Source: an uncultured Armatimonadetes bacterium
GTDB taxonomy: Bacteria; Armatimonadota; UBA5829; DTJY01
Reading direction: 5' to 3'
NCBI GenBank assembly: GCA_963717145.1
Contig: OY970325.1
Location: 1,536,001-1,600,000 of the forward strand
Length of the DNA: 64,000 nucleotides
Both the position numbers and the translations under genes were made by a program. The notes beneath the pieces were generated by a model. The model saw only the letters and a list, made by a program, of their open reading frames with translations, searched no databases and was not told the origin of the DNA. Below, one piece after another: positions 1-64,000 of this stretch (its first letter is position 1; every line of letters begins with the position of its first letter).

Positions 1-1005
1 GGCAGGCCGCAGAACGCGCTGAGGCAGGTTTCGCAGTACGGCATCATCGTTTTTCTGATCCTACTGTGCGCTTACTTTACCTGGCGGACCGGCGGGCTCT
101 TCGCCACTCCCAACAACCTCGTCAACGTCTCTCGCCAGATTGCCATCAACACGATCGTGGCCGTCGGGCTCACCTTCGTCATCATCAGCGGCGGTATCGA
201 CCTCTCCGTGGGCTCGGTGGTCGCACTCGCAGGCGTGATCTCGATGTCGGTCCTCCGTGACGGATTGACGGTCCACGCAGCCACGATCATCCCGATCCTC
301 CCAATGCTGTTTGCGATCCCGCTCTCCGCGATCATCGGCGCGTTGATCGGCGGAGGGCTCGGCGTCTTCAATGGGTTCGTCATCACCAGATTCCGGGTCG
401 CGCCGTTCATCGCAACACTTGGGATGATGACCATCGCGCGCGGATTTGCATTCATCTATGCGAAAAACGGCCAGCCCGTCAGTTCACTGCCTCAAGCCGT
501 AAGGGCATTCGGCGCGGGAGACCACGGGATCGGGCCGTTTGTGATCCCCAATCTGGTGGTCGCAGCGTTGCTCGTCGTGGGGCTGGGGCACCTGCTTCTC
601 ACTCGCACGAGATTCGGCCGCTATGTGTACGCCATCGGAGGCAACGAGGAGGCGGCCAGGCTGTCGGGCATCAGCGTGTCTCGCGTGAAGACGAGGATCT
701 ATGCACTCTGCGGAATGCTCGCCGGGCTGAGTGGAATGCTTCTCGCCACACGGGTGGCCTCAGGCGACCCGAAGTCAGGCGAACTCCTCGAGCTGAACGC
801 GATAGCGGCGGTGGTTCTCGGCGGCACGAGCCTCATGGGCGGACGAGGCACGGTGATCGGGACGCTTGTTGGCGCGCTGGTGATCGGCGTCCTGAACAAC
901 GGCCTCAGCCTTCTGGACGTCTCGCAGTACTACCAGTGGGTCGTCAAGGGCGCGGTTATCCTCGGTGCGGTGATTCTCGACCAGGTGACCCGCGGCACGG
1001 AGTGA
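1..1005 (+). CDS. Sugar ABC transporter permease (RbsC/BPD_transp_2 family), 5'-truncated by window edge
   Basis: Frame open from base 1; motifs GGIDLSVG, PFIATLG, GRYVYAIGGNEEAARLSGI, IAAVVLGGTSLMGG. Confidence 0.93.
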   Translation, partial: GRPQNALRQVSQYGIIVFLILLCAYFTWRTGGLFATPNNLVNVSRQIAINTIVAVGLTFVIISGGIDLSVGSVVALAGVISMSVLRDGLTVHAATIIPILPMLFAIPLSAIIGALIGGGLGVFNGFVITRFRVAPFIATLGMMTIARGFAFIYAKNGQPVSSLPQAVRAFGAGDHGIGPFVIPNLVVAALLVVGLGHLLLTRTRFGRYVYAIGGNEEAARLSGISVSRVKTRIYALCGMLAGLSGMLLATRVASGDPKSGELLELNAIAAVVLGGTSLMGGRGTVIGTLVGALVIGVLNNGLSLLDVSQYYQWVVKGAVILGAVILDQVTRGTE

Positions 1006-1027
1006 CCGCACTCCAAAGGAGATACCC

Positions 1028-1816
1028 ATGTCCACATTACTGATCGGATACGATACCGAATGCATGCACGACCCGGAGATCACGCGGGCGTTCCTCAGGA
1101 AGGCGGCTGAGGTCCACCGGGAGCACCCCTGCACGCTGTTCCTCGTCGGTAAGGTGATCGAGAACAACGCCGCCGACCTCGAGGCGCTGGCGGGCAACCC
1201 GATGTTCGACTTCCAGCAGCACACGTATTCCCACCGCCTGCTCAAGAGCGTCTGCATCGACCAGGGGAACGGCAAGATCGACTTCATCCCGGGGATGTCG
1301 CTCGCTGAGATCGAGGATGAGGTCGCCCGCACGAGCGAACTGCTCCGCCAGCGCTTCGACAAGGAGTGCCTGGGGATCACCGGCCCGTGGGCGTATTACA
1401 GAGGTCTTCAGGACAGGCAGGATATCCTGGAGATACTCCATCGGCTCGGCATCCGGTTCACGCGCACGTATGGCAGGGATCATCACGACTTCCAGCCCGT
1501 ATCATTCGCGATCCAGCCGTTCAAGTATGAGGTGCAGGGCTTCGCGGACATCACGGAGTTTCCGCTTCACGGATGGCAGGACGTCTACTGGCGCGACATC
1601 AACGGCTGGGACAACGTGAATGGATATACCAGGCACTTGCTGAACTGCATTCATCACGTGGCCGGACACAACCTGGTTTGGAGCTACGGCTCGCACGACT
1701 GGTCGAGCATCCGTGAGGATCCGGATATGACGATCATCCGGTCGTTGCTCGCAGGTGCGGACAAACGTGGCGTCAAGGTGGAATCATATCTGCACTACTA
1801 TGAGGCAAACGCATGA
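1028..1816 (+). CDS. Polysaccharide deacetylase (CE4/NodB-like) family protein
   Basis: SD aaggag; N-terminal YDTE, TLFLVG, HTYSH metal-binding motif, C-terminal HDW. Confidence 0.75.
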   Translation: MSTLLIGYDTECMHDPEITRAFLRKAAEVHREHPCTLFLVGKVIENNAADLEALAGNPMFDFQQHTYSHRLLKSVCIDQGNGKIDFIPGMSLAEIEDEVARTSELLRQRFDKECLGITGPWAYYRGLQDRQDILEILHRLGIRFTRTYGRDHHDFQPVSFAIQPFKYEVQGFADITEFPLHGWQDVYWRDINGWDNVNGYTRHLLNCIHHVAGHNLVWSYGSHDWSSIREDPDMTIIRSLLAGADKRGVKVESYLHYYEANA

Positions 1817-3075
1817 CAGACAAACTCGCGATCGAGGGCGGTGCGCCCGCCAAGACAACGCCCGAGCCGCCGATGTTTCCAGGGGCGATGGAGATCTCCG
1901 AGGAGGAGAAGCGGGCGGTATGTGAAGTGCTGGAGGAGAAGGTCCTCTTCCGGTACCATGGACGACCGAGCGGCAAAGGCCGAGTCGAGGAGTTCGAGGA
2001 GCGACTCGCCGAGCAGTTGGGCGTGAAGCATGCCCTCGCGGTCAACTCCGGCACCAGCGCGCTGATCTCAGGTCTCGTGGCCGCAGGGATCGGTCCGGGC
2101 GATGAGGTGATCGTCCCGGCGTACACGTTCGTCGCCACCCCCGCGGCGGTGATCGCGGCAAAGGCAATCCCGGTCATCGCCGAGGTCGATGATTCGCTCA
2201 CCCTCGATCCGAGCGACTTCGAGCGCAAGATCACCGAGCATACCAGGGCCGTGATCCCAGTCCACATGCGCGGCGCTCCGTCGGACATGGACCGGATCAT
2301 GGAGGTCGCGCGGAAGCACAAACTGAAGGTCATCGAGGACTCTGCCCAGGCGGTCGGGGCAAGCTACAAGGGCAAGCGGCTCGGCGCCTTCGGGGATGCC
2401 GGATGCTTCAGCCTCCAGATGTCGAAGGTCATCACCTCGGGCGAGGGCGGCGCGATGATCACGAATGACACCAATCTCTACCAGAAGGCGCGCATGTACC
2501 ACGACGCGGCGGTCAGATTCTGGGACCAGGACACCGGCATGCCGGCATTCCCCGGCGTGAACTTCCGCATGAGCGAAGTGACGGGGGCGCTCGCACTGGT
2601 TCAGTTGGCCCGGTTGGAGAGCCTGCTCGCGCGCATGAGAGCAAGCAAGTCGAGGATCAAGACCCGGATCGAGCCGAGAGACGGACTGCAATTCCGCCGG
2701 ATTCACGATCCCGAGGGCGACGCGGCCGTGTGCATCGTCTTCTTCCTCCCCGACGTCGAGACGACGAAGCGGTTCGGCGAGGCGCTCCGAGCCGAAGGTG
2801 TCGGAGCGGGTACGATCCACAACCAGGGCATCCCGGACAGGCATATCTACAACGCGTGGGCCGAGGTTCTGGAGTATCCGCGCGACGTGCAGATGGGCTG
2901 TCCGTTCACGTGCCCGATGTACAAGGGCAAGGTCAGCTACTCGAAGGACATGTGCCCACGGACGCTCGATTGCCTCGGGCGCACGATACACGTCAACGTG
3001 AGCCCGCTCTTGACGAACGACGATTGCGATGCGATTGCTCTGGGGATAAACAAGGTGGCAGCCACGCTGCTGTAG
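1813..3075 (+). CDS. DegT/DnrJ/EryC1/StrS family PLP aminotransferase
   Basis: VNSGTSAL, GDEVIVPAYTF, IEDSAQA, SLQMSKVITSGEGG (PLP lysine); ATGA overlap with upstream gene. Confidence 0.93.
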   Translation: MTDKLAIEGGAPAKTTPEPPMFPGAMEISEEEKRAVCEVLEEKVLFRYHGRPSGKGRVEEFEERLAEQLGVKHALAVNSGTSALISGLVAAGIGPGDEVIVPAYTFVATPAAVIAAKAIPVIAEVDDSLTLDPSDFERKITEHTRAVIPVHMRGAPSDMDRIMEVARKHKLKVIEDSAQAVGASYKGKRLGAFGDAGCFSLQMSKVITSGEGGAMITNDTNLYQKARMYHDAAVRFWDQDTGMPAFPGVNFRMSEVTGALALVQLARLESLLARMRASKSRIKTRIEPRDGLQFRRIHDPEGDAAVCIVFFLPDVETTKRFGEALRAEGVGAGTIHNQGIPDRHIYNAWAEVLEYPRDVQMGCPFTCPMYKGKVSYSKDMCPRTLDCLGRTIHVNVSPLLTNDDCDAIALGINKVAATLL

Positions 3076-3083
3076 CAGCAGGA

Positions 3084-3278
3084 TCAGCTCTCATGGACCG
3101 TGATTGCGCCCGTTGGGCACGCGTCCGCCGCTTCGCGGACCTGGTCCTCTAGTGCCGCGCTCGGAGACTCGTCGATCACATGGGCCAGGTTGTCGTCCCT
3201 CATCTCGAACACCTGCGGGCAGATGTCAACACATATCGCGTCGCCGATGCACAGGCTTTCGTCTATTTCCGGTCTCAA
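3084..3278 (-). CDS. Monocluster ferredoxin with CxxDxxC motif
   Basis: CIGDAIC...CP...ACPTGAI; SD aaggagg before TTG start. Confidence 0.9.
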   Translation of the reverse strand: MRPEIDESLCIGDAICVDICPQVFEMRDDNLAHVIDESPSAALEDQVREAADACPTGAITVHES

Positions 3279-3452
3279 GGTCTATGCCTCCTTTGTAACC
3301 CTCGCCAACCAACGCCTGCTCTCTTCCCAGTTCTACCCACATGCATATCCGCCAAAACGAACGCAGGAAACGGCATCCGCCACCGCTAACGATGATGAGG
3401 CAGGCGGTATTCCCAACGGCGGGCCCGCCCCTGACCGGAAACTCGGGAGGTA

Positions 3453-4763
3453 ATGATGGTCAAGCTCGTACGTATACCCCTTGTGCTGCTGATTGCGGCG
3501 CTGCTCGTCACCGGTCTGTTCGATCTTCCGACTCAGAGATCGCTCGCGGACGGTGAGAGCACATGCAGGACGTGTCATAGCCAGTCCACGCCGGTGATCG
3601 TGGCTCAATGGAACGATAGCAAGCATGGCCAGTCCGGAATCGACTGCGCGGTATGCCATGCGGCCAAGGAGGGCGCGCCCGGAGCGAAGAAGCACTTCGA
3701 TGGGAGCTTCATCACCCCCGTGGTCAGCCCCAAGGTCTGCGGACAGTGTCATGCCGATCAGGAGAAGCAGTTTACCGCAAGTCATCACGCCGGCGCCGCG
3801 AGGTTCATCGGCTCATTGGATAACGTCCTCGGCGAGATGATCGAGGGCGGACCGTCTGCGAACCTGGGATGCAAGCAGTGTCACGGAAGCACCGTGAAGG
3901 TCGCTGAAGATGGCAGCCTTGATGACGAGACTTGGCCGAACTCCGGGATCGGGCGCATCAACCCGGACGGCAGCAACGGCGCATGCTCGTCCTGCCACTC
4001 GCGACACACCTTCTCGATCGCTCAGGCGCGCGAGCCGGAGACATGCGGGAAGTGCCATCTCGGACCGGACCATCCGCAGCTCGAGATCTTCAACGAGTCG
4101 AAGCATGGCATCCTCTACAGGGCCAACAAGGACAAGATGAACCTGAGCGCCAGGCCCTGGGTGGTCGGGAAGGATTACTCGGCCGCGCCGAACTGCGCCA
4201 CATGTCACATGTCCGCGACGCCGAGCCAACCGATGACTCACGACATCGGTACTCGGATAAGCTGGACTCTCAGACCCGCCATCTCAACGAAACTCGAGAA
4301 CTGGGAGGCGCGCCGGGAATCGATGCAGGGGGTATGCCGCCAGTGCCACTCACTGAGCTATGTGAAGAGCTTCTACAAGCAGTTCGATGGCGCGGTGAAC
4401 CTGTACAACGACAAGTTCGCCAGGCCCGCGAAAGACGCCATGGATAAGCTCTACGCGGACAAGCTCCTCACGGACACGCCGTTCGACGAACAGATCGAAT
4501 GGGATTACTACATGCTCTGGCATCATGAGGGCCGCCGGACACGGCACGGAGCGGCGATGATGGGGGCGGACTACGTCCAGTGGCATGGGTTCTTCGAGGT
4601 CGCCGACCGGTTCTACAACGACTTCCTGCCCGAGGTGAAGAGCCTCAAGCCCGAGTACGCTGAGAGCATTCTGAGCCTCAACGACCACAAGTGGAAGACC
4701 GGACTCCCCAAAGAGGAACGGGAGAAGGTCCTCCAGTACTACAAGGAGCGGTACGGGCAGTAG
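3453..4763 (+). CDS. Exported octaheme cytochrome c, hydroxylamine oxidoreductase-like
   Basis: Signal peptide; eight CxxCH (CRTCH, CAVCH, CGQCH, CKQCH, CSSCH, CGKCH, CATCH, CRQCH); GPDHPQ and WHHEGRR..HGAAMMGADY..WHG motifs. Confidence 0.88.
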   Translation: MMVKLVRIPLVLLIAALLVTGLFDLPTQRSLADGESTCRTCHSQSTPVIVAQWNDSKHGQSGIDCAVCHAAKEGAPGAKKHFDGSFITPVVSPKVCGQCHADQEKQFTASHHAGAARFIGSLDNVLGEMIEGGPSANLGCKQCHGSTVKVAEDGSLDDETWPNSGIGRINPDGSNGACSSCHSRHTFSIAQAREPETCGKCHLGPDHPQLEIFNESKHGILYRANKDKMNLSARPWVVGKDYSAAPNCATCHMSATPSQPMTHDIGTRISWTLRPAISTKLENWEARRESMQGVCRQCHSLSYVKSFYKQFDGAVNLYNDKFARPAKDAMDKLYADKLLTDTPFDEQIEWDYYMLWHHEGRRTRHGAAMMGADYVQWHGFFEVADRFYNDFLPEVKSLKPEYAESILSLNDHKWKTGLPKEEREKVLQYYKERYGQ

Positions 4764-4770
4764 GGGGGAC

Positions 4771-4821
4771 GGTTGATGGTTGATGGCGGAGCATTCCCCA
4801 TCAACCATGAACCATCAACCA
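4771..4821. repeat. Inverted heptamer-repeat hairpin between convergent genes
   Basis: GGTTGATGGTTGATGG ... CCATCAACCATGAACCATCAACC. Confidence 0.6.
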
Positions 4822-4826
4822 TTCCG

Positions 4827-5651
4827 CTATGGCCCCACGAGTTCTATATTGGCGAGGGCATGGATATCCTGCGGGGTCAGGCTGTAGAGGATGTCGTACA
4901 ACACCGTGTGGAACGTGCCGGGGCGATTCCCGGTATCGTGTGCCGCAACCTGGCCGGCGATCCCGAAGGCAGTCAGCCCCCCCACCGCCGCGACGAACGG
5001 ATCACTTTGCACGGCCGCGAACGCGCCTACGATCACGTTCGACATGCATCCTGTACCGACCACCTTGCTCAGCATCGCGTGACCGTTGGAGATCCGCACG
5101 GTGCGCTCGCCGTCGCTGACTACATCGACAACCCCGGTTATCGCCACAGTGCAGCCGTACATGCGCGCAAACTCCTGAGCGATCGTTTCGGCTGATTCCG
5201 AAGCATCGATGTGCTCGACCCCACGCACCTCAGCCGCGATCCCTGCCAGCGTGGCCACTTCGCCCGCATTCCCGCGCACGACTGAAATCCTGATGTCTTC
5301 AAGCAATCGCTTGCTCGCAGTAGTCCTCAGCGTAGTAGCGCCTGCCCCGACCGGATCGAGGATCACCGGAATCCCACTCGCATTTGCCTGCCTGCCCGCT
5401 AGCGCCATTGCCTCCACCCAGTCCGGGGTCAGTGTGCCAATGTTCAGCACCAGGGCGCCGGCCAGCCGCACCATCTCCTCGACCTCCTCGGCCGCGTGAG
5501 ACATTATGGGGAGCGCCCCGATGCAGAGCGTAGCGTTGGCCGTCTCGTTCATGACGACAAAATTGGTGATGCTGTGTACCAGCGGGCGTTTCTCGCGAAT
5601 CAGCGCCAGGTCATCAGCGACAGTTTGTACCAGATCCATGTCGGCCTCCAC
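4827..5651 (-). CDS. thiM: Hydroxyethylthiazole kinase
   Basis: PLVHSITNFV, LVLNIGTL, VILDPVGAGAT, RGNAGE, VGTGC; start may be 5639. Confidence 0.95.
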   Translation of the reverse strand: MEADMDLVQTVADDLALIREKRPLVHSITNFVVMNETANATLCIGALPIMSHAAEEVEEMVRLAGALVLNIGTLTPDWVEAMALAGRQANASGIPVILDPVGAGATTLRTTASKRLLEDIRISVVRGNAGEVATLAGIAAEVRGVEHIDASESAETIAQEFARMYGCTVAITGVVDVVSDGERTVRISNGHAMLSKVVGTGCMSNVIVGAFAAVQSDPFVAAVGGLTAFGIAGQVAAHDTGNRPGTFHTVLYDILYSLTPQDIHALANIELVGP

Positions 5652-5858
5652 GAGTTGGGGTATTGCCAGTATTGTAACCGAAATCGCACGCCGATGGAAG
5701 GCCCGGAAGATCGAGACTCGCAGTTTTGCCTCGACGTCGGACGGAGAAAGAGCGCGAAAAGCAAGGGTAACTAGCCAAGCATTCGGTAGTCAAGTTTACG
5801 TTTGCTCAAAAATGGGCAAATTCCTTATAGGATGCCTCCGTCTGTCCCATGAGGAAAC

Positions 5859-7763
5859 TTGATGCCGCTTAGTCTTCGGTCTATCATACGACCTCTGCTG
5901 GTTCTTCTTACGATCCTTGCGGTCGCCTCAGCGGTGATCGCACGTACCGACACGCCTTTTTCGATGCGGACGGGCCGCAAGAACGCGATCGTATGGCAGG
6001 ACTTCGAAAACTGGCTCATGATCACCGAAGATCTCACCGCCGGCCGGATATGCTACTTCTATGATCCGGTAAGGAAGATCATCATCAACCTCATCGATGA
6101 GATGCAGACCACTGCGGCCCCGCTCGGGTCCACCATCAAGTGGCTGATGTACGTGGATCGTTACCAGAATTTGGACCGGCTGATGTCCGGTGATGTAGAC
6201 AACGACGGCTCCCACATCACCTACCTGAGCAATCAGAAGCAGGTCGGCTGCGGAATGACGGGCACTATCTGCATCTTTGGCCAGTACAGGAATGAAAAGG
6301 TCGGCGACATCTTCCCTGTGGACATCTACAACCTCGATGTGGAACGCGGCGGCGTAACGTTGTTCTGTGGGAGCGACACCGAGAAGAGCCAATTCGCGCA
6401 CGACGGCGACCTTATCGTCTATCGGGCCAACTTCAGCACGACCGACGCCCGCATATATGGCATCCACTTCAGCGGCGGAACGGAGTTCGAAATCGCACCG
6501 AGAAACGGCTTCGAGCCGTCGGTCTGCGGCCCACTCGTCGCATGGTACGAGGCGAACGGCCCCGGCTTCAACATCATGGGGAAGAACCTCGATACGGGCG
6601 AGCTGCGAACGATCGCCTACACGACAGCCACTCCTCCACGACCTGAGGCCGGTCGGGGCGCCATTTTCTGGCAGGACAAGCGGACCTCCGGCTCGACCGG
6701 GGTCGACATCTACGGCTATGACTGGGAAAGCGGCGAGGAGTTCCCCGTCACGACGGCGACCGGCGATCAGTTGAAGCTGCGAGTGTGCGACAACCTCGTC
6801 ACATGGACGACCGGTACCACCAGCCAGACCCAGTGGGGAGCATGGATACTGGACCCGGTCGAGATCAGTGACCTGGCCGTGACCCTTGTCACCCCGACTT
6901 CAACCACGCTCGGATGGACCTCACCGGGAGATACCGACAACCCACCCGTGACATACGATCTCCGCACGAGGACGGATGGTCCGATCACTGACGGCAACTG
7001 GGCGACATCGACCTCCGTCCCCGGAGTGCCCGCGCCGCAACCCGTCGGCGGAGTGGAATCGTTCACAGTCCCGCTGCCACCCGGCCGCCACTACTTCGCG
7101 CTCAAGGCACAACTCGAGAATGGCGACTGGTCGATGCCGTCCGACTGCGTCTCAGCCTACGTGGCGGACGAAGTGACTGCACTCAGGGATGCCGATGAGG
7201 GAGCCTGCATCAGCTTCACCGGGGTCGTAGGCGGGATCGGAGCGGGAGGGATTCTTTACTGCCAGAGAAGCGGTCGATCTCAGGGTGTGCGTACGATTCC
7301 GACGTCGCTCCCGGCGCTCACAGTCGGCCAACGGGTGACAGTCACGGGCAATCTGACCCAGGATGCAGTCCTGTGCGGGCCGGTCCTTCGGGACGCTGTC
7401 GTCTCGCTCAACGCAGGCACGGAAGTCGTTGGATCGCTCGCGATGAAGGGGCTCGCACTTGGGGGGTTCGATTCGCGATACGGCGGGACTGCTGAGAAGA
7501 ACCTTTCGAATCTGTGGATGCGAGTGAGGCTCTCAGGAAAGATCTCGTACCTCACCACGACCTCCGGATGCTCATTCTACATCAATGATGGCTCCCAGTT
7601 GCTGGACAATACGGGCAAAGGCGTACTTGTCACGAGCCCCTTCCCTGCTCCCGCCGGCATCGCTGACGGCAAGTTCGTCTCGGTCGACGGCATATGCCGC
7701 GTGTCCAGGTCGAGCGGCCGCCAGATCGAGGTCGTTGAGACCACGGGAATCCACGTCTGGTAG
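5859..7763 (+). CDS. Secreted multidomain protein (beta-propeller repeats, Fn3-like domain, C-terminal OB-like region)
   Basis: Signal peptide; repeats like IFWQDKR...DIYGYD; LGWTSPGD...YDLR...YFALK Fn3 signature. Confidence 0.6.
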   Translation: MMPLSLRSIIRPLLVLLTILAVASAVIARTDTPFSMRTGRKNAIVWQDFENWLMITEDLTAGRICYFYDPVRKIIINLIDEMQTTAAPLGSTIKWLMYVDRYQNLDRLMSGDVDNDGSHITYLSNQKQVGCGMTGTICIFGQYRNEKVGDIFPVDIYNLDVERGGVTLFCGSDTEKSQFAHDGDLIVYRANFSTTDARIYGIHFSGGTEFEIAPRNGFEPSVCGPLVAWYEANGPGFNIMGKNLDTGELRTIAYTTATPPRPEAGRGAIFWQDKRTSGSTGVDIYGYDWESGEEFPVTTATGDQLKLRVCDNLVTWTTGTTSQTQWGAWILDPVEISDLAVTLVTPTSTTLGWTSPGDTDNPPVTYDLRTRTDGPITDGNWATSTSVPGVPAPQPVGGVESFTVPLPPGRHYFALKAQLENGDWSMPSDCVSAYVADEVTALRDADEGACISFTGVVGGIGAGGILYCQRSGRSQGVRTIPTSLPALTVGQRVTVTGNLTQDAVLCGPVLRDAVVSLNAGTEVVGSLAMKGLALGGFDSRYGGTAEKNLSNLWMRVRLSGKISYLTTTSGCSFYINDGSQLLDNTGKGVLVTSPFPAPAGIADGKFVSVDGICRVSRSSGRQIEVVETTGIHVW

Positions 7764-7791
7764 AGACCGCGCCGGGCCGCTTTCCGCACTC

Positions 7792-9045
7792 CTACTGCAG
7801 ACTCAGCCTCACGATATAGGCATCTGATTGGTCGAAATCCGGGAGAGTGATCCTGATCCGATTCGACTCGCAGTCAGCGCTCACTGCAACTACCTCGGGA
7901 CTGATGAGCGCCTTCCATCCCGATGCCGGGATGCGTTCTGCGCGCACGTAGACCTTTCCGCTCGCATTCAGGAATTCGAGTTCTACGGGACCGGATTCCT
8001 TGCCATCACGCCCCAGGACCACACGCACCGTCTTCGTCCCAGAGTCGAGACCTGCGACGCCATCGACGGTCGCGCTCGGCTTGAGGTCCACGAGCCGTCC
8101 GTTGATATCGGCATAGCCCTTGTACGCCCACCAGGTGGACCTCGGTTGCTTGTCGGGATGCGTCAGTATGCCGTCGAGCGATTGGTTCTCACAGGCGCTC
8201 ACACCCGCAGCCTCGTCGCCCCAGCAGGCGTGGCACGCGCCATCGACTCCCGCTCGTTCGATGTTGGCGAAGTAGTGGACCGTGACCCCCGGGTTAGTCG
8301 CCTGCTTGCTGTTGATGATCTCGTTCAAGCAGATCGGCAGATCCTTGATGCCCTGCTCCTTCATGAAGCGGCGCATCTCGTCGACATGCGCGGGGATCTT
8401 CCTCGGGTCGCCGAACTCGTGCCAGGCCAGCTTGTCAGGCAGGGCATCGTTCTCCTTCATGTGGAGGAGGAATGCCTCCAGGTACTTGCGGTCGTAGCCG
8501 GAGATGCTCGGGCCGACGATCACCGCCTTCGGGTCGATGGACCGGATCTTACGGTAGGCATGTATCCACGTCTCGAAGAGCCGCGCCTGATCGCGTTTCC
8601 AGAAGTAGCCGATGTTCGGCTCGTTCCAGATATCCCACTCGAAGGTGTAGCGCCTCTCCTTCGCGCGCTTGACGAGATTCTCCACGAGCGATTCCCAGGC
8701 GGCCCAGTTGCCGTTGTCCCCGGGCCAGACACCGTCCTGCGGGTAGCCGGTGCTATCGGAGATGACGACCTGCATCCGAGCGCCGAGTTTCTTCACCCTC
8801 GCGTAGTTGGCAAAGGCGCCCTCGCCCTTGCCGTGCCAGTCCTCGGCCCACATGCGAAAGAGCTTGGGCTTGAGCGGATCGACCAGCGACGGCTCGGGCA
8901 CGGTGGCCGTCATCGCGTGGAGGAAGCCGCTCGCACGATGCGAAACGGGCCCACGGTTGGCGGAGAGGTCGACGGTAACGACCTCCTGCGCCGAGCACGT
9001 CGCTGCCAGGATGACGAGCAAGATCATAGTCAACAGGGATCTCAT
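7792..9045 (-). CDS. Secreted clan GH-A glycoside hydrolase (GH39-like)
   Basis: Signal peptide; WDIWNEPN acid/base motif, VGPS, LAWHE, CLNE. Confidence 0.75.
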   Translation of the reverse strand: MRSLLTMILLVILAATCSAQEVVTVDLSANRGPVSHRASGFLHAMTATVPEPSLVDPLKPKLFRMWAEDWHGKGEGAFANYARVKKLGARMQVVISDSTGYPQDGVWPGDNGNWAAWESLVENLVKRAKERRYTFEWDIWNEPNIGYFWKRDQARLFETWIHAYRKIRSIDPKAVIVGPSISGYDRKYLEAFLLHMKENDALPDKLAWHEFGDPRKIPAHVDEMRRFMKEQGIKDLPICLNEIINSKQATNPGVTVHYFANIERAGVDGACHACWGDEAAGVSACENQSLDGILTHPDKQPRSTWWAYKGYADINGRLVDLKPSATVDGVAGLDSGTKTVRVVLGRDGKESGPVELEFLNASGKVYVRAERIPASGWKALISPEVVAVSADCESNRIRITLPDFDQSDAYIVRLSLQ

Positions 9046-9071
9046 GGATTCATCTCCCAGTCATCCTCCAA

Positions 9072-10058
9072 TCAAAGCGCGGCGTCGATCTGAGCCAGCT
9101 CTTCGGCGCTGAACGACAGGTTGCTCAGTGCCGCCACGTTCTCCTCGATCTGGGACACCTTGCTCGCCCCGATGAGGGCCGACGTCACCCGCTCATCGCG
9201 CAGTACCCATGCGAGCGACATCTGTGCGAGCGACTGCCCGCGACCGGATGCGATATCGTTCAGCTTCCGGACCTTCGCCAGGACATCCTCGGTGATCCGG
9301 TCCGCCTTCAGGAATCCCCAGGGCTTGGAGGCGCGGGAATCCTCAGGGATGCCGTTGAGGTACTTCGTGGTCAGCAGCCCCTGTGCGAGCGGACAGAACG
9401 CGATGCACCCGATCCCCTCGGCCTCCAGCACGTCGAGCAGCTTCTCCTCGATCGAGCGGTTGAGCATCGAGTAGCTCGGCTGATGGATCAGGCAAGGCGT
9501 CCCCAGCCGCTTGAGTATCGCCGAGGCGGCCGCGGTCTGCTCCGGGCTGTACGACGAAATACCGACGTAGAGCGCCTTCCCCTGGCGAACGATCTGATCG
9601 AGCGCGCCCATCGTCTCCTCCAAAGGCGTCTCGGGATCCGGGCGGTGGTGGTAGAAGAGGTCAACGTAGTCGATCCCCATGCGGGCGAGCGATTGATCGA
9701 GGCTCGCGATGAGGTACTTCCGAGAACCCCAGTCGCCATATGGACCGGGCCACATCCCCCACCCTGCCTTGGTGGAGATGAACAATTCGTCGCGGTACGG
9801 CTTGAGGTCCTTGGCCATGACCCGGGCGAACGACTCCTCGGCGGAACCTGGAGGCGGGCCGTAGTTGTTCGCGATGTCGAAGTGCGAAATCCCAAGGTCG
9901 AACGCGCGAAGGAGCATCTCGCGGCTGTTCGACTGAGTATCGACTCCGCCGAAGTTGTGCCAGAGCCCGAGCGAGATCAGCGGGAGCTTGATCCCGCTCC
10001 GCCCGCACCGGCGGTACTGCATGGCTTCGTAACGTGTCCTGGATGCATCGTAAGTCAT
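9072..10058 (-). CDS. Aldo/keto reductase, L-glyceraldehyde 3-phosphate reductase (YghZ/Gpr) family
   Basis: LGLWHNFG, FDIANNYGPPPGSAE, STKAG, YHHRPDPETPLEETM, LIHQPSYSM. Confidence 0.92.
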   Translation of the reverse strand: MTYDASRTRYEAMQYRRCGRSGIKLPLISLGLWHNFGGVDTQSNSREMLLRAFDLGISHFDIANNYGPPPGSAEESFARVMAKDLKPYRDELFISTKAGWGMWPGPYGDWGSRKYLIASLDQSLARMGIDYVDLFYHHRPDPETPLEETMGALDQIVRQGKALYVGISSYSPEQTAAASAILKRLGTPCLIHQPSYSMLNRSIEEKLLDVLEAEGIGCIAFCPLAQGLLTTKYLNGIPEDSRASKPWGFLKADRITEDVLAKVRKLNDIASGRGQSLAQMSLAWVLRDERVTSALIGASKVSQIEENVAALSNLSFSAEELAQIDAAL

Positions 10059-10200
10059 CTGAGTCCCCTTGGCTGGTAGTTACTGAGTCCCTGTTCGCCG
10101 TGCAGCCGGCATTGCCCTCCACAGCGCCGAAATCGTGTAACATCCCGGGTGTTTAGGCGTATAATCCTACAGCAGAGCTTCGAAGTAGGAGGTTCATACG

Positions 10201-10563
10201 ATGAAGCGAGTTCACTGGGTTGCATTGGCGCTGCTCATGGTGATCAGCTTGCTGTCCGTGACAGGCTGCAAGGACCAGCGCACGATGATATCGAAGATCT
10301 TGGAGCGGCCGGACAAGTACGTCGGCCACGAGGTGAAGATCGCCGGAGAGGTGACCAGAACGTACTCGGTCGACCTGATCCTCGCCGAGGCGGGGGCATA
10401 CCAGATCGACGATGGCAGCGGGAAGATCTGGGTGGTTACGCGGACCGGTGTGCCCAGGGAAGGGGCGAAGGTCGGGCTCAGGGGTGATGTCTCAAGCGGG
10501 TTGAGGATCGCAGGTCAGGTCTTCGGCGCGGTGATCCAGGAGCAGGAGCGCCGGTACAGGTAG
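10201..10563 (+). CDS. Putative OB-fold lipoprotein
   Basis: SD aggagg; lipobox-like VTGC; V.I.GEV and YQIDDGSGKIWV motif. Confidence 0.7.
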   Translation: MKRVHWVALALLMVISLLSVTGCKDQRTMISKILERPDKYVGHEVKIAGEVTRTYSVDLILAEAGAYQIDDGSGKIWVVTRTGVPREGAKVGLRGDVSSGLRIAGQVFGAVIQEQERRYR

Positions 10564-10572
10564 GAAGAGTAT

Positions 10573-10605
10573 CGTTGGGGAGGGAGCTGAAATCCCTCCC
10601 CAACG
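10573..10605. terminator. GC-rich hairpin between convergent genes
   Basis: CGTTGGGGAGGGA-N7-TCCCTCCCCAACG, 13-bp perfect stem. Confidence 0.65.
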
Positions 10606-10625
10606 GCGTTTCTCACAGGAACCGC

Positions 10626-10811
10626 TTACTCACAAGTGAGTGCGCCGGCCGGGCACTCGTCGACGCAGATGCCGCAATCGCTGCAGGTGTCTTCATCAAC
10701 GGTCGGCACTGTGCCGCCCGTGGCCTGGACCAATGCGTCGAACGGGCATGCTTCCGCCGCCGGACAGGTGGCTTCCTTCGTGCACTTGTTCGAGTCTACC
10801 TTAACTGCCAT
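10626..10811 (-). CDS. 4Fe-4S dicluster ferredoxin
   Basis: CSDCGICVDECP plus atypical CTKEATCPAAEACP; SD aaggag. Confidence 0.85.
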   Translation of the reverse strand: MAVKVDSNKCTKEATCPAAEACPFDALVQATGGTVPTVDEDTCSDCGICVDECPAGALTCE

Positions 10812-10961
10812 TTGTTCGAGATCTCCTTTTCGCGTATTCTCCACCATGCCCTCAGGCAAGGATATCGGACGTCATCAGACAATCCACCTAATATTCTACT
10901 TCAAGACGCGGGGTTTCTGCAAGTATTGGGGCGAAAGAACCAGGTCATGGTAGCAGGAGTC

Positions 10962-11432
10962 TCATCGCACCGCCATCTCCATGTACACGTCCGTCAGGGT
11001 ATCGAGAGTGTCGCTCTCGGCCCACTTGGCATCCTCCTCGGAGACGACCTTGAAGCCGTATTGCAGGTAGAAGGGGATCGCGCCGGCCTCCTTGATCGAG
11101 TAGACGGCCAGCTTGCGGACGCGCTTGAGGCTCGCGGTGTCGTACATGAAGTTGAGCATCATCTGGCCGATCTCTTTGCGTCGGAAGTCGGCGTGGACTC
11201 CCAGGCGCATGACGTGCAGGCGGTCCTCCTCAGTGTAGAAGCTCGCCGTGCCGACGACCTTGCCGCTGACGGTCGCCACGATGCGCGTGATCTCGCTCGG
11301 CGGTGTCCATTCCTCGTTGAGGAACTTCATCGTTGGCCGGTAGATCTGGTTGAGTTCCTCGTTGATGGAGGCCCAGACTTCGTTTGCCTCCATCTGATCG
11401 AACTGGTTTGCGAGCCGGATGGTGAGATCCAT
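10962..11432 (-). CDS. GNAT family N-acetyltransferase
   Basis: LGVHADFRRKEIG motif A; AIPFYLQYGF. Confidence 0.85.
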   Translation of the reverse strand: MDLTIRLANQFDQMEANEVWASINEELNQIYRPTMKFLNEEWTPPSEITRIVATVSGKVVGTASFYTEEDRLHVMRLGVHADFRRKEIGQMMLNFMYDTASLKRVRKLAVYSIKEAGAIPFYLQYGFKVVSEEDAKWAESDTLDTLTDVYMEMAVR

Positions 11433-12046
11433 TAGCGCTTCCTCCTCGATGCCTCTCGATATGCATTATGGCACTGTGCGACGAACTCCCTGTGCTTCTT
11501 GGTGGCGCGTTCCTCGGCCCGGTCGAGCGCAAGCGCCATGATCTCCCACGCGGAAAGCCCATCCCAGCCGTCGCCGCCGACTCGATCGGGCATGGTCTGT
11601 ATGGTCTGCTCTTCGATGCCCTCATCGCCGCGAATCAGGTGCTTGAGGTAGACGACCCAGAGCTTCAGGATATGAGCGACCGGGTCCTGCATCGCCTTCA
11701 GATCAGCCTGACTGATCGACGGGCAGTGCGGCTCGGCGATAAGCACGATGTCTATTTGCCAGAAGATCGGCACTCCTCTGGGATAGAAGTTCATGATATA
11801 CCATGTTGGCGCGAGACTGCAATTGAAGTCGTGGAAATGCGGGTCGAAGCTCTCGTACATCAGCTTCAAGAGCCTGTGGACGTATTGGCCGTTGTCGTGG
11901 CCCGAGACATCCACGTTGATGTCGATGTCCGAGTACTCATCTGGAGTCCCCTCCGTCAGACTACCCCTGAGCGTGACCTCCTTGACCTCCGGCTGGGCGC
12001 GGAAGAGGTCCATGACCTGGTTAGCCATCTCGATGCGCTTGTCCAC
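11432..12046 (-). CDS. Nucleotidyltransferase domain protein
   Basis: LRGSL...DEYSDIDI (GS...DxD); GTG start overlaps upstream TAG. Confidence 0.75.
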   Translation of the reverse strand: MDKRIEMANQVMDLFRAQPEVKEVTLRGSLTEGTPDEYSDIDINVDVSGHDNGQYVHRLLKLMYESFDPHFHDFNCSLAPTWYIMNFYPRGVPIFWQIDIVLIAEPHCPSISQADLKAMQDPVAHILKLWVVYLKHLIRGDEGIEEQTIQTMPDRVGGDGWDGLSAWEIMALALDRAEERATKKHREFVAQCHNAYREASRRKR

Positions 12047-12366
12047 TATCGGTAATCCTCCCGGATCGGGTAGAAAACGTCGATGACATAGCACGCCTCT
12101 TGGGCCTTGACGGAATGCGGCGTGTTCGGCGGGATGATCACCACCGAGCCGTCGTGAACGATCTTCGTCTCGTCGCCCACCGTCAGTTCCATCCTGCCAT
12201 GGATGACGTTGCTGACCTGCTCGTGAGGGTGCGAGTGCGCCGGAAGCTCAGCGCCCTCCTCCAGGTTCCAGTAGGAGAGCGTCATGTTGTCGGAGTGGAC
12301 GAAACGCACGTGGCATCCCGGGAGAATCTCCCGCTGCTCGGTACTATCGAGTTCGTGAAACGACAC
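12046..12366 (-). CDS. Cupin domain protein
   Basis: HSHPHEQ and IPPNTPH motifs. Confidence 0.9.
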   Translation of the reverse strand: MSFHELDSTEQREILPGCHVRFVHSDNMTLSYWNLEEGAELPAHSHPHEQVSNVIHGRMELTVGDETKIVHDGSVVIIPPNTPHSVKAQEACYVIDVFYPIREDYR

Positions 12367-12442
12367 TCTTTTCTCCGTGGTGCTCTACTGCATCTCAAAG
12401 CTCGGCGGTGTGCCATTTGTGTGGACACCGTCGGGCTTGCGG

Positions 12443-12937
12443 CTAAGACAGCCTTCCCCCAACAATCCGAGCGCTGCTGTACTGCCTTACCAGATCCTCC
12501 AACTCGGCCAGCGGTTCGGCAGACATCTGGTCCATATAGAATCTCGGATGCCCCTCTGATGTCAATACGGCCCTATTCGAGCGGGGCAGACCGCGCCCTA
12601 TCTGAGTGCGTCCAAAAGGCCCGAGCCACTTGTACTCGCGGATCTGATCCCACGGGATGAAGTGCCGGCGACCGATGACGGTAGTCAGCGCGATCCCGGA
12701 CGTCGTGCAGGCGAAGCTCATCGCGCCTCGAAATGCCATGTACCAGACACCGAATGATGCACCGATCACCCAGACGCCGAAGAACGCTCGTGTGCCCGCC
12801 AACTCCTCCCCGACCAGCGCTGCCAGGGCAAATACCGGAATCATAAGCACAAAGAACGGGAGCCCGACGTAGTAGTAGATACGGTCGTACCAAGGCCGGC
12901 GAAACGTCATCAGCGCATCCCCGTCGGCTGTCTGCAT
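12443..12937 (-). CDS. Hypothetical membrane protein (2 TM helices plus soluble domain)
   Basis: Two hydrophobic segments, then IPWDQI motif. Confidence 0.5.
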   Translation of the reverse strand: MQTADGDALMTFRRPWYDRIYYYVGLPFFVLMIPVFALAALVGEELAGTRAFFGVWVIGASFGVWYMAFRGAMSFACTTSGIALTTVIGRRHFIPWDQIREYKWLGPFGRTQIGRGLPRSNRAVLTSEGHPRFYMDQMSAEPLAELEDLVRQYSSARIVGGRLS

Positions 12938-12977
12938 CCCAAGTGCCTCCCTAGCGCCTAGATCGTCATGCCGCGTG

Positions 12978-13805
12978 CTACTTGAACTCCGGAGGTGCGC
13001 CCGTCGTGCGCAAATCGACGAAGCGACGGGTAAATCCGCCGTCGCTGACGGCGAACACCGAGTATCCGGTCATTCCCTTGTCCGGGCCCGTGGAGAAGCT
13101 GACGGCAGGCGTCGTCAGGAAGCTGATGCCGTAGTAGGACGCCTCCATCGAGCGGTGATAGTGGCCTGTCAGAACGGCCTCGACCTTGTACTGCTTGAGC
13201 AGGTCGAGGATCTCGCCGCGCACCGGATTCTCTATCGCGTAGTAGTCGCCGTTCGGGTCGGTCGGCGTCCTGGTAAAGAGCGGCTGATGCTCGAAGATGA
13301 AGATGCGCTTGCCCCTGAACTTCGCGAGTTGCGCCTTCAGCCAGTTGAGCTGCATCCGTTCCGCCGGATAGCCGGTGTTCCAGAGCAGCGAGTTCAGCCC
13401 GATGAATATGATGCCCTCGTGCTCGAAGGTGATTCGATCGGGCCCGACGGCCCGGTTCCATGCTGCGACTTGCTCGGCGGCCTTCGTGGCTCCGATGGTC
13501 TTCATGTTGAGCAGGTCGTGGTTGCCCGGACTTACGTACATCGTCGCCACGAACGACTTGCTGATCTCCATGAAGAGCGCCGCGCTCTCCGGCGACCACG
13601 CCTCCAACGCATCGCCGGTATGGATGACGAACGCGGGCTTCAGGGCGTTCACCTGCCGGATGACTTCCTGGTACCGGGCATTGTACGCGGCCTGCTTCAC
13701 TCCCACATGCGTGTCGCTGATCTGCACGAAGGTGAAATCACCGTGCGCAGTGACAACGCACAACAACAAGAGGCCGGCAAAGAGAAGTGCAAGCTTGATT
13801 CTCAT
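12978..13805 (-). CDS. Secreted calcineurin-like metallophosphoesterase
   Basis: Signal peptide; SDTH, TGD, GNHD, H, GHYH motifs intact. Confidence 0.9.
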   Translation of the reverse strand: MRIKLALLFAGLLLLCVVTAHGDFTFVQISDTHVGVKQAAYNARYQEVIRQVNALKPAFVIHTGDALEAWSPESAALFMEISKSFVATMYVSPGNHDLLNMKTIGATKAAEQVAAWNRAVGPDRITFEHEGIIFIGLNSLLWNTGYPAERMQLNWLKAQLAKFRGKRIFIFEHQPLFTRTPTDPNGDYYAIENPVRGEILDLLKQYKVEAVLTGHYHRSMEASYYGISFLTTPAVSFSTGPDKGMTGYSVFAVSDGGFTRRFVDLRTTGAPPEFK

Positions 13806-14005
13806 CGGCAATACTCCTTGGGGTACTGGCATGGCAGTTTTCGGCGCATGCACCTACTTGTCCTGCCTGCCACTCAGCGACCTGCCGATTCTGAGCATAG
13901 TGCCGAGCCGAAGCTCAGCCGATAATGTAGTATGAGCAATCGCCCGCTCCTCGTGCAATGAAGGGATTCCCCTGCTGCGTCATCTAAGCCAGTGGAGAGT
14001 GTACT

Positions 14006-15255
14006 ATGCGTCTATTGCGGATCTCCGTCTTTCTGCTTTGCCTCGTTGTTTGCCAGGGTCTGATGCCATACCCCGTACCGGTTGCGGCCCAGATCGTCGA
14101 TGTCTCGGGCATAGACGTTCCGCCGGTCAGTGGCCCGGAATGCGTGAGCGGCTGCGACGAGGAACTGCGGAAGATCCGGACCCTCAACCGGATCCTGATC
14201 CCGATCCTGCGCCCAATCCGGTCACGCCCGTTCAACCTGTCCGACCGCCGGTCGATCCCGTCATTCCCGTGCAGCCCGTCGAGCCGCCGGTCACTCCTGT
14301 TCAGCCGGTCGCGCCGCCGGTCGTATATACTCCTCCCGCTCCCGATCCAGCACAAGTGGCGTTCGAGCAGGGGAAGCACGCCCTGCTCGACGAGTTCCAG
14401 CTCATCTCGGGGTCGAATGATGTCGCGCCGGCAATCACCGAAGATTTCGTGATGCCGTTGACGCTGGGTTCGGGAGCAGTGCCAATCAACCTGAAGCAGG
14501 GCGGACTGACTCAGGAGGAGTGGGATGTGGCGCGGGAGTGCCAGAGGAAGATCGATCTACTCAGCCCGAAGTGGCCGCCGAACGCTCAGGAGATGGCGCA
14601 GTTGGACCAGCTCATCAGCAAACGAAATGCACTCTGGAAGAAGGCGGTCGGCATCCCGGGCCTGACAGCGGATGAGCGCGAGCGGCTCAGGATCAAGCTG
14701 TACACTCGCGACGTCCATGCGACGGACGGCATGCTCCCGACGGTGACCTCCGCGCAGATCAAGGCGTGGTCGAAGCCGCCTCCTCCCCTGCCCGATCCGA
14801 AACGTCCCCCGGATGAGCCGTCGCCGGACCAGGTCAACCCGGTGGCGCTCCGGTTGATCGCCGATTTCACGGCCGACAAGATGCAGGGCGAGATCGAAGA
14901 CACTGCAGAGGAACTTGCCGAATCGGAGTTGGGCAAGCTCGGCGAAAGGTTCGGCGATTTCCTCGAGGTCGGAGAGATCGCGGTCGCCTACAAGGAGGGC
15001 GGCGCGTCCTCGGCGTTGTCGGAGACGTTCGACATCCTGGTCGGCAAGATTGCGATGCCACGTGCAGAACTCGCGGTCGAGGGCGGAAGGCTGTACTCGA
15101 ACCTGGTCTACCAGGCGCAGAACAGATTCATGACCGACGCCATGAAGGTGGCAAACGGCAAATATGACGCAAAGCAGTTCTCGTCGGAGCTCGACAATGA
15201 CCTGACGGTCGGGCAGAAGGCGACAAAGGAGTGGGTCTCCTATGGCGAGGAATAG
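14006..15255 (+). CDS. Secreted Pro-rich protein, split by an apparent 1-nt deletion near 14161
   Basis: Signal peptide in the 14006 frame; adding one G gives CVSGCDEGTAEDPDPQPDPDPDP continuing in the 13999 frame. Confidence 0.6.
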
Positions 15256-17706
15256 ATTGATCATCATTCCATTGGCGATTCTCACACTGGCGAATGCGTT
15301 CTGTGCCGAGACGACGAACGTCCAGCCCGGTGTCACGATTGCGCTTCCCAGGGAGTGCAGTGTGAAGGTACGGTGGGTCTGCCCTCCGCTCGACGAGAAG
15401 ACCGTCGAAGAGGCGAAGTGGTATGACGTCGACTTCGCTGTGGACAACATCGGCCGCCCATGGATCGGGCATGATCTCGATCAGATCGTGAGCCCCACTC
15501 AGCAGTACCAGTACACAGTGGACAAGTTCTTCGATGACATGGTTTTCCTGGACAATGGCGCGCTGATCCTAAGCACGGCCACGCACATCGGATCGCCGAT
15601 GCCGCCCAGGGACAAGACGTTCGATTACCGAGGACTCCCTCAGGCAACCTTCCAGCCGATCGCCGAGATGCCGTACCCGGCCTGCAAGCTCTTCGCCGGC
15701 GCGTCCAACTGCCTCTATCTGGTCGGGCACAACTCGAAATCCGAGCAGAAGGAGGTCTACCTCCTCCGCCCGGAGAAAGGCGGTCTGCGCCAATTCACAC
15801 GTCTGTTCACTTCGAAGGATGACATCTCCGCGGTGACCGGCGATGGCGAGAGGACGTATATCGCCACCGACCGGCTGGTCCTCAAGGTGCTGAGCACGGG
15901 CGCCGTCTCGAAGGTCTACGCGCATCCGACTCAGCGGATCAGCGGACTGGCATACGATCCGCAGATCGGGCTGTTCTACTCCACCGACGAAGGCGTCGGG
16001 TTCATCGGCTCGAACGGCTCGATCGATCTGCTTGCCGCATCGAAGCCGGAGATCGAAGTGCGGCAGGGTGCCCTCTACATCTTCCTCCCGAAGTCATACG
16101 GCATTCTGGCGCTCGACAACGTTGCTGATCTGAAGCGGTTCAACCTGGCGTTCAAGGATGTGCCGGCCACCAAGTCGGCCGAGATCAAGGTAACGGGCGT
16201 GCGATTCTTCGAGGGCGGAGAATCGGCCCCGAGCCGGATGCTCGCAGTTTCGCGTCGAAGTTCGATCGCGACTCGACTCGGTACGTCTACTGCCAGGTGG
16301 ATACTGACAACCTGCTCTACCAGAAGCGCGCGCACAAGCAGACGCTCGCGGTCGAATTCCTCGCTCCCAACCAGGGCTGGGGTGAACCATTCACCTGGAC
16401 GGTGGATTTCACGACGGACATCCCCGGCGTCTGGTCGTGGGCGCGCATCGGGGCTGGGACTCCGGACACGCTCTATCCCGGCGAGTACACCGCAAAGGTC
16501 TACCTCAACGGCTCCAAGATCGACGAGCGGAAGTTCACGATCGAGGGCGACGCGACCGTGCTCCTGGCGGCCTACTTCAAGGACACCCCGCGCCTCAGAT
16601 CCCTGCTCGCCAGGGGCGGCGACCCGAACGATCCCGCAGAGGACGGTTCCACTCCTCTGGTTTGGGCGGCGTGGAACGGCTCGATGGCGGATGCGAAGCT
16701 CCTCCTCGACCGGAAGGCGGATGTGAACTCTCGGAATGCCGATGGCGAGACGGCGCTCAAGATTGCCGCCTCCCAGATCGATGCTGAGCCCCTGGTGCAA
16801 CTTCTTCTTTCACGAGGCGCTGACCCGAATGTCCGGGACAGTGACGGCAAGACCGCGCTGCATGCGGCGGCGCTCTTTGGCAGCCCGGCGCTGATGCGCA
16901 TGCTGCTCGAGCATGGCGCCGATCCGAATACCAAGGACAACAACGGCAGCACCACACTGCAAAGCATGAATCTCAGGTACTCTGACCCGATACTGGCGGC
17001 CAGGCCCGAGAACGTCGAACTGCTGCTGAAGAACGGCGCGGACCCAAATGCCACCGACCAGTTCGGGGCGACACCCCTGTTCGAGTGCGTCGAAGGGGGA
17101 AGCGTCGAGGCGGCGCGCCTGCTGATCGAGTACGAGGCCGACGTTAGTGCAATCCAGAAGGGAAGGGACGGCGCTCCGGACACGAGCGTGCTGGGCCGTG
17201 CGATCATGGGATACGGTTGGGAGGACGACCCGGGGATACGCGACCGAATCAGGGCAATCATCCGCCTGCTCAGCATGTCGGGCGGTCAGCTTCTACCCGG
17301 CGAAACGGCTCTTGCATTCGAGAACGGGATGGACAGCCTGCTCGACAGGCGCGTGATCAGAAGCTGCCTGGAGAAGAACGATCAGTTCGTGTTCAGCTAC
17401 ACGCCCGAGGATCCGGGGCTGAGGGCGCTCGTGCTCGAACGGCTGATCCGGATCGCGTTCTCCGGGATCGCATCGGCGAACTCGGCAGACGACTTCTCGA
17501 AGGTCTTGAACCTCTGTCTCGACGCGCGCACAAAGGCCGATATGTGGGGGCTGCTTCCGAATCATCCGGAGATCTCGTTCAACTGCGGGCTGCTGTGGAC
17601 GAAGACCGGCAACCCATCGAACGCGCGGATGTATCTCGAGGAGTACCTCCGCCTCGCTCCGAACGGAAGCGCGGCATCGAAGGCGAAGGATCTGGTGGGA
17701 CGGTAG
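15242..17706 (+). CDS. Secreted protein: beta-propeller-like region, ankyrin repeats and C-terminal TPR; apparent 1-nt deletion at 16227-16230
   Basis: Adding one C joins FFEGGESA to PEPDARSFASKFDRDSTRYVY; ankyrin motifs GSTPLVWAA, GKTALHAAA, GATPLFEC; TPR-like end. Confidence 0.7.
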
Positions 17707-18579
17707 TCAATCCTTGCGGACAATCTCGAGTACGCCGTACTTGCCGAAGTGTCCTCTCGAGCGCGTCGAGGGGATTCGGAGGTCGTACACCACGCCGTCG
17801 CCCTCGAACTCGGCGGTGTCGCCGGGCTTCATCACACTGCCTGTATTGATCGTATACGCGGTAGCGTTCGTCAGCAGGCCGTGGTAGTGATTGGAGTTCT
17901 CCTCGTCCTTGAACCTGATCTCCAGGTCGGGCAGCCCGAAGTACTGCATCCCGTGAGTATGCATCCAGACCCCGCCGCTGTCCGGCACGAGGTGCACCGA
18001 TGCGCAGAGCAGGAAGAGCGCCTCGCCGCTGAGCAGATCGTCATCCATGAACGCCTCGATCGTCTCCCTCTGGTGATACGCGGGCGATGATACGTTGACC
18101 AGGCCGACGCCGGGATAGAGCTTCAGGAGCGTGATCAGCATCCGGGCGACCGACCGCACGCATTGGACCGCCTGCTCAGGATCGGGCACGGATTCGACGG
18201 TCAGGACCGCCTTGTGGAATTCCAGGTCGTCGCGCTCCTGATTCGTGAGCGCGTGTGAGGTCATGAGCGCCAGGTCGGTCAACTGCTTGGGGAGCGGGAT
18301 GCCGTAATCCGAGATGACCGCCCGGCTGATTCCGTCCGCAACGGCATACCGCCGGACCTTGTCCTTCGGCTGAGCCCACTCCTGGTTCTCGTCGCATGTC
18401 GTGTCGCCGCCCCATTGCTCGCGAAAGGCACGGGTGAACTCCGCCGGGCTGAATTCGCTTGGCCCGGACAGAGGCACGGCGAACCGGAGAAACGACTCAT
18501 TGATCTCGGCGCGCCGTCTCGCCGACCACACCATGTAGAGAGCGATCAGCACGGCCAGTATGATGATGGCGTATTGCAC
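17707..18579 (-). CDS. Membrane-anchored DUF4261-like protein
   Basis: N-terminal TM; C-terminal WMHTHGMQYFGLPDLE...PGDT. Confidence 0.6.
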   Translation of the reverse strand: MQYAIIILAVLIALYMVWSARRRAEINESFLRFAVPLSGPSEFSPAEFTRAFREQWGGDTTCDENQEWAQPKDKVRRYAVADGISRAVISDYGIPLPKQLTDLALMTSHALTNQERDDLEFHKAVLTVESVPDPEQAVQCVRSVARMLITLLKLYPGVGLVNVSSPAYHQRETIEAFMDDDLLSGEALFLLCASVHLVPDSGGVWMHTHGMQYFGLPDLEIRFKDEENSNHYHGLLTNATAYTINTGSVMKPGDTAEFEGDGVVYDLRIPSTRSRGHFGKYGVLEIVRKD

Positions 18580-18597
18580 CTGGAGTCTCCTGGCGGG

Positions 18598-19887
18598 TCA
18601 ACCGCTTGTCCTCGCTATCCTCAACTTCGGCCTGGGAGAAGGCTCTTCCTTCTCGTCCCAGAGGGCCTTAGCGAGCGGGAACGGTTCGAGCGCGCGATCG
18701 AGGATGCCGTGGACGAACGCGAGCGTGATGCCGTAGTTGGTCATCGGGATGCCGGCCTCACGCGCGACCTGCTGCCGGTAGCAGACCTCGCGGCGGTTAA
18801 GCGTGCAGGCACCGCAGTGGATGATGAGGTCGTAGGTCTTGAAGTCCGCCGGGAACTCGATCCCGGAGCTGAAGCCGAACTCCAGATCGCCGCCGACCAT
18901 CTGCCTGAGCCACCGGGGAATCTGGACCGAGCCGATGTCGTCGCCTTGCCGGTGGTGCGTACAGCCCTCGGAGATGAGCACGCGGTCGCCGATCTTCAGC
19001 CCCCGGAGCGCCTTCGCCCCCTGCACGAAGTCGGCCAGTTCGCCCTTGTAGCGCGCCATCAGGATCGAGAAGCTGGTCATCCAGATGTCCTTCGGGGTGT
19101 CGGCCGCAACCTTCAGGAACGCCTGAGAGTCGGTGATGACGATCTTCGGCTTGCGGCTAAGTGACTGTAGGGCGCTCTTCAACTCGCGCTCCTTGACGAC
19201 GAGCGCGTAGGCATCGTGATCGAGCGCGTCGCGGAGGGTCATCACCTGCGGGAGGATGAGCCGTCCCTTCGGCGCGGCCTTGTCGATCGGCACGACCAGG
19301 ACGATGATATCGCCCGGGTCGATCAGGTCGCCGATGATCGTCGGCTCGGCGAACCCCTCGGGCGCATTCGAGATGAGCGCCTGCTTGAGGCCGCCGATGT
19401 TCTCGCCGGTGACCGCCGAGACTGCGACGAAGGGGAGGCTCCTCTGCTGAGCCCAGGTTTCGATGGGACCGATGGGACTGATAGGACGAATATCAAGTTT
19501 GGTCTTCGCGACTACCATCGGGATATTCCGCTCGCGGATCATCTCGACGAGCCGATCCTCCCAGTCGGATGGAGCGCTGCCGGCTTCGATGGTCAGGACG
19601 GCGAGGTCGGTCTTCTCCAGGACTCGGAGCGTCTTCTCGACCCTCAGCTCGCCGAGCGCGCCGACGTCGTCGATCCCAGCGGTGTCGGTGATGATGACCG
19701 GGCCGATCGGAAGGATCTCCATCGCCTTGGTGACGGGGTCGGTGGTGGTCCCGGCGACCTCCGAGACGATGGCGACCTTCTGCCCGGTGAGCGCGTTGAT
19801 CAGGCTCGACTTGCCCGAGTTGCGCCGCCCGAAAATCGTTATGTGCATCCGCTCGCCGGATGGGGTTTGATTGAGGCTCGTGCTCAT
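18598..19887 (-). CDS. hydF: [FeFe]-hydrogenase H-cluster maturation GTPase
   Basis: GRRNSGKSS, GTTTDPV, DTAG, APKGRLILPQ, EGCTHH, HCGAC, TNYG. Confidence 0.96.
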   Translation of the reverse strand: MSTSLNQTPSGERMHITIFGRRNSGKSSLINALTGQKVAIVSEVAGTTTDPVTKAMEILPIGPVIITDTAGIDDVGALGELRVEKTLRVLEKTDLAVLTIEAGSAPSDWEDRLVEMIRERNIPMVVAKTKLDIRPISPIGPIETWAQQRSLPFVAVSAVTGENIGGLKQALISNAPEGFAEPTIIGDLIDPGDIIVLVVPIDKAAPKGRLILPQVMTLRDALDHDAYALVVKERELKSALQSLSRKPKIVITDSQAFLKVAADTPKDIWMTSFSILMARYKGELADFVQGAKALRGLKIGDRVLISEGCTHHRQGDDIGSVQIPRWLRQMVGGDLEFGFSSGIEFPADFKTYDLIIHCGACTLNRREVCYRQQVAREAGIPMTNYGITLAFVHGILDRALEPFPLAKALWDEKEEPSPRPKLRIARTSG

Positions 19888-19903
19888 ATTCGTATTCGAG
19901 GGC

Positions 19904-20278
19904 TCATGGCCTTGGGACGAACTCGACTCCGGGTAGTCCCCGAAAATGGGCATCGCTGGTGACGACGGTAGCGCCCTCAGCCTGAGCAGTAGCATAGATG
20001 ATGGCATCAGCCATCGGAAGTTTGTGCTTGATCGCGATCTCTGCCGCAGCAGTCGCCAGCTCATCATTCAACGGAATGGTTCTGGTTCTGGCTACCTGGC
20101 CGGCACCGGCATAAGCCGAATCTGCATCCAGTTCACGCAGCAGATACCTGAACACCTCATACAAAATGATGGTCGGCGTGATGATCTCTTCACGTCCACG
20201 AAGATGCTGCTCGTACTCGTCCGCCAACTTGCCGCCGGCCAGGTAAGCTATCCATCCGACAGAGTCTATGATCTTCAA
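19904..20278 (-). CDS. vapC: PIN-domain toxin (VapC family)
   Basis: IIDS, ILYEV, MADAIIYATA, VVTSDAHF. Confidence 0.9.
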   Translation of the reverse strand: MKIIDSVGWIAYLAGGKLADEYEQHLRGREEIITPTIILYEVFRYLLRELDADSAYAGAGQVARTRTIPLNDELATAAAEIAIKHKLPMADAIIYATAQAEGATVVTSDAHFRGLPGVEFVPRP

Positions 20279-20484
20279 AATCGGTCTTCTTCCTCTCGGA
20301 TACCATCGAGGGACAGACCCGGGAATGCGCCTTTCATCTCTGAGATGTCCCGGTTAGGAATGATCTCAATACGGTTGCCGATAGCTAGGATAGTCATGTC
20401 CTGGCCCTTACGTAACTTCAGGCTCTCTCGGATCCTCCGCGGGATGCAGACTTGGTACTTGCTGGAAAGCTTAACCTGAGCCAT
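20275..20484 (-). CDS. vapB: AbrB/MazE-type antitoxin
   Basis: KLSSKYQVCIPRRIRESLKL; overlaps toxin start. Confidence 0.88.
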   Translation of the reverse strand: MAQVKLSSKYQVCIPRRIRESLKLRKGQDMTILAIGNRIEIIPNRDISEMKGAFPGLSLDGIREEEDRF

Positions 20485-20555
20485 TGCGCCCTCCGTTCTA
20501 CACTTTTCTGATCGATCATGCTATTGTACAACACCAGACCGATGCAGTCAAGGCA

Positions 20556-21488
20556 CTAGGCGCTTTCGAACTGCTTCCGGGCAGCGGCAACCTGCTCTAT
20601 GGCGGTGAGGTGCTTCTCCCGCCACCTCGGTGTCGTCTGACGCCAGATCGTCTGGAGGAAGCCCTTCAGCCGCTCGGGGGCGATGTTCTCGCGGGCGAAC
20701 GTCACAGTGTCGGCGAAGTTGGTGTCGCACGACCAGTTCGCTCCTGTCGGGATCTGGTCGTAGCCGTGCTCCTCGAGGTCGAGGTATGCCTTCAAGTAGG
20801 TGTCTTCTTTGTTGAACGGCTCGCCGTAGTACCAGTTGCTCTGGAGGACCGATTTCGGCATCTTGTCCCAGAAGACCTCGGGGTGATGCCAGAGGTAGTC
20901 CGACCAGACCCACGGGCGCACGCCGCCAGCCTCGACCTGCTTGAAGAGGAAGTAGATGTCGTGCCACCAGAGGTCGAACTGGCGGCAGACGACATACTCG
21001 AAGTGCTGCTGGTGGGGATAGGTCTCCTCGTCCATGCCGAGATGGAAGAACCTCGGCTTGTCGAAGATGCCGATGATCTCGCCGATGAGGTCCTTGCAGA
21101 CGCCGTAGTAGGTGTCGGTCGAGAGCATCCTGGAGTACGGGCCGAGCCATATGTCGTGGCAGGCGGAGAAGTTGAGCTTCGGGATCGGCTCGATGCCGAC
21201 CTCGCGAAGGCGCGCGAGTTCCTGCTTGAGTCGGTCCACCGTCCATGCACCCTCGACGGCGATCTCGGGGTGGCTCTCGTACTTCACGGCGTCACCGAGG
21301 TCGAGGACGACCATGTTCACCCCGGCATCGACCATCCGCTCGACCAAGTCATTCCAGAGGTCTGTGTCGAAGCGCAGGTAGGGTCGCGTGACATGATCGA
21401 CGTCCCACACGGGGTCGTCGCGGTCGATCCACATGTTGGTGCTCAGGTGGATCAGCTCCGCCCAGATGAGTTGGTTGTTGTTGTTCAT
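20556..21488 (-). CDS. Putative glycoside hydrolase, GH20-like TIM barrel
   Basis: FHLGMDEE motif, PIPKLNFSACHD, WVWSD, NWYY. Confidence 0.65.
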   Translation of the reverse strand: MNNNNQLIWAELIHLSTNMWIDRDDPVWDVDHVTRPYLRFDTDLWNDLVERMVDAGVNMVVLDLGDAVKYESHPEIAVEGAWTVDRLKQELARLREVGIEPIPKLNFSACHDIWLGPYSRMLSTDTYYGVCKDLIGEIIGIFDKPRFFHLGMDEETYPHQQHFEYVVCRQFDLWWHDIYFLFKQVEAGGVRPWVWSDYLWHHPEVFWDKMPKSVLQSNWYYGEPFNKEDTYLKAYLDLEEHGYDQIPTGANWSCDTNFADTVTFARENIAPERLKGFLQTIWRQTTPRWREKHLTAIEQVAAARKQFESA

Positions 21489-21503
21489 TCGAAGTCCTTT
21501 CGG

Positions 21504-22220
21504 CCTCACCATCAATGGCGAGTCTAGCAAATCAGAAGCATGCTGAAGCAAGCTGAGCAACCCGCAGCTTGCTTCAGCATGCTTACGTGCCATCAGCCTG
21601 ATGCTTCAACATCAGGGCCGAATGGATCATAGATCGCAGGTTCCTCCCGAACCATCGACGGTTTCCGATCGTCGTCCTCTGAGCAATCCTCAAGAGTCGG
21701 CCAGAGCTTGCCCGACGCATGATGCTCCTTCTGTCCGCTGATGTAATCCATCACCACTTGCAGGTTATCATGCCGGAAAGAGACAACCCCGTATCCCCGC
21801 TGCCATTCGAAGCCACGATCGCCCTCGGAGAGGTGGTTGATGTGATGAGAACTGGCCCCCTTGACCTCGCCAACGAACCTGGAGACGGACACTGAAGGAG
21901 GGATCGACGCACTTATGTGGACATGATCCTCCGTTCCATTCACCTCGAAGACCTCTCCGCCCAGAGCTTTGGCCTTCCTCCGCATGGCCTGGTGAACCTG
22001 ATCCTCGATTTCAGTGGTAATCCTCGGCTGCCGACCCTTGGTGGACCATACGATGTGGTAATACAGCTTGCAGAATGGCACGTTGCCTCCTCCCCTCATC
22101 ATCAATGATGAGTCTGTCGCGTTCAAAGCATGCTGAAGCAAGCTGGGGACAGGATGCGGTTCTCCGCCCAGCTTGCTTCAGCATGCTTCCGATACATCAG
22201 ACTGATGCTTTGACATCAGG
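21504..22220 (-). mobile_element. Y1 transposase gene bracketed by two ~115-125 bp direct repeats made of nested hairpins (REPtron/IS200-like unit)
   Basis: Repeats at ~21504-21616 and ~22094-22220 share CCTCAyCATCAATGryGAGTCT, a 20-bp stem AAGCATGCTGAAGCAAGCTG/CAGCTTGCTTCAGCATGCTT, and CTGATGCTTyrACATCAG. Confidence 0.8.
21593..22081 (-). CDS. tnpA: IS200/IS605-family (Y1, HUH) transposase
   Basis: YYHIVWSTKGR, DHVHI (HUH), KGASS, WQRGYG, YI..QKEHH; SD ggagg before GTG. Confidence 0.93.
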   Translation of the reverse strand: MPFCKLYYHIVWSTKGRQPRITTEIEDQVHQAMRRKAKALGGEVFEVNGTEDHVHISASIPPSVSVSRFVGEVKGASSHHINHLSEGDRGFEWQRGYGVVSFRHDNLQVVMDYISGQKEHHASGKLWPTLEDCSEDDDRKPSMVREEPAIYDPFGPDVEASG

Positions 22221-22221
22221 T

Positions 22222-22686
22222 CTACGCCATCTCGTCCTGCTCGGGTGTGTTCTCCATTTCCGCCAGTTTTGCCTTGATGCCCTCGTGCAATGCCTTCGCC
22301 TCCGGATAGAGAAGGATCATGGCAAACAGATATGCACCGAATGCTATCCACCTGTCTCTCCCATCGGCAGCGATAGTCACTGGCATCATACAGAGCGCCG
22401 CCACCACCGCCTGCAGTGCCGTGCTGCCAATGTCAGGCGAGCGCAGTCCCACCGCCTCGTCCACATAGAAGCGAATACCTCGCCGCACGTCCCATTTCCA
22501 GAACAGACTGAACAGCAATCCTGCACATAGTCCGATGAGGAGTCTGTGCGGAATTGCATCGCGGAACCCGTACTTGGCCAGGGAGCACGCGACGATAGCC
22601 AGCCCGGTCGCGCAGACCGGCATTATCAACACCAGAGGATGGCTCCAATATGCGGCCGCTCTCTGCCACCAGGTAGGTCGTTTCAT
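22222..22686 (-). CDS. Hypothetical integral membrane protein
   Basis: About four hydrophobic segments; starts immediately after the aspA stop. Confidence 0.55.
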   Translation of the reverse strand: MKRPTWWQRAAAYWSHPLVLIMPVCATGLAIVACSLAKYGFRDAIPHRLLIGLCAGLLFSLFWKWDVRRGIRFYVDEAVGLRSPDIGSTALQAVVAALCMMPVTIAADGRDRWIAFGAYLFAMILLYPEAKALHEGIKAKLAEMENTPEQDEMA

Positions 22687-24105
22687 CTATGTCTTGTCCT
22701 CCATTGTGCTTTGACCGGCGATTCCCGGGTGGGTCATCTCGGTCGGGGAGAGGATGGTGTCGAGCTGCTTCTTGGTGAAGAGCTTCTTTTCAAGGGCAAG
22801 CTCGCGGATCGTCCTGCCGGTCGCGAGCGCCTCGCGGGAGAGTTCGGACGCCGCCTCGTAGCCGATGTAGGGCGAGAGCGCCGTCACGAGCGTGAAGCTG
22901 TTCTCCAGCAACTCGGAGCATCGCGCTTCATCGGCCTCGATGCCCTTGATGCACTTCTCGGCGAGAAGACGCGCCGCCGCAGTGAGCATATCGAACGACT
23001 GGAAGAGGTTGTGCGCCAATGCCGGGATGAACGCGTTCAGCTCGAGCTGGCCGTTCATCGCACAGAGTGTGATCGCCTGGTCGTTCGCCATCACCTGGAA
23101 CGCGACCTGACTGACCGCCTCCGTGACGACCGGGTTCACCTTCCCCGGCATGATCGACGATCCCGCCTGAAGCTCCGGCAGCTTGATCTCCCCCACCCCG
23201 GCGCGCGGCCCGGAGGAGAGGATCCTCAGGTCGGAGGCGATCTTCGCCAGGTCGGTCGCCGCCGCCTTGAGCATCCCCGAGACCTCGACGAACATGTCGA
23301 AGTTCTGCGTGGCATCGATCATGTTCTCGGCGCGCGCAAGTCCGACGCCGGTGAGGTCGCGGAGGATATCGACGACCTGGAACACGTACTTCCGGTCGGC
23401 GTTGAGCCCGGTTCCGACCGCCGTACCGCCGAGGTTCACCTGCCTGAGCCGCTCCTCGACCTTGTAGAGCCGCCACCAGTCGCGCTGGATCGCCTGCGCC
23501 CAGGCCGAAAACTCCTGGCCGAGCGTGATCGGCACGGCGTCCTGCATCTCGGTCCGGCCGACCTTCAGGATGCCGGCGAACTCTTTCTCCTTCTCCTGAA
23601 GCGCGGCCTGGAGATCCGCCATGGCCTGACTCGTGCCCTGAAGGAGCCGGATCGCGGTCAGCTTCACGGCGGTCGGGACGACATCGTTCGTCGACTGCGA
23701 GAGGTTGACGTGATCGAGCGGATGGACGATCGAGTAATCACCCTTCGCGCCGCCGAGGATCTCGATCGCGCGGTTGGCGATCACCTCGTTGGCGTTCATG
23801 TTCATCGAGGTGCCCGCGCCGCCCTGGAATGCATCGGTGATGAACTGATCGTGGAGCGCACCGCCGGCGATCTCATCACAGGCCGACGTGATCGCGTTCC
23901 CAATGCGCTCGTCGAGGTAGCCGGTCCGCATGTTGGCGATCGCGCACGCCTTCTTGACCAACGCGAGCGAGCGGATCAGTTCCCGATGGATGCCAAGCCC
24001 CGAGATGCGAAAGGTCTCGGCGGAACGGAGCGTATGGATACCGTAGTAGGCATCAGCGGGCACTTTGAGAACGCCCAAGAGATCATGTTCCTGCCTGCTT
24101 TTCAT
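22687..24105 (-). CDS. aspA: Aspartate ammonia-lyase (fumarase/aspartase family)
   Basis: QGGAGTSMNMNANEVIANRA, SQSTND, GRTEMQDA, GSSIMPGKVNPV. Confidence 0.92.
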   Translation of the reverse strand: MKSRQEHDLLGVLKVPADAYYGIHTLRSAETFRISGLGIHRELIRSLALVKKACAIANMRTGYLDERIGNAITSACDEIAGGALHDQFITDAFQGGAGTSMNMNANEVIANRAIEILGGAKGDYSIVHPLDHVNLSQSTNDVVPTAVKLTAIRLLQGTSQAMADLQAALQEKEKEFAGILKVGRTEMQDAVPITLGQEFSAWAQAIQRDWWRLYKVEERLRQVNLGGTAVGTGLNADRKYVFQVVDILRDLTGVGLARAENMIDATQNFDMFVEVSGMLKAAATDLAKIASDLRILSSGPRAGVGEIKLPELQAGSSIMPGKVNPVVTEAVSQVAFQVMANDQAITLCAMNGQLELNAFIPALAHNLFQSFDMLTAAARLLAEKCIKGIEADEARCSELLENSFTLVTALSPYIGYEAASELSREALATGRTIRELALEKKLFTKKQLDTILSPTEMTHPGIAGQSTMEDKT

Positions 24106-24229
24106 GCGCGCATTATATCACGTCGAGGGATGCCGGGGGAGTCCTGGTGCTTCGGCAGCGCCACTGCGTTCTGCTGCCGAAGCGTCGATCAGGGGATAGG
24201 GCCGGGGGTGAGCCCCGGCCCCCAGTGCA

Positions 24230-24972
24230 TCATGCAGGCTGCCTGCAGCCCTGCCAGTAGTCGTAGTACACGTCGAGGTCTTCGGTGCCCTCGGTGTACT
24301 CGGGGCCGCCTGAAGATGGTCGGCGGTCATGTCGAGATGCACCAACTGGGTGTCCTCATCGGCCTCGAGCAGGTCGAGAGGGATCAGCGTCAGCCTCTCA
24401 TCCATCTTCCAGTATGCGCCATAGCTGACCACCGCCAGTCCACTACGATCATCCGACATCAAGTCGCTGATCTCACCGATCTCGTGGCCGTGGCTGTCCA
24501 CGAGCTTCCACCCGGTGACATCGATGGCGAGCATCGCTTGCTCTTCTTCCTCGGCGAGCAGATCGGTCTCCCTCTGCTCCCAGTAGTCGTAGTAGCGGCC
24601 GAAGTCACACAGCTCCTCGCCGTACTTCGGAGCTTCCTTGAGGTCCTCGTCGGTACCGAGCAGCAGCGCCTGCTCGCGCTCCGCATCCAACTCGAGCCAG
24701 TCGATCGGCACGAGAGTCCGGCTCTTGTCGTCGAGGCTGACGAGAGCCATGACCGCGGCGCCCGCTTCCTCGCTTACCATGAGGTCGTCAACCGTGCTCA
24801 TCCGGTCGCCATTCTGGTTCACGATCGCCCAACCACGGACATCCGGCTCGCCCTCGACGACCTGCCAGTCCACCATATCGGTGAGCTTCCTGAGATCGTC
24901 CGGCCGCTCGACGTAGTAGTCGTATTCCACCGTTTCGACGATCTCCTCCACGTAAACACGCTCTTCCATCAT
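24230..24972 (-). CDS. Tandem PRC-barrel domain protein; apparent 1-nt deletion near 24303
   Basis: EPDVRGW...DLMV...LVPID and a second repeat; restored frame gives APEYTEGTEDLDVYYDYWQ matching the first repeat's APKY...YYDYWE, stop at 24230, hairpin at 24199-24221. Confidence 0.75.
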
Positions 24973-25034
24973 TACCTAACCTCCTTGTACGATGATGTCC
25001 CAGGCCTAATCCGTATACCCGCTCGGCGCGCTCA

Positions 25035-25466
25035 TTACGCGGCCGCCCAGTAGTCGTAGTGGGGATCAAGATCCCCGCTCACAGGATCGTATTCCGGCGC
25101 ATCATGAAGGTGATGGAGCGACCCGGTGAAGAGCACGCGGCTGTCCGGTATATCGAGTTCCAACCTGTCCACGGGAATGAGTATCCGCCGGTTGCTCAGG
25201 TGGCGATGGATGCCGTAATCCACGCTACTCTCTCCGATGACCTCCCCAGTGTTCAGGATTGCGAACACCGCCCGGGCAGTATCGGTACTGACGAGCACGT
25301 CTTCGACAGCGCCGATGGGCATCCCGTGCTCCTGCTCGTAGACAGCCCATCCTCGGATATCGGGTTCTCCCTCAGCCGGTTGCCAATCCGGTAGATCGCT
25401 AAGTCGCCGCAGGTCCGTACTGCGAGTAGCAAGTCCTTCGTGAATGTTCGGCTCGAGTTCATGCAT
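25035..25466 (-). CDS. PRC-barrel domain protein
   Basis: EPDIRGWAV...IGAVEDVLV...ILIPVDRL...APEY...YDYW; paralog of neighbour. Confidence 0.75.
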   Translation of the reverse strand: MHELEPNIHEGLATRSTDLRRLSDLPDWQPAEGEPDIRGWAVYEQEHGMPIGAVEDVLVSTDTARAVFAILNTGEVIGESSVDYGIHRHLSNRRILIPVDRLELDIPDSRVLFTGSLHHLHDAPEYDPVSGDLDPHYDYWAAA

Positions 25467-25685
25467 TGTGTTCGTCCTTACCGGAGCTTGGCGGTCTGCA
25501 TTCCTTGTCTATCCCGGACACGCAGGGCCTGACCGCACTCGATGAGTGTTTACCCTCAAGCCGGTAGAGCTATGCACCCGCGCGATTATCTCAGCACAAA
25601 AAAGGTCACCGCATCCCAGCGTTCCTGCAGGAGTACGCCGAGCCACGGCGAAAGCAAGATTGACATTTCAATCGGAGGTATTCTC

Positions 25686-26390
25686 TTGCTGATGACCAAC
25701 TCCGCTCGTTTGGCACTTGTTATCGGCGCAGGACTGATTCTGGTGGCGCTCTCCGCGACCGCCGCAGATAAGCCTCTCTTCCTCGACGACGAACAGCGTC
25801 CCTCGGACGCCGTTGTCCTGTTCGACGGCAAAGACCTGTCGCAGTGGGTCCAGGTCGGCTCCGACAAGCCTGCGGGTTGGAAGGTCGCGAAGGGTTATAT
25901 GGAAGTCGGGGGCGGAAACATACGCACGAAACAGGAGTTCATGGATTGCCAACTGCACATCGAGTTCTGGCTGCCATCGATGCCCGACGCGAAGGGGCAG
26001 GCCCGCGCTAACAGCGGGGTCTACCTGCAGGGCAGATACGAGGTGCAGGTGCTCGATTCCTATGGCCTCAGGAGTCAGAGCAACGATTGCGGCGCGATAT
26101 ACGGCGTTGCCGCTCCATTGGTCAACGCGTGCAGGCCGCCCGAGCACTGGCAGAGTTACGATATCCTCTTCCATGCGCCGAAGTTCGACGACACGGGTAA
26201 CCTGGTCACCAAGCCGCGGATCACCGTGCTGCAGAACGGCGTCCTGATCCAGGAGAATGTGGACGTGTTCGGCACGACTACCGCCGGCGCTCCCGGCGAT
26301 CCCAAGACAGCAGGACCGGTGATGCTTCAGGACCACGGCAATCCGGTGAGATACCGGAACGTGTGGGTCCGTCCGCTCCGGGAGATTTAG
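25686..26390 (+). CDS. Secreted DUF1080 (3-keto-glycoside hydrolase-like) protein
   Basis: Signal peptide; LFDGKDLSQW, NSGVYL, YEVQVLDS, WQSYDI, LQDHGNPVRYRNVW. Confidence 0.9.
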   Translation: MLMTNSARLALVIGAGLILVALSATAADKPLFLDDEQRPSDAVVLFDGKDLSQWVQVGSDKPAGWKVAKGYMEVGGGNIRTKQEFMDCQLHIEFWLPSMPDAKGQARANSGVYLQGRYEVQVLDSYGLRSQSNDCGAIYGVAAPLVNACRPPEHWQSYDILFHAPKFDDTGNLVTKPRITVLQNGVLIQENVDVFGTTTAGAPGDPKTAGPVMLQDHGNPVRYRNVWVRPLREI

Positions 26391-26454
26391 AGCAGACGGG
26401 GGCTCGGCTGGGATATGTGTCATATTTGTGACCGAATTATGCCTAAAAAAGTTC

Positions 26455-26493
26455 TTGACAAGTCTTGACAAGAGTAGCATAGTGGAGTATCAG
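26455..26493 (+). promoter_or_regulatory. Two overlapping candidate sigma70 promoters upstream of the hydrolase array
   Basis: TTGACA-N17-CATAGT (26455-26483) and TTGACA-N17-TATCAG (26465-26493). Confidence 0.5.
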
Positions 26494-26963
26494 CGATTTG
26501 CCAATCGCATGGCACGGAAGAACATCATAGTGATAGCGAAAATCCCAGTCCTCTCGCGTACCTCGTTGTACGGGTCGGCTTCTCATGAGTGGACAGCGTG
26601 ACGGGACCTGCAGTTCGTGTGGGTTCCCGGGGTTATTATAGACCGCATTTCCATTCCAGGAACGCAGCATGGAGGTTGGATGACAGCGATGTAACCGTTT
26701 GCATTCAAGGCATCGGTTGAACTCTATCCGATAACCGAATAGGCAATACGAGGATCACCATCCGGCAGAATGCCGACCCGCAGGGTTGGAAGATAAACAG
26801 CAATTCTGTAATCATTTCATTCTGTAGTACCTGTAGTAAAAGCGATCCTGCCATCGCATTCAGGAGGTGGTGCGCAGCCGGCATCTGATACCCGGCGCGT
26901 CCGTAGTGTTTTACCTTGACGGGAGATATGATTCCCCGTATCGATCGGAAAAGGAGCGCAGCA

Positions 26964-27596
26964 ATGCGACGTTCAACATGGGTACTGCTCACGGCACTGG
27001 CAGTGCTAACATTGTGCTTGTCCCAGCAGGCCAATGCAGCGGAGCTTCGAGGCTTATGGGTAGACGCAGGGGGGTCAGGCTACGAGAGCCCGACTGCGAC
27101 CACCACAATGCTTGATTACGTCCAGGCGTGTAACTGCAACGCCGTCATAATCGAGATGCGCAAACGCGGTGACGCGTACTACACGTCGTCCATCGTGCCC
27201 ACGGGGATGAACATAACCCCGCAGGTCGGTTACGACTGCCTCGCAGACATCGTTACCAATGCTCACGACCGGACACTGAACGTCCACGCGTGGGCTGTGG
27301 TCTACCGGGGCTGGACCTTCACGACCCCGGATCACGTCTTCAATACGCACCCCGAGTGGTTCGACCTCACCGCTACACGCGCCCAGTTTGACTCAGCCGG
27401 AAACGGATACCCCGGCGTTGCCCGGACCCACGACGCAACTTCCCTCACGCGATACCATGCGGTGTGTGGGCTCCGGAGTCTCCAGCTTGGCAAGTTCGAG
27501 CGACTATCTTCGGTTCAACATCGAGTACAACTAGCCAAGCACGATTCGGCCAGCTGCAAGTCAGCTGGCCGCCGATTTTACTCGCAGGACAAATAG
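26964..27596 (+). pseudogene. Truncated, internally deleted paralog of the downstream GHL10 glycosidase
   Basis: Aligns to the 27684 protein (ELRGLWVD, RKRGDAYY, YDCLADIV, HVFNTHPEWF) then skips LDPGHP...DGFVLDYIR and degenerates. Confidence 0.75.
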
Positions 27597-27683
27597 TTCG
27601 GCGAGTCACGTACCCGGCAGGGGCATGGTGGCCGCCCCTGCCGGGTACAAACGGGTCGCAAACCGACCCAAAGGGAGGTAAAA

Positions 27684-29474
27684 GTGAAGTACATGTACCA
27701 CCTGATTATCTGTGGTCTGCTGCTCTTGTCCATCCTGGCACCGGCAAACGCAGCAGAATTCCGAGCCTTCTGGGTCGACTCCTGGGGCAGCGGCTTCGAG
27801 AGTTCTTCTGCAACCACGACCATGATCAACTACGTTGACTCATGTAAGTGCAACGCGGTGATCGTAGAGGTAAGGAAGCGTGGTGACGCCTATTACGATT
27901 CCAGCTACGAGCCGACCGGCATCAACGTGACCCCGACCGCCGGCTACGACTGCCTGGCGGACATCGTGACCAAGGGCCATAATGCCGGCCTGGAGGTCCA
28001 TCCGTGGGTCGTGGTCTACAGAGTGTGGACCAGCACCACCGCACCGGCGCAAACCAGTCCGAACCATGTTTTCAACACGCACCCGGAGTGGTTCAACCTG
28101 ACAAACACGGGCGCCAAGTTCGATGCCGGCAACAACAGCTATCTCGATCCAGGACATCCCGATGTAGAGAACCACCACATCACCACGTTCATGGAAATCG
28201 TCAATAACTACGACATTGACGGCTTCGTTCTCGACTACATCCGGTACCCGGGAACGACCTGGGGCTACAATGCAACCTCCGTTGCCCGCTACAACGCTGA
28301 GTACGGCCTCTCGGGTAACCCGTCTTCCACCAACACCCAGTGGTCGAACTGGCGACGAGATCAGATCAACAACATGGTCAAGAGGATGTACCTCGAAGCC
28401 AAGGCGGTCAAGCCATACATCAAGATGGGCGCCGCCGTATGGAACAGCTCATCCACGGGCAACAGCAGCTACTTCGCGAACTGGGACCTGTGGATGACCA
28501 ACCACTGGCTCGATTACGCCAGTCCGATGGCCTACACAACGTCGAACACCACCTTCAACGGTTGGGTGAACACGTATTACAACCAGCAGCACGGCCGACA
28601 CGTTTATCCTGCCCAGGGATCGTACATGAATACGATCAGCAACTCCATGACGCAGCTCAACTACGTCAGGAGCAAGCCGATGCCCGGCTCTGAGCCGTAC
28701 AGCTATCGCGTGACAAACAGCGGCACGATCGACAAGACCGCCTTCAAGAACGCGCTGCTCGCCGGCCCGTATGCGACCACTCAGTCTGTTCCGAGCATGT
28801 CGTGGATCAGCAGCCCGACTCTCGGCATGCTGAAGGGATACGTCAGGACGAGCGGCGGCGCGGCGATCTATCCCGCTACCGTCACAATCCAGAGTAAGTC
28901 GACCAAGAACAGTGGCACAGGCTTCTACGGGTTCACTGATCTCTCGACCGGGAGCTACACGGTCTCAGTGACCGCCACGGGCTACAACCCGGCGAGCGCG
29001 AATGTGAGCATTAGCGCGGGACAGGTGACTACCTGCAACCTGACGATGACCACGGGTGGTGGCGGCGGCACCGAGATCATCATCGACAACACGTCGGGAT
29101 CATTCTCGTGCAGCGCCAACTGGTCTACCGGCACGTCATCGACCGACAAGTACGGCACGAACTACCGCTACCGAAGCGTAGCAAACACAACCGATCCGGC
29201 AACCTGGACGCCGAATATCCCGTCGTCGGGGAGCTGGTCGGTCTACGCATGGTGGCCTCAGGGCGCGAACCGATCGAACAGCGCACCGTATATCGTGTAC
29301 TACAGCGGCGGAAACACGACTTACTACATGAACCAGCAGATCAACGGTGGCAAATGGAATTTGCTCACCACGCAGAACTTCGGCACGGGGACAGGATACC
29401 CGACACAGCTCTCGTGCTGGACTAGCGCACAGACGGTCGTCATGGCCGATGCCGTCCGCTGGTTACAGCAGTAG
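27684..29474 (+). CDS. Secreted GHL10/DUF187 glycoside hydrolase with carboxypeptidase-regulatory-like and golvesin/Xly-like C-terminal domains
   Basis: EFRAFWV, YLDPGHP, YDIDG..LDYIRYP, WRRDQI, PMAY; C-terminal IIIDN...W...KYG..YR...VYAWW...GGKWNLL...ADAVRW. Confidence 0.88.
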   Translation: MKYMYHLIICGLLLLSILAPANAAEFRAFWVDSWGSGFESSSATTTMINYVDSCKCNAVIVEVRKRGDAYYDSSYEPTGINVTPTAGYDCLADIVTKGHNAGLEVHPWVVVYRVWTSTTAPAQTSPNHVFNTHPEWFNLTNTGAKFDAGNNSYLDPGHPDVENHHITTFMEIVNNYDIDGFVLDYIRYPGTTWGYNATSVARYNAEYGLSGNPSSTNTQWSNWRRDQINNMVKRMYLEAKAVKPYIKMGAAVWNSSSTGNSSYFANWDLWMTNHWLDYASPMAYTTSNTTFNGWVNTYYNQQHGRHVYPAQGSYMNTISNSMTQLNYVRSKPMPGSEPYSYRVTNSGTIDKTAFKNALLAGPYATTQSVPSMSWISSPTLGMLKGYVRTSGGAAIYPATVTIQSKSTKNSGTGFYGFTDLSTGSYTVSVTATGYNPASANVSISAGQVTTCNLTMTTGGGGGTEIIIDNTSGSFSCSANWSTGTSSTDKYGTNYRYRSVANTTDPATWTPNIPSSGSWSVYAWWPQGANRSNSAPYIVYYSGGNTTYYMNQQINGGKWNLLTTQNFGTGTGYPTQLSCWTSAQTVVMADAVRWLQQ

Positions 29475-29710
29475 AGTAACAGAGCAGTAAGTGATCGAGG
29501 TCTGAACGTGGTAGGGGAATGGTGGCCCCCCTACCGGGTTCACCACAGCCGCCGGGGCTCTTCGGAGTCCCGGCGGCCGCAATCACTTCATGCCAACCGC
29601 ACCTCAGGCCGGGCATGGGTCACCACGAAGCACCACAACACTTTTTGGGAGGCTATGCAGGCAAGCACTATCCTCTGACAGGCCTGCGACCCTCCGGGGG
29701 GAAATTCAGG

Positions 29711-31612
29711 ATGAATTCGTCTCGCATGGGAAACGTGCGCGCATTGTTGACTCCTTTGCTGGCAGTGGCGGCGCTTACCACCGTTCTCGCAGGATCGTCG
29801 TTCGCCGCCGACGCCAACAAGCTCTACGGCATTCACTGGTGGGGACACAGCGAGGGCTACTCCGTGGACACCGCTCCGCAGGCTCTTCTGGACGTGCCTG
29901 CCTACTCCGCGTGGGATACGGAGACGATCCTTACCCATTCGGACTACCATTGGTCGGCTCCTTTCTTCACAGGCCTCTACTCGACCCTGTACGGCTGGAA
30001 TGTCAGCCTGATCACCCGCGTCGACTACACCTGGACCGATTGCGTGCCCGCACCGGGAGACGGCAATTACTCCGGCTGGCCCTCGTCCGTGGTGAACAGC
30101 GTAGTCAACCCGCTGAAGAACCAGTCGCATATCTGGATCGTCGGCAACGAGCCGAACATCCTGTGCGGCTCCGGCAGTCTGTGGACGAACAACAGAATTC
30201 AGCCCGCCGACTATGCCGATGCTTATCGACGCGTCAAGAACGCCATCCATGCCACACCCGCCGGCGCATCCGGGGCTCACATGGTGCTCCTGGCCGGACC
30301 GAGCTTCGGGCCCGCGGAAGGCGTGCGCTGGATGGCCGGGGCTGATTACCTGGCTCAGACTCTGAGCTACCTCGCTCCAAGCGAGGTAGACGGGTTCGCC
30401 ATCCATGCCTATGGGTGGGATGTCGGAGGCTTTCGGAACGACTACGAGAGCCAGATCAGGATTATCGACCAGACCGGATTCGGCAACAAGCCGATCTGGA
30501 TCACGGAATTCAATCGCTATACCACGGATGACAACGACGAGCAGTACACCGCCCAGTTTGCCCGTGACGCATTCGCCGATGTCAATGCGCACAACCAAAC
30601 CGTCGGCAGCCGGGACATCGTCGGGCTGACCTGGTTCGTATATGACTCCAATCAGCAGGCAGGCGGCGGCTGGAACAACTATGCCATCGAGTACTGGAAG
30701 GACCACGGCTTCCCGAGCGGTGATTCGAGGGACCTGTGGACGGCGTTCGCACAGACAGTGGACCTGCGCTATCCGGCCGGCGAGTGGAACGGAGGCCTCG
30801 AGGTGGTTGTCGACAATCCATCCTGCACACTGGTCGGCTCCTGGTACACGGGCACCTCTGCAGCGGACAAGTATGGCAGCAACTACTACTACGCCACGAC
30901 AGCCGCCACCGAGACCAAGTCGGCGACCTGGAGGCCGAGCATACCAACGACGGGTGAGTATGACGTATATGCCTGGCACAGCCAGGGGAGCAATCGATCC
31001 GCGGCCGCTCCGCACCTCGTCTCGTGGAATGGCGGATCACAGACCGTCAATGTAAACCAGACGATCAACGGCGGCAAGTGGAATCTGCTGGTCAGCCGGA
31101 AGCAGTTCGCGGCCGGAACGACTGGGACCGTGAAGCTCGGAAACGGCACTGGGGAGACTTCCAAAGTAGTCATCGCCGATGCGATCAGGTTCGATTACTT
31201 CGGGCCTACGGACATCATCCTCGACAACCCGCAGGCGACGTACTCAGGCACATGGTCGACCGGTTCTTCATCGACCGATAAGTACGGAGCCGACTACCGG
31301 TTCGCCCTCACGGCGGCGACTGAAACGGCATGGGCGAAGTGGACGCCAACCATCGTCAGCGGCACCAACTATAACGTGTATGTCTGGTATCCACAGGGCG
31401 GCAATCGGTCGATCAAGGCCCCGTACACCGTCTACTACAACGGCGGCTCGCAGGCGTTCCAGGTGAACCAGACCGGGAACGGTGGCCGATGGAATCTGCT
31501 CACCAACAAGAACTTCGCGGTCGGCACATCCGGCTACGTGAAGCTCGGCAACGGCACGGCTGAGACCTCCAAGGTCGTCATGGCCGACGCCGTGAAGTGG
31601 TCCACGCAATAA
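29711..31612 (+). CDS. Secreted clan GH-A-like hydrolase with two golvesin/Xly-like domains
   Basis: Signal peptide; VGNEPN, AIHAYG, WITEFN; two DN...ADAI/VK modules. Confidence 0.75.
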   Translation: MNSSRMGNVRALLTPLLAVAALTTVLAGSSFAADANKLYGIHWWGHSEGYSVDTAPQALLDVPAYSAWDTETILTHSDYHWSAPFFTGLYSTLYGWNVSLITRVDYTWTDCVPAPGDGNYSGWPSSVVNSVVNPLKNQSHIWIVGNEPNILCGSGSLWTNNRIQPADYADAYRRVKNAIHATPAGASGAHMVLLAGPSFGPAEGVRWMAGADYLAQTLSYLAPSEVDGFAIHAYGWDVGGFRNDYESQIRIIDQTGFGNKPIWITEFNRYTTDDNDEQYTAQFARDAFADVNAHNQTVGSRDIVGLTWFVYDSNQQAGGGWNNYAIEYWKDHGFPSGDSRDLWTAFAQTVDLRYPAGEWNGGLEVVVDNPSCTLVGSWYTGTSAADKYGSNYYYATTAATETKSATWRPSIPTTGEYDVYAWHSQGSNRSAAAPHLVSWNGGSQTVNVNQTINGGKWNLLVSRKQFAAGTTGTVKLGNGTGETSKVVIADAIRFDYFGPTDIILDNPQATYSGTWSTGSSSTDKYGADYRFALTAATETAWAKWTPTIVSGTNYNVYVWYPQGGNRSIKAPYTVYYNGGSQAFQVNQTGNGGRWNLLTNKNFAVGTSGYVKLGNGTAETSKVVMADAVKWSTQ

Positions 31613-31628
31613 GAGAAGGAGTCAAGCA

Positions 31629-32129
31629 ATGAACTACAAGGGCAGATCGAGGGTTTCGCACATACAAGTGGCTTTGCTGGCGGCACTTGCGCTGATCGTT
31701 GCTGCCGCAGGCGCAGCACAAGCACTCCCGGCGCCGGTGATAGTGGACAACACAGATCCCGGTTTCTCAGCATCCGACAGGTGGCATCCGACGACCTTCG
31801 TTCCCGGCTATTACGGCACGAACTACCGTTACAGGGTAGCCGAGCCGGTAAACGATCCGGCGACCTGGGAGTATACCGTCCAGTCCACCGCCAACTACAA
31901 GGTCTACGCCTGGTGGCCGCAATGGTTTCCCCACACCAGTACGGCCCCCTATATCATCTACCACTCAGGCGGCTCGACAACCGTCTGGGTCAGCCAGCAG
32001 GTGAATGGCGCTCAGTGGAACCTGCTGGGCACATTCAACCTGAACGCAGGCGAGAACAGGATCCAGTTGTCATGCTGGACGACGACCGGCTACACAGTGA
32101 ACGCTGATGCGGTCAAGATCAGCCGGTGA
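31629..32129 (+). CDS. Secreted stand-alone golvesin/Xly-like domain protein
   Basis: SD aaggag; signal peptide then IVDN...YYGTNYR...VYAWW...ADAVK. Confidence 0.8.
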   Translation: MNYKGRSRVSHIQVALLAALALIVAAAGAAQALPAPVIVDNTDPGFSASDRWHPTTFVPGYYGTNYRYRVAEPVNDPATWEYTVQSTANYKVYAWWPQWFPHTSTAPYIIYHSGGSTTVWVSQQVNGAQWNLLGTFNLNAGENRIQLSCWTTTGYTVNADAVKISR

Positions 32130-32262
32130 GAGGAATTACGCAACCTGCCCGGCTGTCTGAGGCGGATGGGCGCGAGAAGAAGGGGGGTGGTAAGTGTCAC
32201 CTGTATGCCATTCAGCTCTGATCCGGATCATGCATTGTGAAATAGCAAGGAGGATTTGGTAA

Positions 32263-33282
32263 GTGAAGAAGTGTTTGACAATCGTACTAGTGATGGCATT
32301 CGCCCTGGCAGCCAGCTATGCGTTCGCAGGCGTGGCAGGCCAGAAGATCTGCATCGACCCGGGCCACGGCGGCTCCGACCCCGGCGCTGTAGGCAACGGC
32401 CTGCAGGAGAAGGTAATCAACCTCTCCATCGGCCAGAAGTTCCGCGACAAGGTGACCGCCGATGCCGCCACGCCGATCATGACCAGGAACAGCGACGTCT
32501 ATGTCAGCCTGCAAGGGCGCTGCGATGTCAGCAACAACAATGGCGCCAACCGGTTCATGTCCACTCACGTCAATGCGGGCGGCGGAACAGGAATCGAGAC
32601 GTACTCCTATTCGTCAACCGGCACAGGGGCCGATCTTCGCAACAAGGTCAACCCTGAGCTGGTTTCCCACATGGCGGCGGCCAACCGCGGCGTCAAGACC
32701 GCCGGCTTCTATGTGCTGGTAAACACCACCGCTCCGGCCATCCTGGGCGAAGTCCTGTTCATCGATACGGCCGCAGATGCAGCAAAGCTTGCACAGGACA
32801 GCTATCGAAACGAGGCAGCCCGCGCATACCTGCATGGTCTGCAGAGTCATTACGGCGAGGCTCCACACGATCCGGGCAGCGTTGCCGATATCATTATCGA
32901 CAACAGCAGCGGCTCGTTCTATGCATCGGCCTCATGGGCTACAGGCGCTTCGGGCGGGTACAATGGAAGCTACCGATGGAGATCCACGACCGCGATCAGC
33001 GATCCCGCTGTCTGGACGCCGAACATCACAGCTTCCGGAAGTTGGACTGTCTATGCCTGGTGGGTTCAGGGAGCGAATCGCTCGGCCACCGCTCCGTACA
33101 TCGTAAGCAATACGGGTGGCGACACCACGGTGTACAAGAATCAGCAGTCAGGCGGAAGCTCGTGGCAGAGCCTCGGCAGCTTCAATCTCGGGACCGGCAC
33201 CGGCTATCCCACCAAGTTGTCGTGCTGGACGACGACCGGCTTCGTAGTGGTCGCGGATGCGATCAAGTGGCATAAGAACTAA
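32263..33282 (+). CDS. N-acetylmuramoyl-L-alanine amidase (Amidase_3) plus golvesin-like domain, copy 1
   Basis: DPGHGG, QEK, STHVNA, ILGEV; signal peptide. Confidence 0.93.
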   Translation: MKKCLTIVLVMAFALAASYAFAGVAGQKICIDPGHGGSDPGAVGNGLQEKVINLSIGQKFRDKVTADAATPIMTRNSDVYVSLQGRCDVSNNNGANRFMSTHVNAGGGTGIETYSYSSTGTGADLRNKVNPELVSHMAAANRGVKTAGFYVLVNTTAPAILGEVLFIDTAADAAKLAQDSYRNEAARAYLHGLQSHYGEAPHDPGSVADIIIDNSSGSFYASASWATGASGGYNGSYRWRSTTAISDPAVWTPNITASGSWTVYAWWVQGANRSATAPYIVSNTGGDTTVYKNQQSGGSSWQSLGSFNLGTGTGYPTKLSCWTTTGFVVVADAIKWHKN

Positions 33283-33567
33283 CCGCTATACCTAACATCC
33301 CGGGGAGACCGGAGTCTCCCCGGGGTCATCTGCCTTAGTCTGACTCAAGCGTCTGCGGCAGGTGATCCGCGGTGATACGGCCCAGTACTTTGAAAACGGT
33401 TCTTCACTTACCAGTGGCAGGGAAGCCAACAGTCAGAAGTGCCTGCTGACAGCGACACTCTCGCCAGCAGACAATCCCTCATGAGAGGAGGCGATGGGCA
33501 AGGCAGAAGATGGTAAGCCGTAGTATTCCCGTACAGAGCAGTACATTACGCAAAGGAGGAATCGCAA

Positions 33568-34590
33568 GTGAGAAAGGTACTAACAATCGTATTGGCCATG
33601 GCATTCGTCCTGGCCGCCAGTTGCGCCTTCGCGGGCGTGGCGGGCCAGAAGATCTGCATCGACCCGGGCCATGGCGGCTCCGACCCCGGGGCGGTAGGCA
33701 ACGGCCTCTACGAGGATAACATCAACCTCGACATCGGCAACAGGATGTACAGCCTGTTTGTAGCAGACGGTGCTACCACAACAAGGACTCGTTCGACCGA
33801 CGTCTATGTGTCCCTCCAGGGACGCTGCGACGTTTCGAACAACTTCGGCGCCAACAGGTTCGAGTGCACGCACTGCAACGCGGGTGGCGGCGTAGGGACT
33901 GAGACGTTCTCGTACTCGTCCACCGGGACGGCGGCTGACCTCAGGAACCGCGTCAATCCTGAGATCGTCGCCCATATGGGGACAACGAATCGCGGCGTGA
34001 AGACCGCTGCCTTCTACGTGTTGGTGAACACAACCGCCCCCGCCATCCTTGGCGAGGTCGCGTTCATCGACAACGCTGGTGACGCCGCCAAGCTGGGCAA
34101 TGCCACCTATCGGCAGGAAGCGGCCCGCGCATACCTGCACGGCACGCAGTCGCACTACGGTGAGACACCGCACGATCCGGGCGGCGGTGTTCCCGATATC
34201 ATCATCGACAACAGCAGCGGCTCGTTCTCGTGCTCGGCAACATGGGCTACCGGCACTTCCGCCGGCAAGTATGGCGCTGACTACCGCTGGAGAAGCACTG
34301 CCGCGGTCAGCGATGCTGCTACATGGACCCCGAACATCATCTCCGCAGGGGCCTACACCGTCTACGCATGGTGGGTTGCAGGCGCAAACCGCTCGGCGAA
34401 CTCCGCCTATCAGATTCACACCACTGGTGGAGACACCAACGTGTATGTGAATCAGCAGGCAAACGGCGGCGCGTGGGTCAGTCTCGGCAGCCACAGTCTT
34501 GCCACAGGCGGCGCCTGGGTCAAGAAGAGCTGCTGGGCGACGACCGGCTTCGTCGTTGTCGCAGATGCAGTCAAATGGCATAAGAACTAG
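33568..34590 (+). CDS. Amidase_3 plus golvesin-like domain, copy 2
   Basis: DPGHGG, YED, CTHCNA, ILGEV. Confidence 0.93.
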   Translation: MRKVLTIVLAMAFVLAASCAFAGVAGQKICIDPGHGGSDPGAVGNGLYEDNINLDIGNRMYSLFVADGATTTRTRSTDVYVSLQGRCDVSNNFGANRFECTHCNAGGGVGTETFSYSSTGTAADLRNRVNPEIVAHMGTTNRGVKTAAFYVLVNTTAPAILGEVAFIDNAGDAAKLGNATYRQEAARAYLHGTQSHYGETPHDPGGGVPDIIIDNSSGSFSCSATWATGTSAGKYGADYRWRSTAAVSDAATWTPNIISAGAYTVYAWWVAGANRSANSAYQIHTTGGDTNVYVNQQANGGAWVSLGSHSLATGGAWVKKSCWATTGFVVVADAVKWHKN

Positions 34591-34740
34591 GCCACGTCCA
34601 TGATCCGGGGAGACCTGGCTCTCCCCGGATCCATTGCCGGGGGATGGATACCAAACTGACCCAGCCTACCTCCGAAGCAGAGTAAGCAAGTGCACTAGCA
34701 GTAGGACAAACCGTTTGAACTCAAAAGGAGGGTTTGGTAA

Positions 34741-35774
34741 GTGAACAAAGCTCTAACAGTCGCATTGGTAGCGCTCTTCGTGCTCTCGGCCACCTGCGCA
34801 TTCGCAGGCGTGGCGGGCCAGAAGATCTGCATCGACCCGGGCCATGGCGGCTCGGATCCCGGCGCCGTGGGCCAGGGGCTCCAGGAGAAGACGATCAACC
34901 TCGATATCGGTTTGAGGATGCGGATCTGTTCAACCTGGACGCAGCTTCTACGAACATGACTCGAACTACCGACGTCTACGTCACCTTGCAGGGTCGCTGC
35001 GACATCGCCAACAACTGGGGCGCGAACAGGTTCATCTGCAACCACAACAACGCCCACGCTGACACCACGGCGAACGGCACGGAGACGTTCTCCTACTCAG
35101 GCACCGGGACGGCTGCGGACTTGCGCAACAAAGTCAACCCTGAGATCGTCGCACATATGGGCACCACCAACAGGGGTGTGAAGACCTACGGCTTCTACGT
35201 CCTTGTCAACACCAACATGGCGGCCATCCTGAGCGAGACGGCCTTCATCACGAACCCCGCCGATGCCGCCAAGCTCGGCAATCCGGCCTACCGCCAGGAA
35301 GCGGCCCGCGCACACCTGCACGGCACTCAGAGCCACTACGGCGAGGCCCCACACGATCCGGGCAGCGTTGCCGATATCATCATCGACAACTCCAGCGGCT
35401 CGTTCTCCGCATCGGCCAACTGGTCTACCGGCACAATGTCCGCTGACAAGTACGGCGCGGACTACCGCTTCCGCAGCACCGCCGCGACCAGCGATCAGGC
35501 AACATGGACGCCGAACATCACGGCTTCCGGTAGCTGGACCGTCTACGCCTGGTGGACAGTCGGCGCGAACCGCTCTGCGAACTCCGCCTACGCCATCACG
35601 CACTCGGGAGGCACCACTTCCGTATACGTGAACCAGCAGGTCAGCGGCGGCGTTTGGAACAGCCTCGGCGCCTTCACCCTCGGGACGGGCACCGGGTTCC
35701 CGACGCGCAAGTCCTGCTGGGCGACCACCGGCTTCGTCGTCGTTGCCGATGCGGTCAAGTGGCATAAGAACTAA
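34741..35774 (+). CDS. Amidase_3 plus golvesin-like domain, copy 3; apparent 1-nt deletion near 34922
   Basis: Adding one G gives GLRMRDLFNLD (copy 4 has SLRFRDLLTLD); CNHNNA, ILSET. Confidence 0.88.
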
Positions 35775-36042
35775 CCTGCCAGAGTCAGTGATCCGGGGGA
35801 ACTGCGGTCTCCCCGGATCGGTCTTCCCGCGCCCGACTCTCGCGGGTGCACACCAAACTAGCCCAGCCTACCTCCAACGGCTGCAAACCTGGAATGACGC
35901 AACTTGCGTAGCTCGAATGGCTGGTGTCATGGTTGACTGATCGCTCAACAGAAGGAGGTGATCTCCAAGCATATCGACGCTAATGAGGCAAGTGCACCAC
36001 CAGTAGGAAACAGAAGTTCCAATTCAAAGGAGGGTTTGGTAA

Positions 36043-37074
36043 GTGAGAAAGCTACTAACGTTCGCTCTAGTTCTGTCTCTGTCGTTCCTGCTCGCGACAG
36101 GAGTGTTTGCCGCGCTGGCAGGACAGAAGATCTGCGTTGACCCCGGCCATGGCGGCTCCGACCCGGGCGCGGTCGGCCAGGGACTGCAGGAGAAGTCGAC
36201 CAACCTCGACATCAGCCTTCGGTTCCGCGATCTGCTTACGCTCGATGCCGCTACGCCGATCATGACCCGATCGACGGATGTATATGTGTCGCTCCAGGGT
36301 CGATGCGACGTCGCGAATAACAACGGCGCAAACAGGTTCGAGTGCTCCCACTGCAACGCCTTCAACGGCACTGCAAAGGGCACGGAAACCTTCTGCCACC
36401 CGAACGAGACCACCACCGGGTACGACCTGCGCAACAAGGTCAACCCGGAAATGGTCGCCCATATGGGCACGGTCAACAGAGGACTGAAGACTAACACCTT
36501 CTACGTCCTTGCCAACACCAACATGGCCGCCATCCTCTGCGAGGTCGCATTCATCGACAACGCCGAGGATGCCGCCAAGCTCGCACAGGCCAGCTATCGC
36601 CAGGAAGCAGCCCGCGCATACCTGCACGGCACGCAGAGTCATTACGGCGAAGCGCCGCACGATCCTGGTGTTGCCGACATCATCATCGACAACACCTCCG
36701 GGTCGTTCTCCGTTGTCGGAGCCTGGTCTACCGGTACGAGTGCCGGAAAGTACGGCACGGACTATCGGTGGAAGAGCACTGCGACATCGGACAGCCCGGC
36801 CACCTGGACGCCGAACATCACAGCGTCCGGGAGCTGGCAGGTCTATGCATGGTGGGTGCAGGGAGGCAACCGCTCCAACAACTGTGCCTACAAGGTGACC
36901 AACACCGGCGGCACGACGAGCGTGTATGTCAACCAGCAGGCCGGTGGAGGCGCGTGGAACAGCCTTGGCGCCTTCAACCTGAATACCGGGACGGGCTATC
37001 CTGTTCAGCTCTCCAACGTGGCTACCACGGGATTCGTCGTGGTTGCAGACGCTATCAAGTGGCATAAGAACTAG
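36043..37074 (+). CDS. Amidase_3 plus golvesin-like domain, copy 4
   Basis: DPGHGG, QEK, CSHCNA, ILCEV. Confidence 0.93.
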   Translation: MRKLLTFALVLSLSFLLATGVFAALAGQKICVDPGHGGSDPGAVGQGLQEKSTNLDISLRFRDLLTLDAATPIMTRSTDVYVSLQGRCDVANNNGANRFECSHCNAFNGTAKGTETFCHPNETTTGYDLRNKVNPEMVAHMGTVNRGLKTNTFYVLANTNMAAILCEVAFIDNAEDAAKLAQASYRQEAARAYLHGTQSHYGEAPHDPGVADIIIDNTSGSFSVVGAWSTGTSAGKYGTDYRWKSTATSDSPATWTPNITASGSWQVYAWWVQGGNRSNNCAYKVTNTGGTTSVYVNQQAGGGAWNSLGAFNLNTGTGYPVQLSNVATTGFVVVADAIKWHKN

Positions 37075-37222
37075 CTGGTCACATACGTATTCGGGGAGAG
37101 TTCGCTCTCCCCGAGTATCCATTCAGTCTCATACCCAGTGCCAATCGAAAGGTGGTGGTCCGCAAGCACACGGTAGGCACATCCGAAGTACAACAATGTC
37201 ACTACACAAGGAGGATTCGGTA

Positions 37223-37846
37223 ATGAAGAGAGCACTGACATTCGCATTGCTGGTGCTGTTCGTCCTGGCCGCAACCAGCGTATACGCCGGCCTGGCCGGG
37301 AAGAAGATCTGCATAGACCCAGGCCACGGCGGATCCGACCCAGGCGCTGTGGGCCAGGGTCTGCAGGAGAAGACGGTCAATCTGCAGATCACCAACAAGC
37401 TCTACACCAAGCTGATCGCCGACGGCGCTTCCTGTCAGAGAACGCGCTCGACGGATGTGTATGTGTCCCTGCAGGGACGCTGCAACATCTCGAACAACTA
37501 CGGAGCCGCGAGGTTCGTCAGTTCCCACTGCAACGCGTTCGACGGCAGCGCGCACGGCACGGAAACGTACTGCTACAGCGGTGGCAGCACCAATTCCTAC
37601 GATCTGCGCAACAAGACCAACCCGGAGTTGGTTGCCCACATGGGCACCACCAACAGGGGCGTTAAGACCGCCAGCTTCTACGTGCTGGTGAACACGAGCG
37701 CCCCGGCGATCCTCGGCGAGGTCGCGTTCATCGACAACGCCGGTGACGCCGCCAAGCTCGGCAGCGACACCTATCGGGGCTACGCAGCCCGAGCATACAT
37801 GCACGCACTGCAGAGCCACTACGGTGAGACTCCGCACGGCACCTAG
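37223..37846 (+). CDS. Amidase_3, copy 5, catalytic domain only
   Basis: SD aaggagg; DPGHGG, QEK, SSHCNA, ILGEV; stops at HYGETPHGT where paralogs continue. Confidence 0.92.
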   Translation: MKRALTFALLVLFVLAATSVYAGLAGKKICIDPGHGGSDPGAVGQGLQEKTVNLQITNKLYTKLIADGASCQRTRSTDVYVSLQGRCNISNNYGAARFVSSHCNAFDGSAHGTETYCYSGGSTNSYDLRNKTNPELVAHMGTTNRGVKTASFYVLVNTSAPAILGEVAFIDNAGDAAKLGSDTYRGYAARAYMHALQSHYGETPHGT

Positions 37847-37969
37847 TCGTGGCTGAGAGTATCGAATGATCCGGGGGCGCTCCGCCCCCGGATCCCCTCA
37901 GACGAATGTATCCTTGCAGGGGGCCGTGCGCCATCCGTAGAACTGCTCTACTACAAGCAGTGAAGAGGA

Positions 37970-39007
37970 GTGAAAGACTTGAAGAGACTCACCATCACGA
38001 TCCTGAGCGTTCTGTTCCTCACATCCATCGTTCTCGCCGAAGAGATCAAGATACCGATTGATGAAGGCGGAAAAGTAGCCAATCCGCCGGCAAGTCTCCA
38101 ACTCGAGTACAAGTTCAAGGTCGGCGAGTACCGCAGGTACGACATGGTCATGATTGGCGAGGGGCACGTACTGCTACCCGGCCAGACGGAGAAGTCCAAG
38201 CTCGAGGCAAGAAGCGAATTCACCTTTGCGCAGCATTGCGATGCTTACGTGCCCAAAGACGGCATCTGGCGCATGGAATGGGACATGATCAGAGGTGTGC
38301 TGAACCTTCCTGAGTTCGGGGAGATAACACTCACTATCCCGTCACTGCAGTTCGAGATCGACAAATACGGCAAGATCAGCAAGGTCATGGGACTCGAGGA
38401 ACTAGCCGTGGCGCCCGGCCTGCCTCAGCAGGACAGCATGGCGAAGACCCTCAGCCAACTCACTGCGCTCGGATTCCCGAAGAAGGAACTGAAGGTAGGA
38501 GACACCTGGGAACAGGAATACAAGATTGAGATCAAGGACCAGGAACCTGTGATGATGAAGACCACATCCAAGCTCCTCGGGTACGAGATCATGGACGAAG
38601 CTGATTGCGCCATCATCGTCACAACATACGAGACACCATTCAAGCTCACCGACAAGCCGGCCGCGGATGAGGAATCGAAACCCGCGGGCGCGGGCGATGC
38701 GACGGAGACAGATAAGGAAACGCCCACGGTCCTCACCGGTATTGAGAAAGGCGAGTTTACGGTTCATTTCGCCTACACGGAAGGCAAGATCATGCGTACC
38801 AACGGGATTCTCGAAGTCACAGCCGACCCGGAGGGCAAGAAGGCTTCCGCCATCGAGATCCCGATTCCGAAGGACGCATCTCCTGAGGTCGCCGCCGAAC
38901 TCAAGGCCGAGAATGAGAAAGCCAAGCACGACATCAGAATCAAGTACACCATGACGTCCGTTTTCAACCCAAAAATGCCCGAATCAGCAGTGGAGAAGCC
39001 CAAATGA
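37970..39007 (+). CDS. Secreted beta-rich hypothetical protein
   Basis: Signal peptide; LEYKFKVG and FPKKELKVGDTW motifs. Confidence 0.6.
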   Translation: MKDLKRLTITILSVLFLTSIVLAEEIKIPIDEGGKVANPPASLQLEYKFKVGEYRRYDMVMIGEGHVLLPGQTEKSKLEARSEFTFAQHCDAYVPKDGIWRMEWDMIRGVLNLPEFGEITLTIPSLQFEIDKYGKISKVMGLEELAVAPGLPQQDSMAKTLSQLTALGFPKKELKVGDTWEQEYKIEIKDQEPVMMKTTSKLLGYEIMDEADCAIIVTTYETPFKLTDKPAADEESKPAGAGDATETDKETPTVLTGIEKGEFTVHFAYTEGKIMRTNGILEVTADPEGKKASAIEIPIPKDASPEVAAELKAENEKAKHDIRIKYTMTSVFNPKMPESAVEKPK

Positions 39008-40062
39008 AACTAGGAATGAACCGATTTGCACGAATTGCTCTGGTCTCAGTCTTGATCGCGTCAGTCTCCGCCGGCGCCGCGATGGCGGTCCAACTCGGAG
39101 AGGGAACCAAGCTCGGGCTCAACGGCAGTTTCATGTCGCCGATATGGTCGCCTGACGGCAGGGGACTTGCTCTGGCCGGGGAGAAATACGACGGCCTGTA
39201 CACCACAGATCTCTTCGGCAACATGCAGCTTGTCACAGACGCTCCACTGGCCGGATGGAAGCCGAATTGGTCCCCGGATGGGCAGTATCTTGCTTTCCGC
39301 AGCAGGGATGAAGTCGGCATGGGGATGAGGCTCAATGTCGCGGGGCCCGACGGCAAGACCAAGCAGATCTCCCCCACCCTCAACGATCTCTTCCCAGGCA
39401 CCTGGGGCAAAGATGGGCTCAACTACCGTTCCGGCGACGAGCTGATCACTGTGAACGAGAAGGGCGAGGTTGTGAGAACCTACAGCCTGTCGCAGGGACG
39501 AGGAATGCTGGCAAGAATAGCCGGCGTGGCCGGGTCAATGATGATGGGCCAGGTCACCGGGTCTACGTTCACTGCGCTCGGCCTGCTCCTGCCCTCTCAG
39601 TCGGCAGACGGGTTGCCAGCCGAGAGCGGGATCTACACCGACCCGGACAACCAGATCTGGATTGTCGACAAGGATGGCAACAAGAAGAAGCTGCTCGATA
39701 TGGAAGATGAACCGGCGGGGTACTTCAACCCTGTAGAGTCGAAGGACGGCGATTATGCGGTGTCGGGCATGAGCGGCAATCTGTATGTGACCGATCCTAC
39801 AACGGGCAAGACCACGGAGCTGGGCGTCGGCTCCAATCCCACCTGGTCGCCGGATGGCAAGTACCTGATATTCGAGCGTACCACGGATGATGGCAATGAG
39901 ATAACCTCCGGGGACCTCTGGATGGCCAGCGCAGATGGCACCTTCATGCAGCAGTTGACCAATACCACGGAGATCGAGACACAAGCGTCATGGTCCCCGG
40001 ACGGTCAGTGGCTGGTTTACGTGGTGGACGGGGTAGTCACTCTCGCCCCGGTGCAGCCGTAG
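39004..40062 (+). CDS. Secreted TolB-like (PD40) beta-propeller protein
   Basis: Four WSPDG motifs; ATGA overlap with upstream gene. Confidence 0.85.
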   Translation: MKLGMNRFARIALVSVLIASVSAGAAMAVQLGEGTKLGLNGSFMSPIWSPDGRGLALAGEKYDGLYTTDLFGNMQLVTDAPLAGWKPNWSPDGQYLAFRSRDEVGMGMRLNVAGPDGKTKQISPTLNDLFPGTWGKDGLNYRSGDELITVNEKGEVVRTYSLSQGRGMLARIAGVAGSMMMGQVTGSTFTALGLLLPSQSADGLPAESGIYTDPDNQIWIVDKDGNKKKLLDMEDEPAGYFNPVESKDGDYAVSGMSGNLYVTDPTTGKTTELGVGSNPTWSPDGKYLIFERTTDDGNEITSGDLWMASADGTFMQQLTNTTEIETQASWSPDGQWLVYVVDGVVTLAPVQP

Positions 40063-40612
40063 AGTGCTGCTCGGTGGCGGCTCGCGGCTTCTCCAAGCTC
40101 GACCCGTTCACGGGTTTCGCCCTACCGGAATCCTTTGGCGGAGATGGGGAGGAACTGCTTCGCTCGGCGGCGTTCGGCGGATTGGACTCCCCTACCCCGG
40201 CCGGCGGTTGCTTTTCTGTTCCGTCGAGGGTGATCGTCAGCCCGTTCTCGTCGGCACGGATGTCATTGCCCGCTTCGGCCGGCGTGCTCTGAGACGGCTC
40301 AGCGGAGGAGGAAGGACCATCCGCTCCATCCTCCGTCACCTCGAGCTTGATGTCCGGCCCATTGACCTTTGCTTCTTCCTGGGCAGGCAAGCGGCTCTCA
40401 TGAGCAGGCGTGTAGGCCGACGCGGCATCGGGCGGCTTGGCTTCCCGGTGAGATGATCCCCACCAGGGTCCGATGAGGAACAGCCCGACGGTGAAGGCTG
40501 CGGCAAGCAGCAGGAAGCCCAGCACGCCGAAGATCTTCATGCGGGCATCGATATTGCGATCCCTGGGGCGAAGCGGTCTGTTGGTACTCTGAATAGCCAT
40601 ACGAATCCCCAT
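40037..40612 (-). CDS. Membrane-anchored protein with low-complexity tail
   Basis: Single TM helix then Pro/Ser/Glu-rich sequence. Confidence 0.55.
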   Translation of the reverse strand: MGIRMAIQSTNRPLRPRDRNIDARMKIFGVLGFLLLAAAFTVGLFLIGPWWGSSHREAKPPDAASAYTPAHESRLPAQEEAKVNGPDIKLEVTEDGADGPSSSAEPSQSTPAEAGNDIRADENGLTITLDGTEKQPPAGVGESNPPNAAERSSSSPSPPKDSGRAKPVNGSSLEKPRAATEQHSTAAPGRE

Positions 40613-40647
40613 AGAATAATACGATACCGACGCCCGATTTGTTGCGC

Positions 40648-42072
40648 CTAACCCGCGATTTTTCGCAACTCGGCCTGGGCGTCTTTGTTATTGGGATCGA
40701 TCTCCAGCGTCTGGCGGAAAGCTTCGGCTGCCTCGGCAGTCATCCCCTTGTGCAGGTAGCATCGACCGAGCTTGAAGTAGGCATCGGTGTAGTTGACATC
40801 CTTCTCCACCGCGCGCTTGAGTAGCGTGATCGCAGTATCCCAGTCGTTCTCGCTCGAGAAGGAAGCAGCCTGCGTGTACAGCTCCTTCGGATCTGCGGTC
40901 GTTATCGGACCACCGCTCTTTCGCGCAGCCTTCCAAGGCATCGCCGGCGTCGGCACCCACGTCTTGTAGACGCTCTGACGCAGAGCATCCACTACGCCGG
41001 TGCGACGAGAACTGTTGAACGCAAAGCCGGCGACACCGTTCGTACCCTTCTCCCTGCTCTCCTTGATCTGAGCGATCAGCGTATCCGTGCTGCCGACACT
41101 GATCCCGTTATAGGCATGGCGGCTATGCGCCCACTTGACCATAGCTGCGGTCCACTCGCTGAACAGCTTGGCTTCGTCAGGGCTGGTCTTGTAGTTCATC
41201 GGCACCACCGCATCGATGATACCCTCTCTCGTCCAGCGCTCCCAATCCTGAAGCAGCATGTTGTACGGATGGGTATCCTTGAACTGCTCCTTCATCGCCT
41301 GGCTGCAGACCGTTGATCCGGTCACCTTGACCCACGGCTTGAGAGCCTTTGTGCCCTCGTAAATCTGCCGAACGAGATCGGTAACGCGGTCGCGCCGCCA
41401 CTGACACCATTGCGGATCGTCAGTGAACGGTGCGGCCTTGGTACCTTTCTCCTTCTGATACCTGGCGACGGCCAGATCGGAGTAGCCAAAAGTTGGGTCG
41501 TAGTAGCGCACGTAGTCGAAATGGATGCCGTCGACGTCGTACTTCTTGACGACATCCAGGTAGATCTTTGCCGTATAGTCCTGCACCTCGCGAATGCCCG
41601 GGTCGAGCTGGAACTGCCCGCTCTTGTCGAGCCGGCCCTCATTGGTGCGATTGATCCACTCGGGGTGCTTGTTGAAGACGTGGCCGGGGCTCTTCGGACG
41701 CCTGGTGCCCTGCCAGACCTTGTAGGTATTGATCCACGCGTGGATCTCGAGTCCGGCCGCATGCCCCCTCTTGAGGGCGTATGCCAGCATGTCGAAATCC
41801 GGATCCTTCAGGTTTTCGGCCTTGGGCTCGTAGGCAGAATCGTAGTACGAGTCGCCGGCCTTCCGGACCTGTATGAAAAGCGCATTCAGGTTCGCCTTGC
41901 GCGCCATGTCGATTGTCTCGTCCACCTGCTCAGGCGTGAGCAGGCCGTTCTCCCAGGCCGATACCCACATGGCTCGAAACTCCGGCTTCTCCTGACCCCA
42001 TGCCATGGAGCACAGGCAAAGAAGACCAACGATGGCAGACAACACCGCTCTGTTAATCACATATACCTCCAA
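40648..42072 (-). CDS. Secreted GHL10/DUF187 glycoside hydrolase with C-terminal TPR
   Basis: EFRAMWV, LDPG, YDVDGIHFDYVRY, WRRDRV; TPR AYFKLGRCY...ALEIDP-like. Confidence 0.88.
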   Translation of the reverse strand: MEVYVINRAVLSAIVGLLCLCSMAWGQEKPEFRAMWVSAWENGLLTPEQVDETIDMARKANLNALFIQVRKAGDSYYDSAYEPKAENLKDPDFDMLAYALKRGHAAGLEIHAWINTYKVWQGTRRPKSPGHVFNKHPEWINRTNEGRLDKSGQFQLDPGIREVQDYTAKIYLDVVKKYDVDGIHFDYVRYYDPTFGYSDLAVARYQKEKGTKAAPFTDDPQWCQWRRDRVTDLVRQIYEGTKALKPWVKVTGSTVCSQAMKEQFKDTHPYNMLLQDWERWTREGIIDAVVPMNYKTSPDEAKLFSEWTAAMVKWAHSRHAYNGISVGSTDTLIAQIKESREKGTNGVAGFAFNSSRRTGVVDALRQSVYKTWVPTPAMPWKAARKSGGPITTADPKELYTQAASFSSENDWDTAITLLKRAVEKDVNYTDAYFKLGRCYLHKGMTAEAAEAFRQTLEIDPNNKDAQAELRKIAG

Positions 42073-42272
42073 AGTACCAGGGGAAACTCATCAATCGCGG
42101 AATGTGGTGACCACACTCACTCAGAAGTTTGACCTGCGTCGGGTTGATTCCTTCCCAATGCGGGCATATACACTATGGCAGAGACCGCCTGCTCTCTTGA
42201 ACGGCACTAGCAGGCCTGCTTAGAATGCATGAGTTGCGCCTCTCCCATTCTTAGACGCAGCCCGAGCGCCAC

Positions 42273-42301
42273 TTGTGCACAATCCCGGAATACAATATAC
42301 T
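42273..42301 (+). promoter_or_regulatory. Candidate sigma70 promoter of selenoprotein gene 1
   Basis: TTGTGC-N17-TATACT. Confidence 0.4.
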
Positions 42302-42339
42302 AAGAACAGCCTCAGAGACACCGGGACAAGGTGATTCAC

Positions 42340-43710
42340 ATGCGTACCAGGTTTTTCAAAGCTACCCTCATACTGAGCATCCTCGGCGCGATGCTCTCAA
42401 CCGGACTGATCGCCGCCAAAGCCCGATTAGCGCCCCATCAGCTCACAATCTTTTTCACCGGCGATGATTGGGGCAAGTACAAGTACTGCATATGACACAA
42501 TGAACTGGGCCTCGGTGGGGCCCCTAGACTGGCTACGTATCTTCGGCAGACGGCAGCGGCCGTTCCAAATCGCCTCGTCATCCATCTTGGCGACATGATA
42601 ATGGACGCCGGGAAGCCCGGCGCAATCCAACTCGACTTCTACCGTTTTGCGTTGCCCTACATGGGTTACGATATGGCCGGGATCGGCGAACTCGAGGTTC
42701 GCGCGTACAAGTACGTTGACGAGCAGTCGATCGCCGACTTGGGCGTGCCTCTGGTCTGTGCGAACGTTCTTCGGGAAAAGGACGGCAAACCACTGGTCGG
42801 TAAGCCCTATATCATCAGGAAGATGCCATCCGGGCTGCGCGTTGCTGTGATCGCCGTCGTTGGCGACGCAATTGTATATCCCGACCTGCAGAAGGAGTAC
42901 GGGGTCCGGGTACTACCACCTGCCGATGTCCTCAAGGCGAACATGGAGAAGCTCAGGAAAGAGGCCGACGTAATCGTCGTGCTGGCGCATGTCACCTATG
43001 ACGGCGCGGTCGCACTCGCCTCGCAGGTTCCCGGGATCGACGCGATCCTCAGCAGCCACCCTTCAACCGTTAAGAAGGATTACGAGAAGGTCGGAGATAC
43101 CGTCGTCATGCACTGCCGGAAGGACTATCAGTACGTCGGCAAGCTCACACTGGACATCAGTGCCGACGGCAAGATCACATCGTCCGCCGGAGAGCAGGTT
43201 CCACTGAACGACAAGCTCGCCGACGACGCGGAGATCGCCAAGCTGATCGAGACTGCTGACAAACGACGATCTGACCACTACGACAGAATGGCCAAGGAGC
43301 AGACCGCTCTGCTGAATGGCATTCAGACCGAGTTCCCACGGTTCGTCGGCGGTGGTCAGTGCGCGAAGTGCCACAAGGATATCGATAAGTCGTGGAAGAA
43401 GACAAAGCATGCCAAGGCGCATGATGCGCTGAAGGGAAAAAAGGACCCGAACGCGTTTCGCAACCCATACTGCCTGTCCTGCCACACAACCGGCTTCGAC
43501 CTGGAGAGCGGATTCAGTCGTGAAGCGTTGACGCCGCACCTGAAGAACGTGCAGTGCGAATCGTGCCACGGGGCCGGCTCCCTGCACGTTCAGAAGCCTA
43601 AGGAGCCCGGATACGGCAAGATTTCCGACGCGAATTGCCTCCGGTGTCACGACAGAGGCAATAGCCCCGACTTCGAGTACGAAAAGTATCTTGCCCAAGT
43701 GCGACATTAG
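42340..43710 (+). CDS. Predicted selenoprotein 1 (456 aa, Sec at codon 52, CIU): signal peptide, UshA/5'-nucleotidase-like domain, tetraheme cytochrome c
   Basis: MRTRFF...TIFFTGDDWGKYKYCI-TGA(42493-42495)-HNELGLGGAPRLAT is in frame with ORF 42595; CAKCH, CLSCH, CESCH, CLRCH. Confidence 0.87.
42507..42523 (+). promoter_or_regulatory. Candidate bacterial SECIS hairpin 1
   Basis: GGGCCTC-GGT-GGGGCCC starting 11 nt after UGA. Confidence 0.78.
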
Positions 43711-43719
43711 GTGTACAAT
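43691..43719 (+). promoter_or_regulatory. Candidate sigma70 promoter of selenoprotein gene 2
   Basis: TTGCCC-N17-TACAAT, followed by palindrome CCGGCGATATATCGCCGG. Confidence 0.4.
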
Positions 43720-43809
43720 AGAAGGTGTTGTTCCGGCGATATATCGCCGGGGTAACCCGTGGGCACGCCACGCGCGCAATACATACATCATTCCGGACGG
43801 TCAATACTC

Positions 43810-45252
43810 ATGAAAGCAAGATTCTGCAGAGCCGTTATCTCGACGTTCCTCCTTGGTGTGATGATGCTTACGTCGGGCATCGTCGCCACTCGCTCCATGG
43901 CGGGGAAGGCGAAGATCACCCCAGGCCAGTTCACCATCTACTTCACCGGCGACGACTGGGCCGGCTACAAAGGTAGCTGTGGGTGACACAGCGAAGAGGA
44001 TCTCGGTGGGATCCACAAAAGAGCAACCTATCTGAAGAAGGCGCTGGAAGCCTCGCCCAACCGACTTCTCATTGATCTCGGCGATCTCGTGCCGGGACTC
44101 GGTGAGCCGGCGGAGATCAAGCTTGGCCTATACAAGACGGCGCTGCCCGCCATGAAGTACGACGTGATCGGCGTAGGCGAACTGGACGTGCGCACTATCA
44201 AGGACACCGGCAAGTCGCCCTTCGATAGCGCCAAGATCCCGCAGATCTGCGCGAATCTGGTGCTCGAAGACACGAAGAAACCGCTCCTCAAGACACCTTA
44301 TGTCATCAAGGAGATGCCGAGCGGCCTGCGCGTCGCGGTCATCGGCATCATAGGCAATACGACGATGAACCCCCAGATGGCCAAGCAGATGGGTGTCATA
44401 ACCATGCCGCCGGAACAGGCCGTCCGCAAGGCTATCGGATCCCTCAAGGGCAAGGCAGACATCTTTGTCGTGCTGGCCCATTCCGGTTACGATGAGGCCA
44501 AGAAGTTGGCCGAGGCTGTCTCGGGCGTTGACATCGTTCTGAGCAGTCACCCGTCGGCCGTTACTACCGACTTCGAGCGCGTGGGCGATAATATTCTCAT
44601 GCACTGCAAGGGAAACAGCAAGTACGTGGGGAAGCTCGTGCTCGACATCGATGCTGACGGCAAGATCACCTCGGCGACCGGCACTCAGGACCTTCTGGAC
44701 GCCAAGACTGAGAAGGACCCGGCGATGCAGAAGCTCATAGATGATACCGAGGCGGCCGTTCAGAAGTTTTACTCGAGCCAGAACCCCAGGGTCGGCGGAC
44801 CTCCTATGACCGGCGACGCATCGCCCCCACGCGAGGACCCCAGGCCGTTCGTCGGCGCTCAGAGATGCATTGGATGCCACTTGTCCATTCACCAAACATG
44901 GCAGAAGACCAAGCATGCCCAGGCGTTCGCGGACATGACCCAGAAAGACCCCAACGCGACGATGAACCCTCATTGTCTCTATTGCCATACAACCGGCTAT
45001 ATGGTCAACGGCGGCTACACGACCGAGACCGAGACTCCCCACCTGCGCAACGTACAATGTGAGTCGTGCCACGGACCCGGCAGCAAACACCTCCGCAACA
45101 CCCAGGAGAAGGGGTACGGCGCTACGACCGAGCTGACATGCCGCAAGTGTCACGATGGCGCCAACAGCCCGAAGTTCGACTACGCGAAGTACCGAGAGAA
45201 GATCGTTCACAAGGCTGCCTCACAGATTGTGAAACCTGCAGAGCAGAAATAA
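43810..45252 (+). CDS. Predicted selenoprotein 2 (480 aa, Sec at codon 59, CGU): same architecture
   Basis: MKARFC...TIYFTGDDWAGYKGSCG-TGA(43984-43986)-HSEEDLGGIHKRAT is in frame with ORF 44089; CIGCH, CLYCH, CESCH, CRKCH. Confidence 0.87.
43998..44014 (+). promoter_or_regulatory. Candidate bacterial SECIS hairpin 2
   Basis: GGATCTC-GGT-GGGATCC starting 11 nt after UGA. Confidence 0.78.
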
Positions 45253-45272
45253 CGTCTGCACTAGTAGGCGTG

Positions 45273-45304
45273 AACCAGAGGCTTCCCCTGGGAAGCCTCT
45301 GGTT
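45273..45304 (+). terminator. Stem-loop after selenoprotein pair
   Basis: AACCAGAGGCTTCCC-CT-GGGAAGCCTCTGGTT. Confidence 0.6.
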
Positions 45305-45316
45305 TGCCGCACAATC

Positions 45317-46495
45317 ATGGAAAAAAGGACCATCCTAATGTCATTCTCTCGCGCCACTCGCCAACTCGTCATCGTGCTCATGATGCTCATCCTGGCGTCG
45401 TGCGCCTCTGCCTATGCGGACAGCTTCAAGGATGAGGTCGACATGGGCAAGGAGGGGGCCGCCGAGGTCGCGAAACAGAGCAAGTTTCTCACTGACGAGA
45501 AGCTGGTCAAGCGAGTGGAGACGATCGGTGACGCGATCGCGACCGTTGCCGTCTCTCGAGAGGTCCCGGCGTCCTACGGCAACTCGAAGCTCGCGCCGTT
45601 CAAGTACACTTTTCAGATCATCGACGACAAGGATGTGAACGCATTCTGCCTGTCGGGAGGCTACGTCTATGTGAACAAGGGTCTGCTCGACTACGTTCAG
45701 TCCGACGACGAACTCGCAGGTGTCATGGCCCATGAAATCGCCCACGCATCCCATCACCATATCATGCAGCTCGTCAAGGAGCAGAACAAACAGATGCTGA
45801 CCATGGCCATCGCAATCCTCGCCGGATATGCGATCGGCGGGGGACAGGGGGTAAGCGAGCTGGCGATGGGAGCGAACCTCGTGGCAATCGCAAAGATGAG
45901 CGCATACGGTCAGAAAGCCGAGAACGACGCCAACGTTACGGCCGTCGAATACATGACATCCGCGAAGTATAACCCCGTCGGGATGCTGACGTTCATGGAG
46001 CGGCTCGCCCGCGATGAGGTCCGCAAGCCATACATCGACTGGGGCATCTACCGCACTCACCCGCCTTCCTACGAGCGAGCGAAGGCGATCTCCCAACAGA
46101 TTGAGAAGAACGGCATCAAGGTGAACCGCCGCCTGGTCACGAGCTACCTCAAGGTTACTCTGAAGCCGGACGATGAAAAGGACCCCAAGTCGGTGCAGAT
46201 ATCGGTGGCGGACATGCCGATCGTCAAGCTGGCGGACTCCGGCGGAGTGAAGGCCCAGGCGCGTGCGGAGGCAGTGGCGAAGATGATCGACGCCGCTTTC
46301 CTTGCAGGGGCCCAGATGCGTGACATCAAGATGGGCATCACCGGAAGGTACGTCAAGATCAAGGACACGATCGTCATCGAGCCGACTCAGGAGGACGCCG
46401 ATCTTGCCGGTGTCACGATCCAGAAGGTCGCGGCCGATGCGGCGAAGTCACTGCGCAAGGTACTCTGGCAGGAGCAGTTGGACGCGAGCTACTAG
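45317..46495 (+). CDS. Secreted M48 family metallopeptidase
   Basis: VNAFCLSGGYVYV, ELAGVMAHEIAH, THP. Confidence 0.9.
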   Translation: MEKRTILMSFSRATRQLVIVLMMLILASCASAYADSFKDEVDMGKEGAAEVAKQSKFLTDEKLVKRVETIGDAIATVAVSREVPASYGNSKLAPFKYTFQIIDDKDVNAFCLSGGYVYVNKGLLDYVQSDDELAGVMAHEIAHASHHHIMQLVKEQNKQMLTMAIAILAGYAIGGGQGVSELAMGANLVAIAKMSAYGQKAENDANVTAVEYMTSAKYNPVGMLTFMERLARDEVRKPYIDWGIYRTHPPSYERAKAISQQIEKNGIKVNRRLVTSYLKVTLKPDDEKDPKSVQISVADMPIVKLADSGGVKAQARAEAVAKMIDAAFLAGAQMRDIKMGITGRYVKIKDTIVIEPTQEDADLAGVTIQKVAADAAKSLRKVLWQEQLDASY

Positions 46496-46581
46496 GGAAA
46501 CAAGAATGAGAGCGGACAGGTGGATACCCGTCCGCTCTTCAAATCGCTAATGTGTCTGTCGAAGCAAGGGATCTGGGTGTG

Positions 46582-46722
46582 TCACTTGCTCTTCTTTTTG
46601 ATCCGGCCGCCTGTCAACTCCTCGATGGTCTGGGGCCGCTCGAAATCGATGTTGGCGTCGGAAGCATAGCCGCCCTTGCGTGCTGTCTCGGGCATTGGCC
46701 GTGGGGTTTTTGCCTTTGCCAA
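46582..46722 (-). CDS. Putative 46-aa small protein (below the ORF-track cutoff)
   Basis: GGAGGT SD, TTG start, MAKAKTPRPMPETARKGGYASDANIDFERPQTIEELTGGRIKKKSK. Confidence 0.45.
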   Translation of the reverse strand: MAKAKTPRPMPETARKGGYASDANIDFERPQTIEELTGGRIKKKSK

Positions 46723-46872
46723 GTTGCCATCCACCTCCCCTCTGAACCAGTTCTTTCTTACTTACCATGCCCAATACCAGCGGTATCTAAACATGTGAAG
46801 GCTAGGTTGATAGACAACTGGTGTGTTCCACGAAGTGCGCTTGGTCGCTCACCATGGCCTGTCGTTTCGTCC

Positions 46873-48045
46873 TCAAGTCTCAGGCTCCCGAAGGGCCCGG
46901 CATATCAGCGCCCAGGCCTTCTCTCTGATGCGCGTGAGCACGAGGATCAGCTCCCTGCTGCCGGTGAGCTTCATGCCGCGCTCGATCTCCTCCGGCTCGA
47001 ACGGGACGCCGCGCTTCTTGACGATGATCTTTCCCGCATCGAGTTCCCGCAGCCGCTTGTTCACGGACTTCGGAGCAAACGGCATGCTTTCCAGTATCTC
47101 GTACGCGTCCCCGAACGGACTCGGGACGAGATCATCCGCCGACAGGTATGCGATCCGGTCGGCGAGTTTCCACGCGGAGATGTCACGAGCCAACTGCTCC
47201 ACGAGATGCGCCCGCACGATGCAGGCGTCGGGCTCGATGAGATAGCGTCCCGGAGCGCGTACCTCCACCGGACCGACGGTCTCCTGGATCATCGTTGCCT
47301 GCTGGGGAAGAACCGTCGCCCGCTTCTCCGCCTTCTTCAGCCGGCCAAACCAGACCAGCGCCTCCTTGCGTTCACCGCCCTCGGAGAGGAACTCGATCTC
47401 GCCACCGAGCGACTCCAAGTCCTCATCCGGGGTCGCGGGGGAGAGCTTGATCGCACAGTCGGGAACCTCGCGGATCAGTCGCCGGATGAACTCGATCGAG
47501 GGATTGAGATCGGCAAGCTTCCGGACGCGGCGGCCTCCCTCTCTACGAGATGGATCGAGGAAAGCCGCGTCGCCCTCCAGGGGCATCTCCGCGATGTCGG
47601 CGCAGACGAACCGCACTCGGTCCGAGAGGCCATAGACAGCCACATTCCGCGCCGCCATCGCCAGTCGCACGGGATCCCGGTCGACGGCGATCACAGGACC
47701 TCTCGATGCCAGACCGATCGTGTCGCCACCGATCCCACAGCCGAGGTCGAGCACGGTCACGCCGTCAGGAAACCTCTCCGCCCGGTAGCGGGAGATCACC
47801 TCGCTGGACGCCTGCTCAAGGGCCTCGCGGACGAAGAACATCTCGTCGGCACGCGTGAACTTCCGGGCTGCGCGCTTCCGGAGGTCGAGCAACTCGAGTG
47901 CGGCGGAGGAAACATCAGGCGGGTAGCGCTTCCGAAGAGTGGTGAGCCGTGTGAGGAAGTCCCCCGACAGTGACTTCGCCAGGTCGATGAGTTCAGCGCC
48001 CTCGGAACTCAGCAGGAACTCGGCTGTCGGGAGGTCGATTGGCAT
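46873..48045 (-). CDS. Class I SAM-dependent methyltransferase with THUMP-like C-terminus
   Basis: ALEQAS, VLDLGCGIGGD, FLDPSRR, IKLSP, EPD. Confidence 0.85.
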   Translation of the reverse strand: MPIDLPTAEFLLSSEGAELIDLAKSLSGDFLTRLTTLRKRYPPDVSSAALELLDLRKRAARKFTRADEMFFVREALEQASSEVISRYRAERFPDGVTVLDLGCGIGGDTIGLASRGPVIAVDRDPVRLAMAARNVAVYGLSDRVRFVCADIAEMPLEGDAAFLDPSRREGGRRVRKLADLNPSIEFIRRLIREVPDCAIKLSPATPDEDLESLGGEIEFLSEGGERKEALVWFGRLKKAEKRATVLPQQATMIQETVGPVEVRAPGRYLIEPDACIVRAHLVEQLARDISAWKLADRIAYLSADDLVPSPFGDAYEILESMPFAPKSVNKRLRELDAGKIIVKKRGVPFEPEEIERGMKLTGSRELILVLTRIREKAWALICRALREPET

Positions 48046-48063
48046 GTTTTGAACCGCCGGAAC

Positions 48064-48199
48064 CCGTAGGGGAGGCCTTCAACGGCCTCCCGTTCTGTGG
48101 GCGACCGTCGAAGGATCGCCCCTACGGCATGTGTGGGCGACGGTCGAAGGATCGCCCCTACGGCATGTGTGGGCGACCGTTGAACGATCGCCCCTACGG
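48064..48199. repeat. Cluster of GTAG-type REP palindromes (1 forward, 3 tandem reverse, 36-nt period)
   Basis: GTAGGGGAGGCCTTCAACGGCCTCCC and 3 x GGGCGAC.GT.GAA.GATCGCCCCTAC. Confidence 0.85.
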
Positions 48200-48210
48200 A
48201 GATGCACGGC

Positions 48211-48810
48211 TCATTCGCGCCCAAGGACGGGGACACCAACCTTGGTGAGCAGCCGCCCGAGACAGTAGACCGGTAGTCCAACCACGTTGAAGTAGTCGCC
48301 GACGATCCCCTCAATGAGCACGGCGGCGCGCTCCTGGATGCCGTATGCGCCGGCCTTATCGAGCGGCTCACCGGTGGCGACATAGGCGTCGATGGTGGCA
48401 TCCGACATCGCGCAGAACCGGACTTCGGTCCGTACGTAGTCGCACGCCGTCCGCGCTGTCTCACCATTCGAACGCCGGATCACGCATACGCCGGTGTAGA
48501 CGTAGTGCGAGCGCCCCGACAGCATCCGGAGCATCCGGCGCGCATCCTCCGCATCGACCGGCTTGCCAAGAACCTGCTCATCGGCGACGACTATGGTGTC
48601 CGCGCCGATCACAATGCCGTCATCGATGCGAACGGCCACATCCTGTGCCTTGGCAGTTGCGGATTGAAGCACGTGCTGATCCGGTGGCCACAAAGGGAGC
48701 GTGGACTCGTCGAAATCGCTCGGCATCACGCGGAACGGCAATCCGATGAGCCGAAGGAGTTCCTGCCTTCGCGGTGATGCCGAGGCGAGGATCAGTTCAG
48801 TTGTGGTCAT
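48211..48810 (-). CDS. maf: Maf family nucleoside triphosphate pyrophosphatase
   Basis: LILASASPRR, GADTIV, LGKP, DKAGAYGIQ, NVVGLP. Confidence 0.95.
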   Translation of the reverse strand: MTTTELILASASPRRQELLRLIGLPFRVMPSDFDESTLPLWPPDQHVLQSATAKAQDVAVRIDDGIVIGADTIVVADEQVLGKPVDAEDARRMLRMLSGRSHYVYTGVCVIRRSNGETARTACDYVRTEVRFCAMSDATIDAYVATGEPLDKAGAYGIQERAAVLIEGIVGDYFNVVGLPVYCLGRLLTKVGVPVLGRE

Positions 48811-48823
48811 ACGATCATACCGA

Positions 48824-48898
48824 CGGAACGGCACGGCGACCGTTCCCTACGCTGAAGAGCCACACTCGCGGAACGGCACGGCGACCGTTCCCTACGCT
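48824..48898. repeat. Two direct copies of a second GTAG-type REP
   Basis: CGGAACGGCACGGCGACCGTTCCCTACGCT twice, 45-nt period. Confidence 0.8.
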
Positions 48899-49427
48899 AT
48901 TTGCCGCCATGCCGCTGAACCTCGAACCGATAGAGGCACACCGGCTCGCCATCATATATGCCGGCCTTGCGCATGGCGATCATCACCTGGTCCTCGACGG
49001 TGTCGACACCTTCGAGGTCGGGAAGCAGCAGCCCGCGCTTGTGCCCGCTCTCGACGATGACGCCGTACTTCTTCACATCGAGGTCGGCGAGCCCCTCCAC
49101 GGGCTCGGGCGCGCCCATCACATCGACTGTGTACTCCAGGTCGCCCAGTTCCCGCTCCTGCACGGCATCGAATCGTGGATCGCATGTGGATGCACTGATC
49201 GCGTTCTGCACGATCTCGGCGGCAAGATTCGATTGTGTAGGTTCGATCGTGCCGATACATCCCCTGAGCTGCCCGAACTTCTTGAGGCAGATGAAAGCCC
49301 CCGCTCGCTCAGCCAACTCGGGTGTCACCAAGAGTGGAGCGGGCTTTGTCTTGCCGGAACGCACATACTCCTCGACGGTCTCTCTGGCGAGACTGACCAG
49401 CGCATCATCCTCATTCTCTTTGCCCAT
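48897..49427 (-). CDS. amrA: AMMECR1-domain protein (AmmeMemoRadiSam protein A)
   Basis: LRGCIGT, DPRF, GLLLPDL. Confidence 0.92.
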
Positions 49428-49428
49428 G

Positions 49429-50040
49429 TCATCCCTCCGAAGCAGCCTTCCTGCCGAATCGGTTCTCTTTGCCCTGCATAAGGCGCACGATATTCGAACG
49501 GTGCTTGATGAAGACGTACACCGCGATGAAAACGCCGAAGATCTTGTATGCCGTTGGCGTCGGCTCTCGGGTTTGCCACATCATGATCGGAACGCTCGCA
49601 CATGCCAGCATCGACGCGACGGACACATATCGGGTGGCCGCAAACAACACGATCCAGATCCCGAACGCGATGGCGGCAAGCACGGGTACCAGCCCTATTC
49701 CAACTCCAAGACTTGTCGCAACGCCTTTGCCGCCCTTGAACTTCAGGAACACCGAGAGCGTGTGGCCCACAATGGCCATAACTCCACAACCGACCGCCAA
49801 CCACGCAGATTCCGGAGCGAACTGCTTGGCCATCAGAACCGGCACCAGTCCCTTGAGAACATCTGCAAGAAAAACGGTGATGCCGGGTCCGGGACCGAGC
49901 GTGCGGTAGACATTCGTGGCGCCGATGTTTCCGCTCCCGTGATCGCGGATATCGATCCCGCGCCAGGCTTTCCCGATAACGAGACCGAACGGAATGGCAC
50001 CGAGAAAGTAGCTCAGAATCAGCAGTATGGCGTAAGTCAT
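49429..50040 (-). CDS. plsY: Glycerol-3-phosphate acyltransferase
   Basis: [21 protein letters not shown]. Confidence 0.96.
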
Positions 50041-50076
50041 GGCGTTTCGATCACGATTACGAGTAGGAGTACGACC

Positions 50077-51408
50077 TTATCCCTTACCCCGCTCGCCCTC
50101 CGCCTTGCGCGCGAAGATGCGAATGGGTGTGCCCTCGTACGGATGGGTCCTGCGGATCTGATTCTCCAGATACCGCTTGTAGGAAAAGTGCATCATCTCC
50201 GGGTCATTCACGAACAGGATGATCGTCGGCGGCTTGACGGCCGGCATCGTGACATAGTAGACCTTGAACTGCCGGCCCTTGTGCGTGAGCGGGTGAGAGT
50301 CCACCGCATCGTGGATCATCCGGTTGATCGTGCCGGTCGACAGACGCATCGCATGGCTCTGTGACGCCAGGATCGCCGAGTCGACCGCCTCCCGGACTCC
50401 CGTGCCCTCCTTGGCGGATGCAAACACGATCGGGGCATACGGCATGAATACCATCTCGTCCCGGAGCTTGGCGGCAAAATCCTTCATGCTCGCGCCCTGC
50501 TCTTTCGCGAGGTCCCACTTGTTCACGACGATCACCGCCGCCTTGCCCGCCTCGTGCGCATAGCCCCCTACCCGCTTGTCGCCGTCGGTGATACCCTCGT
50601 CCGCGTCGATCAGGAGCAAAACGACATCCGTGCGCTCGATTGCACGCACTGCGCGTAAGACGGAATAGTATTCGATGGACCTCTGAATCTTTCCTGCGCG
50701 TCTGATTCCCGCGGTGTCGATCAGCACGATGGGCTGGCCCTCGTGCTCGAAAAGCGTATCAACGACATCGCGCGTCGTACCCGGGATCTCGCTCACGATC
50801 GAGCGCTCCTCTTGGAGGATGGCGTTGAGCATCGAGGACTTGCCGACGTTCGGGCGGCCGATGATCGCGATTCGAATCGCCTCCTCAGGCAGGGCCTCCT
50901 GCTCCACGACGGGAGGCAGATTCTCGACCACCTTATCGAGGAGATCGGCGACACCATGGCCCTGAATGGACGAGATCGGGAACACCTCGCCCAGGCCGAG
51001 CGAGTAGAACTCCGCCGCATCGCGTTCCTGCTTGTCGTTGTCAGCCTTATTCGCAGCCAGTAGGACCGGCTTCTTCGAACGCCTGAGGATAGCGGCCACC
51101 TCCATGTCTGCGGCGGTCATACCCTCACGGACATCGACAACGAGGACGATGACATCGGCTTCCTCCATCGCGATGTCGGCCTGCTTCCGAACCTGGGAGA
51201 TGAGCGGATCCTCGTCGCCGAGGACCATGCCGCCGGTGTCGATGAGCACGAATTCGCGCCCGATCCAATCGGCCTCAGCATACAGGCGATCGCGTGTGAT
51301 GCCGGGCGTGTCCTCGACGATCGCGATCCTCTTGCCAACCAGACGGTTGAAAAGTGTTGACTTGCCGACGTTCGGTCGGCCGACGATAGCCACTACGGAA
51401 TCAGGCAT
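50077..51408 (-). CDS. der: Ribosome biogenesis GTPase Der/EngA
   Basis: Two GRPNVGKS P-loops, DTGG/DTAG, KH-like C-terminus. Confidence 0.98.
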   Translation of the reverse strand: MPDSVVAIVGRPNVGKSTLFNRLVGKRIAIVEDTPGITRDRLYAEADWIGREFVLIDTGGMVLGDEDPLISQVRKQADIAMEEADVIVLVVDVREGMTAADMEVAAILRRSKKPVLLAANKADNDKQERDAAEFYSLGLGEVFPISSIQGHGVADLLDKVVENLPPVVEQEALPEEAIRIAIIGRPNVGKSSMLNAILQEERSIVSEIPGTTRDVVDTLFEHEGQPIVLIDTAGIRRAGKIQRSIEYYSVLRAVRAIERTDVVLLLIDADEGITDGDKRVGGYAHEAGKAAVIVVNKWDLAKEQGASMKDFAAKLRDEMVFMPYAPIVFASAKEGTGVREAVDSAILASQSHAMRLSTGTINRMIHDAVDSHPLTHKGRQFKVYYVTMPAVKPPTIILFVNDPEMMHFSYKRYLENQIRRTHPYEGTPIRIFARKAEGERGKG

Positions 51409-51418
51409 TTGTCATCCC

Positions 51419-52810
51419 TCATGTATGATCTCCGTAGGGGCGATCCTTCAACGGTCGCCCGTCAACGCCGCGGCGGGCGACCGTTGAAGGATCGCCCCTA
51501 CGGAGATCATCCCTTGTCAGTTGGTCCCAGACCGCGATCGGAGAAGGTTCGACTGCGGTAACATTGGCGTTGACGGCGTTCCTGACATCATCGAGCGTCA
51601 CGTCGTCGAGAAAGCGGCCCTCGTTCAGTGCCACCGAGGGGATCAGTACGTGTTCATCCGGCCGAACGTCGGACAGCGCACTGATGACATCCTTCCCGGC
51701 CATCAGCCCCGCGACGGTCACCGTTTCGCCGAGGAAGTCGTTCACTACCTCACAGACCCGCGCACTCACACCGGGATGCCCGCTGAGCCACTTCGCCAAC
51801 TGCTCGACCATCGGTCGGGCAAGTGAGCCGGTGACCAGGACGTACTTACCCGGATCAGGCGCGCGGCCATTCTTCCTGCGGCGGATACGGGCCAGCTCAT
51901 CGACGAAGATCCTCGACACGCCGATGCCGTCTTCGAGTTGCGGGAAGCCCTCATATGCGGCCTTTGACGGGAATCTCCGGCCGGCACGAATGTACAACTC
52001 ATCTGATGGGAAGACCAGCCGCCTCCCAAAGCGTTCCATGAACTCCTTCTGCTTGCGCCGGCACAGATCGATCACCTCGCGGGCAGGCTGCTCACCCACC
52101 GGTTCGAGCGGATAGAGGCTCTCCCGATGCTTCGTCAAGCCAACCGGCACGACGGCGATCGACTCCGTGGCGGGATACAATGATGCGAGATCATCAATTG
52201 TGCGCTCGAGATGCTCTCCATCGTTCACGCCGGGGCAGAGCACGATCTGCGTATGAAACGTGATTCGCGAATCCGCCAGCCGCCTGAGATGCTCCATGAT
52301 GCGCCCGGCCCCCGGATTCCCGAGCATCTTCGCCCGAAGATCGGGCTCGGTCGCATGCACTGAGGTATAGAGCGGCGTCATCTTCTGCGAGCAGATACGG
52401 TCCATCTCCTCGCCCGTCAGATTAGTGAGCGTTATATAGTTGCCCTGGGTGAACGAGAGGCGATAGTCGTCATCCCGGACGTAAAGTGTCGGTCTGAGGC
52501 CCTTCGGCATCTGATGGAGAAAGCAGAAGATGCACGAGTTGACACACTTGTGAACGCCATCGAATAACTCCTCCTCGAACTCGATGCCGAGGTCATCGTA
52601 GGTGTCTTTCTCGATCAGCGATGTGAAAGATCGCCCACCTCGCACGTACTCGATGGCAACCTTCTCATCCGCCGACTCGAAGCGGCACTCCAGGATGTCC
52701 CGGATCGGCTTGCCGTTGATGGAGACGATCGAGTCTCCAGGCACGAGACCCGCATCGTCCGCGGGACCGCCCTCTGCGATATGTCTGATTGTGGAGTTGA
52801 GCTTAGGCAT
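51419..52810 (-). CDS. DUF512 Fe-S oxidoreductase with N-terminal PDZ domain
   Basis: CVNSCIFCF, DDDYRLSF, VPVGLT, QLEDGIG, VTVAGL; ORF end runs through a REP doublet. Confidence 0.88.
   Translation of the reverse strand: MPKLNSTIRHIAEGGPADDAGLVPGDSIVSINGKPIRDILECRFESADEKVAIEYVRGGRSFTSLIEKDTYDDLGIEFEEELFDGVHKCVNSCIFCFLHQMPKGLRPTLYVRDDDYRLSFTQGNYITLTNLTGEEMDRICSQKMTPLYTSVHATEPDLRAKMLGNPGAGRIMEHLRRLADSRITFHTQIVLCPGVNDGEHLERTIDDLASLYPATESIAVVPVGLTKHRESLYPLEPVGEQPAREVIDLCRRKQKEFMERFGRRLVFPSDELYIRAGRRFPSKAAYEGFPQLEDGIGVSRIFVDELARIRRRKNGRAPDPGKYVLVTGSLARPMVEQLAKWLSGHPGVSARVCEVVNDFLGETVTVAGLMAGKDVISALSDVRPDEHVLIPSVALNEGRFLDDVTLDDVRNAVNANVTAVEPSPIAVWDQLTRDDLRRGDPSTVARRGVDGRPLKDRPYGDHT
51425..51510. 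repeat. REP doublet (37-bp inverted repeat)
   Basis: ATGATCTCCGTAGGGGCGATCCTTCAACGGTCGCCCG and its reverse complement. Confidence 0.88.
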
Positions 52811-52833
52811 TGGATACTTCTGCGCCCCTCCTC

Positions 52834-53673
52834 TCACACCGGGATCTTGAGGCGCTCGGCGACTTCCTCTACGATCCAGTCCGGGGTCGAGGCGCCGGCG
52901 GTCAGGCCGACTCTCTCAGCTCCTTCGAACCACGAGTCGTCTATCTCATCAGCGGTCTCGACGTAGTGAGTCGGGACTCCGGTCGCCGCACACAGTTCGG
53001 CCAAACGCCGGGTATTCGCGCTGTTTCGCCCACCGACCACAATCACGACATCGACGTCCTGCGCCATCTCGACCGCCGCTGTCTGACGCTCGGAGGTCGC
53101 ATGACAGATCGTGTTGAACGCCCGGACCTCGTCGGCCAGACGGGCGACCTCGCGGACGAGTTCCGTATAGGCGTCCAGAGTCTGCGTCGTTTGCGCGACC
53201 ACCGCGACCCTCTGCCCCAGCTTGTGGGATTGAAGGTCATCTGCGCCCGAGACCACGAGTGCGTCGTCCCCTGACCTGCTCAGGATGCCTCGCACTTCAG
53301 TGTGGCCTGCGTCGCCTAGAATCACAACCTGGTAGCCCTGGTCGTGCAGATCGCCTGCCAGATTCTGAACCTTTGATACGAACGGACACGTCACGTCGAG
53401 CATTTCGATGCCCATCTCAGTCGCGTGGTCCAGGATCGGTTTCGGTACGCCATGCGAGGGCATGACTATGATGCCGCCGGTGGGTGTGTCCTCAATACTC
53501 TCGACCGCCTGCACCCCGTTCTGCGCAAGGCGTTCCACGACCTGCGGGTTGTGGATCAGCGGCCCGAGGGTGTACATCCGCTTCCCCTCGGTTCGCGCCG
53601 CTTCCATGACCGCGTCGAGCGCCCTTCGGACGCCATAGCAGAACCCGGCTGACTTGGCAGTGATGATTTGCAT
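52834..53673 (-). CDS. ispH: 4-hydroxy-3-methylbut-2-enyl diphosphate reductase
   Basis: AGFCYGV, LIHN, SHG, TCPFV, QTT, TICHAT, SANT, TAGASTP. Confidence 0.96.
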   Translation of the reverse strand: MQIITAKSAGFCYGVRRALDAVMEAARTEGKRMYTLGPLIHNPQVVERLAQNGVQAVESIEDTPTGGIIVMPSHGVPKPILDHATEMGIEMLDVTCPFVSKVQNLAGDLHDQGYQVVILGDAGHTEVRGILSRSGDDALVVSGADDLQSHKLGQRVAVVAQTTQTLDAYTELVREVARLADEVRAFNTICHATSERQTAAVEMAQDVDVVIVVGGRNSANTRRLAELCAATGVPTHYVETADEIDDSWFEGAERVGLTAGASTPDWIVEEVAERLKIPV

Positions 53674-53684
53674 GGACTTCGGAG

Positions 53685-53754
53685 TTCCGCAGGGGCGATC
53701 CTTCAACGGTCGCCCAGTCCCAGGGGCGACCGTTGAAGGATCGCCCCTACGGAA
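53685..53754. repeat. REP doublet
   Basis: GcAGGGGCGATCCTTCAACGGTCGCCC ... GGGCGACCGTTGAAGGATCGCCCCTAC. Confidence 0.85.
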
Positions 53755-53833
53755 TGTGGTTTCCCAAAGCGACAAGTGCCGGCCCCGCGTTCACGAGACC
53801 GGCACCAGTAGTTCACTAAGTGAGCGCGTGGAT

Positions 53834-55417
53834 TCACGCTTGCCGACTACGCATCAATTTTAACAGACCATACTCCATGCTGTCAACCAGAGCGTTCCAA
53901 CTCGCCTCGATGATGTTCGTCGAGACGCCGACGGTGTTCCAGGTCGTCGTGCCGTCCGTGGACTCGACGATCGCGCGCACACCGGCAGCGGTTCCATCGG
54001 TCGCGTTGAGCACGCGGACCTTGAAGTCGGTGAGCTTGATGTGCGCCAACTCCTCGGGATAGAACTGCTGCAGGGCTTTGCGAAGCGCACTATCCAGCGC
54101 ATGGACCGGACCATCGCCTTCCGCAACCGTAAGCAGTTCCTGGCCGTCCGCAATGACTCTCAATGTCGCCTCCGTGATCGGCTCCGGGTCGCTGCCTCGC
54201 TGCTCGACGATCACTCGGAAGCTCTTCAGATCGAACAGCTTCTGATACGATCCGACCGCCTTCTCTATCAGCAACTCGAACGACGCCTCAGCACCCTCGA
54301 AGGAGTAGCCCTTGCTCTCGAGATCCGTCACGCGGGCGAGCACTTCGCGCGTCTCCGGCGACTGCTTCGTGAGGTCGATGCCATACTTCTCGGCCTTGTG
54401 GGCGATGCTGCTCGCGCCTGCCAACTCGGAAATGAGAATCCTGCGCTCGTTGCCTACCAGCTCGGGACACATATGCTCGTAGGTCTCCGCGTTCTTCATC
54501 ATCGCATCCACGTGGACACCGGCCTTGTGTGCGAATGCGCTTCGCCCAACGAATGGCTGGCGGTCGTTCGGGACGATATTCGCGATCTCATCGACATAGT
54601 GAGAGAGCGCCGTCAGGTCCCGCAGCGACTCATTGGGTATACAATCGAAACACAGTTTGATCTGCAGGTTTGGAATGATCGAGATCAGGTTCGCATTGCC
54701 GCACCGCTCGCCGTAGCCGTTGATCGTCCCCTGTACGTGGAGCGCGCCATGTCGGACGGCGATGATGCTGTTCGCCACCGCCAGGTCTGAGTCATTGTGC
54801 GCGTGCATGCCGACACACACATCGATGGCATCCTTGACAGCATTCAGCACTTCAACCAACTCCGACGGAAGAGCGCCGCCATTGGTCTCGCAGAGGACGA
54901 CACAGTCCGCCCCCGCCGATGCCGCTGCCTTGAGCGTCTTCAGAGCGTACTCGGGATTCGCCTTGTACCCGTCGAAGAAGTGCTCTGCGTCGTAGATGAC
55001 CTCCCTGCCCTCGTTCTTCAGGAACTGGACCGAGTCGTAGATCATCTCGATGTTTCGCTCGAGTTCGACCCGCAGGGCCTCGGTCACGTGGAGGTCCCAG
55101 GACTTGCCGAAGATCGTGACTACCGGGGTCTCCGCCTCGATCAGCTTGAGAAGGTTGTGATCCTCTTCCGCGCGGACGTGCGCGCGTCGGGTGCTCCCGA
55201 ATGCGGCCAACTTCGCGTGAGAGAGAGGGATGTTCTTCATCCGCTCGAAGAACTCCTCATGTTTCGGATTCGAGCCGGGCCATCCGCCCTCGATGTAGTC
55301 GAATCCGGCTTCGTCGAGCCGATTCGCGATCTTGATCATATCGGCGACGGTGAATGAAACTCCCTCGCCCTGCGACCCATCGCGCAACGTCGTATCGTAG
55401 ATGTATATCTTCGGCAT
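53834..55417 (-). CDS. cimA: Citramalate synthase
   Basis: YDTTLRDGSQGEG, YIEGGWPGSNPK, GKSWDLHV, YDAEHFFDG, FEGAEASFEL. Confidence 0.93.
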   Translation of the reverse strand: MPKIYIYDTTLRDGSQGEGVSFTVADMIKIANRLDEAGFDYIEGGWPGSNPKHEEFFERMKNIPLSHAKLAAFGSTRRAHVRAEEDHNLLKLIEAETPVVTIFGKSWDLHVTEALRVELERNIEMIYDSVQFLKNEGREVIYDAEHFFDGYKANPEYALKTLKAAASAGADCVVLCETNGGALPSELVEVLNAVKDAIDVCVGMHAHNDSDLAVANSIIAVRHGALHVQGTINGYGERCGNANLISIIPNLQIKLCFDCIPNESLRDLTALSHYVDEIANIVPNDRQPFVGRSAFAHKAGVHVDAMMKNAETYEHMCPELVGNERRILISELAGASSIAHKAEKYGIDLTKQSPETREVLARVTDLESKGYSFEGAEASFELLIEKAVGSYQKLFDLKSFRVIVEQRGSDPEPITEATLRVIADGQELLTVAEGDGPVHALDSALRKALQQFYPEELAHIKLTDFKVRVLNATDGTAAGVRAIVESTDGTTTWNTVGVSTNIIEASWNALVDSMEYGLLKLMRSRQA

Positions 55418-55446
55418 TGTCACCTCGATCCTCACTGATGGTGAGG

Positions 55447-55962
55447 CTACGTGCACTTCGGGCCCGCGCCCGACTGAACCTTCGCGCGGGCATAGGCGAT
55501 CAGGCCGCCGGACGCGATCAGGTTCTGCATGAACTCCGGGAACGGCTGCGCCTGGAACGTCTGGCCAGTCGTCAGGTCCTTAATCGCGCCAGTGGCGGTG
55601 TCCACCTCGACTTCATCGCCCGCGCTGATGGCATCCGCCGCCTCTGGGCACTCCAGGATCGGCAGTCCGATGTTGATTGCGTTTCGATAGAAGATTCGCG
55701 CGAACGTCCGCGCGATCACGCACGACACGCCGGCTGTCTTGATCGCGAGCGGTGCGTGCTCACGCGACGATCCGCAGCCGAAGTTGTCGGCGGCTACGAT
55801 CATATCGCCCGGCTTGACCTTCTTGACGAAATCGGCGTCGATGTCCTCCATGCAGTGCGCAGCCAGCTCGTCCGGGTCGGATGTGTTCAGATACCTCGCC
55901 GGGATGATGACATCGGTGTCCACGTTGTCGCCGTATTTGAATGCGTTGCCCTTGAGTATCAC
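55447..55962 (-). CDS. leuD: 3-isopropylmalate dehydratase small subunit
   Basis: [36 protein letters not shown] aggagg. Confidence 0.95.
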
Positions 55963-55986
55963 GGTTGAAATCCTCCTGCTCACTGT

Positions 55987-56106
55987 GCCGTAGGGGAGGC
56001 CTTCAACGGCCTCCCGTCGGGCGGGCGTTGAAGCGCCGCCCATACGGCAACTGGCCGGCACAGAGGCGCGGCCACTACGTCCAGGCGGCACAAGGCACGC
56101 CCCTAC
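55987..56106. repeat. Cluster of four divergent GTAG-type REP palindromes
   Basis: GTAGGGGAGGCCTTCAACGGCCTCCC plus three reverse-strand variants; the last overlaps the leuC stop. Confidence 0.75.
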
Positions 56107-57370
56107 ATGCCCAACTCGTCCGGGCCGCCGATGCGCCCGAGAACCGCCGATGCCGCCGCGACCGGCGGGCCCGACAGGTAGACCTCGGACTTCGGATGCC
56201 CCATCCGGCCAACGAAGTTCCGGTTCGTCGTCGCGATCGAGCGCTCACCCTCCGCGAGACAGCCCATGTGCCCACCGAGACATGGCCCGCATGTCGGCGT
56301 ACTCACCGCGCCGCCGGCCTCGACGAAGATGTCGAACAGTCCCTCGTGCATCGCCTGAGTCCAGATCTCCTGCGTCGCCGGGAGGATGATCAGCCGGACG
56401 TCAGGGTGGACCTTGCGTCCCTTCAGCACCTGAGCGGCAACTCGCAGGTCCTCGATGCGTCCGTTCGTGCACGAGCCGATGACCGACTGGTCGATCTGCA
56501 CGTTCCCGACTTCGCTGATCGGCTTCGCGTTCTCCGGCAGATGCGGGAACGACACCTGCGGCTCGAGCTTCGAACAATCTATCTCTACGATCTCCTTGTA
56601 CTTCGCGTCGGAATCGCTGGCGTAGACACTTGAACTCACGCTTGGCACGCTTCCTGACATACTCCAGCGTGATCTCGTCCGGCGGAATGATGCCGTTCTT
56701 CCCGCCGGCCTCGATTGCCATGTTGCACATGGTGAAACGATCCGCCATCGGGAGGTCATCGATCGCCTCGCCCGTGAACTCCATCGAGCAATAGAGCGCG
56801 CCGTCGACGCCGATCTTCCCGATCGTGTGGAGGATCAGATCCTTGCCGCCGACCCACTTATCGAGCTTGCCGTGGTAGACGAACTTGATCTGCTCCGGCA
56901 CCTTGAACCAGCACTCGCCGAGCGCCATCGCCGATGCGACATCGGTGCTTCCGACGCCGGTCGAGAACGCGCCGATCGCGCCATACGTGCAGGTGTGCGA
57001 GTCGCCGCCGATGATCGCATCGCCCGGGAGGACGAGTCCCGTCGTCCGGGAGCAGCGTGTGCTCGATGCCGACGCGGCCGATCTCCCAGAAGTGGGTGAC
57101 TCCGTACTTTCGAGCGAACTCGCGCATCGTCTTCACCTGCTGAGCGGACTTGATGTCCTTGGCAGGTGTGTAATGGTCCGGCACGAGCGCGATCTTCTCC
57201 TTGTCGAAGACGCAATCGACGCCGATCTGCGCGAACTCGCGGATGGCGATCGGCGCGGTGATGTCGTTCGACAGCACAAGGTCGAGCTTGGCGGTGATCA
57301 GCTCGCCCGGCTCGACGGCGCTCCTGTTACAGTGTGACGCGAGTATCTTCTCCGTTATTGTCTGGCCCAT
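56103..57370 (-). CDS. leuC: 3-isopropylmalate dehydratase large subunit; frameshifts near 57040 and 56630
   Basis: [51 protein letters not shown] spread over three frames. Confidence 0.92.
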
Positions 57371-58901
57371 GGTCCGTGTCTTTCCTCTTCGAATGATAGT
57401 AAACCAGCTTGTTGATCGCCTGGATGTATGCCTTCGCCGATGCCTCCACGATATCGAGGCTCGCGCCGCGACCCGTATAGACGTTACGATCGTCGCCGAG
57501 CTTCACCGTGACCTCACCGAGAGCGTCGGTGCCGCCCGTGACCGCCTTGACGATGTAGTCGATGAGCGTGTGCGGAACCTGCACGATCTGGTCGATGCAC
57601 TGGTACACGGCATCGACCGATCCGACGCCGGTGGCGCAGCCGGTCAACTCGCCGCCCGCCGTCGATACCTTGATCGTGGCGGTCGGAATGCCCTCCAGGC
57701 TGGTCATCACCGTCATGTAGGCGAGTTGGTAGGCCTCGGGGATCGTGTAGACCTCATCCGCAACGATCGCCTCCAGGTCTTCGTCGAAGATCTCCTTCTT
57801 CTTGTCGGCGACCTCCTTGAACCTGGCGAACGCCTTCTCCAGCTCTTCCTTGCTCAGCTCGTATCCCAGCTCGACCAGGCGCTTATCGAAGGCGTGCCGG
57901 CCGGAGTGCTTCCCCAGGACCAGCTTGCTCTCGGTCAGCCCGATCGAAGTGGCGTCCATGATCTCATAGGTCGTCCGCTCCTGGATTACCCCGTGTTGAT
58001 GGATTCCGGCTTCGTGTGCGAACGCATTGCTGCCCACGACAGCTTTGTTCGCCTGAACCTGCAGGCCGGTGACATCGCTGACCAGACGGCTCGCGCGGTA
58101 GATCTCCTTCGTGTTGATCCCCGTGGTGATGTCCTTGAACACGTCCGCTCGTGTGTTCAGCGCCATCACCAGCTCTTCGAGGGCCGCGTTTCCCGCTCGC
58201 TCGCCAATGCCGTTGATGGTACATTCCACCTGATCGGCGCCTGCCAGGATCGCCGCCAGTGAGCCCGCCACCGCCAGGCCCAAGTCGTTGTGAAAGTGAA
58301 CGCTGAGTACAGCTTTGTCTATGTTTGGTACACGTTCCTTCAACACCCGAATGATCTCCGCGAACTCGTGCGGAATCGCGTAGCCGACCGTATCCGGGAT
58401 GTTGACCGTCGTCGCGCCTGCCTCGATGACCGCTTGAACGACCTGGCACAGGTAGTCCATGTCCGACCTGGATGAATCCTCCGCCGAGAACTCGACATCG
58501 TCGAGGTAGGACTTGGCGCGTTTGACCGAAGCGACCGCCAGATCGAGTACTTCCGCCCTGGACTTCCGCAGCTTGTGCTCGAGGTGGATGTCGGAGGTCG
58601 CGATGAACGTGTGGATTCGCGGCTTCTTCGAGTACTGCAGAGCCTCCCAGGCCCGGTCGATATCCGCGTTCGTCGCGCGGCAAAGGCCGGCTATCACCGG
58701 ACCCTTGATCTGCTGTGCGATCGTCTTGACGGACTCGAAGTCGCCGGGCGACGAGATCGGAAACCCCGCCTCGATGACATCGACATTCAGGCGGACGAGC
58801 TGTCGGGCAACCTCCAGCTTCTCTTTGATGTTCATGCTCGCCCCGGGCGACTGCTCACCGTCGCGCAGGGTCGTGTCGAAGATCCTGATACGCCTTGCCA
58901 C
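57327..58901 (-). CDS. leuA: 2-isopropylmalate synthase
   Basis: [45 protein letters not shown]; start 58901 or 58910; 3' end overlaps leuC and is uncertain. Confidence 0.95.
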
Positions 58902-58936
58902 TTTGGACATCCCCCTTTCGTGTTTATTCTTACTCA

Positions 58937-59030
58937 TACTCACCCTCACTCCGTAGGGGCGATCCTTCAACGGTCGCCCTACACTCGGGGCGACCGTTGA
59001 AGGATCGCCCCTACGGAGTGAGGGTGAGTA
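58937..59030. repeat. REP doublet within a perfect 43-bp inverted repeat
   Basis: Arms 58937-58979 and 58988-59030, 8-nt loop. Confidence 0.9.
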
Positions 59031-59055
59031 GAAATGGTGCTAGAAACCCCAACCC

Positions 59056-60050
<995 letters not shown>

Positions 60051-60076
60051 TTCATATCCTCCTGTCTTGTCATTCA

Positions 60077-60187
60077 GAACACAGATGACACAGATGGGAA
60101 AGGATGAGTTCGGATGGAGAAGGTCAAAGCGTGAAGCATTGCCATTCCATCAGTGCCATCCTCTGCCATCTGTCTGATCTGTGTTCT
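60077..60187. repeat. Long imperfect palindrome built from ~9-nt repeats
   Basis: AGAACACAGATGACACAGATGG ... CCATCTGTCTGATCTGTGTTCT. Confidence 0.65.
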
Positions 60188-60196
60188 AAGCCTTGC

Positions 60197-60686
60197 TTAC
60201 GGTGTTCGTGCTCCGCGCATCATGGCGATGCGGCCGGTGCGGACCAGCTCGCTGGATCCCGTGCGCCATGAGCAGTTTCTCCATCGCGTCCACCTTGTCG
60301 ACGCTGCCGGTGACCTCGATCGTGAACGTCTTGTCGCTGATGTCGATGATCTTCGCGCGGAAGATATCCACGATCTGCATGATCTCGCCGCGCGTTGATG
60401 GCATCGGCGTTCACCTTGATCATCGCCAGTTCGCGCTCGACGATTGGCGATATCCTTGTAGTCGATCACCTTGATCACGTCGATCAGCTTGTTGAGCTGC
60501 TTCGTTGATCTGCTCCAGCACCGAGTCATCGCCGCCGACTACGATCGTCATGCGCGAGACCGTCGGGTCGTCGGTGATGCTGACCGCGAGCGACTCGATG
60601 TTGAACCCCCGGCGGGCGAACAGGCCGGAGACTCTTGCCAGCACGCCGGGCTTGTTCTCGACCAACACGGTTATCGTATGCTGCAT
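60197..60686 (-). CDS. ilvN: Acetolactate synthase small subunit; several frameshifts
   Basis: [42 protein letters not shown]...KVDA, ELVRTG across frames. Confidence 0.9.
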
Positions 60687-60703
60687 GAATACCTCCTGTT
60701 CAC

Positions 60704-62391
60704 CTACTCCGGTTGCTTCACCATCATCTCTTCGATGCTCTGTCCGGCGGGGATCATCGGGAACACGTTCTCCTCCGGGCACGACGCGGAAGTCCATGAT
60801 CACCGGCCGGTCGGTGATCTCGAGCGCCTTCTCGGATCGCCTCCTCGACGTCTTCCTTCTTGTCGATCCGCATTCCGACGGCGCCGTAGGCCTCGGCCAG
60901 CTTCACGAAATCCGGCTGAGCCGACATGTCCACACCGGAGTACCGCTTGTTCCAGAACAGCTCCTGCCACTGTCGCACCATGCCCAGGATAGCCGGTTGT
61001 TCAGGATCGCGACCTTGACCGGCATCTTGTTCGCGACGGCGGTCATCAGCTCCTGGATGTTCATCTGGAAGCTGCCGTCGCCCGCGATGACGAAGACCGT
61101 CTTGTCCGGGCAGCCGACCTGCGCGCCGATGGCCGCCGGGAAGTCCGTAGCCCATCGTCCCGAGTCCGCCGGACGACAGGAACTGCCGCGGGTACTTGCA
61201 CTTGTAGAACAGGGCGGACCACATCTGGTGCTGGCCGACGTCGGTGACGACGATCGCCTCGCCCTTGGTGGCCTCCCAGATCTTCTCGATCACGTACTGC
61301 GGATAGAGGCCATCCTCACCGTAGTGGAGCGGATACTCCTTCTTCCACTGCATGATCTGCTTGTTCCAGTCCGTCTCCTCGCGCGGCTCGACCTGCTTGA
61401 GCAGCTCGTGCAGGACCAGCTTGCAGTCGCCGACGATCGGGATGTCCACGTGGACGGTCTTGCCGATCTCGGCCGGGTCGATGTCGATGTGAATGACCTT
61501 CGCCTTCTGCGCGAACGCGTCGAGCTTGCCGGTGACGCGGTCATCGAACCGCGCGCCGACCGCGATCAGCAGATCGCAGTGAGCCACCGCATAGTTGGCG
61601 TAGGCCGTGCCGTGCATCCCGAGCATCCCGAGCGAATGCGGATGCGTCTCCGGTATCGCGCCCTTGCCCAGCAGCGTCGTCGCCACCAGGATGTGCGTCT
61701 TCTCCGAAAGCTCGAGAAGCTCCGGCGCGGCACCCGACGTGATGACTCCTCCGCCGGCGTAGAGCACCGGTCGCTCGGCGGCTGCAATCGCCTTCGCGGC
61801 CTTGTCGATCTGTCATCGGATGGCCGACGGTCGTAGGCTTGTACGATGGGATATCAGGCGTTTGTTACCGGCTTGTAGTCGAGCATACCGGTCGAGACAT
61901 CCATCGGGAATATCGATCAGCACCGGCCCGGGCCTGCCGGTCCTCGCGATGTGGAACGCCTCCGCCACGACGCGCGGAATGTCGTGCGCGTTCTTCACCA
62001 GATAGTTGTGCTTGGTGATCGGCATCGTGATGCCGGTGATGTCCGCTTCCTGGAACGCAGTCCTTGCCGAGCGCGGTCGTCCTGACCTGGCCGGTGATCG
62101 CGACCATCGGAATCGAGTCCATGTAGGCGGTCGCGAGTGCCGGTGACCAGGTTGGTCGCGCCCGGTCCGGACGTGGCGAGGCATACGCCCACCTTGCCCG
62201 GTCGCGCGCGCGTAGCCGTCCGCCGCGTGAGCCGCGCCCTGCTCGTGGCGCACCAGTATGTGCACAGAGCCCGTTGCAGTCATACAGGCAGTCGTAGATC
62301 GGGAGCATGACTCCGCCGGGATCCCGAATACCATCTCCACTCCCTCGTGCTTCAGCGATTCTATCAGCGCCTGTGCTCCGGTTATTTTCAA
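60704..62391 (-). CDS. ilvB: Acetolactate synthase large subunit; multiple frameshifts
   Basis: [60 protein letters not shown]. Confidence 0.92.
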
Positions 62392-62406
62392 GCTCTTCCT
62401 CCACCA

Positions 62407-62500
62407 CAGTTCGGGATGGAGTTGTACTCCATCCCGCATGACTGAATGCGGAGTTCAACTCCGCTGGTAGTTCCGGGTGCAGGAGTGCAACTCCTGCACC
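62407..62500. repeat. Three related GGAGT...ACTCC hairpins between ilvD and ilvB
   Basis: GGGATGGAGTTGTACTCCATCCC; GCGGAGTTCAACTCCGC; GGTGCAGGAGTGCAACTCCTGCACC. Confidence 0.65.
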
Positions 62501-62516
62501 AACCGCCCTCTGGGGG

Positions 62517-64000
62517 CTACTTCACGATCGCGCCGGTACCGGCGGAAGTGACGTTCCGCGCATATCGCGCCAGATAGCCGGTCTTCACTTTCGGCTCCGG
62601 CGGCTTCCATGACTCGCGCCGCTCGTCCAACTCCTCGTCGGAGAGCCGGACGTTCAGCGTCTTGCCGGGTATGTCCATATCGATGATATCACCGTCGCGG
62701 ATCAGGGCGATGTTCCCGCCCTCCGCCGCCTCAGGCGACACGTGCCCGATCGAACCGCCTCTCGACGCGCCGGAGAACCGTCCGTCGGTGATCAGCGCGA
62801 CGTCCTTGTCCAGGCCCATGCCGACGACCGTCGCCGTCGGAGTAAGCATCTCCCGCATGCCGGGACCGCCCCTCGGACCCTCGTAGCGAATCACGATCAC
62901 CGCGCCCTTCTCGATTCGTTCGCCCTGAGCGCTTCCATCGCGTCGTCCTCGCAGTCGAAGACCTGCGCCTGGCCCTGAAAACTCCAGCACTTCCTCGGCG
63001 ACGGCCGACTGCTTCACGACCGCTCCGTCCTGGGCAAAGTTGCCTCTCAGGATCGCGAGGCCACCCTCCGCGTGGTACGGATTGTCCACCGAGCGAATCA
63101 CGTCCGGGCGATGGATCTCCCTGCCCTCGATGTTCTCGCCTGACGGTCTTGCCGGTCACGGTGATCGCATCCGGGTTCTCCATCAGGCCATGCTTCATCA
63201 GTTCGTTCATGACCGCCGGCACGCCGCCCGCCTCGTCGCAGGTCCTGAATGTGGTGCGATGCCGCCCGGGCTCAGGCTGCACGAGATGCGGCGTCTTGCC
63301 GCTCATCTCGTTGAACTTGTCGAGGTTCAGCTCGATACCCGCCTCGTGTGCAATCGCCGGCACGTGCAGGACGGTGTTCGTCGAGCAGCCCAGCGCCATA
63401 TCGACCGCCAGCGCGTTCTCGAACGCGTCGTGTGTCATGATGTCGCGCGGCTTGATGCCCTTCTCGAGAAGCTCCATGATCGCCATGCCGGCGTGCTTCG
63501 CCAGGCGGATCGCGTGCGCCGGTGACAGCGGGAATCGTGCCGTTGCCGGGCAGTCCCATGCCGAGCGCCTCGGTCAGGCAGTTCATCGAGTTGGCCGTGA
63601 ACATGCCCGCGCAGGATCCGCATCCGGGACACGCGGCCTCCTCCATCTCCGCAAGCTCATCCTCGGTCATCTTGCCGGCCAACGACGGCGCCGATGCCCT
63701 TCGAACATCTGGGTGAGCGATATGTCCCTGCCCCTTGTATCGGCCGGCCATCATCGGCCCGCCGCTGATCACGTATCGTCGGGATATTCACCCGCGCCGC
63801 CGCCATCAGCATGCCGGGGATGATCTTGTCGCAGTTCGGGACTCAGCACCAGCGCGTCGAACGCGTGCGCCTTCGCCATCGTCTCGATGGAATCGGCGAT
63901 CAGCTCGCGCGTGCCAGCGAGTACTTCATCCCCTCGTGGCCCATCGCGATGCCGTCGCAGACCCCGATCACGCCGAACTCGATCGGAGTGCCGCCGGCCA
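62517..64000 (-). CDS. ilvD: Dihydroxy-acid dehydratase; 5'-truncated by window edge, multiple frameshifts
   Basis: [61 protein letters not shown]. Confidence 0.93.

Follow-up and report, generated by a model that had tools for sequence, protein, structure and literature searches.

The window examined here, the whole 64,000-nucleotide stretch of DNA that was analysed, carries two neighbouring genes, A and B, and each is interrupted by one in-frame TGA. Translated with TGA as selenocysteine (Sec, U), the two genes and the features around their TGA codons read as follows.

42340..43710, + strand: gene A, UshA-like/tetraheme selenoprotein, from ATG 42340 to TAG 43710, 456 codons (456 aa)
42340..42420, + strand: basic, then hydrophobic N-terminus of A (signal peptide or membrane anchor), MRTRFFKATLILSILGAMLSTGLIAAK, read by eye from the translation, 5' of the TGA
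42487..42495, + strand: C-I-U codons of A (Cys50, Ile51, Sec52), with the TGA at 42493-42495
43810..45252, + strand: gene B, UshA-like/tetraheme selenoprotein, from ATG 43810 to TAA 45252, 480 codons (480 aa)
43978..43986, + strand: C-G-U codons of B (Cys57, Gly58, Sec59), with the TGA at 43984-43986

The single TGA is codon 52 of gene A, in the context YKYCIUH, and codon 59 of gene B, in the context GSCGUH. The readthrough proteins align from end to end with 212 of 468 positions identical (45%, E 1e-149), and both TGAs fall in one column. The two proteins share the block TIxFTGDDW on the 5' side of the TGA and the block LGG..ATYL...LGD on its 3' side. As judged from its translation, the N-terminus of B is likewise basic and then hydrophobic, and also lies 5' of the TGA. 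Under translation table 11 the locus yields only short 5' ORFs (42331-42495 and 43759-43986) and long 3' ORFs (42595-43710 and 44089-45252). An earlier note on this DNA had described a pair of paralogous genes with a TGA at the homologous position, signal-like N-termini upstream of it, and four CxxCH motifs at each C-terminus, and had expected ordinary annotation to truncate both genes. The alignment bears out the first point, with 45% identity across both sides of the shared column, and the other elements were found where they had been described in both translations. The truncation is real as well: table 11 breaks both genes, and every close relative in a collection of 5.8 billion proteins is a truncated ORF of 277-401 aa (such as P0003, a 3' ORF).

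Possible regulatory signals around the genes are few.

42197..42226, + strand: weak sigma-70-like promoter match 5' of A, 9/12 hexamer matches
43691..43719, + strand: weak sigma-70-like promoter match overlapping the end of A, 5' of B, a consensus match
45275..45302, + strand: possible terminator after B, read by eye: perfect inverted repeat of 12 bp around a 4-nt loop, then TTTG

The region has three sigma-70-like sites where 1.6 would be expected, and for that reason they count as consensus matches only. The inverted repeat after B was not reported by the terminator scan because its T-run is too short. An M48 peptidase gene lies downstream in the window and in four of the five family-f1 loci examined, and a divergent gene for a GHL10 glycosidase-like protein lies upstream in the window and in three of these five; we take both to reflect nothing more than the synteny expected of relatives. 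The flanking genes of more distant loci are unrelated, and no conserved redox partner gene was found beside A/B-type genes in the window or in the relatives' loci examined. According to a quick family tree with SH-aLRT support, the A/B duplication probably predates the branchings within the B clade, to which the relatives G001 and G006 belong. The earlier note had thought a heterodimer of A and B possible, and two observations bear on this indirectly at most: A-type and B-type truncated proteins agree in their 'longest contig' value in three cases (6680, 4442, and 7987), and in G001 the syntenic position has a B-type gene and no A-type gene.

Selenocysteine decoding requires dedicated machinery, which the earlier note had proposed to look for, and all of it is present in the genome, a single contig of 5.37 Mb that is 98% complete. 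The genes selA (567 bits), selB (383 bits), and a Sec-type selD (392.5 bits) all score above curated cut-offs, and selD itself carries one TGA. A tRNA-Sec was found at 70.6 bits, above its cut-off, and ARAGORN also reports a tRNA-SeC with the anticodon tca. General use of TGA as a sense codon was considered and rejected: no other stop closes as many long open frames as TGA (584 of 1170), which also ends 5 of the 15 genes of the window. None of the 13 neighbouring genes with Pfam matches contains an internal in-frame TGA, which argues that those of A and B are not due to chance.

Relatives carry either Sec or Cys at the aligned codon. In a first set of 31 distinct genes read from DNA, 9 have Sec and 22 have Cys; in a second set of 21 genes, most of which were picked for a flagged TGA so that the sample is biased toward Sec, 18 have Sec and 3 have Cys. 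Pooled, the 52 genes comprise 27 with TGA, 25 with Cys, and none with any other codon. L080 and L081 form a near-identical Sec/Cys pair within one genus. Among 150 unselected representatives, the site is Cys in 142, a gap in 7, and Ala in 1. Public contigs from three studies span both TGA sites; these belong to relatives that are mostly 85-99% alike, and the 40 of 252 differences listed include no change at either codon. Of RNA runs, none was found to contain the locus.

Each UGA is followed by a SECIS-like hairpin.

42507..42523, + strand: SECIS-like hairpin of A, 7-bp stem and GGU loop, beginning 14 nt past the U of the UGA
43998..44014, + strand: SECIS-like hairpin of B, 7-bp stem and GGU loop, beginning 14 nt past the U of the UGA

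Bacterial SECIS hairpins stand within a permitted range of spacing from the UGA. All seven aligned Sec genes (A, B, and five relatives) have the hairpin at +15 to +31 with a GGU or GGC loop. All 49 of the 49 cells of the stem alignment are paired, and four of the seven pairs show compensatory change on both sides. Only 1 of 500 shuffles was as good, slid windows gave nothing comparable, and the closest Cys relative (L041) is without the hairpin. Folds of 60 nt around the hairpins (z 0.62 and 0.04) showed no extra stability over shuffled sequence. Because the loop and the three inner pairs of the stem also code for a conserved Leu-Gly-Gly, independent evidence comes from the four outer pairs only. 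Taken with the full Sec machinery and the Sec/Cys alternation at the site, the covarying hairpin agrees with the earlier suggestion that A and B are selenoprotein genes. Sec incorporation is a prediction from sequence, and we consider it almost certain that A and B are real selenoprotein genes of UshA-like/tetraheme architecture.

The best NCBIfam match of both proteins is NF041198, "UshA-like (seleno)protein" (UshA_like_PCGU), a model of 519 positions. Gene A scores 228.9 bits (E 1e-67) and gene B 246.3 bits (E 5.6e-73) against a cut-off of 275 bits, and on these scores A and B are sub-threshold relatives of the family rather than equivalog members; the relative L039 is just over the cut-off at 276.2 and P0030 reaches 395. 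Both halves of the model are matched by each protein, in two stretches each, the best being model positions 353-519 for A and 10-286 for B. The C-x-U/C at the same place and its Sec/Cys alternation are common to NF041198 and A/B. The motif differs, being PCGU in the model and (S/Y)C(G/I)UH in A/B; the A/B clade also retains more metallophosphoesterase ligands than most of the family, and A and B stand as a tandem pair.

A 'UshA-like, CxU' selenoprotein family is already described, as the earlier note had stated, and is listed in the 2008 GOS study and in later reviews, including a 2026 review that names NF041198; the accessible parts of these sources state no function for it. We found no functional study of the family in the literature covered (subscription journals and supplements lie outside this coverage). 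The architecture had also been called hidden, which holds in part. It is not new, as the curators' NF041198 already models it across the UshA-like and cytochrome halves; the close relatives of A and B are nevertheless stored only in truncated form. The fused family is large, with 6434 clusters at 50% identity and E <= 1e-30. The best 150 of these 6434 clusters are all strong profile matches, 146 of them matching both halves in one stretch, and the fused Cys form is very common. In 25 longer relatives the fused extras are only DUF1573/Ig-like surface modules and further cytochrome matches, which are uninformative on function.

The two halves of the proteins can be compared with enzymes and cytochromes of known structure.

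42436..43239, + strand: degenerate 5'-nucleotidase/metallophosphoesterase-like domain of A, about residues 33-300, borders set by alignment with B; matches to NF041198, SoxB, and nucleotidase models
43343..43707, + strand: c554-like tetraheme domain of A, CxxCH at residues 341, 378, 406, and 433
44842..45219, + strand: c554-like tetraheme domain of B, CxxCH at residues 353, 389, 417, and 444; conserved distal His at 369, 427, and 467

The AF2 model of B has a pLDDT of 85.0 and a pTM of 0.74. Its top Foldseek matches are 5'-nucleotidases (3ivd at E 4.7e-24, also CD73 and UshA), with E values from 1e-19 to 5e-24. The TM score of B against 3ivd is 0.54, normalised on the whole 480-residue query, over 311 aligned columns. 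These matches and a c554-like C-domain sustain the idea of an UshA-like fold joined to a tetraheme cytochrome. The N-domain shares its fold with E. coli UshA, CD73, and other calcineurin-like metallophosphoesterases, and of their motifs it retains GD in motif II, the His of motif IV, and in motif V the first His. Pfam Metallophos matches A at 15.3 bits, which is below the cut-off. Motif I, D-x-H, has become GDDW in A and B, with Trp in place of His. Motif III, GNH[DE], reads GELE in A and GELD in B opposite GNHE of CD73, so that Asn-His is replaced by Glu-Leu. The last His of motif V is lost in both proteins. The C-x-U, an insertion relative to UshA and CD73, sits on the loop directly after the degenerate motif I.

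Conservation in the N-domain was examined in the 150 representatives. Columns kept in at least 80% include Cys57 (140), Gly58, Cys59 (142), Gly66/67, Arg70, Gly91, Lys104, Tyr117, Gly123, Asn149, and a few others, and Asp/Glu126 is kept in 149 of the 150. The metal ligands vary: D48 is found in 42, D92 in 84, E124 in 73, H224 in 85, and H247 in 66. By this pattern of sequence conservation, C-x-C/U is the chief reactive motif conserved in the N-domain. The Sec clade retains D48, D92, E124, H224, and H247, and a metal site may for this reason persist there and do chemistry. In the genome's canonical nucleotidase paralogues, NDxHxH, GNH[DE], and GGHSH are intact, and both CxC and hemes are lacking. 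The contrast with them points to the CxU loop, rather than the dimetal site, as the first place of interest.

No Pfam match to the C-terminal nucleotide-binding domain of nucleotidases was obtained in A or B, and cytochrome models match in its place. PF13435 scores 65.6 bits in A and 58.6 bits in B (gathering cut-off 20.8), and the C-terminal part of B matches cytochrome c554 of Nitrosomonas europaea (1bvb; E 5.4e-13) across the first three heme motifs. The comparison with this cytochrome (1bvb/1ft5, PF13435) extends to the C-domain match, with four hemes and three conserved distal His in A/B. The A/B domain is shorter, with some 125 residues where c554 has 211, is joined to an enzyme-like domain, and has no known link to hydroxylamine oxidation. 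The candidate distal residues are highly conserved in the 150 representatives (H369 in 150, H427 in 147, H467 in 142 with Cys in 7), and no other His, Met, or Lys of the C-domain is conserved in at least 80% of them. Among cytochrome c assembly genes, PF01578 was found twice in the genome.

We propose that A and B are exported Sec readthrough proteins that combine a gutted nucleotidase fold with c554-like hemes and act as periplasmic oxidoreductases, a prediction to which we give a probability of about 0.6. The UGA of each gene would be read as Sec by SelB and tRNA-Sec, guided by the hairpin 14 nt downstream. Each protein would consist of three parts: an N-terminal export signal or anchor; a 5'-nucleotidase-type metallophosphoesterase fold that has lost motif His residues and carries Cys-x-Sec on the loop after motif I; and a c554-like domain with four c-type hemes, which would replace the substrate-binding domain of nucleotidases. 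Sec is used almost exclusively at catalytic redox positions. The most likely mechanism is that the Cys/Sec pair forms the reactive centre, alternating between selenolate/thiolate and a selenenylsulfide or substrate adduct, and that the four hemes exchange electrons with soluble carriers of the periplasm. Our guess at the substrate is a small inorganic species containing sulfur, selenium, or the like. That the CxU is a redox centre wired to the hemes, as the earlier note had inferred, seems to us somewhat more probable than its opposite.

A different role for Cys57 and Sec59, joined by His60 in the Sec clade, would be to stand in for the missing His ligands of metal site 1. A thiolate- or selenolate-ligated metal beside D92, E124, H224, and H247 would then do the chemistry, which might be redox or, like that of SoxB, hydrolytic, and the role of the hemes would be to serve this metal. 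Motif I of the metallophosphoesterase fold lies at the dimetal site, and the CxU loop abuts motif I when the motifs are placed by the CD73 alignment. The five ligands retained in the Sec clade fit this arrangement, as do the next NCBIfam matches after NF041198, namely the multifunctional nucleotidase model NF006934 and then SoxB (TIGR04486). SoxB is a periplasmic inorganic-sulfur enzyme of the same fold superfamily and is among the better named-enzyme matches, at 61.5 bits for A, 64.1 for B, and at most 92.7 in relatives; the scores of A and B are far under its cut-off of 550 bits. The dimanganese site of SoxB is intact, and the enzyme is not known to carry hemes or a CxC/U. Against such a metal site, the partner ligands are variable in the 150 representatives (H224 in 85, H247 in 66, E124 in 73) whereas the CxC is nearly invariant, position 60 is occupied mainly by Ser, Ala, or Thr, and sequence alone permits no metal inference. 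We regard this alternative as unlikely but not remote.

The heme count suggests another role for the motif, in which Cys57 or Sec59 would be the distal axial ligand of the heme that has no conserved distal His. There are four CxxCH motifs against three conserved candidate distal His, and with no further C-domain candidate at the 80% level, the conserved possible ligands of the N-domain are C57, C59, K104, and Y117. The outcome would be a His/Sec or His/Cys c-type heme for sulfur-compound chemistry, as in SoxAX and TsdA. Both are periplasmic proteins with His/Cys c-type hemes, and their sulfur compounds are handled by a reactive Cys beside the heme. The comparison is one of possible working only: a relation of A/B to them in sequence or fold, including a sequence relation to SoxA or TsdA, was not found. 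Cytochrome c554 has one five-coordinate heme, and by this precedent the missing distal His calls for no outside ligand. We consider axial ligation by the motif improbable. The wider idea of a selenolate-heme enzyme class, in which Sec or Cys acts at the His-less heme as axial ligand or reaction partner and an A/B heterodimer holds two such sites, appears just as doubtful.

Very little speaks for an N-domain that still hydrolyses nucleotides or another phosphate ester, in which the CxU would form a bridge with a structural or regulatory role, as the Cys51-Cys57 disulfide does in CD73. The 5'-nucleotidase fold found by Foldseek and the two Cys of CD73 in the aligned loop agree with it; the change of Asn-His to Glu-Leu in GNH[DE] and of the motif I His to Trp, the cytochrome matches where the substrate-binding domain is expected, and the sub-threshold Pfam Metallophos score all argue the other way, and we know of no precedent for Sec in a purely structural bridge. 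Least credible are broken genes or an assembly error, with the TGAs as true stops and only short 5' ORFs or cytoplasmic 3' ORFs made: the break under table 11 and the 3' ORFs held by databases, such as P0003, would fit, but 27 genes, drawn from many independent assemblies, have the TGA at exactly this codon, a covarying hairpin goes with it, the remaining relatives have Cys there, the contigs of three studies show no change at either TGA among the differences listed, and the 3' ORFs alone would have four export-requiring c-type heme motifs and no export signal.

The proposed periplasmic oxidoreductases bear on how these soil and sediment bacteria are described. Selenoproteome counts and multiheme-cytochrome inventories miss A/B-type proteins because gene calling splits the genes and collections store the truncated ORFs. 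The family is among the larger protein families that have an obvious catalytic signature (a near-invariant C-x-C/U, frequent Sec, and four hemes) and for which no function was found in the literature covered. If the Sec or Cys is indeed a heme ligand, these proteins would parallel the His/Cys-heme sulfur enzymes within a single polypeptide, whose scaffold is that of a gutted nucleotidase. Characterising one of them would add a periplasmic redox reaction that is new and, should the Sec touch a heme, a heme site of a new kind as well.

Two tandem paralogous genes, A and B, each join an UshA-like N-terminal domain to a c554-like tetraheme C-terminal domain and carry one in-frame TGA. With TGA translated as selenocysteine (Sec, U), they are read as follows:

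42340-43710, + strand: gene A, ATG to TAG, 456 codons, translated with TGA as U
42493-42495, + strand: sole in-frame TGA of gene A, codon 52, context YKYCIUH
43810-45252, + strand: gene B, ATG to TAA, 480 codons, translated with TGA as U
43984-43986, + strand: sole in-frame TGA of gene B, codon 59, context GSCGUH

Translation table 11 splits each gene into two ORFs, a short one at the 5' end and a long one at the 3' end. The readthrough proteins can be aligned along their entire length, with 212 of 468 positions identical (E 1e-149), and the two TGAs share one alignment column. Each N-terminus is basic, then hydrophobic, and lies 5' of the TGA; four CxxCH motifs are found at each C-terminal end. 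The TGAs, N-termini, CxxCH motifs and paralogy were re-read, and the earlier note had them right in every detail. Weak promoter-like matches were found separately for A and for B, and a 12-bp inverted repeat is located 3' of B. The 22 nearest relatives of B in a collection of 5.8 billion proteins (37-100% identity) are all partial entries of 277-401 aa that cover 57-84% of B, which bears out the claim that standard annotation cuts both genes short. The window's own entry, P0003, is a 387-aa ORF (44089-45252), and the earliest full-length matches to B are Cys forms with at most 32% identity. The sources label these proteins either 'hypothetical protein' or 'multiheme c-type cytochrome'.

The genome carrying the window is one 5.37-Mb contig (98% complete), and the Sec machinery is all found in it, with scores above the curated cut-offs for selA (567 bits), selB (383 bits), selD (392.5 bits) and tRNA-Sec (70.6 bits). 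The tRNA-Sec gene lies ~900 bases downstream of selA and is called tRNA-SeC, anticodon tca, by ARAGORN. The selD gene (L010, G000:C1:4140327-4141253, - strand) itself contains one in-frame TGA and thus encodes a Sec-type selenophosphate synthetase. Outside Sec genes, TGA is an ordinary stop codon in this genome: it ends 5 of the 15 window genes checked and 584 of 1170 genome-wide open frames that are 500 codons or longer, and no internal TGA occurs in 13 genes neighbouring A and B.

Both genes carry a hairpin (7-bp stem, GGU loop) that begins 14 nt past the U of UGA, and an equivalent is present at the same position in every Sec-type relative of the A/B clade. The 60-nt folds of these regions in A and B are not more stable than shuffled sequence (z 0.62 and 0.04). 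In an alignment of seven Sec genes, all hairpin cells are paired (49/49) and in four of the seven pairs both partners have changed; a single one of 500 shuffles matched this result, and slid controls gave 0 to 1 such pair. Because the inner three pairs and the loop code for a conserved Leu-Gly-Gly, independent evidence comes from the four outer pairs only. In L041, the nearest Cys-type relative, similar residues are encoded but the hairpin is missing.

Family matches at E <= 1e-20 were obtained in 44 of 61 genomes (the window's own and 60 relatives). The aligned codon, read from the DNA of 31 distinct genes, is TGA in 9, Cys in 22 and never any other; L024, a duplicate locus whose sequence equals that of L035 as far as it was read, and the N-terminally truncated L060 were left out of this count. 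A further 21 genes from 20 regions, a biased sample since most were picked for a flagged TGA, gave 18 TGA and 3 Cys at the CxU site. All 18 of these Sec genes have a hairpin 3' of the TGA, with an apex mostly of the GGCGGUCU type. Two near-identical orthologues from one genus, L080 (G005) and L081 (G010), differ as SCGU versus SCGC, a recent Sec/Cys switch. Of a larger set, 6434 of 1.84 billion representative proteins match the family profile at E <= 1e-30. In the best 150 of them (each E <= 2.6e-98; both profile halves in one stretch in 146, in two stretches in 4), 142 have Cys in the Sec column and 1 has Ala, and 7 entries with a short N-terminus leave a gap there; 140 have Cys in the partner Cys57 column. 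In three public studies, relatives have contigs that span both TGA sites; none of 40 differences, out of 252 in all, falls on them, which is weak support for the TGAs. With Sec machinery present, Cys or Sec in homologues and no sign of a miscall in the differences covered, none of the three refuting conditions named in the earlier note holds, and the selenoprotein reading stands. The genome that carries the window also has a third paralogue of Cys form with an SCNC motif (L026, G000:C1:2702185-2703600, + strand), whose clade is common in the same class.

Pfam recognizes only the C-terminal Cytochrome_C554 above cut-off (A 65.6, B 58.6 bits), the Metallophos match being below it. The top NCBIfam model for both genes is NF041198, 'UshA-like (seleno)protein' (519 positions), and both its N-terminal and cytochrome halves are matched. 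Scores of 228.9 (A) and 246.3 (B) against a cut-off of 275 place A and B below the threshold, as relatives of a curated family that has the same architecture; other relatives lie on either side (L039 276.2, P0026 287, P0030 395, others 122-266). The architecture is not new, as this model already combines the two halves. A 'UshA-like, CxU' row (76, 20, 92, headings not given) is part of the 2008 GOS selenoproteome table (PMC2398784), and the family is also named in reviews of 2022 (PMC9312934) and 2026 (PMC13188914), the later of which cites NF041198. The matched passages of all three mention neither function nor hemes, in line with its earlier description as a family without known function. 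A and B are real genes that add two members to a selenoprotein family listed before. Three longer proteins (P0123, P0124, P0130; 1188-1207 aa) match the family profile in two stretches and may be duplicated modules; the remainder is mostly without Pfam match, with weak Cytochrome_C554 in two of three. The only extra modules in longer relatives are of the Ig-like surface type.

An AF2 model of B (30-sequence alignment; pLDDT 85.0, pTM 0.74) has 5'-nucleotidases as its top Foldseek matches (3ivd, E 4.7e-24, then CD73 and UshA). Motifs were compared through a CD73 alignment and the canonical nucleotidase paralogues of the same genome, in which NDxHxH, GD, GNH[DE], SH and GGHSH are all intact. In A and B, by contrast, motif I is GDDW, with Trp replacing His, and motif III is GEL[ED], with Glu-Leu replacing Asn-His; motif II (GD) is unchanged, motif IV (AH) retains its His, and motif V (SSHP) retains only the first His. 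The nucleotide-binding C-terminal domain of nucleotidases has no match in A or B. Two tandem canonical 5'-nucleotidase genes ~11 kb past the window end (L029/L031, G000:C1:1611355-1613550, + strand), with NDxHxH, GNH[DE] and GGHSH intact and neither CxC nor hemes, offer an internal contrast.

Sequence comparison pairs the C-terminal part with cytochrome c554 (1bvb; E 5.4e-13), and cytochrome c assembly genes are present in the genome that carries the window. All four CxxCH motifs are invariant in the best 150 of 6434 representatives, and candidate distal His residues are kept at H369 (150), H427 (147) and H467 (142). The H467 column is Cys in 7 of the 150 (representatives P0123-P0270), which hints at a His/Cys heme in some members. 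Otherwise the cytochrome domain of these 150 has no His, Met or Lys that is conserved, and conservation possibly points to a heme without distal His; in cytochrome c554, too, one heme is five-coordinate. A possible soluble electron partner is L033 (G000:C1:5041331-5041645, + strand), a 145-aa tetraheme cytochrome that stands alone, is a homologue of this domain and has four CxxCH.

The sequence evidence marks A and B as predicted exported Sec proteins with a degenerate nucleotidase fold and four c-type heme motifs. The Cys/Sec pair would be a catalytic redox centre, connected by the hemes to periplasmic carriers, a reading to which we give a probability of about 0.55. Conservation in the family points to the CxU loop: the N-domain columns kept in the best 150 of 6434 are C57, G58, C59, G66, G67, R70, G91, K104, Y117, G123, D/E126 and N149. 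The C-x-C/U lies 9 to 11 residues past the motif I Asp, in what we take to be the loop leaving the metal site. A metal site in which Cys/Sec join those Asp, Glu and His residues that are still present is a less probable but serious alternative; the ligands vary in the same 150 (D48 42, D92 84, E124 73, H224 85, H247 66). That Cys or Sec is instead the ligand of the heme without distal His is doubtful. A phosphoesterase activity retained by the N-domain, with its altered motifs I and III, is very improbable, and broken genes, as the split table 11 ORFs might imply, are the least credible explanation of all beside Sec machinery and Cys/Sec homologues. SoxB is among the better-scoring named enzymes (61.5-64.1 bits for A/B, with relatives reaching 92.7 bits), a weak hint at sulfur oxyanion chemistry.

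The surroundings of the pair include:

33568-37846, + strand: four consecutive N-acetylmuramoyl-L-alanine amidase (Amidase_3) genes, C-terminal Golvesin_C in three
46552-47973, + strand: ORF, 473 aa, no Pfam match at E <= 0.001, 3' of the M48 peptidase gene
48958-50364, + strand: ORF, 468 aa, no Pfam match at E <= 0.001, 3' of the M48 peptidase gene

The four amidase genes, an unusual tandem set of cell-wall amidases, and a divergent GHL10/TPR gene lie upstream of A and B, and an M48 peptidase gene lies downstream. Among same-family loci examined, the M48 neighbour recurs in 4 of 5 and the GHL10 neighbour in 3 of 5; neighbours of more distant loci are unrelated, and gene context does not help with function.

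In a quick maximum-likelihood tree, the A clade (6 rows) is sister to the B clade (14 rows; SH-aLRT 98). Genomes G001 and G006 fall inside the B clade, so the duplication predates those splits; the syntenic locus of G001 has only the B type. The source contigs of three A-type database entries equal those of B-type entries in size, which suggests that the pair recurs in other genomes. A second, independent tandem Sec pair of PCGU type (L071, G032:C259:2500-5850), from another family of the same class, has a TGA at each CxU site and a hairpin for each gene. Tandem duplication is recurrent in this protein family. The interest of A and B rests on the family, for which no experimentally tested function was found in the literature searched, and which is large and has many Sec forms.
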